From the IMG/VR virus record IMGVR_UViG_3300005611_000023, positions 1 to 61,726 of that record: a DNA stretch of 61,726 bases. The stretch is one strand, 5' to 3'. The first letter of the stretch is position 1. Each line of letters begins with the position of its first letter. The position numbers and the translations under genes are program-made. The notes below the pieces were generated by a model, which was not told the origin of the DNA, made no database searches, and was given only the letters and a program-made list of their open reading frames with translations. Below are positions 1 to 61,726 of this stretch, piece after piece. This stretch comes from a virus. Its lineage: Duplodnaviria; Caudoviricetes.

Positions 1-77
1 ATACCGGAAGAGTTTATTCAGCAGCGTAATGACTATTACTTAAAGCAGAATCAAGCTCAGATGGAGTCTGTAGACAA
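1..77. repeat. Terminal direct repeat (assembly circularisation overlap), left copy
   Basis: Bases 1-77 are identical to 61650-61726; 77 is a common assembler k-mer; the repeat lies inside a CDS. Confidence 0.95.
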
Positions 78-159
78 CAACTTTATGCGTGAGAACGATC
101 CTCGGATGCCTCTATTTGCGGATAGAAAGTCCAAGACATCGTTTGGGAAAGGCAATTAA
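1..159 (+). CDS. 3' part of conserved head-module protein spanning the circular junction (starts 61338)
   Basis: Frame 1 reads IPEEFIQQRNDYY...SFGKGN-stop (TAA 157-159) and continues the ORF from 61338 across the overlap. Confidence 0.85.
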   Translation: MPEEFIQQRNDYYLKQNQAQMESVDNNFMRENDPRMPLFADRKSKTSFGKGN

Positions 160-179
160 ATTTTTTAGGAGAATGAGCA

Positions 180-788
180 ATGGCTACTACAGCAGCTCCA
201 TATGGCCTGAAGCCGGTAAAACGCGCTGATGGCATGCCCTATGCAGGGGCTACTTCTACCTATCTGATTGATCCTGCTGGTGAAGCTACTAACCTGTTTA
301 ACGGTCAAGTAGTCACTATTGGGGCAGATGGGTATATCGCACTGGCTACAGGCACAGGCGCGGACATCACTACTAACAACCTCGGCGGTGACACTATTGG
401 TGCTATCGGTGTATTTGTTGGTTGTGAGTACGTTAACGCTCAGGGCCAAGTAATCCACTCTCAGTATTACCCAACGGGTACCGCTAACGGTGGGCCGATT
501 AAAGCGTATGTTGTTGACGATCCAAATGTACTGTTCCAAGCACAGCTTGACGGTTCTGGAGCGCAAACCATCATCGGTACAATCACGAAGTTTGCTGCTC
601 AGCAGTCTACTTCTACTGGTTCTACTACGACTGGTAACTCAACTTCAGCGTTGGACGCTACAGTCCAAACTACAGTAGGCGCGTTTAAGATCGTTGGTCA
701 CGTGTCTGATCCTTCGGACGATTACCCAGATGTTTTGGTCAAGATCACCAATGGTGCTCACATGATGACCATGAACACTGGCGTATAA
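180..788 (+). CDS. Virion structural protein (probable capsid-associated/decoration protein)
   Basis: 202 aa, G/T/A-rich, AGGAG RBS, immediately upstream of the major capsid gene. Confidence 0.6.
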   Translation: MATTAAPYGLKPVKRADGMPYAGATSTYLIDPAGEATNLFNGQVVTIGADGYIALATGTGADITTNNLGGDTIGAIGVFVGCEYVNAQGQVIHSQYYPTGTANGGPIKAYVVDDPNVLFQAQLDGSGAQTIIGTITKFAAQQSTSTGSTTTGNSTSALDATVQTTVGAFKIVGHVSDPSDDYPDVLVKITNGAHMMTMNTGV

Positions 789-801
789 GGAGTAATACAA
801 C

Positions 802-1713
802 ATGGCAATTTCACGCGCCCAGCTCCTTAAAGAGCTACTTCCCGGTCTGAACGCACTGTTCGGCTTGGAATATCAAAAGTATGGTGAAGAGCACAAAGAA
901 ATCTTTGAAGCAGAGACTTCTGAGCGTTCTTTCGAGGAAGAAACTAAGTTGTCTGGATTTGGAACTGCTCCTGTAAAGGAAGAAGGTTCTTCAATCTCTT
1001 ATGACAACGCACAAGAAGCATGGACTTCGCGTTACACACACGAAACTATTGCTCTTGGATTCTCTATCACTGAAGAAGCGGTAGAAGATAACCTATATGA
1101 CTCATTGTCATCTCGTTATACCAAGGCATTGGCTCGTGCTATGGCGTACACCAAGCAGACTAAGGCTGCTGCTGTACTGAACAACGGCTTCGACTCTAGC
1201 TACACTGGTGGCGATGGTGTTGAGCTATTTTCTACAGCGCACCCACTTGTTTCTGGTGGAACTAACTCAAACGAGCCTTCAACTGCGGCTGACCTTAACG
1301 AAACTTCTTTGGAAGCGGCTGTTATTCAGATTGCAGGTTGGACTGACGAGCGTGGTCTGTTGATTGCAGCTAAGCCACGTAAGCTCATCATTCCACCAGC
1401 GTTGATGTTCGTTGCAACTCGTCTTCTCGATACGGAAGGCCGTGTAGGAACTGCGGATAACGATTTGAACGCACTGCGCTCAAATGGTGCCATCCCAGAA
1501 GGCTACACAGTCAACCACTTCTTGACTGACGATGACGCATGGTTCTTGACTACTGATGTACCTAACGGTCTCAAGCACTTCGTACGTACGCCAATGGCGA
1601 CTGGTATGGACGGTGACTTCGATACTGGTAACGTACGTTACAAGGCTCGTGAGCGTTACAGCTTCGGCTGGTCAGACCCACTGGGAATCTTCGGATCTCC
1701 GGGTGCTGCGTAA
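802..1713 (+). CDS. Major capsid protein
   Basis: 303 aa, MAISRAQLLKELLPGLNALFGLEY N-terminus typical of aquatic phage capsids, strong AAGGAG RBS, followed by a terminator, position after scaffold. Confidence 0.85.
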   Translation: MAISRAQLLKELLPGLNALFGLEYQKYGEEHKEIFEAETSERSFEEETKLSGFGTAPVKEEGSSISYDNAQEAWTSRYTHETIALGFSITEEAVEDNLYDSLSSRYTKALARAMAYTKQTKAAAVLNNGFDSSYTGGDGVELFSTAHPLVSGGTNSNEPSTAADLNETSLEAAVIQIAGWTDERGLLIAAKPRKLIIPPALMFVATRLLDTEGRVGTADNDLNALRSNGAIPEGYTVNHFLTDDDAWFLTTDVPNGLKHFVRTPMATGMDGDFDTGNVRYKARERYSFGWSDPLGIFGSPGAA

Positions 1714-1737
1714 GTAGCTTTTAAGCTACTGCAATAG

Positions 1738-1760
1738 GGGGAGCTTCGGCTCCCCTTTTT
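1738..1760 (+). terminator. Rho-independent terminator after capsid gene
   Basis: GGGGAGC-TTCG-GCTCCCC followed by TTTTT. Confidence 0.9.
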
Positions 1761-1762
1761 AT

Positions 1763-1791
1763 TTGACTCAATCTTTTACCTGTGCTTTAGT
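1763..1791 (+). promoter_or_regulatory. Putative sigma70 promoter
   Basis: TTGACT-17 nt-TTTAGT with TGn extension, just after the terminator. Confidence 0.45.
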
Positions 1792-1799
1792 AAGCGTAA

Positions 1800-1866
1800 C
1801 TAGGAAATTGGTGCGTCGGACTGACCTAGCAGACGACATGCAGACAGGCGCACTTAACTCGCATGT
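1800..1866 (+). ncRNA. Candidate structured RNA (double pseudoknot) in 5' leader of gene 1879
   Basis: Three crossing helices: CTAGG 1800-04/CCTAG 1825-29; GTGCGTC 1811-17/GGCGCAC 1847-53; ACATGC 1836-41/GCATGT 1861-66. Confidence 0.55.
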
Positions 1867-1878
1867 GAGGACATCGCA

Positions 1879-2361
1879 ATGGCATCAACTACCTTTTCAG
1901 GTCCAGTCACCTCTACGGCTGGCTTTATTACAGGATCAGATTCTCTCGTAAGTGTTGCAGCAAACGTTACGTTAACTTCAGCAGCTCACGCAGGGCGTAC
2001 AATGGTTCTCGGTGTTGCTACAGGAGCAACTGTTACTCTCCCTGCCGCAACTGGTACAGGTAACATCTACCGTTTCTTCGTTGGAACTACTGTAACTTCA
2101 AACGACTACATTATTCAGGTTGCTAATGCGACTGACGTAATGGCTGGCGTTGCAATCGTTGCAAACGATTCAGATGCTTCTGCTTCTATCTTTGAGACAG
2201 CGGCTGATTCAGACACTATTACCCTCGACGGTTCTACAACTGGCGGCATCCTTGGGCAAGTCATTACGATCCAAGACATGGCTTCCGGCGTATTTTCTGT
2301 AGTTTCCACAGGTGCGGCGACTGGTACAGAAGCGACTCCATTCTCTGCGGCAGTATCGTAA
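1879..2361 (+). CDS. Virion structural protein
   Basis: 160 aa, T/A/G/S-rich beta-type composition, MASTTFSGPV start, GAGG RBS. Confidence 0.6.
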   Translation: MASTTFSGPVTSTAGFITGSDSLVSVAANVTLTSAAHAGRTMVLGVATGATVTLPAATGTGNIYRFFVGTTVTSNDYIIQVANATDVMAGVAIVANDSDASASIFETAADSDTITLDGSTTGGILGQVITIQDMASGVFSVVSTGAATGTEATPFSAAVS

Positions 2362-2371
2362 GGGGTGAGCT

Positions 2372-2476
2372 ATGGGCAACTTGAACAGCAAGGTGCTTAA
2401 TAAGGCAAAAAAAGCAGCGGCCCCTAAAAAGACCGCTGCTAAGAAGCCTGCAGCATCCAAAAAGAAAGAGGACTAA
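2372..2476 (+). CDS. 34-aa Lys/Ala-rich histone-H1-like peptide (not in ORF track)
   Basis: MGNLNSKVLNKAKKAAAPKKTAAKKPAASKKKED; fills the gap between genes; GGGGTG RBS. Confidence 0.6.
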   Translation: MGNLNSKVLNKAKKAAAPKKTAAKKPAASKKKED

Positions 2477-2479
2477 GCT

Positions 2480-3088
2480 ATGTCTAGTTCGGATATTGAA
2501 GCCGCGTTCATCGAGGCCGCCGCTGCTGATGCTGATGGTGTTGCTACCGCGATTAACCTAGCTGAAGCGGGTGATCTGACTATTGATGGGGCACTTGCTT
2601 CTGGTGGATCGGTAACGTTTGACGAGCCACGTAACGTGACCATTACTTCTACTGGCGACGATACAGGCGTGACGTTCACTGTGACCGGCACAGATGAAAC
2701 TGGCGCGGCGCAGACCGAAGCGATTACTGGCGTAAATGCTGGTGCAGCAACAGGTACTAGCTATTTCGCTACGGTTACTCAGATCGCGGCAAGTGGCGCT
2801 ACTGACGGTAACGTGACCGCTGGATCTGGTTCTTCTATTGCGGCAGTAATTTTCCGTGGGCCTTTGAGACTGCGCGGCATATATGTCGTGAACTCTGGCA
2901 CTGCGGGGACCATTACTTTCCGTCAAGGGTCAGCTACTGGTGCAATCCGCATGCAGTACAACACAACAGGAACCGATGCGAGCACTGAGTATCCGTCTGT
3001 CCCTGACTACGGCATCCTTTTCAAAGAGGGTGGCTACGTGACGTACGCGCAAGCGGCTTTGTCTTCAATGACATTGTTTTATAGCTAG
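2480..3088 (+). CDS. Virion structural protein
   Basis: 202 aa, A/G/T-rich, GAGG RBS, in head module. Confidence 0.55.
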   Translation: MSSSDIEAAFIEAAAADADGVATAINLAEAGDLTIDGALASGGSVTFDEPRNVTITSTGDDTGVTFTVTGTDETGAAQTEAITGVNAGAATGTSYFATVTQIAASGATDGNVTAGSGSSIAAVIFRGPLRLRGIYVVNSGTAGTITFRQGSATGAIRMQYNTTGTDASTEYPSVPDYGILFKEGGYVTYAQAALSSMTLFYS

Positions 3089-3095
3089 GGTTTTT

Positions 3096-3398
3096 ATGCG
3101 TGCTTACTACAAAAAAGGTGGTAAAACAGCCGCTTGGCAACGCAAAGAAGGAAAAAGTGAGTCTGGTGGGCTGAACGCCAAGGGCGTCGCTAGCTATCGG
3201 AAGCAGAACCCCGGTAGCAAGCTGAAGACGGCTGTCACTACTAAGCCCAGCAAACTCAAGAAAGGATCAAAAGCCGCTAAGCGCCGCGCTTCTTTTTGCG
3301 CTCGTATGAAGGGTATGAAGAAACGCTTAACTAGCGCGAAGACAGCGAATGATCCGAATAGCCGCATTAACAAAAGTTTACGTAAGTGGAACTGCTAA
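3096..3398 (+). CDS. Small highly basic conserved phage protein
   Basis: 100 aa K/R-rich; RRASFCARM and SLRKWNC motifs. Confidence 0.7.
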   Translation: MRAYYKKGGKTAAWQRKEGKSESGGLNAKGVASYRKQNPGSKLKTAVTTKPSKLKKGSKAAKRRASFCARMKGMKKRLTSAKTANDPNSRINKSLRKWNC

Positions 3399-3634
3399 TG
3401 GCGAGCAAGATACAAAAACTCAGCGAAGTTACAGTGTCGATGGAAGACCGGGAACTGCAGGCAAAGGATGTATTACTGCTGTTAGCTGGGCATGAAGAAG
3501 AATGTAGTTCTAGGTACGAACGTATAGAAGAGAAGCTGGCCGATCAAAAGGCGTTTCTTGAGAAATTAGATCTACGGATGTGGGGCTTAGCCGTACTTAT
3601 CGTAGGTGTTGCTGTAGCAGAGAGGTTTATGTAA
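3398..3634 (+). CDS. Small coiled-coil protein with C-terminal TM helix
   Basis: ATG overlaps upstream TAA; HEEECSSRY coiled segment then hydrophobic tail. Confidence 0.6.
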   Translation: MASKIQKLSEVTVSMEDRELQAKDVLLLLAGHEEECSSRYERIEEKLADQKAFLEKLDLRMWGLAVLIVGVAVAERFM

Positions 3635-3888
3635 TGGCGAGTAAATTATTGAAAGCAGTCAGCCCTTTAGCGGCGGCTAGTGGTGGGATCAAGAGCTTCG
3701 CTCAGAACTTCTCGCCCATGTACAACCTTGCCAAAAAAGATGACAAGGAAAACGACTCCTTACTTCGTAAAGCTATGAAGCAGGGCGCAGCGGGTAAAGC
3801 TGCCGGTATGAAGAAAGGTGGCAAAGTTAAGAAGAACCGTGGTGACGGTATCGCTCAACGTGGTAAGACAAAAGGACGTTTTGTATGA
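3634..3888 (+). CDS. Small basic protein with MKKGG and RGDGIAQRGKTKG motifs
   Basis: ATG 3634 overlaps upstream TAA; GAGG RBS. Confidence 0.65.
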   Translation: MASKLLKAVSPLAAASGGIKSFAQNFSPMYNLAKKDDKENDSLLRKAMKQGAAGKAAGMKKGGKVKKNRGDGIAQRGKTKGRFV

Positions 3889-4241
3889 AAAAGCAAACAA
3901 AGATGGCTCGTGGCGGTAAAATGCCTATGACCAAAATGAAAGCAGGCGGCAGCAACAAAATGCCGATGGTAATGAAAGACGGCAAGATGGTACCTGCTTT
4001 TGCTGCGGATGGTGAGGGCAAAATGGCCCGTGGTGGCAAAACCAAGATGATGTCTCGCGGTGGCAAAACCGAAGAGAAGAAAATGGCTCGCGGCGGTAAG
4101 ACTAAGATGGCTCGCGGCGGTATGGCTAAGACTAAGATGGCTCGTGGTGGTGCGTCTACCGTTAAGAAAATGGGTCGCGGCGGATCAAGCGGCATCGATG
4201 GTTGCGCTATGAAGGGTAAGACTCGCGGTAGGGTAACCTAG
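3885..4241 (+). CDS. Basic repeat protein with eight MxxGG motifs
   Basis: 118 aa: 5x MARGG plus MKAGG, MSRGG, MGRGG; ATGA overlap. Confidence 0.75.
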   Translation: MKKQTKMARGGKMPMTKMKAGGSNKMPMVMKDGKMVPAFAADGEGKMARGGKTKMMSRGGKTEEKKMARGGKTKMARGGMAKTKMARGGASTVKKMGRGGSSGIDGCAMKGKTRGRVT

Positions 4242-4245
4242 CACC

Positions 4246-4701
4246 GTGGCGGAACGTGGTAATAAAGCGGTAGGGGAAGCACTTGTAAAAAACTACAAGG
4301 ATGGCGACTCCTGCCCTATTGCTACAACTGACGTAGCCCTTAATACGAAAAACCGCGACATCGCTGTTAAAGAGCGAGGTTACGGACCCATGAATCCGGG
4401 CGAGCCTAACAAAAAGTTTTGGAAGGGTATCGCTGATTTATGGGACATTTCGGAAGAAGAGGCTAAGTCTTCCCGTTGTGCGAACTGTGCGGCGTTTATT
4501 CAGACCCCCAAAATGCTGGCGTGCATTGAAAACGGGTTGGGGCTTGATGATGACTATGCGCCGCAAGGCGCGAAAGATATGGGCGAAAATCGGTCCAGAA
4601 CGCTTGAAGCCGCTGACTTGGGTTATTGCCAACTGTTTGCGTTTAAATGCGCGGCGGATCGGACTTGTAGGGCGTGGCTTTTTGGAGGCCCAATCAAGTA
4701 A
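4246..4701 (+). CDS. Cys-rich protein (possible metal/Fe-S binding)
   Basis: CANC...GYC...KC...TCRAW cysteine pattern. Confidence 0.6.
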   Translation: MAERGNKAVGEALVKNYKDGDSCPIATTDVALNTKNRDIAVKERGYGPMNPGEPNKKFWKGIADLWDISEEEAKSSRCANCAAFIQTPKMLACIENGLGLDDDYAPQGAKDMGENRSRTLEAADLGYCQLFAFKCAADRTCRAWLFGGPIK

Positions 4702-5162
4702 TGCAGTGGGTAAAAGAGTGGATTGCTGAGTTATCAGTTCCCGATGGAAAAACGGGAGTCCCTCTTTGTCCTTTTGCGAAAAAGGCTTGGGATAGCGGAC
4801 TAGTAAAAGTTGTGAACACGAACGCCCTATGGGACACGGTTCACCAAGAAGTTAAAAGTTTTGGCACGTATAAAGTTGTTATGTGCGTGCAGGACGACCC
4901 ACAGCAGGGGTATGAGGAGCTGGAGGCACGCTGTGATGCGTTGAACAACTGGTTTGTTTTTGTGGGGATGGACATTTGGTTGTTGTCCTACCAGAAAGAT
5001 AAAACCATTGTGTTTGTTCAACCATTGTCAGATTTGGACTCCGCTGCCGTTGCCCTAGAGAAATTGGGGTACTATGCTGGGTATTCACCGGAAGATTACG
5101 ACCGGTTGATACAGAAACGACGGATTTTGCGTAAGGGGCTCGACGATGAGACGTTATTATAA
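4701..5162 (+). CDS. Hypothetical protein (CPFA motif)
   Basis: ATG overlaps upstream TAA; PLCPFAKKAW. Confidence 0.55.
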   Translation: MQWVKEWIAELSVPDGKTGVPLCPFAKKAWDSGLVKVVNTNALWDTVHQEVKSFGTYKVVMCVQDDPQQGYEELEARCDALNNWFVFVGMDIWLLSYQKDKTIVFVQPLSDLDSAAVALEKLGYYAGYSPEDYDRLIQKRRILRKGLDDETLL

Positions 5163-5313
5163 GGCGGGGGGCTCTACAAAGGACGCTTGTTATAGCAAGG
5201 TGAAGGCCCGCTATAGGGTATTTCCAAGTGCTTATGCAAGCGGTGCCATTGCTAAGTGTCGAAAAGTCGGGGCTAAGAACTGGGGCAATAAGAGTGGCGG
5301 TAAGAAAAAGTAA
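5146..5313 (+). CDS. 55-aa basic protein (not in ORF track)
   Basis: MRRYYKAGGSTKDACYSKVKARYRVFPSAYASGAIAKCRKVGAKNWGNKSGGKKK; start resembles MRAYYKKGG of gene 3096. Confidence 0.7.
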   Translation: MRRYYKAGGSTKDACYSKVKARYRVFPSAYASGAIAKCRKVGAKNWGNKSGGKKK

Positions 5314-5569
5314 AAAGGGCGCCGCCCTCAAACGTTGGTTCAAAGAGGACTGGAAAGATGTTCGTACTGGGAAAGCATGTGGACGTAAAGAAGGTGAAAA
5401 GCGCGGTACGCCGTATTGTAGACCAAGCAAAAGAGTTTCTAGCAAAACTCCAAAAACGTCTGGGGAAATGACGGCAGCGGAGAAGAAGAAACGTATAGCG
5501 CAGAAAAAGCGTCTAGGACAACCAGCAGGTAAGCCACGTCGAGTGGCCCCAGCTAAAAGGAAGAAGTGA
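5294..5569 (+). CDS. Small highly basic conserved phage protein
   Basis: GTG start; LKRWFKEDWKDV...CGR...PYCRPSKRVS. Confidence 0.7.
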   Translation: MAVRKSKKGAALKRWFKEDWKDVRTGKACGRKEGEKRGTPYCRPSKRVSSKTPKTSGEMTAAEKKKRIAQKKRLGQPAGKPRRVAPAKRKK

Positions 5570-6249
5570 TGGCAACATCGGGAACCGCAACATTTGATTT
5601 AGACCTTAACAACTTGGTTGAGGAAGCCTTTGAGCGTTGTGGTGTGGAGCTTCGTTCTGGTTATGATATGCGTACAGCGCGGCGTAGCCTCAACCTCCTG
5701 ACTATCGAGTGGGCTAACCGTGGTATTAACCTGTGGACTATTGAGGAAGGCTCCGTAGCTCTGACCCAAGGCACAGGCACGTACGATCTCCCTGCTGACA
5801 CTATTGACCTGCTCGACCACGTGGTTCGTACCGGTAGTGGTTCTACTCAATCGGATATCAGCATCACCCGTATTAGTGTGGCCACTTACGCCAGTATTCC
5901 TAACAAAAATGTTCAGGGGCGTCCGATTCAAGTGTGGATTGACCGTCAAGCGGATGTGCCACAGATTAACGTATGGCCTACTCCGAACAACGAAACGTAC
6001 ACCTTTGCGTACTGGCGTATGCGCCGTATCCAAGATGCGGGTAACGGTGTGAACACACAAGATATTCCATTCCGTATGCTGCCTTGTTTGGTGGCCGGAC
6101 TAGCATATTACCTGTCCCTGAAGATTCCAGAGGCGATGAACCGTATTGAGATGCTGAAAGCATCATATGAAGAACAGTGGAACCTAGCGTCCTCCGAAGA
6201 TCGAGATAAGTCTTCGCTGCGTTTGGCACCGCGTGAGTTCTTCTATTAA
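5569..6249 (+). CDS. Head-tail connector/adaptor-like protein
   Basis: About 226 aa; YDLPAD and INVWPTP motifs typical of podovirus adaptor proteins; position. Confidence 0.55.
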   Translation: MATSGTATFDLDLNNLVEEAFERCGVELRSGYDMRTARRSLNLLTIEWANRGINLWTIEEGSVALTQGTGTYDLPADTIDLLDHVVRTGSGSTQSDISITRISVATYASIPNKNVQGRPIQVWIDRQADVPQINVWPTPNNETYTFAYWRMRRIQDAGNGVNTQDIPFRMLPCLVAGLAYYLSLKIPEAMNRIEMLKASYEEQWNLASSEDRDKSSLRLAPREFFY

Positions 6250-6258
6250 GGAGTAGCT

Positions 6259-6612
6259 ATGGCTGTAAAGTTTGCCTCCGGCAAAAGAGCGATAGCCGTA
6301 TGTGATCGGTGTGGGTTTCAGTACAAGTTGAAGCAGTTGAAACCGCTGACGATCAAGACAGAACAAGTAAATATTATGGTCTGCCCCACGTGTTGGGAAC
6401 CAGATCAGCCGCAGCTACAGTTGGGCATGTATACGATTACAGACCCACAGGCGCTACGGAACCCGAGACCGGATAGCTCATATGAGCAGTCTCGTGATAT
6501 ACAGTGGGGGTGGAACCCTGTAGGGTTATATAATCCTTTGAAAATTAGTGGGTTACCAGATAACCTTAAAGCTGACGCTGAAGTCGGCACAGTGACCGTA
6601 ACGACTTCGTAG
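6259..6612 (+). CDS. Zn-finger protein
   Basis: CDRCG...CPTCWE; AAGGAG RBS. Confidence 0.7.
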   Translation: MAVKFASGKRAIAVCDRCGFQYKLKQLKPLTIKTEQVNIMVCPTCWEPDQPQLQLGMYTITDPQALRNPRPDSSYEQSRDIQWGWNPVGLYNPLKISGLPDNLKADAEVGTVTVTTS

Positions 6613-6621
6613 GAGAAAGCG

Positions 6622-6774
6622 ATGAAAGTAAAAGCTATGCCAAACCAACCACAGTCGGTACCAGTGCCGAATGTTGATGGCTACCCAAACAACGTGCCCA
6701 ATACCCAGACCAAGAAGATGCGCGGTGCTGGTGCGGCAACGAAAGGCACAGGTTTCAGCGGAAAGTCTAACTAA
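6622..6774 (+). CDS. 50-aa peptide with RGAGAATKG motif (not in ORF track)
   Basis: AGGAG RBS; stop overlaps next ATG; C-terminal motif resembles genes 3634 and 3885. Confidence 0.7.
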   Translation: MKVKAMPNQPQSVPVPNVDGYPNNVPNTQTKKMRGAGAATKGTGFSGKSN

Positions 6775-7451
6775 TGAATTACGCTACGTTGTTCAAAACA
6801 GTTCAGGCGTATGCGGAGAATGATTTCCCCGATACGGTTGTTATTGATACGTCTAGTAACGCTACTGATTTCTTAGCTAAGGAACAGATTGACACGTTTA
6901 TTAGACAGGCTGAACAGCGCGTTTTTAACACCGTTCAATTGTTGGAACTTCGTAAGAACGTGACGGGGTCGCTGACTAGCGATAACGAATACCTTACAGT
7001 GCCTTCAGATTGGCTAGCTAACTTCTCGTTAGCGGTTGTTAACACGGACGGCTCCTACGGCTACTTGTTGAATAAAGACGTTAACTTCATTCGTGAGGCG
7101 TTCCCAGATCCAAACAGCACGGGCACACCGACCCATTATGCTATGTTTGACGATCAGTCTTATATCGTTGGTCCTACGCCTGACGCCGACTACACCGTAG
7201 AACTACACTATTTCTATTATCCAAACTCAATCGTGGATTCAGCTACATCTTGGTTGGGTGATAACTTCGATTCTGTTCTGTTGTACGGCACCTTGCTTGA
7301 GGCGTATACGTTTATGAAAGGCGAGCAAGATGTACAAGCCAACTACCAAAAGCGGTACGATGAGGCTATGGCGCAACTGAAACTCCTTGGGGAGGGTAAG
7401 AATCGTCAAGATATGTACAGATCAGGACAAGCTAGGTACCCAGTACGATGA
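6774..7451 (+). CDS. Head-tail adaptor / tail tubular protein A-like
   Basis: 225 aa; VGPTPDADY and LLYGTLLEA motifs. Confidence 0.55.
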   Translation: MNYATLFKTVQAYAENDFPDTVVIDTSSNATDFLAKEQIDTFIRQAEQRVFNTVQLLELRKNVTGSLTSDNEYLTVPSDWLANFSLAVVNTDGSYGYLLNKDVNFIREAFPDPNSTGTPTHYAMFDDQSYIVGPTPDADYTVELHYFYYPNSIVDSATSWLGDNFDSVLLYGTLLEAYTFMKGEQDVQANYQKRYDEAMAQLKLLGEGKNRQDMYRSGQARYPVR

Positions 7452-7741
7452 ACAACATAGTTGATATAAATTTGCTGCTTGGCGGAGGCTTTCGAGTTGA
7501 AGCGACGCAGCATAGAGGTGCTACTCCAGAGGAGTTAGCCGAACGTGCTCTCGAACGGATCATTAGTGTTGGAGGGACTACACACCCTGCAATACGAGAT
7601 CAAGCAGAGGCTTTTAAGGAGAACATCCGGCAAGTTCTGGTGTTCTATATGAAAGAAGCTGTTCGGGCGAATCAGGTAACTTTGGCGAATAAGTTCAAAG
7701 ATGCCGGACACCCCGAATTAGTGAAACTCATAGATAGTTAA
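7448..7741 (+). CDS. Hypothetical protein
   Basis: 97-aa ORF coupled to neighbours. Confidence 0.65.
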   Translation: MNNIVDINLLLGGGFRVEATQHRGATPEELAERALERIISVGGTTHPAIRDQAEAFKENIRQVLVFYMKEAVRANQVTLANKFKDAGHPELVKLIDS

Positions 7742-7752
7742 AGGAGACCATC

Positions 7753-8226
7753 ATGGCCATTACTCAAACGATGTGTACATCCTTCAAAGCAGAGCTTTTG
7801 CTTGGATGTCACGATTTCCGCGATGCAAGCGGTGATACTTTTAAACTGGCGCTGTATACGTCATCTGCTTCGATTGATGCAAATACGACAGCATACACAG
7901 CTACTAACGAAGCCACAGGTACAAACTACTCTGCTGGCGGTGCGGCGTTAACTAACGGCGGTGTTACAGCTACCAACACTAACGCTTCTGCGGGTACAGG
8001 CTTCGCTGATTTTGACGACCTAACTTTCAGCAACGTCTCCATTACTGCTCGCGGCGCGTTGATTTACAACACTACGCCTTCGGCAAATGGTACGGCTAAC
8101 ACAGCTTTGACCAATGCTGCAGTAGCGGTTCTGGACTTCGGTGCGGATAAAACCGCGACAGATGGTGACTTCACAATCATCTTCCCAGCAGCCGATGCTT
8201 CTAACGCAATCATTCGTATCGCGTAA
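7753..8226 (+). CDS. Virion structural (tail-associated) protein
   Basis: 157 aa MAITQTMCTSFKAELL; AAGGAG RBS; A/T-rich. Confidence 0.65.
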   Translation: MAITQTMCTSFKAELLLGCHDFRDASGDTFKLALYTSSASIDANTTAYTATNEATGTNYSAGGAALTNGGVTATNTNASAGTGFADFDDLTFSNVSITARGALIYNTTPSANGTANTALTNAAVAVLDFGADKTATDGDFTIIFPAADASNAIIRIA

Positions 8227-8236
8227 GGCATAAGTA

Positions 8237-9085
8237 ATGGCCATTACGGGTTGGGGGGAACAAGGCTGGAGCGAAGACGGATTTGGTGGGTTAATTTCTG
8301 TCAACGTCAACGTGACTGGCGTTTCTGGCTTAGGTGAACTAGGCGAGGAAACCCCCAAGACCGTAAAGATCGTCATAACCACAGGCGTATCTGCGGAAGG
8401 CTTAGTGGGTATTGAAGACCCTGATACCAACGCTGAATGGGGTATCGGGGAGTGGAACCAGTCTCAACTTGGTTGGGGTGGTGCAAACCTTGACGTTGAT
8501 GTCTTCGTACCGGGGGTTGAGGCTTCTGGCCTACTCGGTGATGAAGAAGCACCACAAGGTGACGCTAACGTTAGTGTAACTGGTGTTTTAGGCACCGGGA
8601 CCGTTGACGCGGGGTCTGTAGTACAGATTCAGCAAAACTTAAATGTAACAGGGGTTAGTGCCGCTAATGACGTTGGCTCTGTTACTGCTAGAGCAGCGGC
8701 TAATACTACACAGACCGGTGTGGAAGCTACGGGCGAAGAAGGTACGGTAACCGAGATTACGGGTGATGCACTTGTATCGCTTACCAGTGTGACCGCTACG
8801 GCGGATGTTGGAGATCCTACTATTACTGGTACCGCCAACTTCTCGGTTACTGGCGTAACTGGTATTATGGCGCTTGGCAATGAAACGCCACGAGCCGGTG
8901 CAGATGTTGATGTTACTGGGGTAGAAGCTACTGGTGCGGAAGGCACTGCTACTGTGAGTATTGATAATCAGGCCGTTGTGACCGGCGTTTCTGCAACAGC
9001 AACGATTGATAGCCCACTTGTGTGGGGCGGAATTAACACTTCTCAAACCCCGAATTGGGTTGAGGTTGATACTAATGCGGCATGA
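8237..9085 (+). CDS. Tail-associated protein with VTGVxAxG repeats
   Basis: 282 aa acidic; repeated (V/T)TGV.A.G units and GWG/WG motifs. Confidence 0.6.
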   Translation: MAITGWGEQGWSEDGFGGLISVNVNVTGVSGLGELGEETPKTVKIVITTGVSAEGLVGIEDPDTNAEWGIGEWNQSQLGWGGANLDVDVFVPGVEASGLLGDEEAPQGDANVSVTGVLGTGTVDAGSVVQIQQNLNVTGVSAANDVGSVTARAAANTTQTGVEATGEEGTVTEITGDALVSLTSVTATADVGDPTITGTANFSVTGVTGIMALGNETPRAGADVDVTGVEATGAEGTATVSIDNQAVVTGVSATATIDSPLVWGGINTSQTPNWVEVDTNAA

Positions 9086-9093
9086 GGTGAGAA

Positions 9094-11010
9094 ATGGCCA
9101 GTTCATATAGTGATAATTTAAAGCTACAGCTTATGGCGACCGGCGAAAACGCTGGTACATGGGGTAGTGTAACGAACGTTAACTTGGGTACAGCCCTTGA
9201 GGAAGCTCTCGGTGGTACTGTTGATGTTACTTTCGCTAGTGGCACAGTTACGCTGAGCGCGGCTGACGATAACACTACCCAACAATATCGCCATATGCGG
9301 TTGAATCTGACTGGTACCTCTGGTGGGGCGCAAGATTTAGTAGTACCCGCTGTTGAGAAGGTCTACATCGTAAACAACGGTTGTGCGGATGCAATCACCA
9401 TTAAGGTCACTGGCCAAACTGGTGTCGCTGTCCCAGCCGGTAAGACGATGTTTGTCTACAACAATGGTACTGACTGTGTGGATGCGGTGACTCACCTCTC
9501 GTCGTTAACACTTGGTAGTCCTCTGGCTGTAGCTCAAGGTGGTACAGGCTCAACAACAGCTACGTTCTCTGGTGCAAATATCACATCTCTGAACGCTTCA
9601 AACATCTCTGCGGGCACTCTAGCCAACGCACGTACAACGGCGTCTTCAGCCAACGGTGCGTCTACTATTGTATCTCGGGATGCTTCTGGGGATTTTGCGG
9701 GTAGCACTATTACAGCTACTACAGGATTCAGCGGACCGGGGGGAAGCCTCACTGGGTTAAACGCCTCAAACGTTTCCGCGGGTACGTTAGCAACCGCTCG
9801 CCTAGACGCTTCATCTGCCAACGGCGCATCTACCGTTGTACAACGTGATGCTTCTGGTGACTTTGCTGGTAATGCAATCACGGGCGTTTCTTTCAGTGGT
9901 TCAGGTGCTTCCCTTACTTCCTTGAACGCGTCCAACGTATCAGCAGGTACACTCGCTAACGCACGTACAACAGCAGCCTCGGCTAACGGCGCCTCTACAA
10001 TTGTGGCCCGCGATGCAACAGGTAATTTTGCCGGTAACGCTATTACAGGTGTTACGTTTAGCGGTTCAGGTGCTTCCCTTACCTCGTTAAATGCTTCAAA
10101 CGTCTCGGCGGGTACGTTAGCAAACGCACGTACAACAGCAGCCTCGGCTAACGGTGCTTCTACAATTGTGGCCCGTGATGCGTCAGGTAATTTCTCCGCA
10201 GGAACTATCACCGCAGCTTTATCTGGTAACGCTTCTACCGCCTCCGCATGGGCGACGGGGCGTACCATCAGCTTAACTGGCGATGTAACTGGTACCTCTG
10301 GGTCTTTTGACGGCTCTGGTAACTTGTCGTTCTCTACATCTTTAGCTACGGATTCCGTTGCCGCTAACGAAATAGCATCAAATGCTGTTGGCGCGGATGA
10401 GCTTAACGTCACAGGGAACGGGACAACCTCTCAATTCTTACGCTCCGATGGCGACGGTAGCTTTACTTGGGCTGTACCTACTGATACCGATACAACCTAC
10501 TCAGCGGGTAGCGGCCTTGATCTAACTGGTACAACTTTCTCGGTAGAGCCTGACCTTCGTGATGGAATTACTCACATTGGTTTGGATTCTGGTGATTACA
10601 TCGGTTGGACGAACAACTCCCACACATCTTTCTTTGTGAACGGTGGCGAAGAAGCTCGCTTAGAGGCGGATGGCGACTTCCACGCTGACGGTGACGTTAT
10701 CGCCTACTCAACAACAATTTCTGACGAACGCCTCAAGACAAACATTGTCGGCATCGAGAACGCTGTTGCAAAAGTAAGCCAACTCAACGGCTATACCTTT
10801 GAGTACAAGGCGGACGGCAAAGTTTCCGCGGGTGTGATTGCCCAAGAAGTAGAGAAGGTTCTACCTGAAGCAGTTACAGAGAAGCTGTTGCCACTCAAGA
10901 CAGACGATGGCCAAGAATACAAAGTTGTCAACTACGATGCGCTCCACGGTCTTTTGATCGAAGCGGTTAAGGAGCTTTCTGCTCGGGTCGAAGCACTTGA
11001 GGGCAAGTAA
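9094..11010 (+). CDS. Tail fibre with C-terminal intramolecular chaperone (peptidase S74-type)
   Basis: C-terminal SDERLKTNI...GVIAQEVE...LLIEAVKEL; internal 55-aa repeats. Confidence 0.85.
   Translation: MASSYSDNLKLQLMATGENAGTWGSVTNVNLGTALEEALGGTVDVTFASGTVTLSAADDNTTQQYRHMRLNLTGTSGGAQDLVVPAVEKVYIVNNGCADAITIKVTGQTGVAVPAGKTMFVYNNGTDCVDAVTHLSSLTLGSPLAVAQGGTGSTTATFSGANITSLNASNISAGTLANARTTASSANGASTIVSRDASGDFAGSTITATTGFSGPGGSLTGLNASNVSAGTLATARLDASSANGASTVVQRDASGDFAGNAITGVSFSGSGASLTSLNASNVSAGTLANARTTAASANGASTIVARDATGNFAGNAITGVTFSGSGASLTSLNASNVSAGTLANARTTAASANGASTIVARDASGNFSAGTITAALSGNASTASAWATGRTISLTGDVTGTSGSFDGSGNLSFSTSLATDSVAANEIASNAVGADELNVTGNGTTSQFLRSDGDGSFTWAVPTDTDTTYSAGSGLDLTGTTFSVEPDLRDGITHIGLDSGDYIGWTNNSHTSFFVNGGEEARLEADGDFHADGDVIAYSTTISDERLKTNIVGIENAVAKVSQLNGYTFEYKADGKVSAGVIAQEVEKVLPEAVTEKLLPLKTDDGQEYKVVNYDALHGLLIEAVKELSARVEALEGK
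9571..10230 (+). repeat. Four tandem ~165-bp (55-aa) repeats in tail fibre shaft
   Basis: LNASNVSAGTLANARTT..SANGASTIV.RDA.G x4; TCAGGTGCTTCCCTTAC at 9901 and 10066 (period 165); boundaries approximate. Confidence 0.9.
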
Positions 11011-11988
11011 ATGGCACTTCCGGGTTCGGGCCAATTATCGCTAAGCGACATCCAGACTGAGTTCGGTGGGTCAAACCCCATTGGACTATCTGAGTATTAT
11101 TCCGCTGCCGCTGGGGTTCCGTCTTCCGGTGAGATTTCTATTGCTGACTTTTATGGCACCTCCAACGCTCAGTATATCGCTGCCACAGGCGGCTCTATTA
11201 CTACTGACGGTGATTTTAAAGTACATACTTTCACTTCTTCTGGCACTTTTACTGTGTCCAATGCTGGTAATGCTGCGGGTAACAATGTCCTTGAATACTT
11301 AATCATCGCGGGGGGCGGCGGTGGCGGTGGCCGGTTCGCTTCTGGCGGCGGTGGCGCAGGAGGCTATCGAACAGCTTCAGGCGTTACAGTAAGTGTTACG
11401 GGTTATACCGTTACTGTGGGTGGTGGTGGCGCTGGTGGACCCGGTGGTTCAGGTGGCGACTGGGGCTCTAACGGCGTTGATTCTAGTGTTTTTGGTGTTA
11501 CTTCTACTGGCGGCGGTGGCGGAGGCGCAGGCGGTTCTTCTAACCCTTCTGGCCGTGTAGGTGGCTCTGGAGGCGGCGGCTCCTATAATGGTTCCGGTGC
11601 GGCGGGTACAGCGGGGCAAGGTAATGCTGGAGCTAGTGGTACTACATCTGGTACACCACGAGGCGGTGGCGGTGGTGGCGCGGGTGGCGCGGGTAATGCT
11701 AACGATGGCGGAACAGGCGGTGAAGGTGGTGATGGGTCTTATTCATCAATTACTGGTAGTTCTGTAGGCCGTGCAGGTGGTGGCGGTGGCGGTTCAGACG
11801 GTAGTGGGTATGGCCCTGCATCAGAAGGTGGTGGCGTTGGTGGATACCGCTACCCAATTACTGCAGGAACTGGTGGTACAGCTAATACTGGCGGTGGCGG
11901 CGGCGGAGCACCGGGAGGTGGCGCAACTATTCCCGGTGGTCCCGGCGGTTCTGGCGTTGTCATCATCCGCTACAAGTTTCAGAATTGA
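11011..11988 (+). CDS. Gly-rich virion protein, copy A
   Basis: 325 aa with GGGGG runs; ends VVIIRYKFQN. Confidence 0.8.
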   Translation: MALPGSGQLSLSDIQTEFGGSNPIGLSEYYSAAAGVPSSGEISIADFYGTSNAQYIAATGGSITTDGDFKVHTFTSSGTFTVSNAGNAAGNNVLEYLIIAGGGGGGGRFASGGGGAGGYRTASGVTVSVTGYTVTVGGGGAGGPGGSGGDWGSNGVDSSVFGVTSTGGGGGGAGGSSNPSGRVGGSGGGGSYNGSGAAGTAGQGNAGASGTTSGTPRGGGGGGAGGAGNANDGGTGGEGGDGSYSSITGSSVGRAGGGGGGSDGSGYGPASEGGGVGGYRYPITAGTGGTANTGGGGGGAPGGGATIPGGPGGSGVVIIRYKFQN

Positions 11989-11996
11989 GGTATTAG

Positions 11997-12362
11997 ATGG
12001 CTCATTTCGCGCAAATAAATAACTCTGGTATCGTGCTGAACGTAGTAGTAGTTGCTAACGAAGACATATTGGACGACAACGGAGTTGAATCCGAAGCAGT
12101 GGGCATTGAGTTTTGTAAGTCTCTATTTGGAGAGGCCACTGACTGGGTGCAGACCAGCTATAACGGTAATTTCAGGAAAAGATTTGCTGGGGTAGGGTAC
12201 AAGTATGACAAGCACTACGATGCTTTTATCCCCCCTAGACCATATTTGTCATGGGTGTTTAATAAAGACACTTTATTGTGGGAAGCCCCAATTCCTTATC
12301 CCGCTGAGGATAAAAGATATTACTGGGATGATACGGCTGGTACTTGGGTGGAGGATAAATAA
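11997..12362 (+). CDS. Partner of Gly-rich protein, copy A
   Basis: MAHFAQI...QTSYNGNFRKRFAG...W-rich C-terminus. Confidence 0.8.
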   Translation: MAHFAQINNSGIVLNVVVVANEDILDDNGVESEAVGIEFCKSLFGEATDWVQTSYNGNFRKRFAGVGYKYDKHYDAFIPPRPYLSWVFNKDTLLWEAPIPYPAEDKRYYWDDTAGTWVEDK

Positions 12363-13306
12363 TGGCACTTCCGGGTTCGGGACAGCTCTCCCTTAGTGAC
12401 ATCCAGACTGAGTTTGGTGGATCTAATCCTATCGCGCTTTCTGAGTATTATGATGCCGCTGCAGGAATACCTGCGTCTGGCGAGATTACTATTTCTGACT
12501 TCTACGGTACCTCCGCTGCCGAATATGTTGCCGCCACAGGCGGTACTATTACTACTGTTGGGGATTACAAATACCACACGTTTACGGGCAACGGCACCTT
12601 TACTGTAACTAATGCGGGTAATGCCGCAGGGTCAAACACAATTGACTATATTGTCGTTGCTGGCGGTGGGGCTGGCGGTGCTGATTTGGGTGGCGGTGGC
12701 GGTGCAGGTGGCATGCTTACCTCCACTGGGTATTCTGTGTCCGTACAAGGATATTCTATTACTATTGGCGCGGGCGCGGCAGGAGTAAGAACCCGGGCAA
12801 ACGGTAACGACGGTTCAAGCTCATCTGGGTTTGGGGTTAGCCCCACAGGTGGTGGCGGTGGTGGTCGAGTAAACGGCACAGCCGGAAATGTTGGAGGCTC
12901 TGGCGGTGGCGGCGGTTCTAACGATGGAACTGGCGGAGCAGGGACTTCCGGTCAAGGTAACTCAGGCGGAACTAACCGAGGCGGTGGTGGCGGAAAAGGC
13001 CAAACCGGATTCAATGGCGTTGGAGGAAACGGCGGCACTGGCGGCGATGGCGGCGATGGCTCTACTTGGTTAAACGGCACATATTATGCCGGAGGCGGTG
13101 GCGGTGCAGGCTATCGAAATACCGGCGGAACTGGCGGTCTTGGTGGCGGTGCAGATGGCTCCACTAATGCTGGCGAAGAAGTTGTTGATGGTGACGATGC
13201 TCCAGCTAATTTTGGCGGCGGCGGTGGCGGCGGAGGTATTAACAATACCCGAGGCGGTAACGGTGGATCAGGCGTTGTTATCGCCAGATACAAATTCCAA
13301 AATTGA
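12362..13306 (+). CDS. Gly-rich virion protein, copy B
   Basis: Same MALPGSGQLSLSDIQTEFGGSNPI start and RYKFQN end as 11011. Confidence 0.8.
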   Translation: MALPGSGQLSLSDIQTEFGGSNPIALSEYYDAAAGIPASGEITISDFYGTSAAEYVAATGGTITTVGDYKYHTFTGNGTFTVTNAGNAAGSNTIDYIVVAGGGAGGADLGGGGGAGGMLTSTGYSVSVQGYSITIGAGAAGVRTRANGNDGSSSSGFGVSPTGGGGGGRVNGTAGNVGGSGGGGGSNDGTGGAGTSGQGNSGGTNRGGGGGKGQTGFNGVGGNGGTGGDGGDGSTWLNGTYYAGGGGGAGYRNTGGTGGLGGGADGSTNAGEEVVDGDDAPANFGGGGGGGGINNTRGGNGGSGVVIARYKFQN

Positions 13307-13316
13307 GGTTAAATAA

Positions 13317-13688
13317 ATGGCTCATTTTGCAAAATTAGATGCTAATAACCAAGTTCTTGAAGTGAATGTTGTGAATAACGAAGATATTCTCGACGAGAAC
13401 GGTAATGAGTCTGAAGAAGTGGGTATAGCGTTTCTTACTGAGTGGTCTGGCGGGTATACAAACTGGAAACAGACTAGCTATAACGGGAATTTCCGGAAAA
13501 GATATGCTGCTGTTGGTGGTGTATACGACCAAACAAAAGACGCTTTTATAGACCCCCAACCGTTTTTATCGTGGGTTTTTAATACTGTAACTTTGGATTG
13601 GGAGTCTCCAGTGCCGTACCCAAATGACGGCAAAGTCTATAATTGGGACGAAACAACGCTACAATGGGTGGAGTACACCGAGGATTAA
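13317..13688 (+). CDS. Partner of Gly-rich protein, copy B
   Basis: MAHFAKL...QTSYNGNFRKRYAA; paralog of 11997. Confidence 0.8.
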   Translation: MAHFAKLDANNQVLEVNVVNNEDILDENGNESEEVGIAFLTEWSGGYTNWKQTSYNGNFRKRYAAVGGVYDQTKDAFIDPQPFLSWVFNTVTLDWESPVPYPNDGKVYNWDETTLQWVEYTED

Positions 13689-13690
13689 CT

Positions 13691-14842
13691 ATGGCTTCTA
13701 CATACTCAAGTAATTTAAAACTGCAGTTGATGACCACTGGTGAAAACAGCACTACGTGGGGAACTGTAACAAACACAAACCTTGGCACCGCCTTGGAAGA
13801 GGCTATTGTTGGGTCTGCCGATGTTACGTTTTCTAGCGGCAACGAGACAATTTCGCTGAGCAACTCTAATGCAACCCAAGCGGCTCGCCATATCCGGCTT
13901 AACTTAACTGGTACCACTGGTGGCTCTACACGCACGCTTACCGTGCCCGATGTGGAAAAAGTCTACATTGTTAATAATGCGTGCGCCGATGCTATCGAGG
14001 TTAAAAACTCTACAGGCTCAAATGTGTCCGTCCCGGCTGGCACAAGCACTTGGGTGTATTCTACTGGGTCTAACGTAGTAGACGTAGTTACGTCTCTTAC
14101 AGCTCTTTCAGTAGGCGGTAGTAATGTAGCCACGCTTAGCGCGACCCAGACGCTGACTAATAAGACTTTAACTGCGCCCACAATCAACGATGGCGCGTTA
14201 GGCGCAAATACTACGGCGACTACCCAGTCTACTGGCGATAATACAACTAAGATAGCTACTACAGCGTATGTCGCACAGGAAATAGCTACGGAGCACGTAG
14301 ATACTACACAACTTGTAGACGGCGCAGTTACTACGGCCAAGATTGAAGATGACGCGATTACCGCTGCTAAGATTGGGGACAATGAGGTTGGGGCCGCTGC
14401 ACTTAATATAAGCGGCAATGGAACCGCAGGGCAGGTAGTGTTGTCAGATGGAGATGGTTCGTTTTCTTACGGGGCAAACAATACCTATTCTGACTCAAAC
14501 GTTAACGCTCTTTTTAGTGTCACTGGTTCCGCCCCCATATTCGCCGCTCGTGCGTGGGCTAGGTTCGACGGTACTGAAGATGCAGCCATTAACTCTTCCG
14601 GAAACATAGCTAGTATTTCTAGAACCACTGCTGGACAGTACACGGTTACGTTTACTACAGCTATGCCCGATACAGATTACGCATTTATAGCGCGTGTTAA
14701 TGGGGTTGAGAATGGAGAGGGGCGCGAGTACCAAGCCTATGCTACAACTCGTAATACCGGGTCTGTGGTTATACATTGTATGCGGGAAGAAAGTGAAAAC
14801 TATGTAGATGCAAACGATATTTCGTTTGTGATCTTTCGATAA
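13691..14842 (+). CDS. Second tail fibre/spike sharing N-terminal anchor with 9094
   Basis: MASTYSSNLKLQLMTTGEN..TWG.VTN.NLGTALEEA matches the 9094 N-terminus; different C-terminal domain; start after GAGG RBS. Confidence 0.75.
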   Translation: MASTYSSNLKLQLMTTGENSTTWGTVTNTNLGTALEEAIVGSADVTFSSGNETISLSNSNATQAARHIRLNLTGTTGGSTRTLTVPDVEKVYIVNNACADAIEVKNSTGSNVSVPAGTSTWVYSTGSNVVDVVTSLTALSVGGSNVATLSATQTLTNKTLTAPTINDGALGANTTATTQSTGDNTTKIATTAYVAQEIATEHVDTTQLVDGAVTTAKIEDDAITAAKIGDNEVGAAALNISGNGTAGQVVLSDGDGSFSYGANNTYSDSNVNALFSVTGSAPIFAARAWARFDGTEDAAINSSGNIASISRTTAGQYTVTFTTAMPDTDYAFIARVNGVENGEGREYQAYATTRNTGSVVIHCMREESENYVDANDISFVIFR

Positions 14843-14857
14843 CTCTAGGAGGCGGCT

Positions 14858-15070
14858 ATGCCTATTACAGAAGCACATAAATTGGATGACGGTACAACCG
14901 TTGTTAAAACTGAGGCCGTCACTACTTGCAAAAACTGTGGTGAGGAAGTCGATGAGCAGGAGCAGGCGAACGATACCTGTTTCAACTGCGGCGAGCCGCT
15001 CAACTTAAAAACCTCAGTTTCTGTTTGGGCTACAAGCCGCCCAGCAGGGGGCAAGACTTTAGGGCAGTGA
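14858..15070 (+). CDS. Small Zn-ribbon protein
   Basis: CKNC...CFNC; AGGAGG RBS. Confidence 0.7.
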   Translation: MPITEAHKLDDGTTVVKTEAVTTCKNCGEEVDEQEQANDTCFNCGEPLNLKTSVSVWATSRPAGGKTLGQ

Positions 15071-15071
15071 G

Positions 15072-15521
15072 ATGATCTTTGAAGCCATTGCCGCCATCAA
15101 GATAGCCAATGAAGCGATTGGTGCTATCAAAGAGTTTGCCGGTCATGTCAATTCTGTTGGCGAGATGGGTAAGGATCTAACCAAACTGGCTGATGCAAAG
15201 GAAGAACTCCAGAAGTCAGCCGCCGAAGGTGACATGGAGGCGTTTTGGTGTCTCGAAGACATCAAGAGACATGAAGCTGAAGTCAAACGTCAATTTATCT
15301 ACGCGGGACGCCCCGGCCTTTGGGATGACTACTGCACTTTCATAGCTAACCGCAAACAGATGCGGGAGAATGAGCGGAAGCGTGAAGAAGCTAAAAAGTT
15401 GGCTAGAAAAAAAGCCATACAGAATGGATTTTTGTATGTGGCTATTGGCATTGCTGTGCTCGGTGTTGTGGGCGGGGCCGTGGCCTTACTACTGTGGCTT
15501 ATTAGTCTTAAAGGTACTTAG
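15072..15521 (+). CDS. Membrane-anchored protein in lysis region
   Basis: Coiled-coil then long C-terminal hydrophobic helix. Confidence 0.65.
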   Translation: MIFEAIAAIKIANEAIGAIKEFAGHVNSVGEMGKDLTKLADAKEELQKSAAEGDMEAFWCLEDIKRHEAEVKRQFIYAGRPGLWDDYCTFIANRKQMRENERKREEAKKLARKKAIQNGFLYVAIGIAVLGVVGGAVALLLWLISLKGT

Positions 15522-15524
15522 TGA

Positions 15525-15731
15525 ATGAGCGCGTTCGTCTCAGCCTTCAGTCCCGTATATCTGCTCTCAAACGTGACCTATCCCGTAACAGAGACGCAGA
15601 TTTCAGCCCGGGAAGTGGGCAAAGACGGCTCGCCGCAGCCATCGAGAGAATTGAAAGTAGAATCAATTACTTACGACCAACGTGGCCACGTGGTTATGAA
15701 CCAGAACTACACCGTGGAGATATGGATATGA
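15525..15731 (+). CDS. Hypothetical protein (68 aa)
   Basis: ATG follows upstream stop; its TGA overlaps ATG 15728. Confidence 0.5.
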   Translation: MSAFVSAFSPVYLLSNVTYPVTETQISAREVGKDGSPQPSRELKVESITYDQRGHVVMNQNYTVEIWI

Positions 15732-16048
15732 CGGAAGAAATGCAAAAGTACGACCTCAACGGCGATGGGGTGCTGGATGAACAAGAACGCAGAATCATGT
15801 TGGAAGACATGCGCCGCAAGATGGAAGACGAGGACGCCCAGCGTGATTCGATCCGTAAGATGGCTTGGTTTGCTCTTATTGGTCTTCTACTGTATCCATT
15901 TGGGATTTTTCTTGCTGATGCCTTCGCTATGGGTACTGCCGCACAACTAATTGCTGACATCGCTCCGACTTACTTTGCGTCTATTGCCGTATTAGTAAGC
16001 GCCTTCTTCGGTGCGTCAGCTCTCTCAGGTAAGAAGAAAGGTGAATAG
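15728..16048 (+). CDS. EF-hand plus 2-TM membrane protein (holin/antiholin-like)
   Basis: GGAGA RBS; DLNGDGVLDEQE canonical EF-hand loop; two TM helices; basic tail. Confidence 0.65.
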   Translation: MTEEMQKYDLNGDGVLDEQERRIMLEDMRRKMEDEDAQRDSIRKMAWFALIGLLLYPFGIFLADAFAMGTAAQLIADIAPTYFASIAVLVSAFFGASALSGKKKGE

Positions 16049-16050
16049 CC

Positions 16051-16431
16051 ATGCTTAATATGTTACTAGGTCCAGCCCTTGAGCTAGGCAAAGACTTTAT
16101 TAAAGGGAAGGCTGAAGAGAAAAAAGCAATTCAGCAAGCCAAGATCAACAAGATAAACAACGATGCTAACTGGGAAGCATCTATGGCTGACGCTACGAAG
16201 TCGTCTTGGAAGGATGAATGGTTCAGTTTGATCCTTAGCGCACCCCTTATTGCTGTGGCGTACAGCGTGGCAATGGACGATCAAGCTATTATTACTCGTA
16301 TGGATGAGGCGTTTAGTGCGCTCAATTCTTTACCGGAATGGTACCAGTATCTATTATTTATTGCGGTCAGCGCGTCATTTGGCGTTAAGGGCGCAGATAA
16401 ACTCATGGCTATGAAGAAGGGTAAATCATGA
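16051..16431 (+). CDS. Holin-like membrane protein
   Basis: SWKDEW + TM + LPEWYQY + TM + SFG motif; directly upstream of lysozyme. Confidence 0.7.
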   Translation: MLNMLLGPALELGKDFIKGKAEEKKAIQQAKINKINNDANWEASMADATKSSWKDEWFSLILSAPLIAVAYSVAMDDQAIITRMDEAFSALNSLPEWYQYLLFIAVSASFGVKGADKLMAMKKGKS

Positions 16432-16874
16432 TGAATATCGATCAGCTACGCATGGAGCTTGAGTACGACGAAGGCTGCAAGTACGAGATTTATTTGGACC
16501 ACCTAGGTCTTCCTACGTTTGGCATCGGCCACTTGGTGACAGAAGATGATCCTGAACACGGCCAAGAAGTTGGCACGCCCATCGAAGAAGCTCGTGTAAT
16601 CGAGGTGTTTGAGAAAGATGTCGAAGTAACCATTGGCGAGTGCAAGAAGCTCTATGACGACTGGGATGACCTGCCTGAAGAAGTGCAGTTAATCATCGCA
16701 AACATGATGTTTAATATGGGCCGACCTCGTTTGAGCCAGTTCAAAGGAATGAAGCGCGGCGTAGATGCTCGTGACTGGAACGCTGCTGCTGATGAAATGG
16801 TTGACTCTAAGTGGTACCGTCAGGTTACTAACCGCGCAGATCGTCTTGTAACGCGGATGCGTAACGTCGCGTAA
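16428..16874 (+). CDS. Endolysin, T4-type lysozyme (GH24)
   Basis: E-x8-D-x5-T catalytic triad (EGCKYEIYLDHLGLPT), GIGHL, MMFNMG, SKWYRQVTNRA. Confidence 0.9.
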   Translation: MMNIDQLRMELEYDEGCKYEIYLDHLGLPTFGIGHLVTEDDPEHGQEVGTPIEEARVIEVFEKDVEVTIGECKKLYDDWDDLPEEVQLIIANMMFNMGRPRLSQFKGMKRGVDARDWNAAADEMVDSKWYRQVTNRADRLVTRMRNVA

Positions 16875-16884
16875 GGAGTGGGCC

Positions 16885-18792
16885 ATGCCACTAATCAAAC
16901 TGCAGTTCAAGCCGGGGATTAACCGGGACCAAACCAACTACACTAACGAGGGTGGTTGGTGGGACTGCGATAAAGTGCGGTTCCGAGCTGGGTTCCCACA
17001 GAAGATTGGTGGCTGGCAGAAATACACCCCGACAGCGTTTCTTGGCGTCTGTCGGCAGATGCTTAACTGGGTTACTACCTTTGCTGATAATTTCCTTGCG
17101 TTAGGCACGAACAACAAAGTCTATATCGAGGCCGGTGGTGAGTATTACGACATCACCCCACTCCGTGCGACTTTCTCCTCGACTGATACAGATAACTGTT
17201 TTGATACTACTAATACGTCCGCTGATGTCACTGTAAACATCACAGGGCACGGTGCTAACGATGGAGACTACGTCACTTTTTCCGGTTCTACTGCTATTGG
17301 TGGTATTCCTGCTGATGAGATCAATGCAGAGCATGTGGTTCAGCTCATCGATGCTAATAGCTTCGTTATTACTGTTACTACAGCAGCTACATCTGATGTG
17401 AGTGGTGGCGGCGGTACAAGCATAGAAGCTGAGTTCCAAATCGAACCCGGCAACCGTGCTACCACTCTTGGTTATGGCTGGGGTACAGGTACATGGGGCC
17501 GGGGGGTCTGGGGGCTTGGTTCTACTGCGCCAGTGGATCTGCCACAACGTGACTGGTGGTTTGGTAACTTTGATAACGACCTTGTGATGAACATCCGCAA
17601 CGGTGCCCCTTACTACTGGCAACGTGGGTCTACTATTGCTCCAGATACTTCTCTTGCTACTCGGGCTATCACACTACAGGCGCTGGCAACTGCCGAGGGT
17701 AACGATCCTAACGACGTACCAGTAAAAGTCATGCAGTTACTTGTGTCTCAGAACGACCGGCACTTATTGGCGTTCGGTGCCGTACCTTATGGCTCTACTG
17801 ATGAAGCGGACTTTGATCCATTGTTGATTCGTTGGGCTAGCCAAGACGAGCCTAGTCAGTGGGAACCGCTTGTAACTAACAGCGCAGGGTTTATTCGTGT
17901 ATCTCGCGGTTCGCGTATTGTGCGAGCGTTACCAACTCGTCAGGAAATCTTAGTCTTCACCGATACTAACTTATTTACCTTACAGTTCCTTGGCACTACC
18001 GATGTATTTGGTTTGCAGGAATACGCTGACAATATCTCTGTTATGTCGCCTCGTTCGCTCGTCGCTACAAACGACGTAGTTTTCTGGATGGGTAAAGACA
18101 AGTTCTATGTGTATACAGGTCGGGTCGAAACTTTGGCCTGTACAGTGCGCGACTTCGTGTTCAATGATATTGACACTGACCAATCTGACCAGATCATCTG
18201 CGGTACAAATGAGCAGTGGAACGAGGTTTGGTGGTTCTACCCTAGCGTCAGCGGCGGCAATAACTGGAACGACCGGTATGTGGTGTTTAACTACCAAGAG
18301 AAGGTCTGGTACTACGGTTCCCTTGAGCGCACCGCGTGGCTAGATACCCCATTGCGTGACCACCCACAAGCGGCGTTAACTGGAGCAGATGATACTTCAG
18401 GTAACATATACGACCACGAGATTGGGTTGGACGACGATGGATCAGCAATGACCGCGTACATTGAGTCTAGTGATTTTGACTTGCAGGACGGCGAAGCATT
18501 TATGCTCACTCGTCGGATTATTCCTGACATTAAGTTTACGGACTCCACTGCGGCTGCACCTTCAGCTAGTTTGCAGGTTAAACCCCGTAACTTCCCCGGT
18601 AGTGGATACCAGAACAGCGGCGATACCGACACTAAGAATGTTGTTGAGTCCGCTGTCGATGTGTATACAAACCAAGTGTTTATCCGCGCACGTGCTCGTC
18701 AGATGGCGTTGAAGGTGCAGTCAGATGCGACTGGTGTTATGTGGCGGCTTGGTTCCCCACGTTTGGACGGCAGATCGGATGGTAGACGCTAA
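16885..18792 (+). CDS. Tail/head-closure (P22 gp10-like/nozzle) protein
   Basis: 635 aa beta-rich with IRWASQD, FWMG, EVWWFYP motifs; precedes ejection proteins. Confidence 0.6.
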   Translation: MPLIKLQFKPGINRDQTNYTNEGGWWDCDKVRFRAGFPQKIGGWQKYTPTAFLGVCRQMLNWVTTFADNFLALGTNNKVYIEAGGEYYDITPLRATFSSTDTDNCFDTTNTSADVTVNITGHGANDGDYVTFSGSTAIGGIPADEINAEHVVQLIDANSFVITVTTAATSDVSGGGGTSIEAEFQIEPGNRATTLGYGWGTGTWGRGVWGLGSTAPVDLPQRDWWFGNFDNDLVMNIRNGAPYYWQRGSTIAPDTSLATRAITLQALATAEGNDPNDVPVKVMQLLVSQNDRHLLAFGAVPYGSTDEADFDPLLIRWASQDEPSQWEPLVTNSAGFIRVSRGSRIVRALPTRQEILVFTDTNLFTLQFLGTTDVFGLQEYADNISVMSPRSLVATNDVVFWMGKDKFYVYTGRVETLACTVRDFVFNDIDTDQSDQIICGTNEQWNEVWWFYPSVSGGNNWNDRYVVFNYQEKVWYYGSLERTAWLDTPLRDHPQAALTGADDTSGNIYDHEIGLDDDGSAMTAYIESSDFDLQDGEAFMLTRRIIPDIKFTDSTAAAPSASLQVKPRNFPGSGYQNSGDTDTKNVVESAVDVYTNQVFIRARARQMALKVQSDATGVMWRLGSPRLDGRSDGRR

Positions 18793-19436
18793 TGGCGATG
18801 GAGAAATTTAGAGCACCGCCGTTACCTAACCCCACGGCGCAGTACGACAACTTGCAGCAGACGCAGTTGATCCGTGCTATTGAGCTTTATTTTAGTCAGC
18901 TAGACTCGCAGACCCCGTTGCAAGCTGAGTATTTTAAGGGGCGTGGCGATGAGTTGACTATCCCATCAGCGTTGTATTTCAGCACTCAGGATCAGACTGT
19001 CGCTGTAATAGACACTGCTTATGATCTCACGTACAACAATGTGTACTACGAGAACGAGCTGACGCTAACCAGCAACAAAGAAATTTATGCGACTCGTACG
19101 GGCATTTACAACTTCCAGTTGTCCGCTCAGTTGTTTAGCGCAAGCTCCAGTGCAAAGACAATGCAGATATGGATTAACCGCGACGGTACAGATATTGGGT
19201 TTTCAGCACATGGTTATACGGTCAACGATAACAGCGCGTACGAAGAAGTAAACTGGAACTTTAACATCGACTTAGCTGCTGGTAGCTATATCAAAATTCG
19301 CTACGCTTCCGATAGTACAGACTTAAAATTTGACTCTACGGCAGCGTCTTCGCCCTATCCGGGTATTGCATCAGCCGTAATGGCGGTAAACTTCGTCTCT
19401 AGCACACGTGGGTTTACCATTGCAACACCGCCGTAA
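18792..19436 (+). CDS. Virion protein
   Basis: 214 aa; N-terminal helix, C-terminal beta domain (GIYNFQLSAQL). Confidence 0.6.
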   Translation: MAMEKFRAPPLPNPTAQYDNLQQTQLIRAIELYFSQLDSQTPLQAEYFKGRGDELTIPSALYFSTQDQTVAVIDTAYDLTYNNVYYENELTLTSNKEIYATRTGIYNFQLSAQLFSASSSAKTMQIWINRDGTDIGFSAHGYTVNDNSAYEEVNWNFNIDLAAGSYIKIRYASDSTDLKFDSTAASSPYPGIASAVMAVNFVSSTRGFTIATPP

Positions 19437-19453
19437 TTAAGGATAATGTCAAT

Positions 19454-21439
19454 ATGAGCCTTCAAACTGCAGCAGAAGCCGTCCGACAGCAAGGGCGTGG
19501 CGAAGACACAATGCTGATCCACATGACCCCAGATGAGGTCAAAGGATTACAGCAGTTGGCGATGGCGTATGGCGGCAGTCTTACAGTCAACCCAGAAACA
19601 GGTCTCCCTGAAGCTGGATTCCTCAAGTCCTTACTACCCACTCTGATTGGTGCTGGGTTGATGTTGATCCCCGGCGTCAACGCTATAGGCGCTGGACTTA
19701 TGGTGGGCGGCCTTGAAGCTGCACGTACTGGTGATATTGGCAAAGGTCTAATGGCTGGCCTTGGTGCGTACGGTGGCGCAGGTTTGACTAGCGGTTTGCA
19801 AGCGGCGGGAGCTGGAGCAGCAGCTCAAACTGGGCAAGGTTTAGCTAATTATGCTGGCCCCGCGTCCTCGTTTTCTCAAAACGTAGCCCAAGTTGGACAA
19901 GGTGCCTCTAATATATTTAGTTCTGGAGCGGCTGGGTCCGCCGCTAGATCTGGTTTTATGGCGGGTGTAGGTGGAGCTGGAGGACTAACAGCCAAAGCCA
20001 CCGGCGCTCTAGCGGCTCCATTATCTGAGCCAGTTCCAATACCTGAAGTAGCTCAACCAGAATACAACTACGATGGACCGTATAAGCCTACAGAGCGTAG
20101 GGTGCGGTACCCCGGACCAGATCGTGATCCTGCTGATTCTTCTGAGTTCCAGTATTTTGACGTTGTAAACCCCGCTCCCGGTTTTGAGCCTATTGGGGAC
20201 AGCACGCCAACAACTCAGCCTATATACAATTATGGCTCAGAAGCTCCTCGCTTTGCGGGTATCCCAGTAGAAATGGCAACCGACCCAGAGCGTATGCGGG
20301 ACTACCAGCAGAACCCAGACTTATATAGTTTTGCTGGAGGTGGCGTAGCTAAACCTCAATTTACTCAAACACCTGCTCCCACCCCTGCGGCGCCTATTAA
20401 CACAGCGCCAACGGGTTATGTAGCGGGGCGCGATGCTGAGTTTGATTATGGCTTCCGACCTATGGCTAACAACATGCCATCTACGCAACCAGTAGGGCAA
20501 GGTTTAGGCAGCATTGAGATTGGGCCGGGTACAGGGTTTGCGGCTACTAGGTTAACTGGCGCTCAGCATGAAGAATTATTCCGTCGAAATATGGCTAAGC
20601 ATCCAACATTTGGTCCGGCTTTAAGAGCAGCAGGATATGCAGAAGGCGGTGCGGCAGAAGCATCGGCTCCTCCGGAAGGGTACGTTGCGGGGCAAGATGC
20701 TGAGTTTGTGTATGGTTTCCAACCAATGGCCACGCAAGTACCAGAGATCCAAGCGGAAGCGGCGAGAGAAAACACTTTAATTCAAGCTCCCGCTATGTCA
20801 GGTGGCGATGGTGGGGATTACATGGGGCCGGGCACACCAATTAACCGTGTGAACAACCCATTACCACAAGAGGCGCGTACAAATATTGTTGACCAAATTA
20901 GGGCAGCACAAATGGAGCGGGCACTAGCTGCTGCTCAAGTAGCGCAGGGTGCTACCCCTAGTGAAGGCGGTAACTGGCAGGGTAATGAGACTCCTGACGG
21001 CGGTGGGTACGAAACTATGAGTGGAGCTGGTTCTTATACCGGCAGTATCGACCGAAATGAAGCGTATTTCCGTGCTGGCGGCATGACAATGGACGACGGC
21101 GGGTTTGTAATTGATGCCCACACTGTCTCTGAGATCGGCAACGGTAGCTCAGATGCGGGCCATATGCAGCTTAGCCGCCTTGGCGGGGAGCCAATCAAAG
21201 GGCCGGGTGACGGCACAAGTGATTCAATAAAAGCGAATATCGGTGGCGTGCAGGAAGCGCGTATTGCTAAGGACGAGAACTACTTGTCCAAAGAGGATGT
21301 GAAGCGCCTTGGTGGGGGCAACCTCAAGAAAGGTGAGAAGATGCTTTACAAACTTATGGCAGAAGCGCACAAGTCACGTAAGAACAAAGGACGCGGGCAG
21401 GCTACCGGATTAGATAAACTAATTGCTCGGATGGCTTAA
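19454..21439 (+). CDS. Internal virion/ejection protein
   Basis: 661 aa; GRGEDTMLIHMTPDE, NPETGLPEA, GPGDGTSDSI motifs; Gly/Ala-rich hydrophobic stretch. Confidence 0.65.
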   Translation: MSLQTAAEAVRQQGRGEDTMLIHMTPDEVKGLQQLAMAYGGSLTVNPETGLPEAGFLKSLLPTLIGAGLMLIPGVNAIGAGLMVGGLEAARTGDIGKGLMAGLGAYGGAGLTSGLQAAGAGAAAQTGQGLANYAGPASSFSQNVAQVGQGASNIFSSGAAGSAARSGFMAGVGGAGGLTAKATGALAAPLSEPVPIPEVAQPEYNYDGPYKPTERRVRYPGPDRDPADSSEFQYFDVVNPAPGFEPIGDSTPTTQPIYNYGSEAPRFAGIPVEMATDPERMRDYQQNPDLYSFAGGGVAKPQFTQTPAPTPAAPINTAPTGYVAGRDAEFDYGFRPMANNMPSTQPVGQGLGSIEIGPGTGFAATRLTGAQHEELFRRNMAKHPTFGPALRAAGYAEGGAAEASAPPEGYVAGQDAEFVYGFQPMATQVPEIQAEAARENTLIQAPAMSGGDGGDYMGPGTPINRVNNPLPQEARTNIVDQIRAAQMERALAAAQVAQGATPSEGGNWQGNETPDGGGYETMSGAGSYTGSIDRNEAYFRAGGMTMDDGGFVIDAHTVSEIGNGSSDAGHMQLSRLGGEPIKGPGDGTSDSIKANIGGVQEARIAKDENYLSKEDVKRLGGGNLKKGEKMLYKLMAEAHKSRKNKGRGQATGLDKLIARMA

Positions 21440-21864
21440 TGCAGGTATCTGCTGTACCGGCTGAATACGTCAAAGAGGTTTGGCCGGACATTAAAGAGTA
21501 TATGCAAGGGGCGGCTGACTATACGTACGGTCGCTACGATGTAGACGATATATTGGATCTGATTACCGATTACGACTACACCTTGTGGATTGCATTTACT
21601 GAAGAAGGTATAAAGGGTGCAGTTGTTACAAGTTTTATCGATTATCCTCGTAAGCGCATGCTTTGCATGCAGTTTTGCGGTGGGATTGAAGTTACTAGCT
21701 GGCAAACACAAATGCTAGAATTACTGCAACGCTGGTCGAAAGACAACGATTGCGACGGAATAGAATCCACTGGAAGAGTAGGGTGGAGCAAAGTATTCAA
21801 GTCTGATGGCTACAAACCGCTATGGCAGACTTACGAACTTCCTTTAGGAGTGGAAAATGGGTAA
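21439..21864 (+). CDS. GNAT-like small protein among ejection genes
   Basis: 141 aa; C.GIE.TGR.GW.K motif, typical position in podovirus ejection modules. Confidence 0.45.
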   Translation: MQVSAVPAEYVKEVWPDIKEYMQGAADYTYGRYDVDDILDLITDYDYTLWIAFTEEGIKGAVVTSFIDYPRKRMLCMQFCGGIEVTSWQTQMLELLQRWSKDNDCDGIESTGRVGWSKVFKSDGYKPLWQTYELPLGVENG

Positions 21865-22807
21865 AGGTAGCGGACCTTCACAGCCAAGCAGCCAAACGGT
21901 AACGCAGACCAATCTGCCAGAATACGCTCGTCCGTATTTTGAAAACCTTTTGCAACGTACTCAGGCTGAGTCGTATAGAGATTACACACCTTACCAAGGT
22001 CAGCGCATCGCTGGCTTTACTCCGGGCCAACAGCAAGTACAAAGCGAAGTCGCTGGTATGCAGACTCCGGGGCAGTTCCAAGGCGCTAACCAGATGACCA
22101 CTGCCGCTGGGCTAGGTTCATTAGGCGCAGGTGCTCAAGCTATGGGTGCTGGACAGCAGTACGCCCAGATGGCTACCGACCCAAGTCAGATGCAGTCCTA
22201 CATGTCTCCATATATGCAGAATGTAGTCGATACGCAGAAGTCAGCGGCTATCCGTGACGCACAGAAGCAACAACTAGGTGCGAGCCTAGGGGCGGCTAGA
22301 CAAGGCACATACGGCGGTGCCCGTCAACTCTTGGCACAGACTGAACGAGAGCGTAATCTGGGTTCACAACTTGCCAACATCCAAGCGGCTGGCTCTCAAA
22401 AAGCATTTGAAGCAGCTCAACAGGCACAACAGTTTGGTTCGCAACTCGGACTACAGGGCATCCAGACTGGACTGCAGGGTCTTGGACAAGTTGGACAAAT
22501 GGGTGCTCAGTTAGGTCAGTTAGGTACATCGCAACAAGCGGCTGACCTGCAGAGACTACAGGCGCAAGCGGCATCGGCTGGCGAACAGCGTGCTCTTGAC
22601 CAACAACGCATGGATACAGCTTACTCTGACTTCCTGCGTCAGCGTGACTACCCAATGGAGCAGCTTGGCTTCTACAGCTCTATCCTCCGTGGGTTGCCAG
22701 TACAGATGGGGTCTACGCAGACCGCGTACGCCCAGCCACCATCAATGCTACAGCAGGTAGGCGGTCTGGGACTGTCTGCTCTCGGCCTGTATAACTTGGG
22801 ACGATAG
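21857..22807 (+). CDS. Internal virion/DNA pilot-like protein
   Basis: 316 aa Q/A/G-rich; YMSPYMQNVVD and GTYGGAR motifs. Confidence 0.65.
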   Translation: MGKGSGPSQPSSQTVTQTNLPEYARPYFENLLQRTQAESYRDYTPYQGQRIAGFTPGQQQVQSEVAGMQTPGQFQGANQMTTAAGLGSLGAGAQAMGAGQQYAQMATDPSQMQSYMSPYMQNVVDTQKSAAIRDAQKQQLGASLGAARQGTYGGARQLLAQTERERNLGSQLANIQAAGSQKAFEAAQQAQQFGSQLGLQGIQTGLQGLGQVGQMGAQLGQLGTSQQAADLQRLQAQAASAGEQRALDQQRMDTAYSDFLRQRDYPMEQLGFYSSILRGLPVQMGSTQTAYAQPPSMLQQVGGLGLSALGLYNLGR

Positions 22808-22810
22808 AAG

Positions 22811-25018
22811 ATGAAAGCATATAGCATCACAGCCCCTGAAGAGATTGCGAAAGAGTACGGTGGCAACAAGAAGAAAATTCAACAAGCTGCGGCTCAAGGG
22901 CTAATTAACCCTACAGAAGCAGTTATGGCCGGTATGTTTATTGACCGTATGCGTAACGCAGCAATGCAAGAGCAAGCTCAGCAGCCTACCGTTGCCGAGC
23001 AGGTAATGAACCCGCAGCCACAAATGCCTCCACAGGGTATGGCGGCTATGCCACCAGCGCAGCAGATGCCACCTCAAGCGCAAATGGGACGCCCTGCTCC
23101 ACAACCTCAGATGCCACCACAACCTATGCCTCAACAGATGGCAATGGGCGGTGGACTGGATGCTATCCCTTACAACGAAGGAAGTTATGCACCGGGTGGT
23201 GTGGTGTCGTTTAATGTGGGCGGCGGTTACGGTGAAACTATGGCTCAGTTACGCAGGCAACTGGGCGCGGCGCGTACGCAAGCCCAAAGGGATCAGATTG
23301 AGTCTGCTATGAGTCAACTTCGCGCTCAGTATGAACAGCCTTCGCTTGTTCCCGGTGATGATGGCGTAAACATTGATGACCTTGTGCGTCAAAATGTAGG
23401 ACAACCCATCCGACAGGGACTAAACAATTTAGGTAGCGGTATCCAAGCAGGTTTTAATGCGTTAACTAGCGCATTTGGTTCTGGGGATACTAGCGATCCA
23501 TTTGCTGTAGGTATGGAGAGTTTTGAAGACCCGCAACGCACTGCTGGACAGACAGCCCCTATGCGGTCAACTGACCTAAGTTTAGCCGCACAGCAGAACA
23601 TAATCGCACAGCTTTCCCCTGAACAAAAAGCGAGACGCGCAGGGCTTGGTGAACTTGCGGCTCCGGAAGCTCTTGCCATGTTAGGTGAGGGTAAAGGCAC
23701 TGGTGCAAATGAAACGTTCTTGACCCCTGAAGATATTGCAAGGTTACGTAAATCGCAGATAAAGCCGCGGGGGCTAAATGCTGTTGCTTCTCCTATGACC
23801 GCAGATGATGCCATAGCCGCTTTAGGCGAGCGTAAAGGTACGGGTGCAAACGAAACGTTCGTACAAGCACCGACTGTAGAAGAACAAGTTCAACAGACTC
23901 AAGCAGGGGCGACTATTGAAGATACGGGTATTTCGGAGCAACCGACTGTTTCTGAACAAATCACCGCGTCGGAACAAGCGGCACCGGCGGTAGCCGCTCC
24001 GGAAGCAGATGCAACCGAAAAAGAAACTGGAAAAACTAAGAGCGTTGAAGATTACTTCAAAGAGCTTTCTGGTTTACGTGATGAAGAACCCGGACCCTAC
24101 ACTCAAGAATTACGAAATGAACTGGCTAATCGTGCCGATACAATGTCTGCGGCGAAGAAGGATGCCTTCAATATGGCGCTTCTGCAGACCGGTCTGGGTA
24201 TGTTGAGTCAAGAAGGTCAACCGGGCGGCGCATTACAAGCCGCAGGTAAAGCCGCGCTACCAGCAGTTAAAGAAGCCACTGCGGCCATCAGAGCGGCTAA
24301 GAAAGAAGATCGTGAACTTCTTAAAATGGGTGCTAGTATCGAACAAGCAGAAGGTAGACGGAAAGACGCGCTACTCAATGCCGCTGTTAAACAACATGGT
24401 GCCGACAAGACGGCGGCTGCTACGATCAGGGCCGCTGAAGTCAATGCAAACCGCGAAACTGACTTTGACCGGAAGATCAATGGACTTGTCGGTGGGTATA
24501 AAGCAGCGGATAAAGCGATGGGCGCTGAGATGCAGCCCGATGAAGTCTATGAAGCACAAGCTATCCGGTACGTGGAAGAGCAATCCATCAAGCGGGCTCA
24601 AGTCGCCGCTGGTGCCACTACCGCTAAGACGGTTACTTCCGAAACAGAAGATTGGCGTGGACGTAGAGAAGACTTTATCGCTGGCTTAGAAGGCACAGAT
24701 GGCTTATCGCAGAAAGCTGAATGGGCGGGTGCGTTTAGAAACTCTGAAGGTAGGGCGCCAACTAACGAAGAGTGGCAACAAGAGAAGCAACGACGCATTA
24801 GAGAGTGGAACCAACGTAACCCACAACCCGGCACGGCTCCACAACCCGATCAAGGGCAACAAAATGCTATTGCTTCGGGGGCTGGCACTCAAACAAGCCC
24901 ATTCGTAGTAACTCAACGCGTGCCTGTATCACAAATGGTCGTAGGTAAGTATTATAGTTTCCCTAACGGCGTAACTGCTATCTATCGTGGCAACGGTAAA
25001 TTTGAAACAGTTAAATAG
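22811..25018 (+). CDS. Internal virion/ejection protein
   Basis: 735 aa Q/A/E-rich, low complexity; FNMALLQTGLGML. Confidence 0.65.
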   Translation: MKAYSITAPEEIAKEYGGNKKKIQQAAAQGLINPTEAVMAGMFIDRMRNAAMQEQAQQPTVAEQVMNPQPQMPPQGMAAMPPAQQMPPQAQMGRPAPQPQMPPQPMPQQMAMGGGLDAIPYNEGSYAPGGVVSFNVGGGYGETMAQLRRQLGAARTQAQRDQIESAMSQLRAQYEQPSLVPGDDGVNIDDLVRQNVGQPIRQGLNNLGSGIQAGFNALTSAFGSGDTSDPFAVGMESFEDPQRTAGQTAPMRSTDLSLAAQQNIIAQLSPEQKARRAGLGELAAPEALAMLGEGKGTGANETFLTPEDIARLRKSQIKPRGLNAVASPMTADDAIAALGERKGTGANETFVQAPTVEEQVQQTQAGATIEDTGISEQPTVSEQITASEQAAPAVAAPEADATEKETGKTKSVEDYFKELSGLRDEEPGPYTQELRNELANRADTMSAAKKDAFNMALLQTGLGMLSQEGQPGGALQAAGKAALPAVKEATAAIRAAKKEDRELLKMGASIEQAEGRRKDALLNAAVKQHGADKTAAATIRAAEVNANRETDFDRKINGLVGGYKAADKAMGAEMQPDEVYEAQAIRYVEEQSIKRAQVAAGATTAKTVTSETEDWRGRREDFIAGLEGTDGLSQKAEWAGAFRNSEGRAPTNEEWQQEKQRRIREWNQRNPQPGTAPQPDQGQQNAIASGAGTQTSPFVVTQRVPVSQMVVGKYYSFPNGVTAIYRGNGKFETVK

Positions 25019-25026
25019 GGGCTAGC

Positions 25027-28000
25027 ATGGCTGAATCGAATCTATTTACATTAGACGATGTCTTCCCTACGCCCCAAACTACTGATAAAGAAACTCAAGA
25101 AGGCGTGTTTACGCTAGATGATGTTTTCGGTGCGCCTCAACAAACTCAACAGGAAACGTTCACCCAAGAGCAGGCGTTTGCGTCTCCCCTTGAACAGCCC
25201 GACGTAGAAGATGCGGGCTTCTTTAGGTCCGTAGGCGACGTTGGTCTTGGTATTGGCCAAGGTGTTTTAACTATTACCGATGCGGTCGCCACAGCGTTTG
25301 CTGGCGCGGACAGCGATCTATCTAAAGGTATCAGTAGCGCAAAGGGCTATCTAGCAGAACTCCTATCTGCGGAAGGCAAACAAGATGCTGCTCGCGCCGC
25401 ACAAATCCTAAAAGAAGCCGAAGACGCTGGAGTTCTAGACGGACTTTGGGCGGGTGTTCGTGCCGTAGCCGCAGACCCATCAGGCATGATTTCTCAAGGT
25501 GTCGGTAGTTTGGTGCCTTTCTTAGCGGCTAACTTATTAACTGGTGGCGGTGCCACTGGCGCAGTAGCCCTAGGTTCTTTGGGTGCTACATCTGGCGCGG
25601 GTATTGTTAAAGAAAGTATTTACGATGCCGTTAAAAATGAGCTTATGGCTAACGGAGAATCCGAAGCCAAAGCAGAAAAGATTGCCGCACAAGCTCAAAG
25701 TTACGGTGGGGATAACTTAGACCAGATTTTACTTGGCGGTGGGCTAGGTATATTTGCTTCTCTGGGTCCAGCAGAAAAGTTAGGATTCAATAAGGCGCTC
25801 AAAGGCAATATTGCCAAGCGTATGGGTATTAAGTCTCTTGAAGAGGCTATACCTGAAGCGATCCAAGCGGGACAAGAACAAGCTGCTGCTAATATCGCGT
25901 TGCAACGTGAAGGGTTTGATGTAGACACATTCCGTGGGGTGACAGCACAAGCCACTGCTGAAGGTATTATAGGCGGTATTCTTGGCGCACCTGCGGGTAT
26001 TGCAAGAGCACCTGATGACCCCGATAAATTCGTTGAGGACGCGGGCGCAGAAGAAGACGTAGAAGCAATTAAAGCTCTCGTTAACGAGTCCCAGAAAGTT
26101 AAATCGGGGCAGCCAGAGGCTACGGATGAAACGGACGATTTACAACCTGACACCGGAGGAGTTGAGCCTAGCGTTCCTACACCTGATGGGCAGCTTGGAG
26201 AACAACCAACTACCGTATCACCTGCAGAACCTGCAGTCGGAGGAGTGGAGCCAGCTCCTAGCAGCGTTGATGATGCTGGAGTTGGAGAAGGAGATGTCAA
26301 CACTGCATTAGCCCTTGCCGCTCGTCTGGAAGAAGCAGAAGCAGAGTTAGCAGAAATGCAAACAGAGTTTGAGGGTGCATCCGCGCAGGTTCAAACCGAC
26401 CTTCAGACTACTGAACCAGAAGCGCAAGACATGCTCGCCAAACATGCTGACCTTGTGGCTGCTAAAGATCAGGAAGTAGCACAGCTACGGCAGCAATATG
26501 AAGCAGTGCAGCAAAGACTACAACCAAAGACAGCAGAAACGGTTATTGAGCGCACTACACCTGAAGGTGAAACTACGACGGAGACTCGTACTGGACCTGC
26601 TACCGACGCGGAGTTAGGTATTCCAGCAAAGCCAACAAAGCCGGGGCGTAGGTCTGTGCAAGACATCGACGTTGAGCGGGAGGCGGAAAGAGTTAATAAG
26701 GCGGTAGATACACCGAAAGCGACACAGCGTACCAAGAAGCAAATTCTTCAATCTGCTCGTGAGATGACTGGGCGGGTTACTCGTGATGAGGCCACGGCGC
26801 AGGAGCTAGAAGCTGAAGTAGAACGTATCCGTACTACAGAAGGCGAAGACGCAGCAAATATGTTTGCTGATGAAGCTCAAAAGATTCTGAACAAATCTGC
26901 TACTGACAAACGCCAACTTAAAGTGACGGGTAAACGTAAGCCCAAATCCAAACAAGTTGATGAACCGGCGGCAGACGCACAAGATGAAGCGGAAATACGT
27001 AATCTTGCTAAGCGATTGATGGATGCTCAGTCCAAGGCCGCAGAAGACACTGACCACAGGGCTCGAAAGCGTGGGCTAAAGGCCGCCGCTACTCGCGCAA
27101 ACAAACAGCTATTTGAAGGTATTGCTCAGTTCTATGGTAGGGAGTTAGACCCAGAAGACCGTATCGCTGTAGCCAGTGCTTTAATGAGTGGGCAACCGCT
27201 ACCAGACCTAAAGGCTAAAACAGTAGCCCCTGAAGTTGAACCCGAGTTAAATCCTGAGACTGGCTTAGAGAACCCGGGCAAGAAGCAAAAAAATCAGGGT
27301 GGCCGCCCTAAAATGTATGAAGGCGAGCAAGCTGAACAACGTGCCGCTGAACGTACTCAAGACTCTACTGCGCGGATGACATTACAGCGGGCGGTAGAGC
27401 GGGCGGTTGAAGTGCTTAGCACTCCTACTCTTGATATGTTCAAAGCCATCTATGGGGAGACTAACCCAGCGGTTCAGGACGCAGAGACTCTTACCGAGTT
27501 ATTAGAAGATGTTTATAACGGCGATGTGGACGCATTACGTGATGATATGCGTATCATCATGGATATCCGAGCGAGCCGTATAGCCGATGCGTTCCGTGTG
27601 CTTAAAAATACAACAGTGGGCGCTAAAACTAAGGCTAAGCAGTTAGCCAAAGATATTGTTGAGGACACAGGCGGTAAGTTTGATATTGCTCCAGAAGAGC
27701 GAGCACGTGCCGAACAAATGGCGGAAACTGACCCAGAGCTATCAAGACGCTCACGCCCAGAACAATCTATAGAAGATAGAGCTGCTCCACCACAGGCTCA
27801 ATTATTGGGCGATACAACCAACGATACTGTTGACCGTACTTTTGAAGGCTTTAATACCGCTCGTGCCGCACTTGACCATATTATTGAGACAGGCACGGCG
27901 TTTGAGAAACTACTCGCTCGCCGTATCCGTAAAGCGGTCGGTAATGTGCAAATACGTATCGTCCGTAACCTTGAGGATATACCACCAAGATTGCGCTCCA

Positions 28001-31000
28001 GTTTTGAAGGGCGTAACGCCGCACGTGGTGTATACGTACACAAGAGCGAACAAGGCAATATCGTTTATCTAAACGATATAAACGGGCGTGGTGACGGCCT
28101 CACAAACACAATTATCCTGCATGAGTTATTCCACGCGGCTACTGAGGGGCTGATCGGCACTCGTATCCAAGAGATCGAGGAAGACTCTGAAAATTATATG
28201 GCTAACACAACCCGCCGCGCTCTACAGCAGTTAACAGTTGTTATGGATGCGGCGCGTAAAGTTTATTTGGAACGAGAGCAGTATGGGCTTACCACTGCTA
28301 GAGAAGACAGATTGTATGCGCTTGGTGCTTTTGATGACCTACGTGAGTTTGTAGCTTACGGCTTTACACAGCCTGAGATGCAGACATTCCTCACAACTGT
28401 TCCGGGTATTTTTGCTACTCAAGAAGCCAAGAACCAGAACTTGTTTGGGCGGTTTGTGGACCTTGTCCGCAAGATGTTCAATATTCCAGACAACGTATCT
28501 ACAGCGTTCTTAGATTTAGTTGCTTTGGGTGACCAAATTGTCGATGCACCTTTTATAGACATGAGCGAAGGCATACTGCTTGAAGCTAACTCGACTCAAG
28601 GGCAGAAAAAACAAAAAGACGTAGATCGGAAAATACTGAACTCCAACACAGGCAACCAGTTCCGTCAGGGCATGGGGCAGTCTATAAAGAACAGCTTCCG
28701 TAATTGGGCGCAGATGAAAAGCCTGCTAGTTAATGGTTTTGAGAGTATGGATGTGGGCCGCGTGTTTACGTTTGCGAAAGCGGCCACCGCCGATCAATTA
28801 GCAGATTGGGCTTCCTCTGTAGGTATGGGCAAAATCGCAGAGGTTAATAACATCATCCAGAAAAAGATGGTGCCGTACAAAGACCAGATACTGGCTGATT
28901 TACATCAGAAGGTTAAAGAGTGGGAAGCCTTTAACACCAAGTATCCCAAGTTAATACAGGCGTTCGTAGACATGCTGCACTACGCCACACTGACTGGCGT
29001 TGATCCCGCTTCTTATGCAGATGTAGATGACGCATTGCAAACTGCTCCAGACTTAATTGAAGCGCGAAACAACCTGCAAACAGCGATCAATAACAATGAC
29101 TCTGCTGGGCGTATTCGTGGCTTGAGGGCAAACGTTACTAAAATCGAAAACACTATCCGCGATACTTTTGAGCGGTGGGAAAACATCAAGGAAAACTCTG
29201 AAAGTGTTACCCGTAAGCGTCCAAAGCGGGACAAGAACCTGAATATTATTAAGGACGCCAACGGCAAGCCGGTTATTGAAACCGTGACAATGCCTGAAGC
29301 GCAGTTCTTGTACGAGATGATCCGTAACAAGTATCGAGATACCTACGTCGAACGTAAGAAACTGTTACGAGCGCAGGTAGAAAACTCAGGTTTGAGTGGT
29401 GATCCTAATGATCCTTCTACGCCACTGGGTAAAGCACTCGCTGGGCTAGAAGAAACGTTCGCTAAGGCAGACAAGGTTAAGGTCTATTTCCCGTTAATGC
29501 GCCAAGGCAAACACTGGGTGCGTATCGGGCGCGGTAAAAACAAAATTTTTGCGATGTTTGAAGATCGGCTGTCCCGTGACATGTACATCGACAACATGGT
29601 TGAGCAGATGCGAGCTAATGGGGAAGCGTCTACTAAGCAAGAGCTAGAAGAAATGGGGTTCATTGCAAAAGGGGATGACACTCGTAACTTCCAGACTGAG
29701 CTTATGAAGATAAGCCCCGGTGACCAAGGCGCGGCTATTTTGCGCCAGATTGATAACCAGATTGCCGGTGCTACTAATCTAAGCCAAAAAGAGATTGAAG
29801 CACTGCGTAATAACATATTCCAGATGTACCTGATGACCCTGCCGGACCGTGATATTCGCAAGCGGTTTTCGCCACGTAAGGGTACCGCAGGTTTCTCGGG
29901 CGACGGTTTACGTAATTTCATCATCTCGGAGCTATCTGCCGCTAACCAGTTATCTCGCATGAAATACTCATCAGAGATCCGTTTGCGGTTGGGCGAAGCA
30001 GAGGAGCTTTCCAAAATAGGTTCAAATGCAGCCCAGCGTGGGGTGTTGTTCAGAGAGTTTGCTCAGCGTGTCGAAGACGAGATGCTTCCAGAGTACGACG
30101 AGTCAATCTTCCAGAAGCTAGCAGGGCTTGGTAACCAAGCAGCGTTCATCATGATGCTGACCAGTATCAAGTCAGCACTCGTTCAGTTCACACAGCTACC
30201 GATTGTAGGCACCAACGTGCTTGCGGCTGAGTACGGCTATACCAAGACATTTGGCATGATGGGTAATTATGCCCTTCTGTTTAACAAGTTAGGTACTTCC
30301 AAAATCGATCCCGTCACGGGCGAGATGATTACGCAGTGGGGACAGCCATCCGTAGGCGACTCTAAGTACGCCCATAAGAAGCCACATCTACGCAAGGCGT
30401 GGGAGTGGGCGCACAACCTGAATATGTTCCAGCAGACTTATTCTGCCGATCTTGGTGGCGCAGCTAAGGAGCCTACAGCTAACTCACTACGCGCAGGTAA
30501 CCGCATTAGTCGCGGTGTGTATAACTTAATGACCGGTGCGTTTTTCCATTCAGAGCGACTCAGCCGTGAAGTTATGTATATGAGCGCGTTTGAGATGGAG
30601 TATGACAAGCAGGTCAAGGCCGGTAAATCTGCGGATGAAGCGCAAGAACTTGCACAAGAGAAAGCCTACGAGCTGACTAAAGAAGCGCTGTTCAACTATT
30701 CGCAGTTCAACAAGCCGCCAATCATGAAGAAGTACGCTATCTCTCGGTTAGCGTTCCAGTTTATGACGTACACCCAGCAAATGGTCGTGTTCTTAATGAA
30801 GAATCTGTATCAGATGATTCGTCTAGAGCCAACTATGGAAGGACGTATTGAAGCGTCCCAGAAGTTTATGGGTACGTTGATAGCAACAACTCTGTTTGCG
30901 GGTATCCCCGGGTTGCCGTTGTATTCAGTTGTGACTGGTACGATCAACGCTTTCCGTGAAATGGAGCGGCCTGACGAAGAAGATGATGAAATGCGTGCGC

Positions 31001-39307: not shown

Positions 39308-39861
39308 GCCCCAACCTCGAAACTTACAACTAAGACAATACGTCTTTTACCTGATTCGTCTGGGAACTCGTTACAGTGGTAGTGCTTCCCATCAAACATA
39401 ATGCACCTGCCGACCATTGGTATAACCCGAAACTTTTCTGTAAGTTCCGCTTGTTCCCGCGTGGGTCGCGCTTCGTCATGCTCTTCCTCAAAGATCACTG
39501 TGTCTCCACCTTCTTCAGTAAAGTACACAAGCATTACGCCGTGGTCTTCAAAATGATCCACATGCGGTAGCGTGGGTAGGTTGTCGTATGCACCAATGGT
39601 CATGTTAAAAGCGGCCCGTAATATTGAGCCACGTTTCACGTTTATGGCTTGGCAAAAAGCCGTAAGCATGGCGTCCACATTGGGGTATGTAGGCGAGTCT
39701 GGGGTTTCCCGTTCTCTACTTTTAACACCATGAACCATTACTGGATGACGCTCGCTAGTAGAGCCATCCAAGTAATACCAAGGAAATCGGTCACTGACCA
39801 CCGCGCGGTACATGTCGTCAAACAGCTCAGGTGCTATCTTCTTCATGTTGCGTTTAATCAC
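39304..39861 (-). CDS. 2OG-Fe(II) oxygenase
   Basis: PHVD...GGDT...FDGKHYH...RRIV facial-triad pattern. Confidence 0.8.
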   Translation of the reverse strand: MIKRNMKKIAPELFDDMYRAVVSDRFPWYYLDGSTSERHPVMVHGVKSRERETPDSPTYPNVDAMLTAFCQAINVKRGSILRAAFNMTIGAYDNLPTLPHVDHFEDHGVMLVYFTEEGGDTVIFEEEHDEARPTREQAELTEKFRVIPMVGRCIMFDGKHYHCNEFPDESGKRRIVLVVSFEVGA

Positions 39862-40295
39862 TTTAGCTTCTCCAACCGCTTGATCTCGGCCTCTGCATAG
39901 AACTTAATTTTCTTCGCATCGCGTAGCATATCACTGTGGGACACTTCCCCATAACGGTAACATGCACGAAATATTTCACCGATCTGCGCGTTCATGTTCT
40001 TGTGCGAGATCAGGTCTTGCAGTTCTTCCGCGCCCTTCGGTATCACGTAATACTTAGCAGTGCTTCCGTCTGATATGACTTTATCTATAATCTCTGGGGT
40101 CAGTGCACCTGTTGGCTTAGCTCCATCCCTCTGAAGTTTACGTACCTCTTTCATATCGGTGACTACTTGTCCGTTTCGGAGTATTTTGTAGGCATAGCCG
40201 TACGTGGTTCCCGTAGCTTTTGCTATCTCTGCGAATGATGCAGATGGGTGCTTTCCAGCATAAGCCAGTACTTTTTTCGCTTTAGTCGTTTTCAT
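39858..40295 (-). CDS. N-terminal HTH plus DUF3310-like domain
   Basis: SFAEIAKATGTTYGYAY; KYY...IGEIFRACYRYG...DAKKIKFY. Confidence 0.5.
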   Translation of the reverse strand: MKTTKAKKVLAYAGKHPSASFAEIAKATGTTYGYAYKILRNGQVVTDMKEVRKLQRDGAKPTGALTPEIIDKVISDGSTAKYYVIPKGAEELQDLISHKNMNAQIGEIFRACYRYGEVSHSDMLRDAKKIKFYAEAEIKRLEKLK

Positions 40296-41047
40296 TTCAG
40301 GTTACCTCCCGATTTTAATATGTCTCCGCCGTACACATACGTGCCGACGTGCTCTAGTTTTATGAAGGGGTTCGCGTAGATTTTCCCTCCATGTTTTCTC
40401 CACAACTCACAGAAATGGTAGTCCTCTGATAACAAAGCACCTGTGTCATCAATGCTCGTTGCGAAAAATTCGTGCGTCAGTGGCTTCACGTACTCATCGG
40501 TCTCTGGATCTTTGAAAGACGAGGTGCGGTACGTAGGTACGTGCTCCTGCAACCTTTCAAATACTCTGCGATGTATAAGCATGAACCCTGTCCCGCCATG
40601 ACGGACTTCAATCATCCCGTCTTCATCTGTCTCTTGATGCGCCCCGTCCATATTGAACACGAAAGCACCGCTGTAATTCGCTAACTCACTTTTTTTATTT
40701 TGAGCGGCCTCCTCAACTTTTGCCCAGTCGATCTCCTTTTTAGGGTAGATACCGCAGGCTATATCCCGATCCGCCGCCATCAACATTGCTACGTCCTGTC
40801 CAGTGAAGTGGATGTCAGCGTCGATAAACATGAGGTAGTCGTAGTCTGTGGCTAAGAACATACGAGTAAGCTCGTTGCGGGCGCGAGTGATAAGGCTTTC
40901 GTTCATCATCTGTGCCCAGTAGACCTGCACGCCTACGGATTGCATCTTAGCGATTGTGCCTAGTAGCCCACTTACATAGTGCCCAGTACACATACCGCCG
41001 TACATCGGCGTTGCGATCATTAGTTTCGGGCGTTCTACTTCGGTCAT
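40292..41047 (-). CDS. GT-A fold glycosyltransferase
   Basis: IATPMYGG, ITRARN, FIDAD (DxD), GTGFMLI, SEDYHFC. Confidence 0.8.
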   Translation of the reverse strand: MTEVERPKLMIATPMYGGMCTGHYVSGLLGTIAKMQSVGVQVYWAQMMNESLITRARNELTRMFLATDYDYLMFIDADIHFTGQDVAMLMAADRDIACGIYPKKEIDWAKVEEAAQNKKSELANYSGAFVFNMDGAHQETDEDGMIEVRHGGTGFMLIHRRVFERLQEHVPTYRTSSFKDPETDEYVKPLTHEFFATSIDDTGALLSEDYHFCELWRKHGGKIYANPFIKLEHVGTYVYGGDILKSGGNLK

Positions 41048-41697
41048 ACAACTTTCCTTATGGCATATTGGTATCCAACATGTAGAAGCTGAGCTTCTTC
41101 ACCGAATATATTAGTAAACGCATCGACAGCGATCTTTGGCCTATGCAGAGCATCACGTGGGTTACCCCACCCATAGTCGTCAAAGACCATCACACCGTTT
41201 GGATTCAATACTTTCCAAGCTAGCACTGCGTCAGTAAGCACATCGGGGGCTTTGTGCGACCCGTCTATATAAATGAAGTTGTACATCGTAGTCGGCCATT
41301 TGGTAGGGAGGCGAATAATCTCACTCATCTTATCTCCCAAGAACTCAGCAGAAGGCCACTTGTTCTTATAGACCCTGCGGTTATTAACGTGCTTACCATC
41401 CGCGAAATACTTCTCGCGTACGTTAGCGATATTTCTGTCGAACCGTGCTTCAACACCTGCCATGACTTCTGGACTGTGTTCTTCACCGCCCTCCCATGTG
41501 TCTACGCAGTCGATCCACCCACCGTCCCGTAGCATGTTCTCGACCATCCACACTGTGCCACACCCTTCAAAAGACCCTATCTCTAAGAAGTTTGTCCGGT
41601 CTGGCAGGATTGGAGTTATTTGGTTAAGTAGCTCCGGTGCCCAACTAAACCAATCTTGTGTGAACTCGTAGTCTGTTACTTGCTCTTCTGTGTCCAT
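41044..41697 (-). CDS. Class I SAM-dependent methyltransferase (Methyltransf_24-like)
   Basis: LEIGSFEG, VDTW, IYIDGSH, GVMVFDDY. Confidence 0.85.
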   Translation of the reverse strand: MDTEEQVTDYEFTQDWFSWAPELLNQITPILPDRTNFLEIGSFEGCGTVWMVENMLRDGGWIDCVDTWEGGEEHSPEVMAGVEARFDRNIANVREKYFADGKHVNNRRVYKNKWPSAEFLGDKMSEIIRLPTKWPTTMYNFIYIDGSHKAPDVLTDAVLAWKVLNPNGVMVFDDYGWGNPRDALHRPKIAVDAFTNIFGEEAQLLHVGYQYAIRKVV

Positions 41698-41912
41698 TTA
41701 GTGATTTCCTCTTCTAGGTTTCTATCTACTATGTATCCCTTCAATGCGGGCTTCATTAGGCTTTCGCCTCTTTGCTTGTATGATTTAGCCTTGACCTCGT
41801 CATCTAACATTTCGTATTCCTCTGCGAGGAATAAGTACCACTTTGCGGCACTCTCGATTGTGATCCCCATGCTTTCCATGAGATCACGTTCTACGTGTGG
41901 CAACTTACTCAT
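41676..41912 (-). CDS. Hypothetical protein
   Basis: 78-aa ORF with GAGG RBS. Confidence 0.6.
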   Translation of the reverse strand: MSKLPHVERDLMESMGITIESAAKWYLFLAEEYEMLDDEVKAKSYKQRGESLMKPALKGYIVDRNLEEEITKWTQKSK

Positions 41913-42084
41913 AGATATGCCTCTGACTTGTGTCCCACTTCATGCCTGTCCATATCTCAAGCACCTCGTGGGGCTTCAGTTCAAACTTCTCACCTATCTG
42001 CTTATACGTAAGGTCTGTCTTACCAGCGGACTTTTCTTCGCAAAGGGCTTTGATGAACCCCTTATCTTCTTCACTCAACAACAT
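41905..42084 (-). CDS. 59-aa HTH protein (not in ORF track)
   Basis: MLLSEEDKGFIKAL...TYKQIGEKFELKPHEVLEIWTGMKW; same pattern as 42071. Confidence 0.6.
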   Translation of the reverse strand: MLLSEEDKGFIKALCEEKSAGKTDLTYKQIGEKFELKPHEVLEIWTGMKWDTSQRHIYE

Positions 42085-42256
42085 TTAAATGACTCCAAAT
42101 TTTATTATTTACGATTTTGCTAACGTTGGTTTTTGATACATCGAACTTCTCAGCGATCACCTGTAGCTTCAAACCTTCCTTATGCAGTTCTCTAATGAGG
42201 ATTACATCTTCAGGATCGAGCTTCCGTGTGTTGTGGTTCTGCCAATAGTTGCTCAT
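42071..42256 (-). CDS. Small HTH protein
   Basis: KLDPEDVILIREL...LQVIAEKFDVSKTNVSKIVNNKIW. Confidence 0.75.
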   Translation of the reverse strand: MSNYWQNHNTRKLDPEDVILIRELHKEGLKLQVIAEKFDVSKTNVSKIVNNKIWSHLNVVE

Positions 42257-44082
42257 TTACAATCTCCATACGAATCACCGACACCTGACTCACAGTCCAA
42301 CGGGAGTTCTGGTGCCCACTTGGGTCGCATCCGCATACACATCTCGACGTATTCACGAGCCGTATCCGCTTCATGCTCGGGTACTACACAGCAGACAGCA
42401 TCATGCACGGTCATAACGACTTGGTACTTCTTTGCTACACGCAACATCTGCTCACCGATTACGATTCTTGCCAGTGCTTGGCAAACGTTTTCCACAACTT
42501 TTCCACCGTAGATTCGGTTGGGTATCGTGGTACGGCCTTTCTTGGTGTCGTATACCAACTCTTCGCGGCCATCTTCTGTATTGACTTGGCGGCGTAGGTT
42601 TGGATACTTGATGTAGAACCCGTTAGGGAGACGGATACCGTGTTTTCCCTCCACGGTTAAAGCTAGCCCTCTCCCTAGCGGGGACGTTGCACCTTGCTCG
42701 ATAGCACGTAGCGCATCACCTGCGGCACGCCAAAGCAAAGGAATACGTGGGTATGTCTCTCGATATACTCTGATAATCCGATTACATTCGTCTTGTGATA
42801 AGTCTACGCCAAAGGTTTTTAACTGCGCTCTGAACTTGGCCGCACCCATGCCATATCCTGCACCAAGGATTGTTGTCTTCCCGACAAACCGTTCGTCCTT
42901 CGTGATCTCCTCCACTTCCTTGCCGTAAATAGCGGAAGCCATAATCTTGTATACGTCTTCGCCCTTGTCGAAAGCGTCTACGAGATCGTCTTGCTCTGCT
43001 AGCCATGCGAGCGTCCTTGCTTCAATTTGAGAAGAGTCCGAGTCGATAATCTTGTAACCGACCGGAGCTTCCATTGCCTGTTTGATTGCGGATGTGCGTG
43101 GTAGATTCTGGAGATTAACTTTATCGTCCCCGCCCCACCTTCCAGTGTGTGCCGCATAATAGCGTAGCGGGATGGGTAGCGTGCCGCGACTCGCAATCTC
43201 AATAAAACGCTGAGTACGTGTCTCTTCAATCGTGGATTTGACGCCAAGTCTAGCACTAACAAGGGCTTGGACGGCTTCGCTCTCATGCTCCAACAACGCC
43301 TTAAAGTCTTCGTCGGCCTTGGCAAAGGCGTACGTTTCTTTTCCCGTCGTAGGGCTAATCTTTGTCGGAGGCTCAACTCCTGCAACTCGTAGTGCATTAG
43401 CGAACTTTTCATTACTCATCAACTCCTCACGGCTCTGAGTAATCAGGCTCATCAACCGTTCTTTGTTCTCTTTAACGTGTTGTAGATGCTCACTGAGTAT
43501 GTATTTGTTTAGCTCAATACAAGGACGAGTAAACATACGTAGAGTAAGATCAATAAGATTAAGCTCGCTAACAGGGAAACTTTTAATAAGAATTTCAAAA
43601 AGCGCATACGTTAAGTCCACATCGTTAATACAGTAGCCAGAATACGCTTCCAGTTGTGCCTTCGGAAAGTCTAAGCGCGTAAGTCCAAGCGCGTTAACCA
43701 CCTCAGTGCCTTTCTTACCTAACCCGTAATACTGGGTCAACGCGGCCAGACTTCCGCCCACCTCGATAGTGTGAAGCGCACGTGCCATGCACAGCGTATC
43801 TGCCATCTTCTTAGGGTGAATATCGAAATGCCACGCCATAATGGCAAAGTCGAACATCCCGTTGTGGGCAAGAGCAATGTTGTCTTCCCACGGGAACTGA
43901 TCTAGCCACTGCTTGGTTTGCGCCTTGGTTCCGCTAAACCATTGAGTTTTTTCGTTATTCTTCTTTACTGCTACGCCAATAACCTCAAAGCGAGGATCAC
44001 GTATGTATTCTTCTGTTGTAAATTTCCTGAGACCGTAGTCCTTCGCGTAATACGTCTCGAAATCAATTGTGTATATATCCAT
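42253..44082 (-). CDS. polA: DNA polymerase family A with 3'-5' exonuclease domain
   Basis: DFET exo I, HNGMFD, NLQNLP, DSSQIEAR (motif A), RFVGKTTILGAGYG (motif B), VHDA (motif C). Confidence 0.95.
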   Translation of the reverse strand: MDIYTIDFETYYAKDYGLRKFTTEEYIRDPRFEVIGVAVKKNNEKTQWFSGTKAQTKQWLDQFPWEDNIALAHNGMFDFAIMAWHFDIHPKKMADTLCMARALHTIEVGGSLAALTQYYGLGKKGTEVVNALGLTRLDFPKAQLEAYSGYCINDVDLTYALFEILIKSFPVSELNLIDLTLRMFTRPCIELNKYILSEHLQHVKENKERLMSLITQSREELMSNEKFANALRVAGVEPPTKISPTTGKETYAFAKADEDFKALLEHESEAVQALVSARLGVKSTIEETRTQRFIEIASRGTLPIPLRYYAAHTGRWGGDDKVNLQNLPRTSAIKQAMEAPVGYKIIDSDSSQIEARTLAWLAEQDDLVDAFDKGEDVYKIMASAIYGKEVEEITKDERFVGKTTILGAGYGMGAAKFRAQLKTFGVDLSQDECNRIIRVYRETYPRIPLLWRAAGDALRAIEQGATSPLGRGLALTVEGKHGIRLPNGFYIKYPNLRRQVNTEDGREELVYDTKKGRTTIPNRIYGGKVVENVCQALARIVIGEQMLRVAKKYQVVMTVHDAVCCVVPEHEADTAREYVEMCMRMRPKWAPELPLDCESGVGDSYGDCK

Positions 44083-44134
44083 CAGTCTTTCCGCTATCTG
44101 CTTCCGCTATTTGCGTTCTTCGGGGTCGGAACTG

Positions 44135-44470
44135 TCATCGGTTACCGCCAAACTTCAGGCCGCCTCTACCGCTAGGAGCATCGACATCGACTTTGCTGTC
44201 ACGTAGTAGCTCGTTCATGATGCGCTGTGTAGTTACATCACCTTGTACTTGCATTAGCTTTTGGAATACTTGGGATACTTCTTCATCGGACAGGAAACCG
44301 AGTTGAAATGACGGCTCACCGCGCACCATAGACTCAGCGCGTTCCATCAACGGTTTGATAACAAAGTCCCAACGTTTATCGGGGTTAAGTTGTATAGTCC
44401 TGAAAGTTAGATCAAACTCTTCAGGATGGCTCTCCATACGAGCCATGAGAATCTCCATGCTCTTGTGCAT
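44135..44470 (-). CDS. Hypothetical protein
   Basis: 111 aa with AGAGG RBS. Confidence 0.65.
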   Translation of the reverse strand: MHKSMEILMARMESHPEEFDLTFRTIQLNPDKRWDFVIKPLMERAESMVRGEPSFQLGFLSDEEVSQVFQKLMQVQGDVTTQRIMNELLRDSKVDVDAPSGRGGLKFGGNR

Positions 44471-44750
44471 ACGTTATTACCTCTAATGTTTCAACGATGT
44501 TGTCTTCGTTGATGACTCTAGTTATGCCTCCCGCGACCCGAATGTCTCGCATCTCTTTTTCTTGTAGTGCGGTTGGCTTGTTATTTCCTGCCTTGCATTC
44601 GATGCCAATAAACACACCGTTACAACAGCAGATTATATCTGGCACACCACTACGTCCGTATCCGTGCGTAGCAGGGAAGAAATAGTACACGCCATGATCC
44701 TTTAGAATCTTAACGACTTTGTCTTTTACTTTCTTCTCAGGTGTAGCCAT
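44421..44750 (-). CDS. VRR-NUC nuclease (Holliday junction resolvase-like)
   Basis: PEKKVK...GVPDII...IECK...PTALQ; start MATPE at 44750. Confidence 0.85.
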   Translation of the reverse strand: MATPEKKVKDKVVKILKDHGVYYFFPATHGYGRSGVPDIICCCNGVFIGIECKAGNNKPTALQEKEMRDIRVAGGITRVINEDNIVETLEVITYAQEHGDSHGSYGEPS

Positions 44751-44835
44751 AGGCCAACGGTAACTATCATCATGGACATTGTCAAACATTTTTTTCGAGG
44801 GGTTGTTACATTGTGACAAGGCTTTGGGCGGGCAC

Positions 44836-44859
44836 AAAAAAGCCCGCACGAGGCGGGCT
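44836..44859 (-). terminator. Rho-independent terminator of early operon
   Basis: AGCCCGC/GCGGGCT stem with minus-strand U-tract; flanked by two palindrome copies. Confidence 0.85.
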
Positions 44860-44888
44860 TCTTCAGGGTTTGTTACATTGTAACAATG

Positions 44889-45053
44889 TCAACGCGTCTG
44901 GGACTCAGCATAATTAGTAAGTACCGTACGCATTATCTTGGAGTAGTTAGGCCACTGTTTATAGTAGGCAAGTACCTCCTCCGGTAGGCGTAAGTTAACT
45001 AGGGGCATAGCGGGTTTGCTAGCCTTACCTCGCCCACGTTTAGGTTGCTCCAT
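44889..45053 (-). CDS. RHH (BrnA-antitoxin-like) DNA-binding protein
   Basis: KRGRGK...VNLRLPEEVLAYYKQ..NYSKIMRTVL. Confidence 0.65.
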   Translation of the reverse strand: MEQPKRGRGKASKPAMPLVNLRLPEEVLAYYKQWPNYSKIMRTVLTNYAESQTR

Positions 45054-45922
45054 CAATCTGCCTCCGTAAAATTGCATACGTAAAACTTGTTTTCATCTCG
45101 ACGGTAGCCGACGTTAATTAAGTAGTTGTCGTTCTCTAGTAACTTCAACATACCGACTTTGCGTTTTAGCGAGGCGGGAAGTGTAGCACTTTCGCACGTG
45201 AAGAACTGGCCTTTGTCGCTTTGCACGGCGTATGTGTTCCCATGAATTAGAACCACTGCTCCATCCTTTTGATTGTGACACTCTGTTACTCCTTGTTTAA
45301 TTCTCATTGTCTCCCAAGCGTCTTGGATTCTTGGCAGTTTCGTTGGGGGCATACCCATGCGTATGGCTTCTTTACTAAGCTCATCGAACTTATTCATCAT
45401 GTATTCCGAAAGAAACTCCATCATTTCTATGTATGGTCTGCGCCAGTCACTAAGTGACTCATGCCCCGCCCGTAGTAGTTGCCCTTCAATCAACGAATGT
45501 GCTTCATTGACTAACTCCTTCAAGTCCTTTGGCCTGAAGTTTTTCAGCACGAGCTTACGGGCGTTTTCTGACTTCACAGTTTTCTTCGAGTAACCACGTT
45601 CACACTTATTTGCGATGCGCTCGTTCTCAATAGCGTAGCAGGGCTTATTGCCGTAATAGTCACGGGTCAACTTACCAAGCCATTCACCTTTAGCGGTAAT
45701 ATTCCAACGCCACGGTACGAATTGTTCAGTGCCAACTGCACCCGCGCCTCTTAGGTGACTACCAGAGAATTTCCATGTGGGGAACTTGTCCGCGAGCCAC
45801 AGGATCACCGGCTCCCAAAACTGACCGACAGAGATACTTTCCTCGGTCACTGCGCTCGCTGTATGGAACTCGATGACCACGTTGTCGCGCCCGTTCATCA
45901 ACACTTGTTTTGTTTCTGACAT
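45053..45922 (-). CDS. Hypothetical early protein
   Basis: About 289 aa; TGATG coupling to the downstream gene. Confidence 0.75.
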   Translation of the reverse strand: MSETKQVLMNGRDNVVIEFHTASAVTEESISVGQFWEPVILWLADKFPTWKFSGSHLRGAGAVGTEQFVPWRWNITAKGEWLGKLTRDYYGNKPCYAIENERIANKCERGYSKKTVKSENARKLVLKNFRPKDLKELVNEAHSLIEGQLLRAGHESLSDWRRPYIEMMEFLSEYMMNKFDELSKEAIRMGMPPTKLPRIQDAWETMRIKQGVTECHNQKDGAVVLIHGNTYAVQSDKGQFFTCESATLPASLKRKVGMLKLLENDNYLINVGYRRDENKFYVCNFTEAD

Positions 45923-45927
45923 ACTGC

Positions 45928-46779
45928 TCACCACTCAAACTGATTTAAGACGCTATCCACTTTTGACTTTAGCTCGCCCCGGGCGTACTCGGAGTCTTTG
46001 ATTACGTCTACGTCAGTAGCCATAAGAGCCGTTTCGAGCTGCCGTCTAGCTGACTCTAAGTCTGGATCGTTGTTCACGTTCAAGTGACTGAGTAGTCCGC
46101 ACAAGTCCTGCGCGTTGGTGATGAACGTATCGTGGAACCTGCGTTTCTTCTCGTCTGGTGCATCGGTCAGCTTCTCGCTCATGCCCATGAGTGTCTTGTG
46201 CAACCGTCCCCATGCGTCCTGCATTGCATCGTTGACCCGTGTGTTGAAGTCAGCTTCGTACTGCTCGCGTAGCTCGTTGAGTTCCTCGCTTGCTACGTCA
46301 AGCGCAAAGTGTCCTGAGTCAGGCACGGGGCTGAACGTGTAGCGGTACGCAAACTTATGAGCGACTTCCTCCACGTGTGGGTAGTCGTTAGCGTTGAACA
46401 GCGAACCCAAGTAGTTCTGACTGATCTGCACCAGTTGTGGATAATCTATTAGGAACTGCGAGACCATTGAATCGAACTTGGCCTTGCGATCATTAAGCTC
46501 CTGCTTGTACTCCATGAACATACTCGTCGGTAGCATACGCGCACCGCTGTTTGCCCACGGTAACGTTTTAACGTTGTGCCATAAGCGACAACCTGCCGCG
46601 AAATCGGCAATCTCTTTCCGTTGACTTGAACCTGCCATCAGGTTCTTACGAACTTGGGCGGCTTTATCTGCCGCACAGTTTTGGGTTATCACTACGTCAG
46701 TAGCGTTCTTGTCCAGTTTGTTTGCAGTCCAAACTGAGATGTTGTGCTCAACGAGCAATGCTCTTGCTGTAATAGACAT
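45928..46779 (-). CDS. Helical protein accompanying AAA+/vWA pair (DUF3150-like)
   Basis: 283 aa; TLPW..GARMLP, LFNANDYP, LNVNNDPDL. Confidence 0.6.
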   Translation of the reverse strand: MSITARALLVEHNISVWTANKLDKNATDVVITQNCAADKAAQVRKNLMAGSSQRKEIADFAAGCRLWHNVKTLPWANSGARMLPTSMFMEYKQELNDRKAKFDSMVSQFLIDYPQLVQISQNYLGSLFNANDYPHVEEVAHKFAYRYTFSPVPDSGHFALDVASEELNELREQYEADFNTRVNDAMQDAWGRLHKTLMGMSEKLTDAPDEKKRRFHDTFITNAQDLCGLLSHLNVNNDPDLESARRQLETALMATDVDVIKDSEYARGELKSKVDSVLNQFEW

Positions 46780-46802
46780 TGTAGTTACCTCTAGTTATGT
46801 CG

Positions 46803-47006
46803 TTACAATGTAACGTTGTTGTCAGTTTTAATTACTTTGTGTTTGATCGCTACGCGATCCCCTAGGTCGATGACCTCTGCGCGTCCCGCACCCACTTCAA
46901 TAAGCAGATGAACAGCACTACGTAGTTTGTACTTGTACTTGTACATAGACGCTACAAGTAACACGTTAGCCGCTAGCGACAGCGACAGTCCTACCTCCAT
47001 ACTCAT
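46803..47006 (-). CDS. Small N-terminally membrane-anchored protein
   Basis: 67 aa, hydrophobic N-terminus, AAGGAG RBS. Confidence 0.6.
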   Translation of the reverse strand: MSMEVGLSLSLAANVLLVASMYKYKYKLRSAVHLLIEVGAGRAEVIDLGDRVAIKHKVIKTDNNVTL

Positions 47007-47252
47007 TTATCTCTCCTTCGGTTTACCGGCCAATTTGGCCATGTTGTATTGGCGATCCGTCAGCATCTTCATCTGGATCGGTTCACCCAACTCGTCTTGG
47101 TCGTACACGTGGTACGTAGTCGTACGGTCGTCACCGTACCCGTTGCGCTTCTCCTCGTGGATCTCTGCGTCACGTATCGTGTCCCAGATAATCTGCGCTT
47201 GGTCGGCATTAAGCACGTATGACTTGTACCCAACTTCAAATAAGAATCTCAT
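47007..47252 (-). CDS. Hypothetical protein
   Basis: 81-aa ORF coupled to neighbours. Confidence 0.65.
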   Translation of the reverse strand: MRFLFEVGYKSYVLNADQAQIIWDTIRDAEIHEEKRNGYGDDRTTTYHVYDQDELGEPIQMKMLTDRQYNMAKLAGKPKER

Positions 47253-48472
47253 TCTATTCCGTCCTTTATGTTTACTGACTTACCCACAGGCGCAGTTTTG
47301 TCCGATGTGATAACCCACAGTATCGGCTTCGCCCACTCATTACCCCAGTCATATATGTAGCCATCGGTCAGCATGATGATGCAGTCGGGGTCGATGTTGT
47401 TGTCCTTCATGTACCCATGCACGCACGTTGGGTCAGTCCCACCGCCACCTCTCGGTTTGGTTGAGTCTGCTAGCGTAGGCAGAGTCGCTGAGTCGTACTG
47501 CTCATGACTTGCGACTTCGTGATCCCAGTAGATTAGATCCACCTTCTCGGGGTTCACCATCTCGGCAATGCCTTTGACTTCGGACAGAAACACACCGATC
47601 TCCTGCTGACCAATCGAACCTGATGTGTCTACGCCTACCACGATATGTCCAACACGTTCGCCAATGAGCGAGGGCATATACATATCCATACTCAGGTAGC
47701 GTCTGTTCAGTCTGCGCCAACTGCTTGCGTCTTTCGCATTACAGGTAGCGTTGACGAACTCGCGTAGCACTTCGCGCCAATCCACTTGCGGTTCAAGCAG
47801 ATCACCAAGCTCACGGGGCATATCACCCGCACCTTTACCGGCTAGCTTCTGTGCAGTCATCTGGCCTTGGCGTAACGCCTGATCCACCTCGCGCTCTAGC
47901 TCTTTGACTTCCTCTTGGGTTAGCTCCTGCGCTCCGTCCCAATCGTGTTCGTCAAAGCCACCGGACTCACCTTCGCTGTCTTCGGACTGTCCCTTACCTT
48001 GTTCTTGCTCCTGCTTTAGTAGCTCGAAGATTTGTTTGGTGTTAAGACCATCGTACTGTGTATCCAACAGCCCATAGATCTTGCCGTCCTTGCGAGGTAT
48101 CGCAATGGTCTGCTCTTGTGGGTCTGTCTTGTGCAGTATGAGGTTAATCACATAGTCACAAGCCATGTTCGCTAACCGTGCGTCCTCCTCGTGTAGCTTC
48201 TTCCAGATAATCAAGTGACGAAACGCTTTGTGCAGATTCTCGTGTAGCACAACAAACATAAGCTCCTTGTCGGATAGTCCGTCAACAAACTCAGTGCCGT
48301 ATATCTCGTCACGCCCATTGGTGCAGGCAGTTGGAAACCCATCGCGCACCTCGGTCTTGCCAACCATCATGATGCCTGACCAGAGCGCGAACTCTGGCTT
48401 ACGCATCAACGTGATCTTGGCCTTCTTGACCCGTCTCTCGATCTTGGCCTTGTTACAATGTAACGTCGTCAT
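47249..48472 (-). CDS. Metallopeptidase-vWA protein (DUF2201-like)
   Basis: TACTNG, LHENLH (HExxH), NMACDYVIN, VDTSGS MIDAS, GGGGT, LTDG. Confidence 0.85.
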   Translation of the reverse strand: MTTLHCNKAKIERRVKKAKITLMRKPEFALWSGIMMVGKTEVRDGFPTACTNGRDEIYGTEFVDGLSDKELMFVVLHENLHKAFRHLIIWKKLHEEDARLANMACDYVINLILHKTDPQEQTIAIPRKDGKIYGLLDTQYDGLNTKQIFELLKQEQEQGKGQSEDSEGESGGFDEHDWDGAQELTQEEVKELEREVDQALRQGQMTAQKLAGKGAGDMPRELGDLLEPQVDWREVLREFVNATCNAKDASSWRRLNRRYLSMDMYMPSLIGERVGHIVVGVDTSGSIGQQEIGVFLSEVKGIAEMVNPEKVDLIYWDHEVASHEQYDSATLPTLADSTKPRGGGGTDPTCVHGYMKDNNIDPDCIIMLTDGYIYDWGNEWAKPILWVITSDKTAPVGKSVNIKDGIE

Positions 48473-49536
48473 TACAGTAGATCCTCATTCTGCTGAACCC
48501 AGTTAGCAAACGCTGATGAACTGAACGCCACCGATTGCTTCTGTGGATTCTTCGCTATGTTGATGCAGAAGCACGCTTGCCACTCGGCATCTAGTCGTCC
48601 CAGATACGTCATAAACGAACTGATGTTTGACTTGTCGATCTTGTGTATTGCACCGAACACCATCACGGCACAAGCACCTGCGCTCGTAGGTACAGGCGCA
48701 GACTCGGGCGACTTCGTGATCGAGTCCCATGTCGGTAGCTGATCCTGATACTCAACGTAGGCTTGCATATCCCTTGCACCTGCTTCACCAATCGCACCGG
48801 TCAACGCGGCAATCAACGACTCGTGGTCGATATGCTCACGCGCTTTCAGTATGTGCGAGGCTCGCTCCAAGGATCGAGGCGATACAAACGCAGTCTGCAT
48901 TTTCTTCGGGTTGAAGATGTACGGATTACCGTCTTGCCCCTCGTCTGTGTACGACGCTAGTGCGTGTGGGAACTGATGCACCCACGACATGACGACAGGC
49001 TCAATGTCATTGTTGACCGCCCACTCAAGCCACTCGTCAGAGCTAGGCTTCCTTACGTGTAGCGGAATAATACGATTGCGCGTATGCGCTTTGAGTACGT
49101 CACCCACCCCGTCACTGGATAAGTTACCGGTCAGGAAGATGATCGACTCTGGGTGTACTGACGTATCTCCAAGGCGAGGGTTCGATGACTCGAGCAGCGG
49201 GTGCAACATATTCTTTACTGGTTCTGGAGCTTTCGTAAACTCGTCAAGCATCATCAACACCGGCTTGCCTGTGTGCATACCGAATCGCCCATTGGGGAAA
49301 TACTCAGTGATGCCTAGCTCACGATTGGCAATCGGCATGGCGATGTCGCCAAGGTCAAGCTGTGAACAGTCCATGTATGACTTGAAATGCTCGGGCTTAC
49401 TGCTACCGATCAGCTTCATAATGGACGACTTACCGATCCCCGGCTCACCCTGCAAGAAGTATCTTAGCTCTGGTGAAAGAGTGATAAGCGATGCCGCTTG
49501 CTTCAAAGAAACGCTTGTTCCGAAATTGATACTCAT
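48472..49536 (-). CDS. MoxR-like AAA+ ATPase
   Basis: GEPGIGKS Walker A, MLDE Walker B, TGN sensor, SPRS. Confidence 0.85.
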   Translation of the reverse strand: MSINFGTSVSLKQAASLITLSPELRYFLQGEPGIGKSSIMKLIGSSKPEHFKSYMDCSQLDLGDIAMPIANRELGITEYFPNGRFGMHTGKPVLMMLDEFTKAPEPVKNMLHPLLESSNPRLGDTSVHPESIIFLTGNLSSDGVGDVLKAHTRNRIIPLHVRKPSSDEWLEWAVNNDIEPVVMSWVHQFPHALASYTDEGQDGNPYIFNPKKMQTAFVSPRSLERASHILKAREHIDHESLIAALTGAIGEAGARDMQAYVEYQDQLPTWDSITKSPESAPVPTSAGACAVMVFGAIHKIDKSNISSFMTYLGRLDAEWQACFCINIAKNPQKQSVAFSSSAFANWVQQNEDLL

Positions 49537-49635
49537 TGGTTATTACCTCTATATATTGTTGTTACATTGTCACAAGCCTGTCGGCTTGCGTTTAGTCTGG
49601 AGGGTTTCAAAATTTAGAACCGCTCCATTATGTAT

Positions 49636-49664
49636 ATTGTACTACAAAATAGTAGTTTTGTCAA
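49636..49664 (-). promoter_or_regulatory. sigma70 promoter upstream of AAA+ gene
   Basis: TTGACA-17-TACAAT. Confidence 0.85.
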
Positions 49665-49667
49665 GTA

Positions 49668-49680
49668 AATCAACAACTTA
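49668..49680 (+). promoter_or_regulatory. IHF consensus site
   Basis: AATCAACAACTTA matches WATCAANNNNTTR; adjacent to the -35. Confidence 0.55.
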
Positions 49681-49685
49681 GCTCG

Positions 49686-50669
49686 TTAGTTGAAATACTT
49701 GTTGTTCGCCTGATTGGGCGTCTTGCCCACAGGCACTTCTTTATCGTAGAACACCTCCTCTCTGTGCATCTTCAATACAAAATCATCGAACGCTTTGACT
49801 ACTCTGTTAGGCGTACACCCCCGAATACTGGTTCCGCTACTCCAGTAGTCACGGTCACCCGCACCCCACGCGCAGGCAAGTAACAGCTTGTGCGACATAT
49901 CGAGATCGCCCTCGTTCGCTAGACTTACCATCTCCACGATGTCGTCTTGATGCTTCATTCCATACTGAACTTCGATCTTTGGCACTATGCGCTGAACTAC
50001 CCAATACTCGCTAGCTGTCCCCGTTATGCGCGGCTCACGGTCTTCGGGCATATTCACTTTGAACGCCTCCATAAACTCATCGTAGGTATACTCGGGGTCA
50101 TGTATCTTGCTCATGCTACGCAAGTAGTCATAGACGCGTTTGTACTTTGCACGCACCGCCTTGGCGACACCTCGGTCAACCGCCTTCTGCGTTATCGCTG
50201 GTGGGTTCGTATACTCAATGCGACCGTCCTTCCATTTAAGTATCGATGGATCTTTGGCGAACGCTGGCCTTAGCGGTAACATCGCATGTGTATGCACCCA
50301 CAACTTATTGGCCTGTCTGGTGAAGTTGATACCCAACAGGCTCGTCAGTTGCTCGTACACGCAGTTGTACATGGGCGCGTTGATGTGGATCTCTCCATTC
50401 TCCTTCCACTTAACGATGTAGTCCCACTCATCTTTGGGCTGACCGCAGTTCCAACCATCAAAGTACACAACGTCACCGTTCGCCAGAGTTTTGATCTGCA
50501 TATACTTACGCTCACGCAAGTGGATCGGCTTTATATCTGTGCCACGGATCGGATTCACATTGTTCTCATGCGTCAACGCCTTCATATAGGTGTCGAGCAG
50601 AGGAAACGCATTACACTTAAACATCATTCTCTCCCATCTTCCGTTTTGTGATATCCATTTGACTGCCAT
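49686..50669 (-). CDS. Hypothetical early protein
   Basis: 327 aa with GGGAG RBS. Confidence 0.8.
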   Translation of the reverse strand: MAVKWISQNGRWERMMFKCNAFPLLDTYMKALTHENNVNPIRGTDIKPIHLRERKYMQIKTLANGDVVYFDGWNCGQPKDEWDYIVKWKENGEIHINAPMYNCVYEQLTSLLGINFTRQANKLWVHTHAMLPLRPAFAKDPSILKWKDGRIEYTNPPAITQKAVDRGVAKAVRAKYKRVYDYLRSMSKIHDPEYTYDEFMEAFKVNMPEDREPRITGTASEYWVVQRIVPKIEVQYGMKHQDDIVEMVSLANEGDLDMSHKLLLACAWGAGDRDYWSSGTSIRGCTPNRVVKAFDDFVLKMHREEVFYDKEVPVGKTPNQANNKYFN

Positions 50670-50707
50670 AGTTATTTACTCCCTGAGTCTCGTTACAATG
50701 TAACAAC

Positions 50708-51004
50708 CTAGTCATTACGCCCCTCCCAATAGTCACGTAGCTTCTCAATCGCATCGCGTCTAGCACTGAATTGCTCCTTCTTGCGTAGGGCTTCGTCACT
50801 CGCTCGATGCCCATCGAACGGTACATCTGAGTACAGTCCCCACTTATCGAGGTCGCCCGCATCGTGGTACTTCCACTTATCCGCTGATACGCAATGCACC
50901 ACGGCTCCGTTAAGGCGCACGATCTTGAACCGCTTACCCTTACGGTCGTATACCCAGTCACCCACACCAACGATCAGGTCGTTAGTCTTTCTTCTTAACG
51001 CCAC
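50708..51004 (-). CDS. Hypothetical early protein
   Basis: 98 aa, GTG start with AAGGAG RBS. Confidence 0.6.
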   Translation of the reverse strand: MALRRKTNDLIVGVGDWVYDRKGKRFKIVRLNGAVVHCVSADKWKYHDAGDLDKWGLYSDVPFDGHRASDEALRKKEQFSARRDAIEKLRDYWEGRND

Positions 51005-51185
51005 TCTCTAGCTCCTTTTGCTTGTTAGTTACAAAATTCACCGCGATCCGATACACGTGCCACGGTATGTCATTGTCTGGCTGTGTTGAGTGGTCAATCA
51101 CCCAATGGCACAACTCAAACAAATCCTTTAGTTGCTCATCGCTGAGCTTGCGGAACGCTTCCGCCTGTTCATGCAAGTCACTCAC
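50982..51185 (-). CDS. Hypothetical early protein
   Basis: 67 aa, GAGGAG RBS. Confidence 0.6.
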   Translation of the reverse strand: MSDLHEQAEAFRKLSDEQLKDLFELCHWVIDHSTQPDNDIPWHVYRIAVNFVTNKQKELESGVKKKD

Positions 51186-51396
51186 TTGTTTCTCCTCGCA
51201 ACAATGTCTGCGCTGTGTCTAACTGCTGTTGCAGTTTCTCTATCGCGTACTCACGACTTTGGATAGCCCGCCTCGCATCGGTCAACTCGCATTGCAGTTG
51301 AATCACTTCTAACTGCGTCTGCCAGTTATCCACTTGTGCCTTCGTCATTATCCGCAAGGCGCAATCTAACTGCGTCTCTATATCTACTTCATTCAT
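51178..51396 (-). CDS. Coiled-coil early protein
   Basis: Start MNEVDIETQ after GGGGAG RBS. Confidence 0.6.
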   Translation of the reverse strand: MNEVDIETQLDCALRIMTKAQVDNWQTQLEVIQLQCELTDARRAIQSREYAIEKLQQQLDTAQTLLRGETSE

Positions 51397-51745
51397 CGTT
51401 ACTCTCCCCAGTAACCAACTCATGTCTTCCCTGTTCAGTCTCGCGTGACTCAACAAAGACAGTAAGACTCCAGATTGGATTCCCCCAATGGTCTTCGCCA
51501 AGCGTTGATCGAACCTCGACGTTCCACACTTTGTCGTCAAAGTGTTTCTCCAAGGCATCAGTGATGTCACCGAACGCCAAACATGACGCTTCACTCATTT
51601 GCATTTCTTTGGTCACCTTCACAACGTCTTTCTTCTCCAACGTAGAACTCACGCACACGTAGTTCCAACAGTTATCGCAGTAGCCCCATACCCCTCCGTC
51701 AGGGATCGGGGTATTGCAGTCGTTTACACACTTATCTTCACTCAC
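51389..51745 (-). CDS. Early protein with N-terminal Cys cluster
   Basis: CVNDC...YCDNC; GGAGG RBS. Confidence 0.6.
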   Translation of the reverse strand: MSEDKCVNDCNTPIPDGGVWGYCDNCWNYVCVSSTLEKKDVVKVTKEMQMSEASCLAFGDITDALEKHFDDKVWNVEVRSTLGEDHWGNPIWSLTVFVESRETEQGRHELVTGESNDE

Positions 51746-51959
51746 GGTGAAAGCCTCCTTTGTTGTTGATGCCTTTGAGATCCGCTGGATCTGTGAACAA
51801 CATATAGTTGCTCTTGTGCATTGGAGCTACTGTGCGAACGGTAGCCCTCGCTTGCTTATCACCGCACGATAAACACGTGGTGTAGCCAAGCTCGGCTCGT
51901 GCTTGCGGGGTGATGGGTTCATCACAGTTGTTACAATGTAACAACAGACAGTCGTTCAT
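51738..51959 (-). CDS. DksA/TraR-type C4 zinc-finger protein
   Basis: CNNCDEPITPQARAELGYTTCLSC. Confidence 0.65.
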   Translation of the reverse strand: MNDCLLLHCNNCDEPITPQARAELGYTTCLSCGDKQARATVRTVAPMHKSNYMLFTDPADLKGINNKGGFHRE

Positions 51960-51986
51960 AATCTGTACCTCTTGCTCTAGTAGTTA

Positions 51987-52274
51987 TTAGGAACGGACGT
52001 AGCGGTACGCCCAACCGTCAACAGCATCAGCATCGATGCCACACTCGAAACCCTCAGCCTCAGCAATACGCTGTGACTCTGCTTTGAGAACTTGAATCAG
52101 TTTGCCGAAGTCATGCGCTCCACCAATGTCGTTGGCGTACCAAAGAACGTCGTCATAAGAAAGGGAGTAGGACTCTGCAAGATCTTGCAGATATTCTTTG
52201 CGACTACTGAAGCCATGCTTTTTATAGTCAACTTTGCGGACGATCACGCGTCGCTCGGAGTTCGTTCTGTACAT
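51987..52274 (-). CDS. Hypothetical early protein
   Basis: 95 aa; AGAGG RBS; first gene after promoter 52366-52394. Confidence 0.7.
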   Translation of the reverse strand: MYRTNSERRVIVRKVDYKKHGFSSRKEYLQDLAESYSLSYDDVLWYANDIGGAHDFGKLIQVLKAESQRIAEAEGFECGIDADAVDGWAYRYVRS

Positions 52275-52365
52275 AATGTGTTACCTCTATGCCGTTGTTA
52301 CATTGTCACAAGCCTCGCAGGAAATACTGGCGGGCGCGTGTTACTCAACTCGACTTTTTATTTAT

Positions 52366-52394
52366 ATTATCTCATTTTTTCTTGACTTTGTCAA
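52366..52394 (-). promoter_or_regulatory. sigma70 early promoter
   Basis: TTGACA-17-GATAAT; -35 lies inside palindrome TTGACAAAGTCAA. Confidence 0.8.
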
Positions 52395-52429
52395 ATAAAT
52401 CAGGAAGTAAACTTGGCAGTGCGGTTGGG

Positions 52430-52730
52430 GTAATGTTAGAAAGTTCAAAAGTGGATTGCTAAAGTTCAAAGTTTTTCTAACGATGCAAAACCTTGTCTGG
52501 TGCGGGCTGGAGGGTGTTTTTATATGTATTGTTAGATTGTTAGAAAAATAAATATAGTTTCCTGTAGGTCTCACTTTTGATCGTGATTGCATCTGCGTAA
52601 AGACCTTCTTGATCTCCTATAAAAACGTGTTTTATTTTTCTAACAATCTAACATTGTGAACATTACTTAAAAATCAATGACTTAGCGTCTAACAATACAA
52701 AAGTGGTTTTTGAACTTTCTAACAATAGGT
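52430..52730. other. Candidate replication origin: AT-rich, nested inverted repeats, TCTAACAAT iterons, IHF site
   Basis: 17-bp IR 52434-50/52708-24; 23-bp IR 52530-52/52631-53; IHF consensus 52672-84. Confidence 0.55.
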
Positions 52731-52976
52731 TGTTACAATGTAACGAAGTAGCCAGAAATAAGGGGTTGACAAGGCTAGGCTGCGGACAGTAAGCTGGTTC
52801 CAGCTTACTGGGTAGGCACAAGGGGGCTTCCGCTTCCGAAGGAACTGTCATCAGCGTTGTTACAATGTAACTAGGTGCAGACCAGACCCCGATTGCAACT
52901 CCGATGCCCACCTTCCACCTAACACATCATGTGCTTCCGCTCGCAAAGGAACTGTCATTACGTTTGTTGAGGCAAT

Positions 52977-53006
52977 AAAAAAGGGCGACCCTTTCGGATC
53001 GCCCTT
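52977..53006 (-). terminator. Rho-independent terminator
   Basis: AAGGGCGA/TCGCCCTT stem with minus-strand U-tract. Confidence 0.85.
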
Positions 53007-53025
53007 AGCGCGGTAGCCTAGTGGA

Positions 53026-53559
53026 TTAGATGTTGCTCAGATCAATCTTCCAAGTGTTCACCAACTCATCGCGTATTGCTTTGAAGCTGGCAGAAACCTT
53101 GGTTGACCGTTTCTCAGCACGTGCTCCCGCCTTGTAGAGTAGGAGCAACTCTTCTGGGTAACGAACGTCTAGGTCACGTTCGCCAGTCCCACCCTCTTGC
53201 TCAATCTTCAGACCGAGCTTTAATTGTGCAGTCTCCCGCACTCGACTCCATTGAGTACGTGCAGCTCCATGAGCTTTTTTGTACTCCGCAGAGTCTTTTT
53301 CCAGACCCTCGACGCAAACAGCGTAGAACGCATCGCGTTCACCGTTTACCTCTTTAGCCCATTCGTTAACAGCCTTACCGTCAACCTGACACCAAAAGAC
53401 ACCGTCTTTAGCATCTGGCCACCGTGCTATCAGGTCATCAGCGTACCGAGCCTGAAGGCCGTAAGACCTACGTGTTGCAATACCGAGTTCGTTCCGAGAC
53501 TCGACCCATGCAGGTGTTTGAGTAGTACCTGCAACTACCTTAGAGGTTTCTTTCACCAC
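53026..53559 (-). CDS. First-early protein, paralog B
   Basis: 177 aa; shares KEVNGERDAFYA and AHGAARTQWSRVR with 54101. Confidence 0.8.
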   Translation of the reverse strand: MVKETSKVVAGTTQTPAWVESRNELGIATRRSYGLQARYADDLIARWPDAKDGVFWCQVDGKAVNEWAKEVNGERDAFYAVCVEGLEKDSAEYKKAHGAARTQWSRVRETAQLKLGLKIEQEGGTGERDLDVRYPEELLLLYKAGARAEKRSTKVSASFKAIRDELVNTWKIDLSNI

Positions 53560-53820
53560 TAGACTCCATTGTTAAATAACAAGCCACGGGGCTACCGCGC
53601 TGTCCCGAAGGACGCCTTAATTATATAATTTGTCTTACATTGTTAGACTTTTTCTGTTAGCAATAACTTTGTCACAATGTAACGTCCCGTCTGGCGCGGG
53701 TTCTAGCGGGTACGCTACTAACCCCAAGACCACCCAATGCTTCCGCTACCAAAGGAACTGTCATCAAAGCATATCCTTCCGCTCGCAAAGGAACTGTCAT
53801 CAAGGAACTTTCGTTGAGGC

Positions 53821-53845
53821 AAAAAAAAGCCCGCTTTCGCGGGCT
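53821..53845 (-). terminator. Rho-independent terminator
   Basis: AGCCCGC-GAAA-GCGGGCT then U-tract on minus strand. Confidence 0.9.
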
Positions 53846-53850
53846 GTTGG

Positions 53851-54036
53851 TTAGATGTCGTTTCGGTGTCTTTCGTAGTGAGAGTACAACATTGCGACAA
53901 TCCAGAGAGCGATACCGATGAGTGAGATGAAAGCACCAAGTAAAGTATCGTGCAGAGTGAGCGGTGCTTGTTCGATGTATCCGACACCGCTTAGCACCAT
54001 GAAAAGGCCAGTAAAAACTAATGATCCAATAAGCAT
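53851..54036 (-). CDS. 61-aa two-TM membrane protein
   Basis: AGGAG RBS before ATG 54036; two hydrophobic helices. Confidence 0.65.
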   Translation of the reverse strand: MLIGSLVFTGLFMVLSGVGYIEQAPLTLHDTLLGAFISLIGIALWIVAMLYSHYERHRNDI

Positions 54037-54052
54037 AATTGACTCCTGATTG

Positions 54053-54079
54053 AAAAGAGAAACCCCGCCGAAGCGGGGT
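54053..54079 (-). terminator. Terminator-like hairpin (UUCG loop)
   Basis: ACCCCGC-TTCG-GCGGGGT followed by an interrupted U-tract. Confidence 0.7.
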
Positions 54080-54100
54080 GTCCAAGGCCTTGGGTTTTGG

Positions 54101-54640
54101 TTAGATGGACGAGATGTCCACTTTCCAAGTGTCAACTAAAAGATCGCGTGTCGCTTTGAGAGACGCTCGCGCATTTGCAGAGCGCGTCTCGTTGCGAGCT
54201 ATCCGCTTGTAGATCGTTAAGTAGATCTCTGGCAGATACTCATCAAGCGGTTTCTCTGAGTTATCCTTGTTATCGGACTCCTCTTTGAAGCCGGCCTTGA
54301 TGGCCGCGATGTCCCGAACCCGTGACCATTGAGTCCGCGCCGCACCATGTGCCCGCTTGTACTCGATGGATTCAGGTTCCAACCCCTCGACGCAGGAAGC
54401 GTAGAAAGCGTCACGCTCACCATTTACTTCCTTTGCGAAGTCGTTAACGTCTTTGCCGCCCACTTCAAACCACATCATTTTGGTTTCGGTGTTTGGCTTT
54501 GACCAACGCTCGTTGAGTGCTACCGCATACGAAGACTGTAGTCCGTATCCGCGGCGAGTAGCTTCACCAAGTGCATTACGCGCTTGAACCCAAACCGGTG
54601 TTTCAGTTGCACCGGCAACAACCTTAGCTGTGTTAGACAT
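54101..54640 (-). CDS. First-early protein, paralog A
   Basis: Start MSNTAKVVAG after AAGGAG; paralog of 53026. Confidence 0.8.
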   Translation of the reverse strand: MSNTAKVVAGATETPVWVQARNALGEATRRGYGLQSSYAVALNERWSKPNTETKMMWFEVGGKDVNDFAKEVNGERDAFYASCVEGLEPESIEYKRAHGAARTQWSRVRDIAAIKAGFKEESDNKDNSEKPLDEYLPEIYLTIYKRIARNETRSANARASLKATRDLLVDTWKVDISSI

Positions 54641-54804
54641 AGCTAGACTCCTTAATAGATTGTGAAAGAACAAATGTCCAAGGCCGTTGGACGCTTTCAT
54701 TATATCGACGTAGCTGTAAGACAGCGTTGGTCTTGTTAACAATAACGTTGTTACAATGTAACAACCCTGCAGGCCTTATGGGGCGGGGGTTTCACGATGT
54801 CCAG

Positions 54805-54835
54805 CCCTACCCCTACCCTACCCCCTACCCCCCTA
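54805..54835 (-). repeat. (TAG3-6)x5 G-tract array with four overlapping GGGTAGGG
   Basis: Plus strand CCCTACCCCTACCCTACCCCCTACCCCCCTA. Confidence 0.85.
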
Positions 54836-55100
54836 AATATTATCTAGTTACATCAGTCCCCCCTTTACTTGGTAATATGCACATTAGATGACCAATTTTG
54901 ACAAAGCCTTCCCCTCCCTTAGACATTGTCCAAAAGACCCCCACCCCCTTCTATTCTGCGCCCACTTGCCACGCACTCTGTCTGAGGAAGTACCCCCCTA
55001 CCTAAAAAAATAGAGTCCCGTTTCCTTGGTATATTTGTATTTCTTGCAAATACTCTGTTAGAGTCACGCCAACTGAGGCCACAAACCGCCGTACAGACAT

Positions 55101-55718
55101 ATGCCAGCTAAAATAGAACCTACGAAAGACAAGCCGATTCCGTACGATACGTCGGATGACACTGTGCCGACCCTGCTTGAAGAGCTGGCCGTTGCTGGAA
55201 ACACCGCTGAATTAAAAGCCGAACTTGGTGCACCCCTTGAGGTGACTGAAGCCGATGCCGAGCGTGAGAAGAAACTGCTTGAAGCCGTCGTCAAAGATAA
55301 AAGCACCAAGAACCTGACAAACCAAAACACCGCATTTGCTGCCGCAGCTTTCCTGAGAACCTATGGAAGCTCGCTGGCGTTAGACGTTGCGTCTGCTAGA
55401 TCAGCCATTACGAACAAGTTGATGGAGATCGCAAACTGCGGAGACACAAGATACGAGCTAAAGGCTCTGGAGTTGCTGGGCAAGCATAGTGACATTGGTC
55501 TGTTCACCGAGCGTAGTGAAGTGACCATCAACTATAAGAACCCAGAGGACTTGGAGAATGCGATCAAGGAGCGTGTTAAACGCCTGTTGAACGCAGATGT
55601 GATCGATGTGACCCCGTTGGGGATGGACTTGGATGAGGAGTTGGGGGTGTATACCGAGGAACACCCTCCACTGGAAGGGTTAGCAGCGGAACTAGAGAAT
55701 GGCAGCCAAAGCGAGTGA
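55101..55718 (+). CDS. Probable terminase small subunit
   Basis: LKALELLGKHSDIGLF motif; overlaps terL start. Confidence 0.7.
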   Translation: MPAKIEPTKDKPIPYDTSDDTVPTLLEELAVAGNTAELKAELGAPLEVTEADAEREKKLLEAVVKDKSTKNLTNQNTAFAAAAFLRTYGSSLALDVASARSAITNKLMEIANCGDTRYELKALELLGKHSDIGLFTERSEVTINYKNPEDLENAIKERVKRLLNADVIDVTPLGMDLDEELGVYTEEHPPLEGLAAELENGSQSE

Positions 55719-57237
55719 TATCTTAGAAAATATATCGCTGAAGGATATTCCGAATATTCTGCCCGCGCTGTCGCCCGGGGAGCAGGAGAAGCTGTTAGCT
55801 GAGCTAGAGCACCTGCAGTCGCTCAAAACCAGAAAGTTAGCGCAAGAGAGGTTCCTTGCGTTTGTGAAAGAAGCGTGGCCGACGTTCATCGCAGGGCGTC
55901 ACCATGCAAAGATGGCCGAAGCGTTCGAGCGCGTAGCACGCGGAGAATGCAAGCGGTTGATAATTAACATGCCTCCACGGCATACAAAGTCAGAGTTCGC
56001 CTCCTATCTTCTGCCCGCTTGGTTCTTGGGTAAGTTTCCACATAAGAAGATCATTCAGACCTCGCACACAGCCGAGCTTGCGGTCGGGTTCGGTCGTAAA
56101 GTGCGTAACTTGGTCGATCAGGAGGTCTACACCAAAATATTTCCCGGTGTAGGGTTGCAGCAAGACTCCAAAGCAGCCGGACGATGGGCTACCAACAAGG
56201 GTGGCGACTACTTCGCCATCGGTGTCGGCGGTGCGGTGACTGGTAAGGGTGCAGATCTGTTGATTATTGACGACCCTCACTCGGAGCAGGAAGCCGCATT
56301 GGCTGAAGTAAACCCGGAAATCTACGATAAGACCTACGAGTGGTACACATCTGGTCCTCGTCAGCGTCTCCAGCCGGGTGGAGCCATCGTTGTGGTCATG
56401 ACACGGTGGTCCAAGAAGGACTTGACGGCTCGTGTGCTCAAGGCAGAGGCCGAAAGGGGCGGTGATGACTGGGAAGTGATCGAGTTTCCGGCGATTTTGC
56501 CCTCTGAACAGCCGCTGTGGCCAGAGTTTTGGTCCGAAACGGAGTTAAAAGCCCTCCGAGAGGAGCTACCCTTTCCAAAATGGATGGCTCAGTACCAGCA
56601 GAACCCGACATCTGACTCTACGGCGATCATTAAGCGTGATTGGTGGCAGATTTGGGACTCTGACAACCCCCCACCTTGTGATTTTGTGCTGATGGCATGG
56701 GATACGGCCTTTGAAAAGTCAAATCGTGCTGACTATTCGGCGTTAACCACGTGGGGTGTGTTCTATCAGGACGACGACACGGGTGTGGCACAGGCAAATA
56801 TCATTTTATTGAACGCGTTCAGAGAGCGGATGGAGTTTCCGAGGCTGAAACAGGTCGCTCTGGAGCAATATAACGACTGGGAGCCGGACTCGATCATCAT
56901 CGAGAAGAAGGCTTCTGGTGCGCCACTCATCTATGAGATGCGGGCGATGGGTATCCCAGTGCAGGAGTTCACTCCTACAAAAGGGAACGACAAGATTACC
57001 CGACTAAATGCGGTTGCGGACATTTTTGCCAGTGGCAGAGTATGGGCACCCAACACACACTGGGCTGAGGAAGTCATTGAAGAAGTTGCAAGTTTTCCTT
57101 CGGGAGATCACGATGACTACGTTGACTCTACGTCGCTAGCCCTAATGCGGTTCCGGAAAGGTGGGTATATTCGGACACTGCTAGACGAAGAAGACGAACT
57201 ACCCGCATTTAGACGACCGCAAGCAGCGTATTATTGA
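55699..57237 (+). CDS. terL: Terminase large subunit
   Basis: INMPPRHTKS Walker A, LLIIDD Walker B, AQYQQNP, WDTA, HDDYVD nuclease. Confidence 0.95.
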   Translation: MAAKASDILENISLKDIPNILPALSPGEQEKLLAELEHLQSLKTRKLAQERFLAFVKEAWPTFIAGRHHAKMAEAFERVARGECKRLIINMPPRHTKSEFASYLLPAWFLGKFPHKKIIQTSHTAELAVGFGRKVRNLVDQEVYTKIFPGVGLQQDSKAAGRWATNKGGDYFAIGVGGAVTGKGADLLIIDDPHSEQEAALAEVNPEIYDKTYEWYTSGPRQRLQPGGAIVVVMTRWSKKDLTARVLKAEAERGGDDWEVIEFPAILPSEQPLWPEFWSETELKALREELPFPKWMAQYQQNPTSDSTAIIKRDWWQIWDSDNPPPCDFVLMAWDTAFEKSNRADYSALTTWGVFYQDDDTGVAQANIILLNAFRERMEFPRLKQVALEQYNDWEPDSIIIEKKASGAPLIYEMRAMGIPVQEFTPTKGNDKITRLNAVADIFASGRVWAPNTHWAEEVIEEVASFPSGDHDDYVDSTSLALMRFRKGGYIRTLLDEEDELPAFRRPQAAYY

Positions 57238-57247
57238 GGATTGAGCA

Positions 57248-59740
57248 ATGGCAATTGACAAGGCAGTGAACCAAGCCCCTATGGGGATTGATGAAATGAT
57301 GGCGCAGGCCGCCAACATGGAGCCAGATATTGAGATCGAAATTGAAGACCCAGAAGAAGTTACCATCAACGTCGGAGGAATGGAGATTGTTCTCGACCCG
57401 GACGATATGTCCGACGACGAAGACTTCGGGGCCAACCTCGCCGAGGAGATGGACGAGGAACAACTCGCCACACTCGTTGGTGAACTGGTTGAAGACTTTG
57501 AAGAAGACGCTAACTCGCGTCGTGACTGGATGCAGACTTATGTAGACGGCCTTGAGCTGCTGGGCATGAAGATCGAAGATCGTACAGAACCGTGGCCCGG
57601 TGCTTGTGGTGTTTACCACCCCCTCCTGTCTGAAGCTCTTGTTAAGTTTCAGTCTGAAACGATGATGGAAACCTTCCCGGCACAGGGGCCGGTCAAGACG
57701 AAAGTCATTGGTAAGGAAACCCCAGAGAAGTTGGAAGTCTCTCGGCGCGTCAAGGATGACATGAATTATCAACTAACAGAGAGGATGGTTGAGTATCGTC
57801 CAGAGCATGAGCGCATGCTGTGGGGTCTCGGTCTCTCTGGTAACGCCTTCAAGAAGGTGTATTTCGATCCGGGTATGCAACGTCAGGTTGCTATTTATAT
57901 ACCTGCCGAAGATGTAGTAGTGCCCTACGGCGCGTCTAATATCGAGACGGCTGAGCGTGTCACTCATGTCATGCGGAAAACCGCTAATGAAATCAAGAAG
58001 TTACAGGTTGCTGGCTTTTACCGTGACGTAGAGCTGGAAGAACCGGGCGATACATTAGATGATATCGAGAAGTCGATTGCAGAGAAGATGGGCTTCAGTG
58101 CGACTTCTGATGACCGTCATAAAATTCTCGAAATGCACGTTGACCTCGATCTGCCGGGTTACGAGGATGAGGATGAAGACGGGAATCCTACAGGTATTGC
58201 GTTACCGTACGTGGTTACTATTGAGAAGAACTCGGAAGAGATTCTTGCGATTCGTCGCAACTGGAACCAAGACGATAAAGCACAGCAGAAGCGCAACCAT
58301 TTTGTTCATTATAGTTATGTACCCGGTTTTGGCTTCTATGCTTTCGGTCTTATTCATCTTGTTGGTGCTTTCGCTAAGTCAGGTACGTCCATCATCCGAC
58401 AGCTCGTTGATGCGGGCACCCTCTCCAACCTACCCGGAGGGTTCAAAACCAAAGGACTACGGGTCAAGGGAGACGACACGCCCATATCCCCAGCGGAGTT
58501 TCGTGATGTAGACGTTGCCTCGGGCACAATCCGCGACAACATCATGACGCTACCTTATAAGGAGCCTTCACAGGTTCTGGCCAGCTTGCTAGGTACAATC
58601 GTTGAAGAAGGTCGCCGGTTCGCTTCCGCGGCGGATATGAAGATCTCTGACATGTCAGGGCAGGCGCCTGTTGGTACCACTTTGGCAATCTTGGAGCGTA
58701 CGCTCAAGATCATGTCTGCCGTTCAGGCACGCATCCACTACTCAATGAAACAGGAGCTTAAACTCCTGAAGGGCATCATCCGTGACTATGCAGATGATGA
58801 ATATAGCTATGAGCCTAGCACTGGCGAGCCTATGGACCGTGGCCGTGACTACGATCAGGTCGAAGTTATCCCTGTTTCTGACCCGAACGCGGCGACAATG
58901 GCGCAAAAGGTCGTTCAGTACCAAGCAGTGTTGCAAATGGCGCAGTCTGCACCCCAGCTTTATGACATGCCGTACTTACACCGGCAGATGTTAGAAGTTT
59001 TAGGAATAAAGAACGCTGAAAAACTGGTTCCAATGGAAGATGACCAGAAGCCGACCGATCCTGTCACAGAAAATATGAATCTACTGCAAGGTAAGCCGGT
59101 TAAGGCGTTCTTGTATCAGGATCACGAGGCGCATATTGCTGTCCACATGGCCGCAGCCCAAGATCCGAAGATGATGGGTATGTTGCAGCAAAGCCCGATG
59201 GCCAAAACCATTGGCGCGGCTTTCCAAGAGCATTTGGCAGAGCATTTGGCGATGGCGTATCGCAAGCAGATCGAAGACGCTGCTGGCGTTCCTTACCCAA
59301 CACCAGACGACAAGATGGACGAAGCGACAGAGCTGGAGATCTCTCGTTTGGCGGCTGCCGCAGCACAACAGGTGCTCGGTCAGAACCAAGCGGAACAGGC
59401 TCAGAAGCAGGCTCAACAAGCCCAGCAAGATCCGATTGTCCAAATGCAGCAAGCCGAACTGCAGATCAAGCAGGCAGAGGCTCAGCTCAAAGCCCAGAAG
59501 ATGCAGGTCGAAGCCGCCGAAAAGGCCGACCGGTTGGAGCTGGAAAGAGAACGTATCGCATCGCAAGAGCGCGTTGCAGGTATGCAAGTCGGAGCGAAGA
59601 TCGCTTCCGAGAAAGGCAAGTTATCTGCCCAACAGCAGAAAGATGGGTTGGAGATGGGTATCGAAATTGCCCGTGAAGCAGCCCAAGAAGACCGCGCTAT
59701 GCGGCAACAACAAACTCAGCAACCTCAAGGTGAAGAATGA
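57248..59740 (+). CDS. Portal protein
   Basis: 830 aa after terL; FKKVYFD, PVGTT motifs; long Q-rich coiled-coil C-terminus (P22-like barrel). Confidence 0.85.
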   Translation: MAIDKAVNQAPMGIDEMMAQAANMEPDIEIEIEDPEEVTINVGGMEIVLDPDDMSDDEDFGANLAEEMDEEQLATLVGELVEDFEEDANSRRDWMQTYVDGLELLGMKIEDRTEPWPGACGVYHPLLSEALVKFQSETMMETFPAQGPVKTKVIGKETPEKLEVSRRVKDDMNYQLTERMVEYRPEHERMLWGLGLSGNAFKKVYFDPGMQRQVAIYIPAEDVVVPYGASNIETAERVTHVMRKTANEIKKLQVAGFYRDVELEEPGDTLDDIEKSIAEKMGFSATSDDRHKILEMHVDLDLPGYEDEDEDGNPTGIALPYVVTIEKNSEEILAIRRNWNQDDKAQQKRNHFVHYSYVPGFGFYAFGLIHLVGAFAKSGTSIIRQLVDAGTLSNLPGGFKTKGLRVKGDDTPISPAEFRDVDVASGTIRDNIMTLPYKEPSQVLASLLGTIVEEGRRFASAADMKISDMSGQAPVGTTLAILERTLKIMSAVQARIHYSMKQELKLLKGIIRDYADDEYSYEPSTGEPMDRGRDYDQVEVIPVSDPNAATMAQKVVQYQAVLQMAQSAPQLYDMPYLHRQMLEVLGIKNAEKLVPMEDDQKPTDPVTENMNLLQGKPVKAFLYQDHEAHIAVHMAAAQDPKMMGMLQQSPMAKTIGAAFQEHLAEHLAMAYRKQIEDAAGVPYPTPDDKMDEATELEISRLAAAAAQQVLGQNQAEQAQKQAQQAQQDPIVQMQQAELQIKQAEAQLKAQKMQVEAAEKADRLELERERIASQERVAGMQVGAKIASEKGKLSAQQQKDGLEMGIEIAREAAQEDRAMRQQQTQQPQGEE

Positions 59741-59934
59741 GTACAGACCTACTGAAGTACCTCGCTGACAAAATCAACGAGGAGAGAGAAGTTATTGTGG
59801 AAGATCTTGCAGCCGGTAAGGCTCCCGATCATGCCCAATATAAGCACGCCACTGGCGTAATTCGCGGTCTTATGATCGCAAACAACATCGTGCGAGAAAC
59901 AGCACAACGTATGGAGAACCAAGACGATGACTGA
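59737..59934 (+). CDS. Small conserved head-module protein
   Basis: 65 aa; Y...GVIRGL motif. Confidence 0.7.
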   Translation: MSTDLLKYLADKINEEREVIVEDLAAGKAPDHAQYKHATGVIRGLMIANNIVRETAQRMENQDDD

Positions 59935-60340
59935 AATCCTAGTCGGCACAAACCCCGATAACCCGGATGAAGCAACAGAGCTGCCGGATACGGCGGAAAA
60001 GAAGGCAAAACAACTGCCAGATCCTTCTGGGTACCGCATCTTATGTGCGATTCCAGAGCAGGAAACTACGTTTGGCGACAGTGGCTTAATTAAGTCCGCT
60101 GAGACCCTACACAACGAGGAGCTACTCACTACTACCTTATTTGTAATGAAGCTCGGTCCTGATTGTTATAAGGACGAAACACGGTTCCCATCGGGGGCTT
60201 GGTGTGCAGAGGGGGACTTTATTCTTGTCCGTCCACACGCCGGTACACGTGTGAAGATCCACGGTCGTGAGTTCCGAATCATTAACGATGATGCGGTCGA
60301 AGCGGTGGTTGAAGATCCACGTGGAATATCCAGAGCCTAA
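59927..60340 (+). CDS. groES: Co-chaperonin GroES-like protein
   Basis: PSGYRIL, SGLI, LGPDCY, GDFIL, FRIINDD..AVV. Confidence 0.8.
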   Translation: MTEILVGTNPDNPDEATELPDTAEKKAKQLPDPSGYRILCAIPEQETTFGDSGLIKSAETLHNEELLTTTLFVMKLGPDCYKDETRFPSGAWCAEGDFILVRPHAGTRVKIHGREFRIINDDAVEAVVEDPRGISRA

Positions 60341-60351
60341 AGGAGGCACAA

Positions 60352-61335
60352 ATGAACGCAGAAGCACAGAAAGCCGATACTGAAGAAGAGTTCGATTTTG
60401 AAATCGAAGAGGAGCAGGAGGTCGCTGAACAGGAACAACCTGAGAAGGACGAGCCTGAGTTAGAGATTGAAGATGACACACCGGAAGAAGACCGTGGCCA
60501 TTCGCCAATGCCTAAGGAGATTGTCGAAGAGCTTGAAGCAGACGAGCTGGAGGACTACTCCGACAAGGTGAAGCAGCGCCTGAAGCAGATGAAGAAGGTG
60601 TGGCATGACGAGCGCCGTGAGAAAGAGAAGGCGTTTCGTGAGCAGCAGGAAGCTATCCGGCTAGCTCAAAAGGCTATGGAGGAGAATAAGCGCCTCAAAG
60701 CCAGTTTATCAAAGGGCGAGGAGACGCTAGTAAGTACGTACAAACAAGCGGCTGAACTCGAAATGAAGAACGCTGAGCGTGCTTATAAAGAAGCACACGA
60801 GCTTGGCGATACTGACCAGATGCTAGAAGCACAGCGACAGCTCACTGCGGCTAGTTACAAACTTCAGCAAGCTCAAACATTTAGACCAAGTTCTTTACAA
60901 CAGAGTGAGGTTGATGTACAAACTGAAGCAAATGAAGTTCAGGTACCTGCCCCTGACGCCAAAACACTTGCGTGGCAAGAGCGCAATACATGGTTCGGGC
61001 AGGACCAAGAGATGACTGCTCTCGCACTCGGCTTACACCAAAAGCTAGAACGAGAGAACGGTGCTCAGTTTATTGGCACCGATGATTACTGGCGGACCGT
61101 TGACAGCACAATGCGACGCCGGTTCCCGGATTACTTCGGGGAAGATGAAACGACTGACGGGGGCGGCAAGCCCGTCAAGAGCGCAGAGAAGAAGCCCGCC
61201 ACGGTAGTTGCTCCGGCATCCCGTAGCAGGTCTCCAAAAAAGATCGTGCTAAAGAGATCGCAAGTTGAAATTGCGAGAAAACTGGGATTGACCCCTGAGC
61301 AATATGCTCGGGAACTGAAGAAGATGGGGAACTAA
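60352..61335 (+). CDS. Probable capsid scaffolding protein
   Basis: Acidic N-terminus, long coiled coil, W..RN.WFG, C-terminal IARKLGLTPEQYA. Confidence 0.65.
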   Translation: MNAEAQKADTEEEFDFEIEEEQEVAEQEQPEKDEPELEIEDDTPEEDRGHSPMPKEIVEELEADELEDYSDKVKQRLKQMKKVWHDERREKEKAFREQQEAIRLAQKAMEENKRLKASLSKGEETLVSTYKQAAELEMKNAERAYKEAHELGDTDQMLEAQRQLTAASYKLQQAQTFRPSSLQQSEVDVQTEANEVQVPAPDAKTLAWQERNTWFGQDQEMTALALGLHQKLERENGAQFIGTDDYWRTVDSTMRRRFPDYFGEDETTDGGGKPVKSAEKKPATVVAPASRSRSPKKIVLKRSQVEIARKLGLTPEQYARELKKMGN

Positions 61336-61337
61336 TC

Positions 61338-61726
61338 ATGGCTACACAAGAGAAAGCTGCTTCTAACAACAGACTTGCACGCGAACTGGAAACAAGAGCT
61401 ACATCGGAACGTCCGAAGGCATGGCAACCTGCCTCTGTATTACCAGAGCCAGATAAGCAGCCGGGTTATGCGTATCGTTGGGTTCGGGTGTCTCAGATGA
61501 ATCAGGCCGACCCGCGCAATATTTCATCCAAAATGCGCCAAGGTTGGGAGCCGGTTCGGATTGAGGAACAGCCCCAGTTCAAAATGTTCGTGGACCCAGA
61601 CAGTCGTTATAAAGACAACGTCGAAGTTCAAGGACTGTTGCTTTGCAAAATACCGGAAGAGTTTATTCAGCAGCGTAATGACTATTACTTAAAGCAGAAT
61701 CAAGCTCAGATGGAGTCTGTAGACAA
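61338..61726 (+). CDS. 5' part of junction-spanning head-module protein
   Basis: MATQEKAASNNRLARELE...YRWVR...GWEPV...GLLLCKIPEE; continues at base 1. Confidence 0.85.
   Translation, partial: MATQEKAASNNRLARELETRATSERPKAWQPASVLPEPDKQPGYAYRWVRVSQMNQADPRNISSKMRQGWEPVRIEEQPQFKMFVDPDSRYKDNVEVQGLLLCKIPEEFIQQRNDYYLKQNQAQMESVD
61650..61726. repeat. Terminal direct repeat (assembly overlap), right copy
   Basis: Identical to bases 1-77. Confidence 0.95.

Follow-up and report, generated by a model that had tools for sequence, protein, structure and literature searches.

The stretch of DNA analysed here (the window) is a complete phage genome of 61,726 bp with direct terminal repeats. Between its major capsid protein gene and the next virion gene, on the plus strand at 1800-1866, it encodes a knotted RNA of about 67-68 nt built from four helices (P1, Px, P2, and P3). 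This RNA is real and strongly conserved, and its arrangement is not due to chance. The element is the structural counterpart of Mu-gpT-DE (Rfam RF03012), with the long hairpin of that family replaced by a short hairpin, Px, plus a helix of the 5' tail, P1. It is a more elaborate form of this orphan family, undescribed in the literature searched, and its carriers are a large group of aquatic phages. From comparison of the sequences, the element is probably a 5' leader acting in cis on the virion-gene mRNA, where it would gate translation and shield the 5' end.

Genomic Context and Anatomy of the Element

The original prediction described three interlocking helices (P1, P2, and P3) joined by GAC-containing linkers, with the 3' strand of P3 adjoining a GAGG Shine-Dalgarno (SD) sequence. 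Reading of the sequence showed the helices and the linkers to be present as written, and GAGG at 1867-1870 directly follows position 1866. The helices also proved to be more than chance in shuffling tests and to covary in related phages. The features of the region are as follows (alignments A1 to A5 and models R1 and R2 are described below).

802..1713, plus strand: major capsid protein gene, Mu-like gpT type (PHROG 371 major head protein, E = 8e-22)
1736..1757, plus strand: terminator-like hairpin and T run, 3' of the capsid gene (consensus scan; 9-bp stem, 6 GC pairs)
1763..1791, plus strand: promoter-like TTGACT (1763-68), 17 nt, TTTAGT (1786-91) (read from sequence; weak)
1800..1804, plus strand: P1 5' strand CUAGG, pairs with 1825-1829 (5 bp)
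1810..1819, plus strand: P2 5' strand, pairs with 1845-1854
1820, plus strand: junction A between P2 and Px (invariant column in MAFFT alignments A1, A3, and A4)
1821..1823, plus strand: Px 5' strand CUG, pairs with 1830-1832
1825..1829, plus strand: P1 3' strand CCUAG, inside the Px loop (read from sequence, and covariation)
1830..1832, plus strand: Px 3' strand CAG (covariation, R2 alignment)
1833..1834, plus strand: junction AC between Px and P3 (G-A-C at 1832-1834 invariant in A1, A3, and A4)
1836..1841, plus strand: P3 5' strand ACAUGC, pairs with 1861-1866 (six inner pairs covary)
1842..1844, plus strand: junction AGA between P3 and P2 (GA at least 90% conserved in A1, A3, and A4)
1845..1854, plus strand: P2 3' strand (covariation, R2 alignment)
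1861..1866, plus strand: P3 3' strand GCAUGU, SD immediately 3'
1867..1870, plus strand: Shine-Dalgarno GAGG, 0 nt gap from P3
1879..2361, plus strand: gene for a 160-aa virion-type beta-rich protein, the first gene downstream of the leader (ORF; ATG at 1879)

In Pfam, the product of 802-1713 matches Phage_capsid_4 with 57 bits and Mu-like_gpT (PF10124) with 35.5 bits (cut-off 20.1). A Mu-like gpT head subunit gene therefore lies upstream of the element, the location given for RF03012, with 87 nt between the capsid stop codon and the start of the element. Weak Rfam matches to sRNA terminators in the window are confined to the hairpin at 1736..1757.

P2 has a 7-bp core (1811-1817/1847-1853, including one U-G pair) that is extended on the outside by a G-U pair at 1810/1854; on the inside, past a G1818-A1846 mismatch, it is closed by G1819-C1845. 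This closing pair joins the G of 'GAC' to the C of 'AGAC' in the linkers and covaries among relatives (G-C 35, A-U 11, G-U 5), so that the unpaired junction is A / AC / AGA. P3 is taken as 6 bp because 40 of 57 cells lack pairing at its outermost (seventh) column pair. Px (1821-23/1830-32) is a fourth helix of 3 bp in which a C-N-G pattern faces C-N'-G; it is 100% paired in the R2 alignment, where its middle pair is U-A in 42 rows, A-U in 12, and C-G in 5. The layout of the Px loop is always one free base, then the P1 3' strand, with 0 bases after it, and in the window five of the six loop bases are paired with 1800-1804.

The original prediction also included a hairpin competing with the knot. 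Its inner part, CTG 1821-23 with CAG 1830-32, is conserved and covarying, but the outer GTCG/CGAC is not conserved in relatives, and the hairpin is better read as Px, which appears able to coexist with P1. The argument is a geometric one by analogy with kissing loops and H-type pseudoknots: Px may stack on P1, the two helices coexisting in a kissing-type geometry. Alternatively, the RNA might have two states in which either P1 or Px forms.

Chance and Covariation Tests

Within 1795-1875 the best interlocked three-helix arrangement scores 47 on a simple pair score. Only 2 of 1000 dinucleotide shuffles reached this value (any such triple occurred in only 110), and so did 5 of the 3084 natural 81-nt stretches taken from both strands of the phage. 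The nested fold of 1796-1890, computed with ViennaRNA, to which pseudoknots are invisible, is ordinary at -21.6 kcal/mol (z = -0.01), and 89 of 200 shuffles fold equally well; the signal thus resides in the pseudoknots.

For covariation, relatives were collected from IMG/VR by a scan with the capsid protein. At least 600 stretches matched, and the best 80 (83-95% identity) were used together with the window. Two MAFFT alignments (A1 and A3) and the alignment of covariance model R1 (A2) misaligned the P3 3' strand between subgroups, and 42 of the 58 unique sequences, those whose ends MAFFT had set flush, were therefore realigned (A4). This alignment was the seed of the cleaner model R2. The 16 sequences left out of the seed (the window, L001, L002, L022, L036, L037, L039, L044, L045, L052, L054, L058, L066, L070, L072, and L077) were all recovered and aligned by R2.

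In a structure-blind MAFFT alignment of 43 sequences, 78.9% of cells were paired vs 60.2% in shuffled controls. With trimmed MAFFT on 42 unique sequences this rose to 89.8% vs 63.5% (0 of 500 shuffles reached it), double-sided changes were found at 21 of 21 pairs, and the covariation score was 0.706 vs 0.241, with 22-50% pairing for slid partners. The R2 alignment (A5, 61 distinct rows) gave 91.5% vs 64.3% for shuffles and 22-47% for slid partners; these counts include four misaligned rows (L009, L051, L036, and L037) and one spurious match, which lower the figures. Taken singly in the R2 alignment, the five P1 pairs are 89-92% paired with double-sided changes in all of them. All nine P2 pairs covary and P2 is 93.8% paired, even though both P2 and Px are absent from the model behind that alignment; RNAalifold without a supplied structure also predicted both P2 and Px. 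The rows represent related phages whose capsid proteins share 83-95% identity, so that cells cannot be counted as independent events; the stronger argument is the slid controls together with the multiple pair types per column (up to six).

Could the arrangement be due to chance, or be a signal at the DNA level without RNA structure? The ordinary nested fold energy would fit such a reading, but compensatory changes occur in all helices, G-U cells outnumber A-C cells in paired columns (44 vs 21, an RNA-strand signal), and the element always has the same orientation. Within the reach of sequence analysis, covariation has already refuted this reading, and we give it virtually no weight. The original prediction had proposed aligning post-capsid regions of related phages as a check, and the helices passed it with both shuffle and slid-partner controls.

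Distribution among Related Phages

The long form, as we call the architecture of the window, is present in 68 of 81 sources (the window and the best 80 of at least 600 matching stretches), once in each and on the strand of the capsid gene. After the capsid gene these relatives show the same three helices in differing sequences. Model R1, built on a plain MAFFT alignment, gave 68 matches in the window and the 80 loci, and R2 found the same 68 plus one spurious match (50308-50336 of the window, minus strand, 11.5 bits). Of the 13 sources without the long form, three end too early (L024, L032, and L073), seven carry RF03012, and the others are L005, L008, and L050. At L005 a GIY-YIG/NUMOD3 homing endonuclease gene (3999-4604) fills the gap between the capsid and downstream genes, the leader is absent, and the start of the downstream gene overlaps the end of the endonuclease gene. 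Sequence similarity at L008 (4009-4483) continues through the P1 5' strand CTAGGAATG and is followed by unrelated sequence coding on the opposite strand; this break exactly at the element could be a rearrangement or an assembly chimera. At L050 neither R1 nor R2 found an element after the capsid gene.

In nine loci (L066 at 4013-4612, L075, L031, L015, L055, L074, L016, L033, and L009) the capsid gene is followed by an extra ORF before the element begins, with a gap of about 600-1000 nt. Because the extra ORF parts the element from the capsid gene, the element belongs to the downstream gene, and in these loci the leader carries its own clear TTGACA-type promoter. The extra ORF of L066, the only one measured and scanned, encodes 200 aa and has no Pfam match; we take its N-terminus to resemble those of phage homing-endonuclease-type proteins.

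In five of five related long records just one copy is significant (E <= 1e-4); a further noise-level match (E ~0.8-1.0) appears in two. Among 34 MAG-binned contigs there are 19 additional copies (E < 0.01). These contigs (L082-L115) are binned into unrelated phyla, including Ignavibacteria, Actinomycetota, Bacteroidota, Chloroflexota, and Saccharibacteria; L091 is a phage stretch within a 1.12-Mb 'chromosome' of a Dehalococcoidia MAG. Assigning hosts from the MAG labels was rejected: the 34 loci span many unrelated phyla and are read as phage contigs swept into bins, which makes the labels unfit as hosts.

A cultured SAR11 phage, Pelagibacter phage HTVC023P, carries the long form at MN698239.1 26776-26844, after the capsid gene gp40 and before gp41 (42.9 bits, E = 4e-11), with TATAAT ending 7 nt 5' of P1 and AGGAG right after P3. 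In Pelagibacter phage HTVC027P (L237:1690-1800) R2 gives a divergent candidate just 5 bits. Visual inspection suggests a P2-like stem, a P3-like CCUAG/CUAGG overlapping the SD, and a possible P1 (ACUGUA/UACAGU), and this candidate may be a third sub-type of the leader. The gene pair of Rhizobium phage RHph_Y25 is 12 nt apart, and the R2 search found no element there.

Transcription Start and Ribosome-Binding Site

A promoter-like sequence had been noted upstream of the element. TTGACT and TTTAGT are indeed present and relatives have -10 boxes, but the sequence in the window is weak: it was not called by the consensus scan, and TTTAGT fails the TANNNT test. Of 61 unique upstream regions from relatives, 36 have a TANNNT box that ends 5-11 nt before P1, compared with 12, 3, 1, and 1 at control offsets. 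Transcription is thus predicted to start near the P1 5' strand. Two loci, L053 and L069, leave no space for a promoter between the hairpin after the capsid gene and P1, so that the element there must arise by read-through. Transcript data are sparse over this region: 24 RNA-seq runs contained at most 0.17 of the sampled words, and the contigs of four runs from one study, thin in coverage, include none across 1706-1807 and cover 1808-1960 sparsely.

At the other end of the element, the distance from the last P3 pair to the start of the SD is -6 to +5 nt in 56 of the 58 unique sequences. It overlaps P3 in 9, begins 0-2 nt after it in 21, and begins 3-5 nt after it in 26; in 2 of the 58 the parser picked an ATG inside P3. 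In the 26 long forms with the SD 3-5 nt beyond P3 the SD is itself unpaired, and simple SD sequestration is therefore not the whole mechanism.

Since the RNA begins near a predicted transcription start, it might be mainly a protective 5' knot against 5'-end-dependent RNase E/RppH or the 5'-3' exonuclease RNase J, much as exonuclease-resistant RNAs are, with translation unregulated. Pairing of the 5' terminus is known to stabilize bacterial mRNAs (the E. coli ompA-type stabilizers). Both P1 and the outer stem of RF03012 begin a few nt from the predicted start, and the 5' tail passes into a hairpin loop enclosed by P2. A plain 5' hairpin would suffice for protection, however, and this reading leaves unexplained both the invariant junction bases and the landing of the 3' helix on the ribosome-binding site or start codon; as the main role we regard protection as unlikely.

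Relationship to Mu-gpT-DE (RF03012)

Against Rfam 15, neither region 1500-2200 nor the whole genome (7 candidates scored) matched any family at E <= 10, and the element of the window falls short of the RF03012 gathering score of 49 bits. Nine long-form loci searched in the same way had nothing over the element at E <= 10, with sub-threshold matches elsewhere in L022 and L003. In seven sister phages among the 81 sources, RF03012 itself occupies the equivalent locus, with scores of 72.6, 69.1, 62.2, 61.2, 60.9, 60.6, and 43.2 bits, the last below the 49-bit cut-off. Two further copies were found in 20 MAG loci scanned. The Rfam search suggested in the original prediction, in which a match to a described family would remove novelty, is therefore half answered: the window matches no model, yet its structural counterpart RF03012 stands at the same place in sister phages.

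The RF03012 structure in Rfam consists of a 4-bp closing stem, an A, a 5-bp hairpin, a 13-nt internal loop, the SD, and AUG. Its parts correspond to those of the long form as follows.

RF03012 closing stem: long-form P2
RF03012 A: long-form A
RF03012 hairpin: long-form Px
RF03012 AC: long-form AC
RF03012 loop strand: long-form P3 5' strand
RF03012 GA: long-form GA
RF03012 closing-stem 3' strand: long-form P2 3' strand

The A / AC / GA junction is present in nine of nine model-found RF03012 copies and in the Rfam consensus. The window has this layout, with P2 as the closing stem, Px as the hairpin, and A1820, A1833-C1834, and G1843-A1844 conserved. An RF03012-type hairpin would be expected to have about 5 bp or more and a free loop; Px in the window has 3 bp and a paired loop.

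When RF03012-like copies were fetched by a pattern that leaves the loop free, at least 120 stretches were obtained, including 111 unique ones, and in 106 an ATG follows no more than 14 nt away. Among these 106 listed copies the loop varies with the start of the gene: GCC goes with GCN (Ala) as codon 2 in 68 and CCC with GGN (Gly) in 37, leaving 1 exception. The mean length of the complementary run is 5.14 nt vs 4.31 nt with permuted partners (0 of 1000 permutations reach it). Since the loop covaries with the start codon and codon 2, the short form also has a P3-like pseudoknot, placed on the AUG. The matches listed that show this pairing include L116-L195, with L097:3490-3540 and L100:3486-3538 as further examples. 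Such a start-codon pseudoknot is absent from the Rfam structure line in the cmscan output, and no earlier description of it was found in the literature searched, although the ZWD alignment may hold it. In the window the pairing is a different one, 1836-1841 with 1861-1866, upstream of the SD. The RF03012 closing stem covers part of the SD, and a -10 box is adjacent to RF03012 forms in 86 of 108, compared with 34, 14, 3, and 6 at control offsets.

The two forms share their setting and their plan. Both follow a Mu-like gpT capsid gene and its terminator hairpin and precede the next virion gene on the same strand, with one copy per genome where tested (the window and five long-form relatives). 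Each consists of a stem, A, a hairpin, AC, a strand of 6-7 nt pseudoknotted to the 3' tail, GA, and the 3' strand of the stem, with a -10-like box beside the start and the ribosome-binding site at the end. Unlike RF03012, the long form has a hairpin of only 3 bp whose loop pairs with an added 5' tail (P1), making a second pseudoknot; its closing stem is 9-10 bp vs 4; its pseudoknot lies just before or on the SD and not on the start codon; and it is the commoner form among the relatives of this capsid (68 vs 7 of 81). The RF03012 model misses the long form, and R1 and R2 miss the RF03012 copies. Because neither model detects the other form, the case for common descent is built on position and architecture only. 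What emerges is a natural helix swap, a long hairpin exchanged for a short hairpin plus a 5'-tail helix. Mu-gpT-DE thereby gains a second, commoner architecture that is missed by the Rfam model and is present in a cultured SAR11 phage. That helices swap around the junction while the junction itself stays unchanged marks it as the probable functional core.

Rfam types Mu-gpT-DE as 'Gene; sRNA', and a promoter-like box lies upstream of the element, as would be expected of a trans-acting small RNA gene transcribed from its own promoter. However, the element lacks a 3' terminator and leads directly to the SD and start codon of the next gene. Its 3' helix engages this ribosome-binding site, and it occurs as a single copy per genome, always before the same gene position. 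We judge a small RNA gene to be very improbable. Each form opens an mRNA and base-pairs with the ribosome-binding site or start codon of that message, and this favours a cis-regulatory leader over a 'downstream element' or sRNA.

Earlier descriptions appear to be scarce. In the main text of Weinberg 2017 (PMC5737381) the terms 'capsid', 'head subunit', and 'downstream element' are all absent. In the literature searched, Mu-gpT-DE is only named in a list, in the Rivas preprint, which also states that the ZWD alignment differs from that of Rfam. PMC10690425 has a supplement of 10,006 candidate phage RNAs. The double-pseudoknot form is undescribed in the literature searched; it or the start-codon pseudoknot may be recorded in the supplements of PMC5737381 and PMC10690425 or in the ZWD alignment.

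Proposed Function and Comparison with Known RNAs

Among the functions offered in the original prediction, a translational switch fits best: the RNA covaries on the mRNA strand, lies near the predicted transcription start, and ends at the ribosome-binding site. For a packaging RNA no support was found. In the mechanism that we propose, 1800-1866 would be the 5' leader of the mRNA of the virion gene cluster beginning at 1879. P2 closes a three-way junction with the unpaired bases A / AC / AGA, and one arm of the junction is the 3-bp Px, with a loop that would pair with the 5' end of the transcript (P1). The strand following Px pairs with the 3' tail in P3, which ends exactly at the SD. A 5' end buried in this way would be protected from 5'-end-dependent decay, while a rigid pseudoknot on or against the ribosome-binding site would set or gate initiation of the downstream gene. 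It is from this architecture that we infer effects on both translation and stability.

There are precedents for such an arrangement. The T4 gene 32 leader, the rpsO/S15 operator, and the SAM-II and preQ1-II riboswitches are 5'-UTR pseudoknots in which a 3' helix at the ribosome-binding site controls initiation. Compared with these pseudoknotted operators and riboswitches, the element has no sequence or model similarity and no assigned ligand or protein, and it has four helices in two interlocked pseudoknots. The T4 gene 32 case is mentioned in PMC10690425.

The conserved junction suggests a specific partner. As to what opens or locks the leader, a phage or host protein is slightly favoured, though at low probability, over a constitutive or kinetic leader, and control by a small molecule is somewhat less probable than either. 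No riboswitch family in Rfam matches, and the conserved unpaired junction bases would be compatible with a pocket. A bolder and rather doubtful idea is that the long and short forms make up a new class of effector-binding leaders with one A / AC / GA junction and exchangeable arms, or else the first phage counterpart of an exonuclease-resistant 5' knot. If there were such a sensing class, the effector might be a small molecule or a capsid-assembly protein, for example free capsid or decoration protein. Very abundant phages of fresh and marine waters, SAR11 phages among them, would then tie synthesis of a capsid-surface protein to the infection state.

The shape of the element also invites comparison with compact catalytic and exonuclease-resistant RNAs. 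The pistol ribozyme and flavivirus xrRNA are about 50-70 nt long with interlocked helices, and the xrRNA fold incorporates the 5' end. The element differs from both in having no Rfam match and no conserved cleavage-site linker, and its helix order is different once Px is counted. A small ribozyme was another function originally proposed, and one could imagine a new self-cleaving motif that processes the capsid/post-capsid transcript. The compact double-pseudoknot fold and invariant junction bases would suit a ribozyme, the helix order may be similar to that of pistol, and read-through RNA exists in the two relatives without room for a promoter. On the other side, no Rfam self-cleaving ribozyme (hammerhead, twister, twister-sister, pistol, hatchet, HDV-like, glmS, and others) matched at E <= 10. 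The P2-P3 linker, where cleavage would be needed, has no conserved bases and differs between subgroups. Most copies start at the predicted transcription start with nothing upstream to remove, which makes a ribozyme less likely still, and we place very little confidence in it.

The Downstream Gene and Its Neighbours

The 160-aa protein encoded after the leader has no PHROG or Pfam family above cut-off and no meaningful PDB sequence match. It has 4621 environmental homologues (E <= 0.001), and those with a named source are 'hypothetical'; given the abundance of this family, the target of the RNA is widespread. Homologues occur in Pelagibacter phages HTVC023P and HTVC027P and in Rhizobium phages. 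An AF2 model of the protein (mean pLDDT 66) gave weak fold matches to a phage capsid spike and to tailspike N-domains, with 0 matches to PDB folds at E <= 0.001. Proteins that follow the leader have about 16 N-terminal residues in common, M-A-x-T-T-F-x-G-P-V-x-S-x-N-G-F or the variants MGFATHLGPWLLG and MALSTTQSIWRSGG, and the complete ones range from 117 to 246 aa in length. This suggests a common anchoring N-terminus combined with exchangeable outer domains.

Further downstream in the window, two adjacent ORFs at 3580-3888 and 3885-4241 encode very basic products rich in Gly, Lys, and Arg, the second with repeated K-M-A-R-G-G-K units. These two products may be internal or DNA-associated virion proteins.
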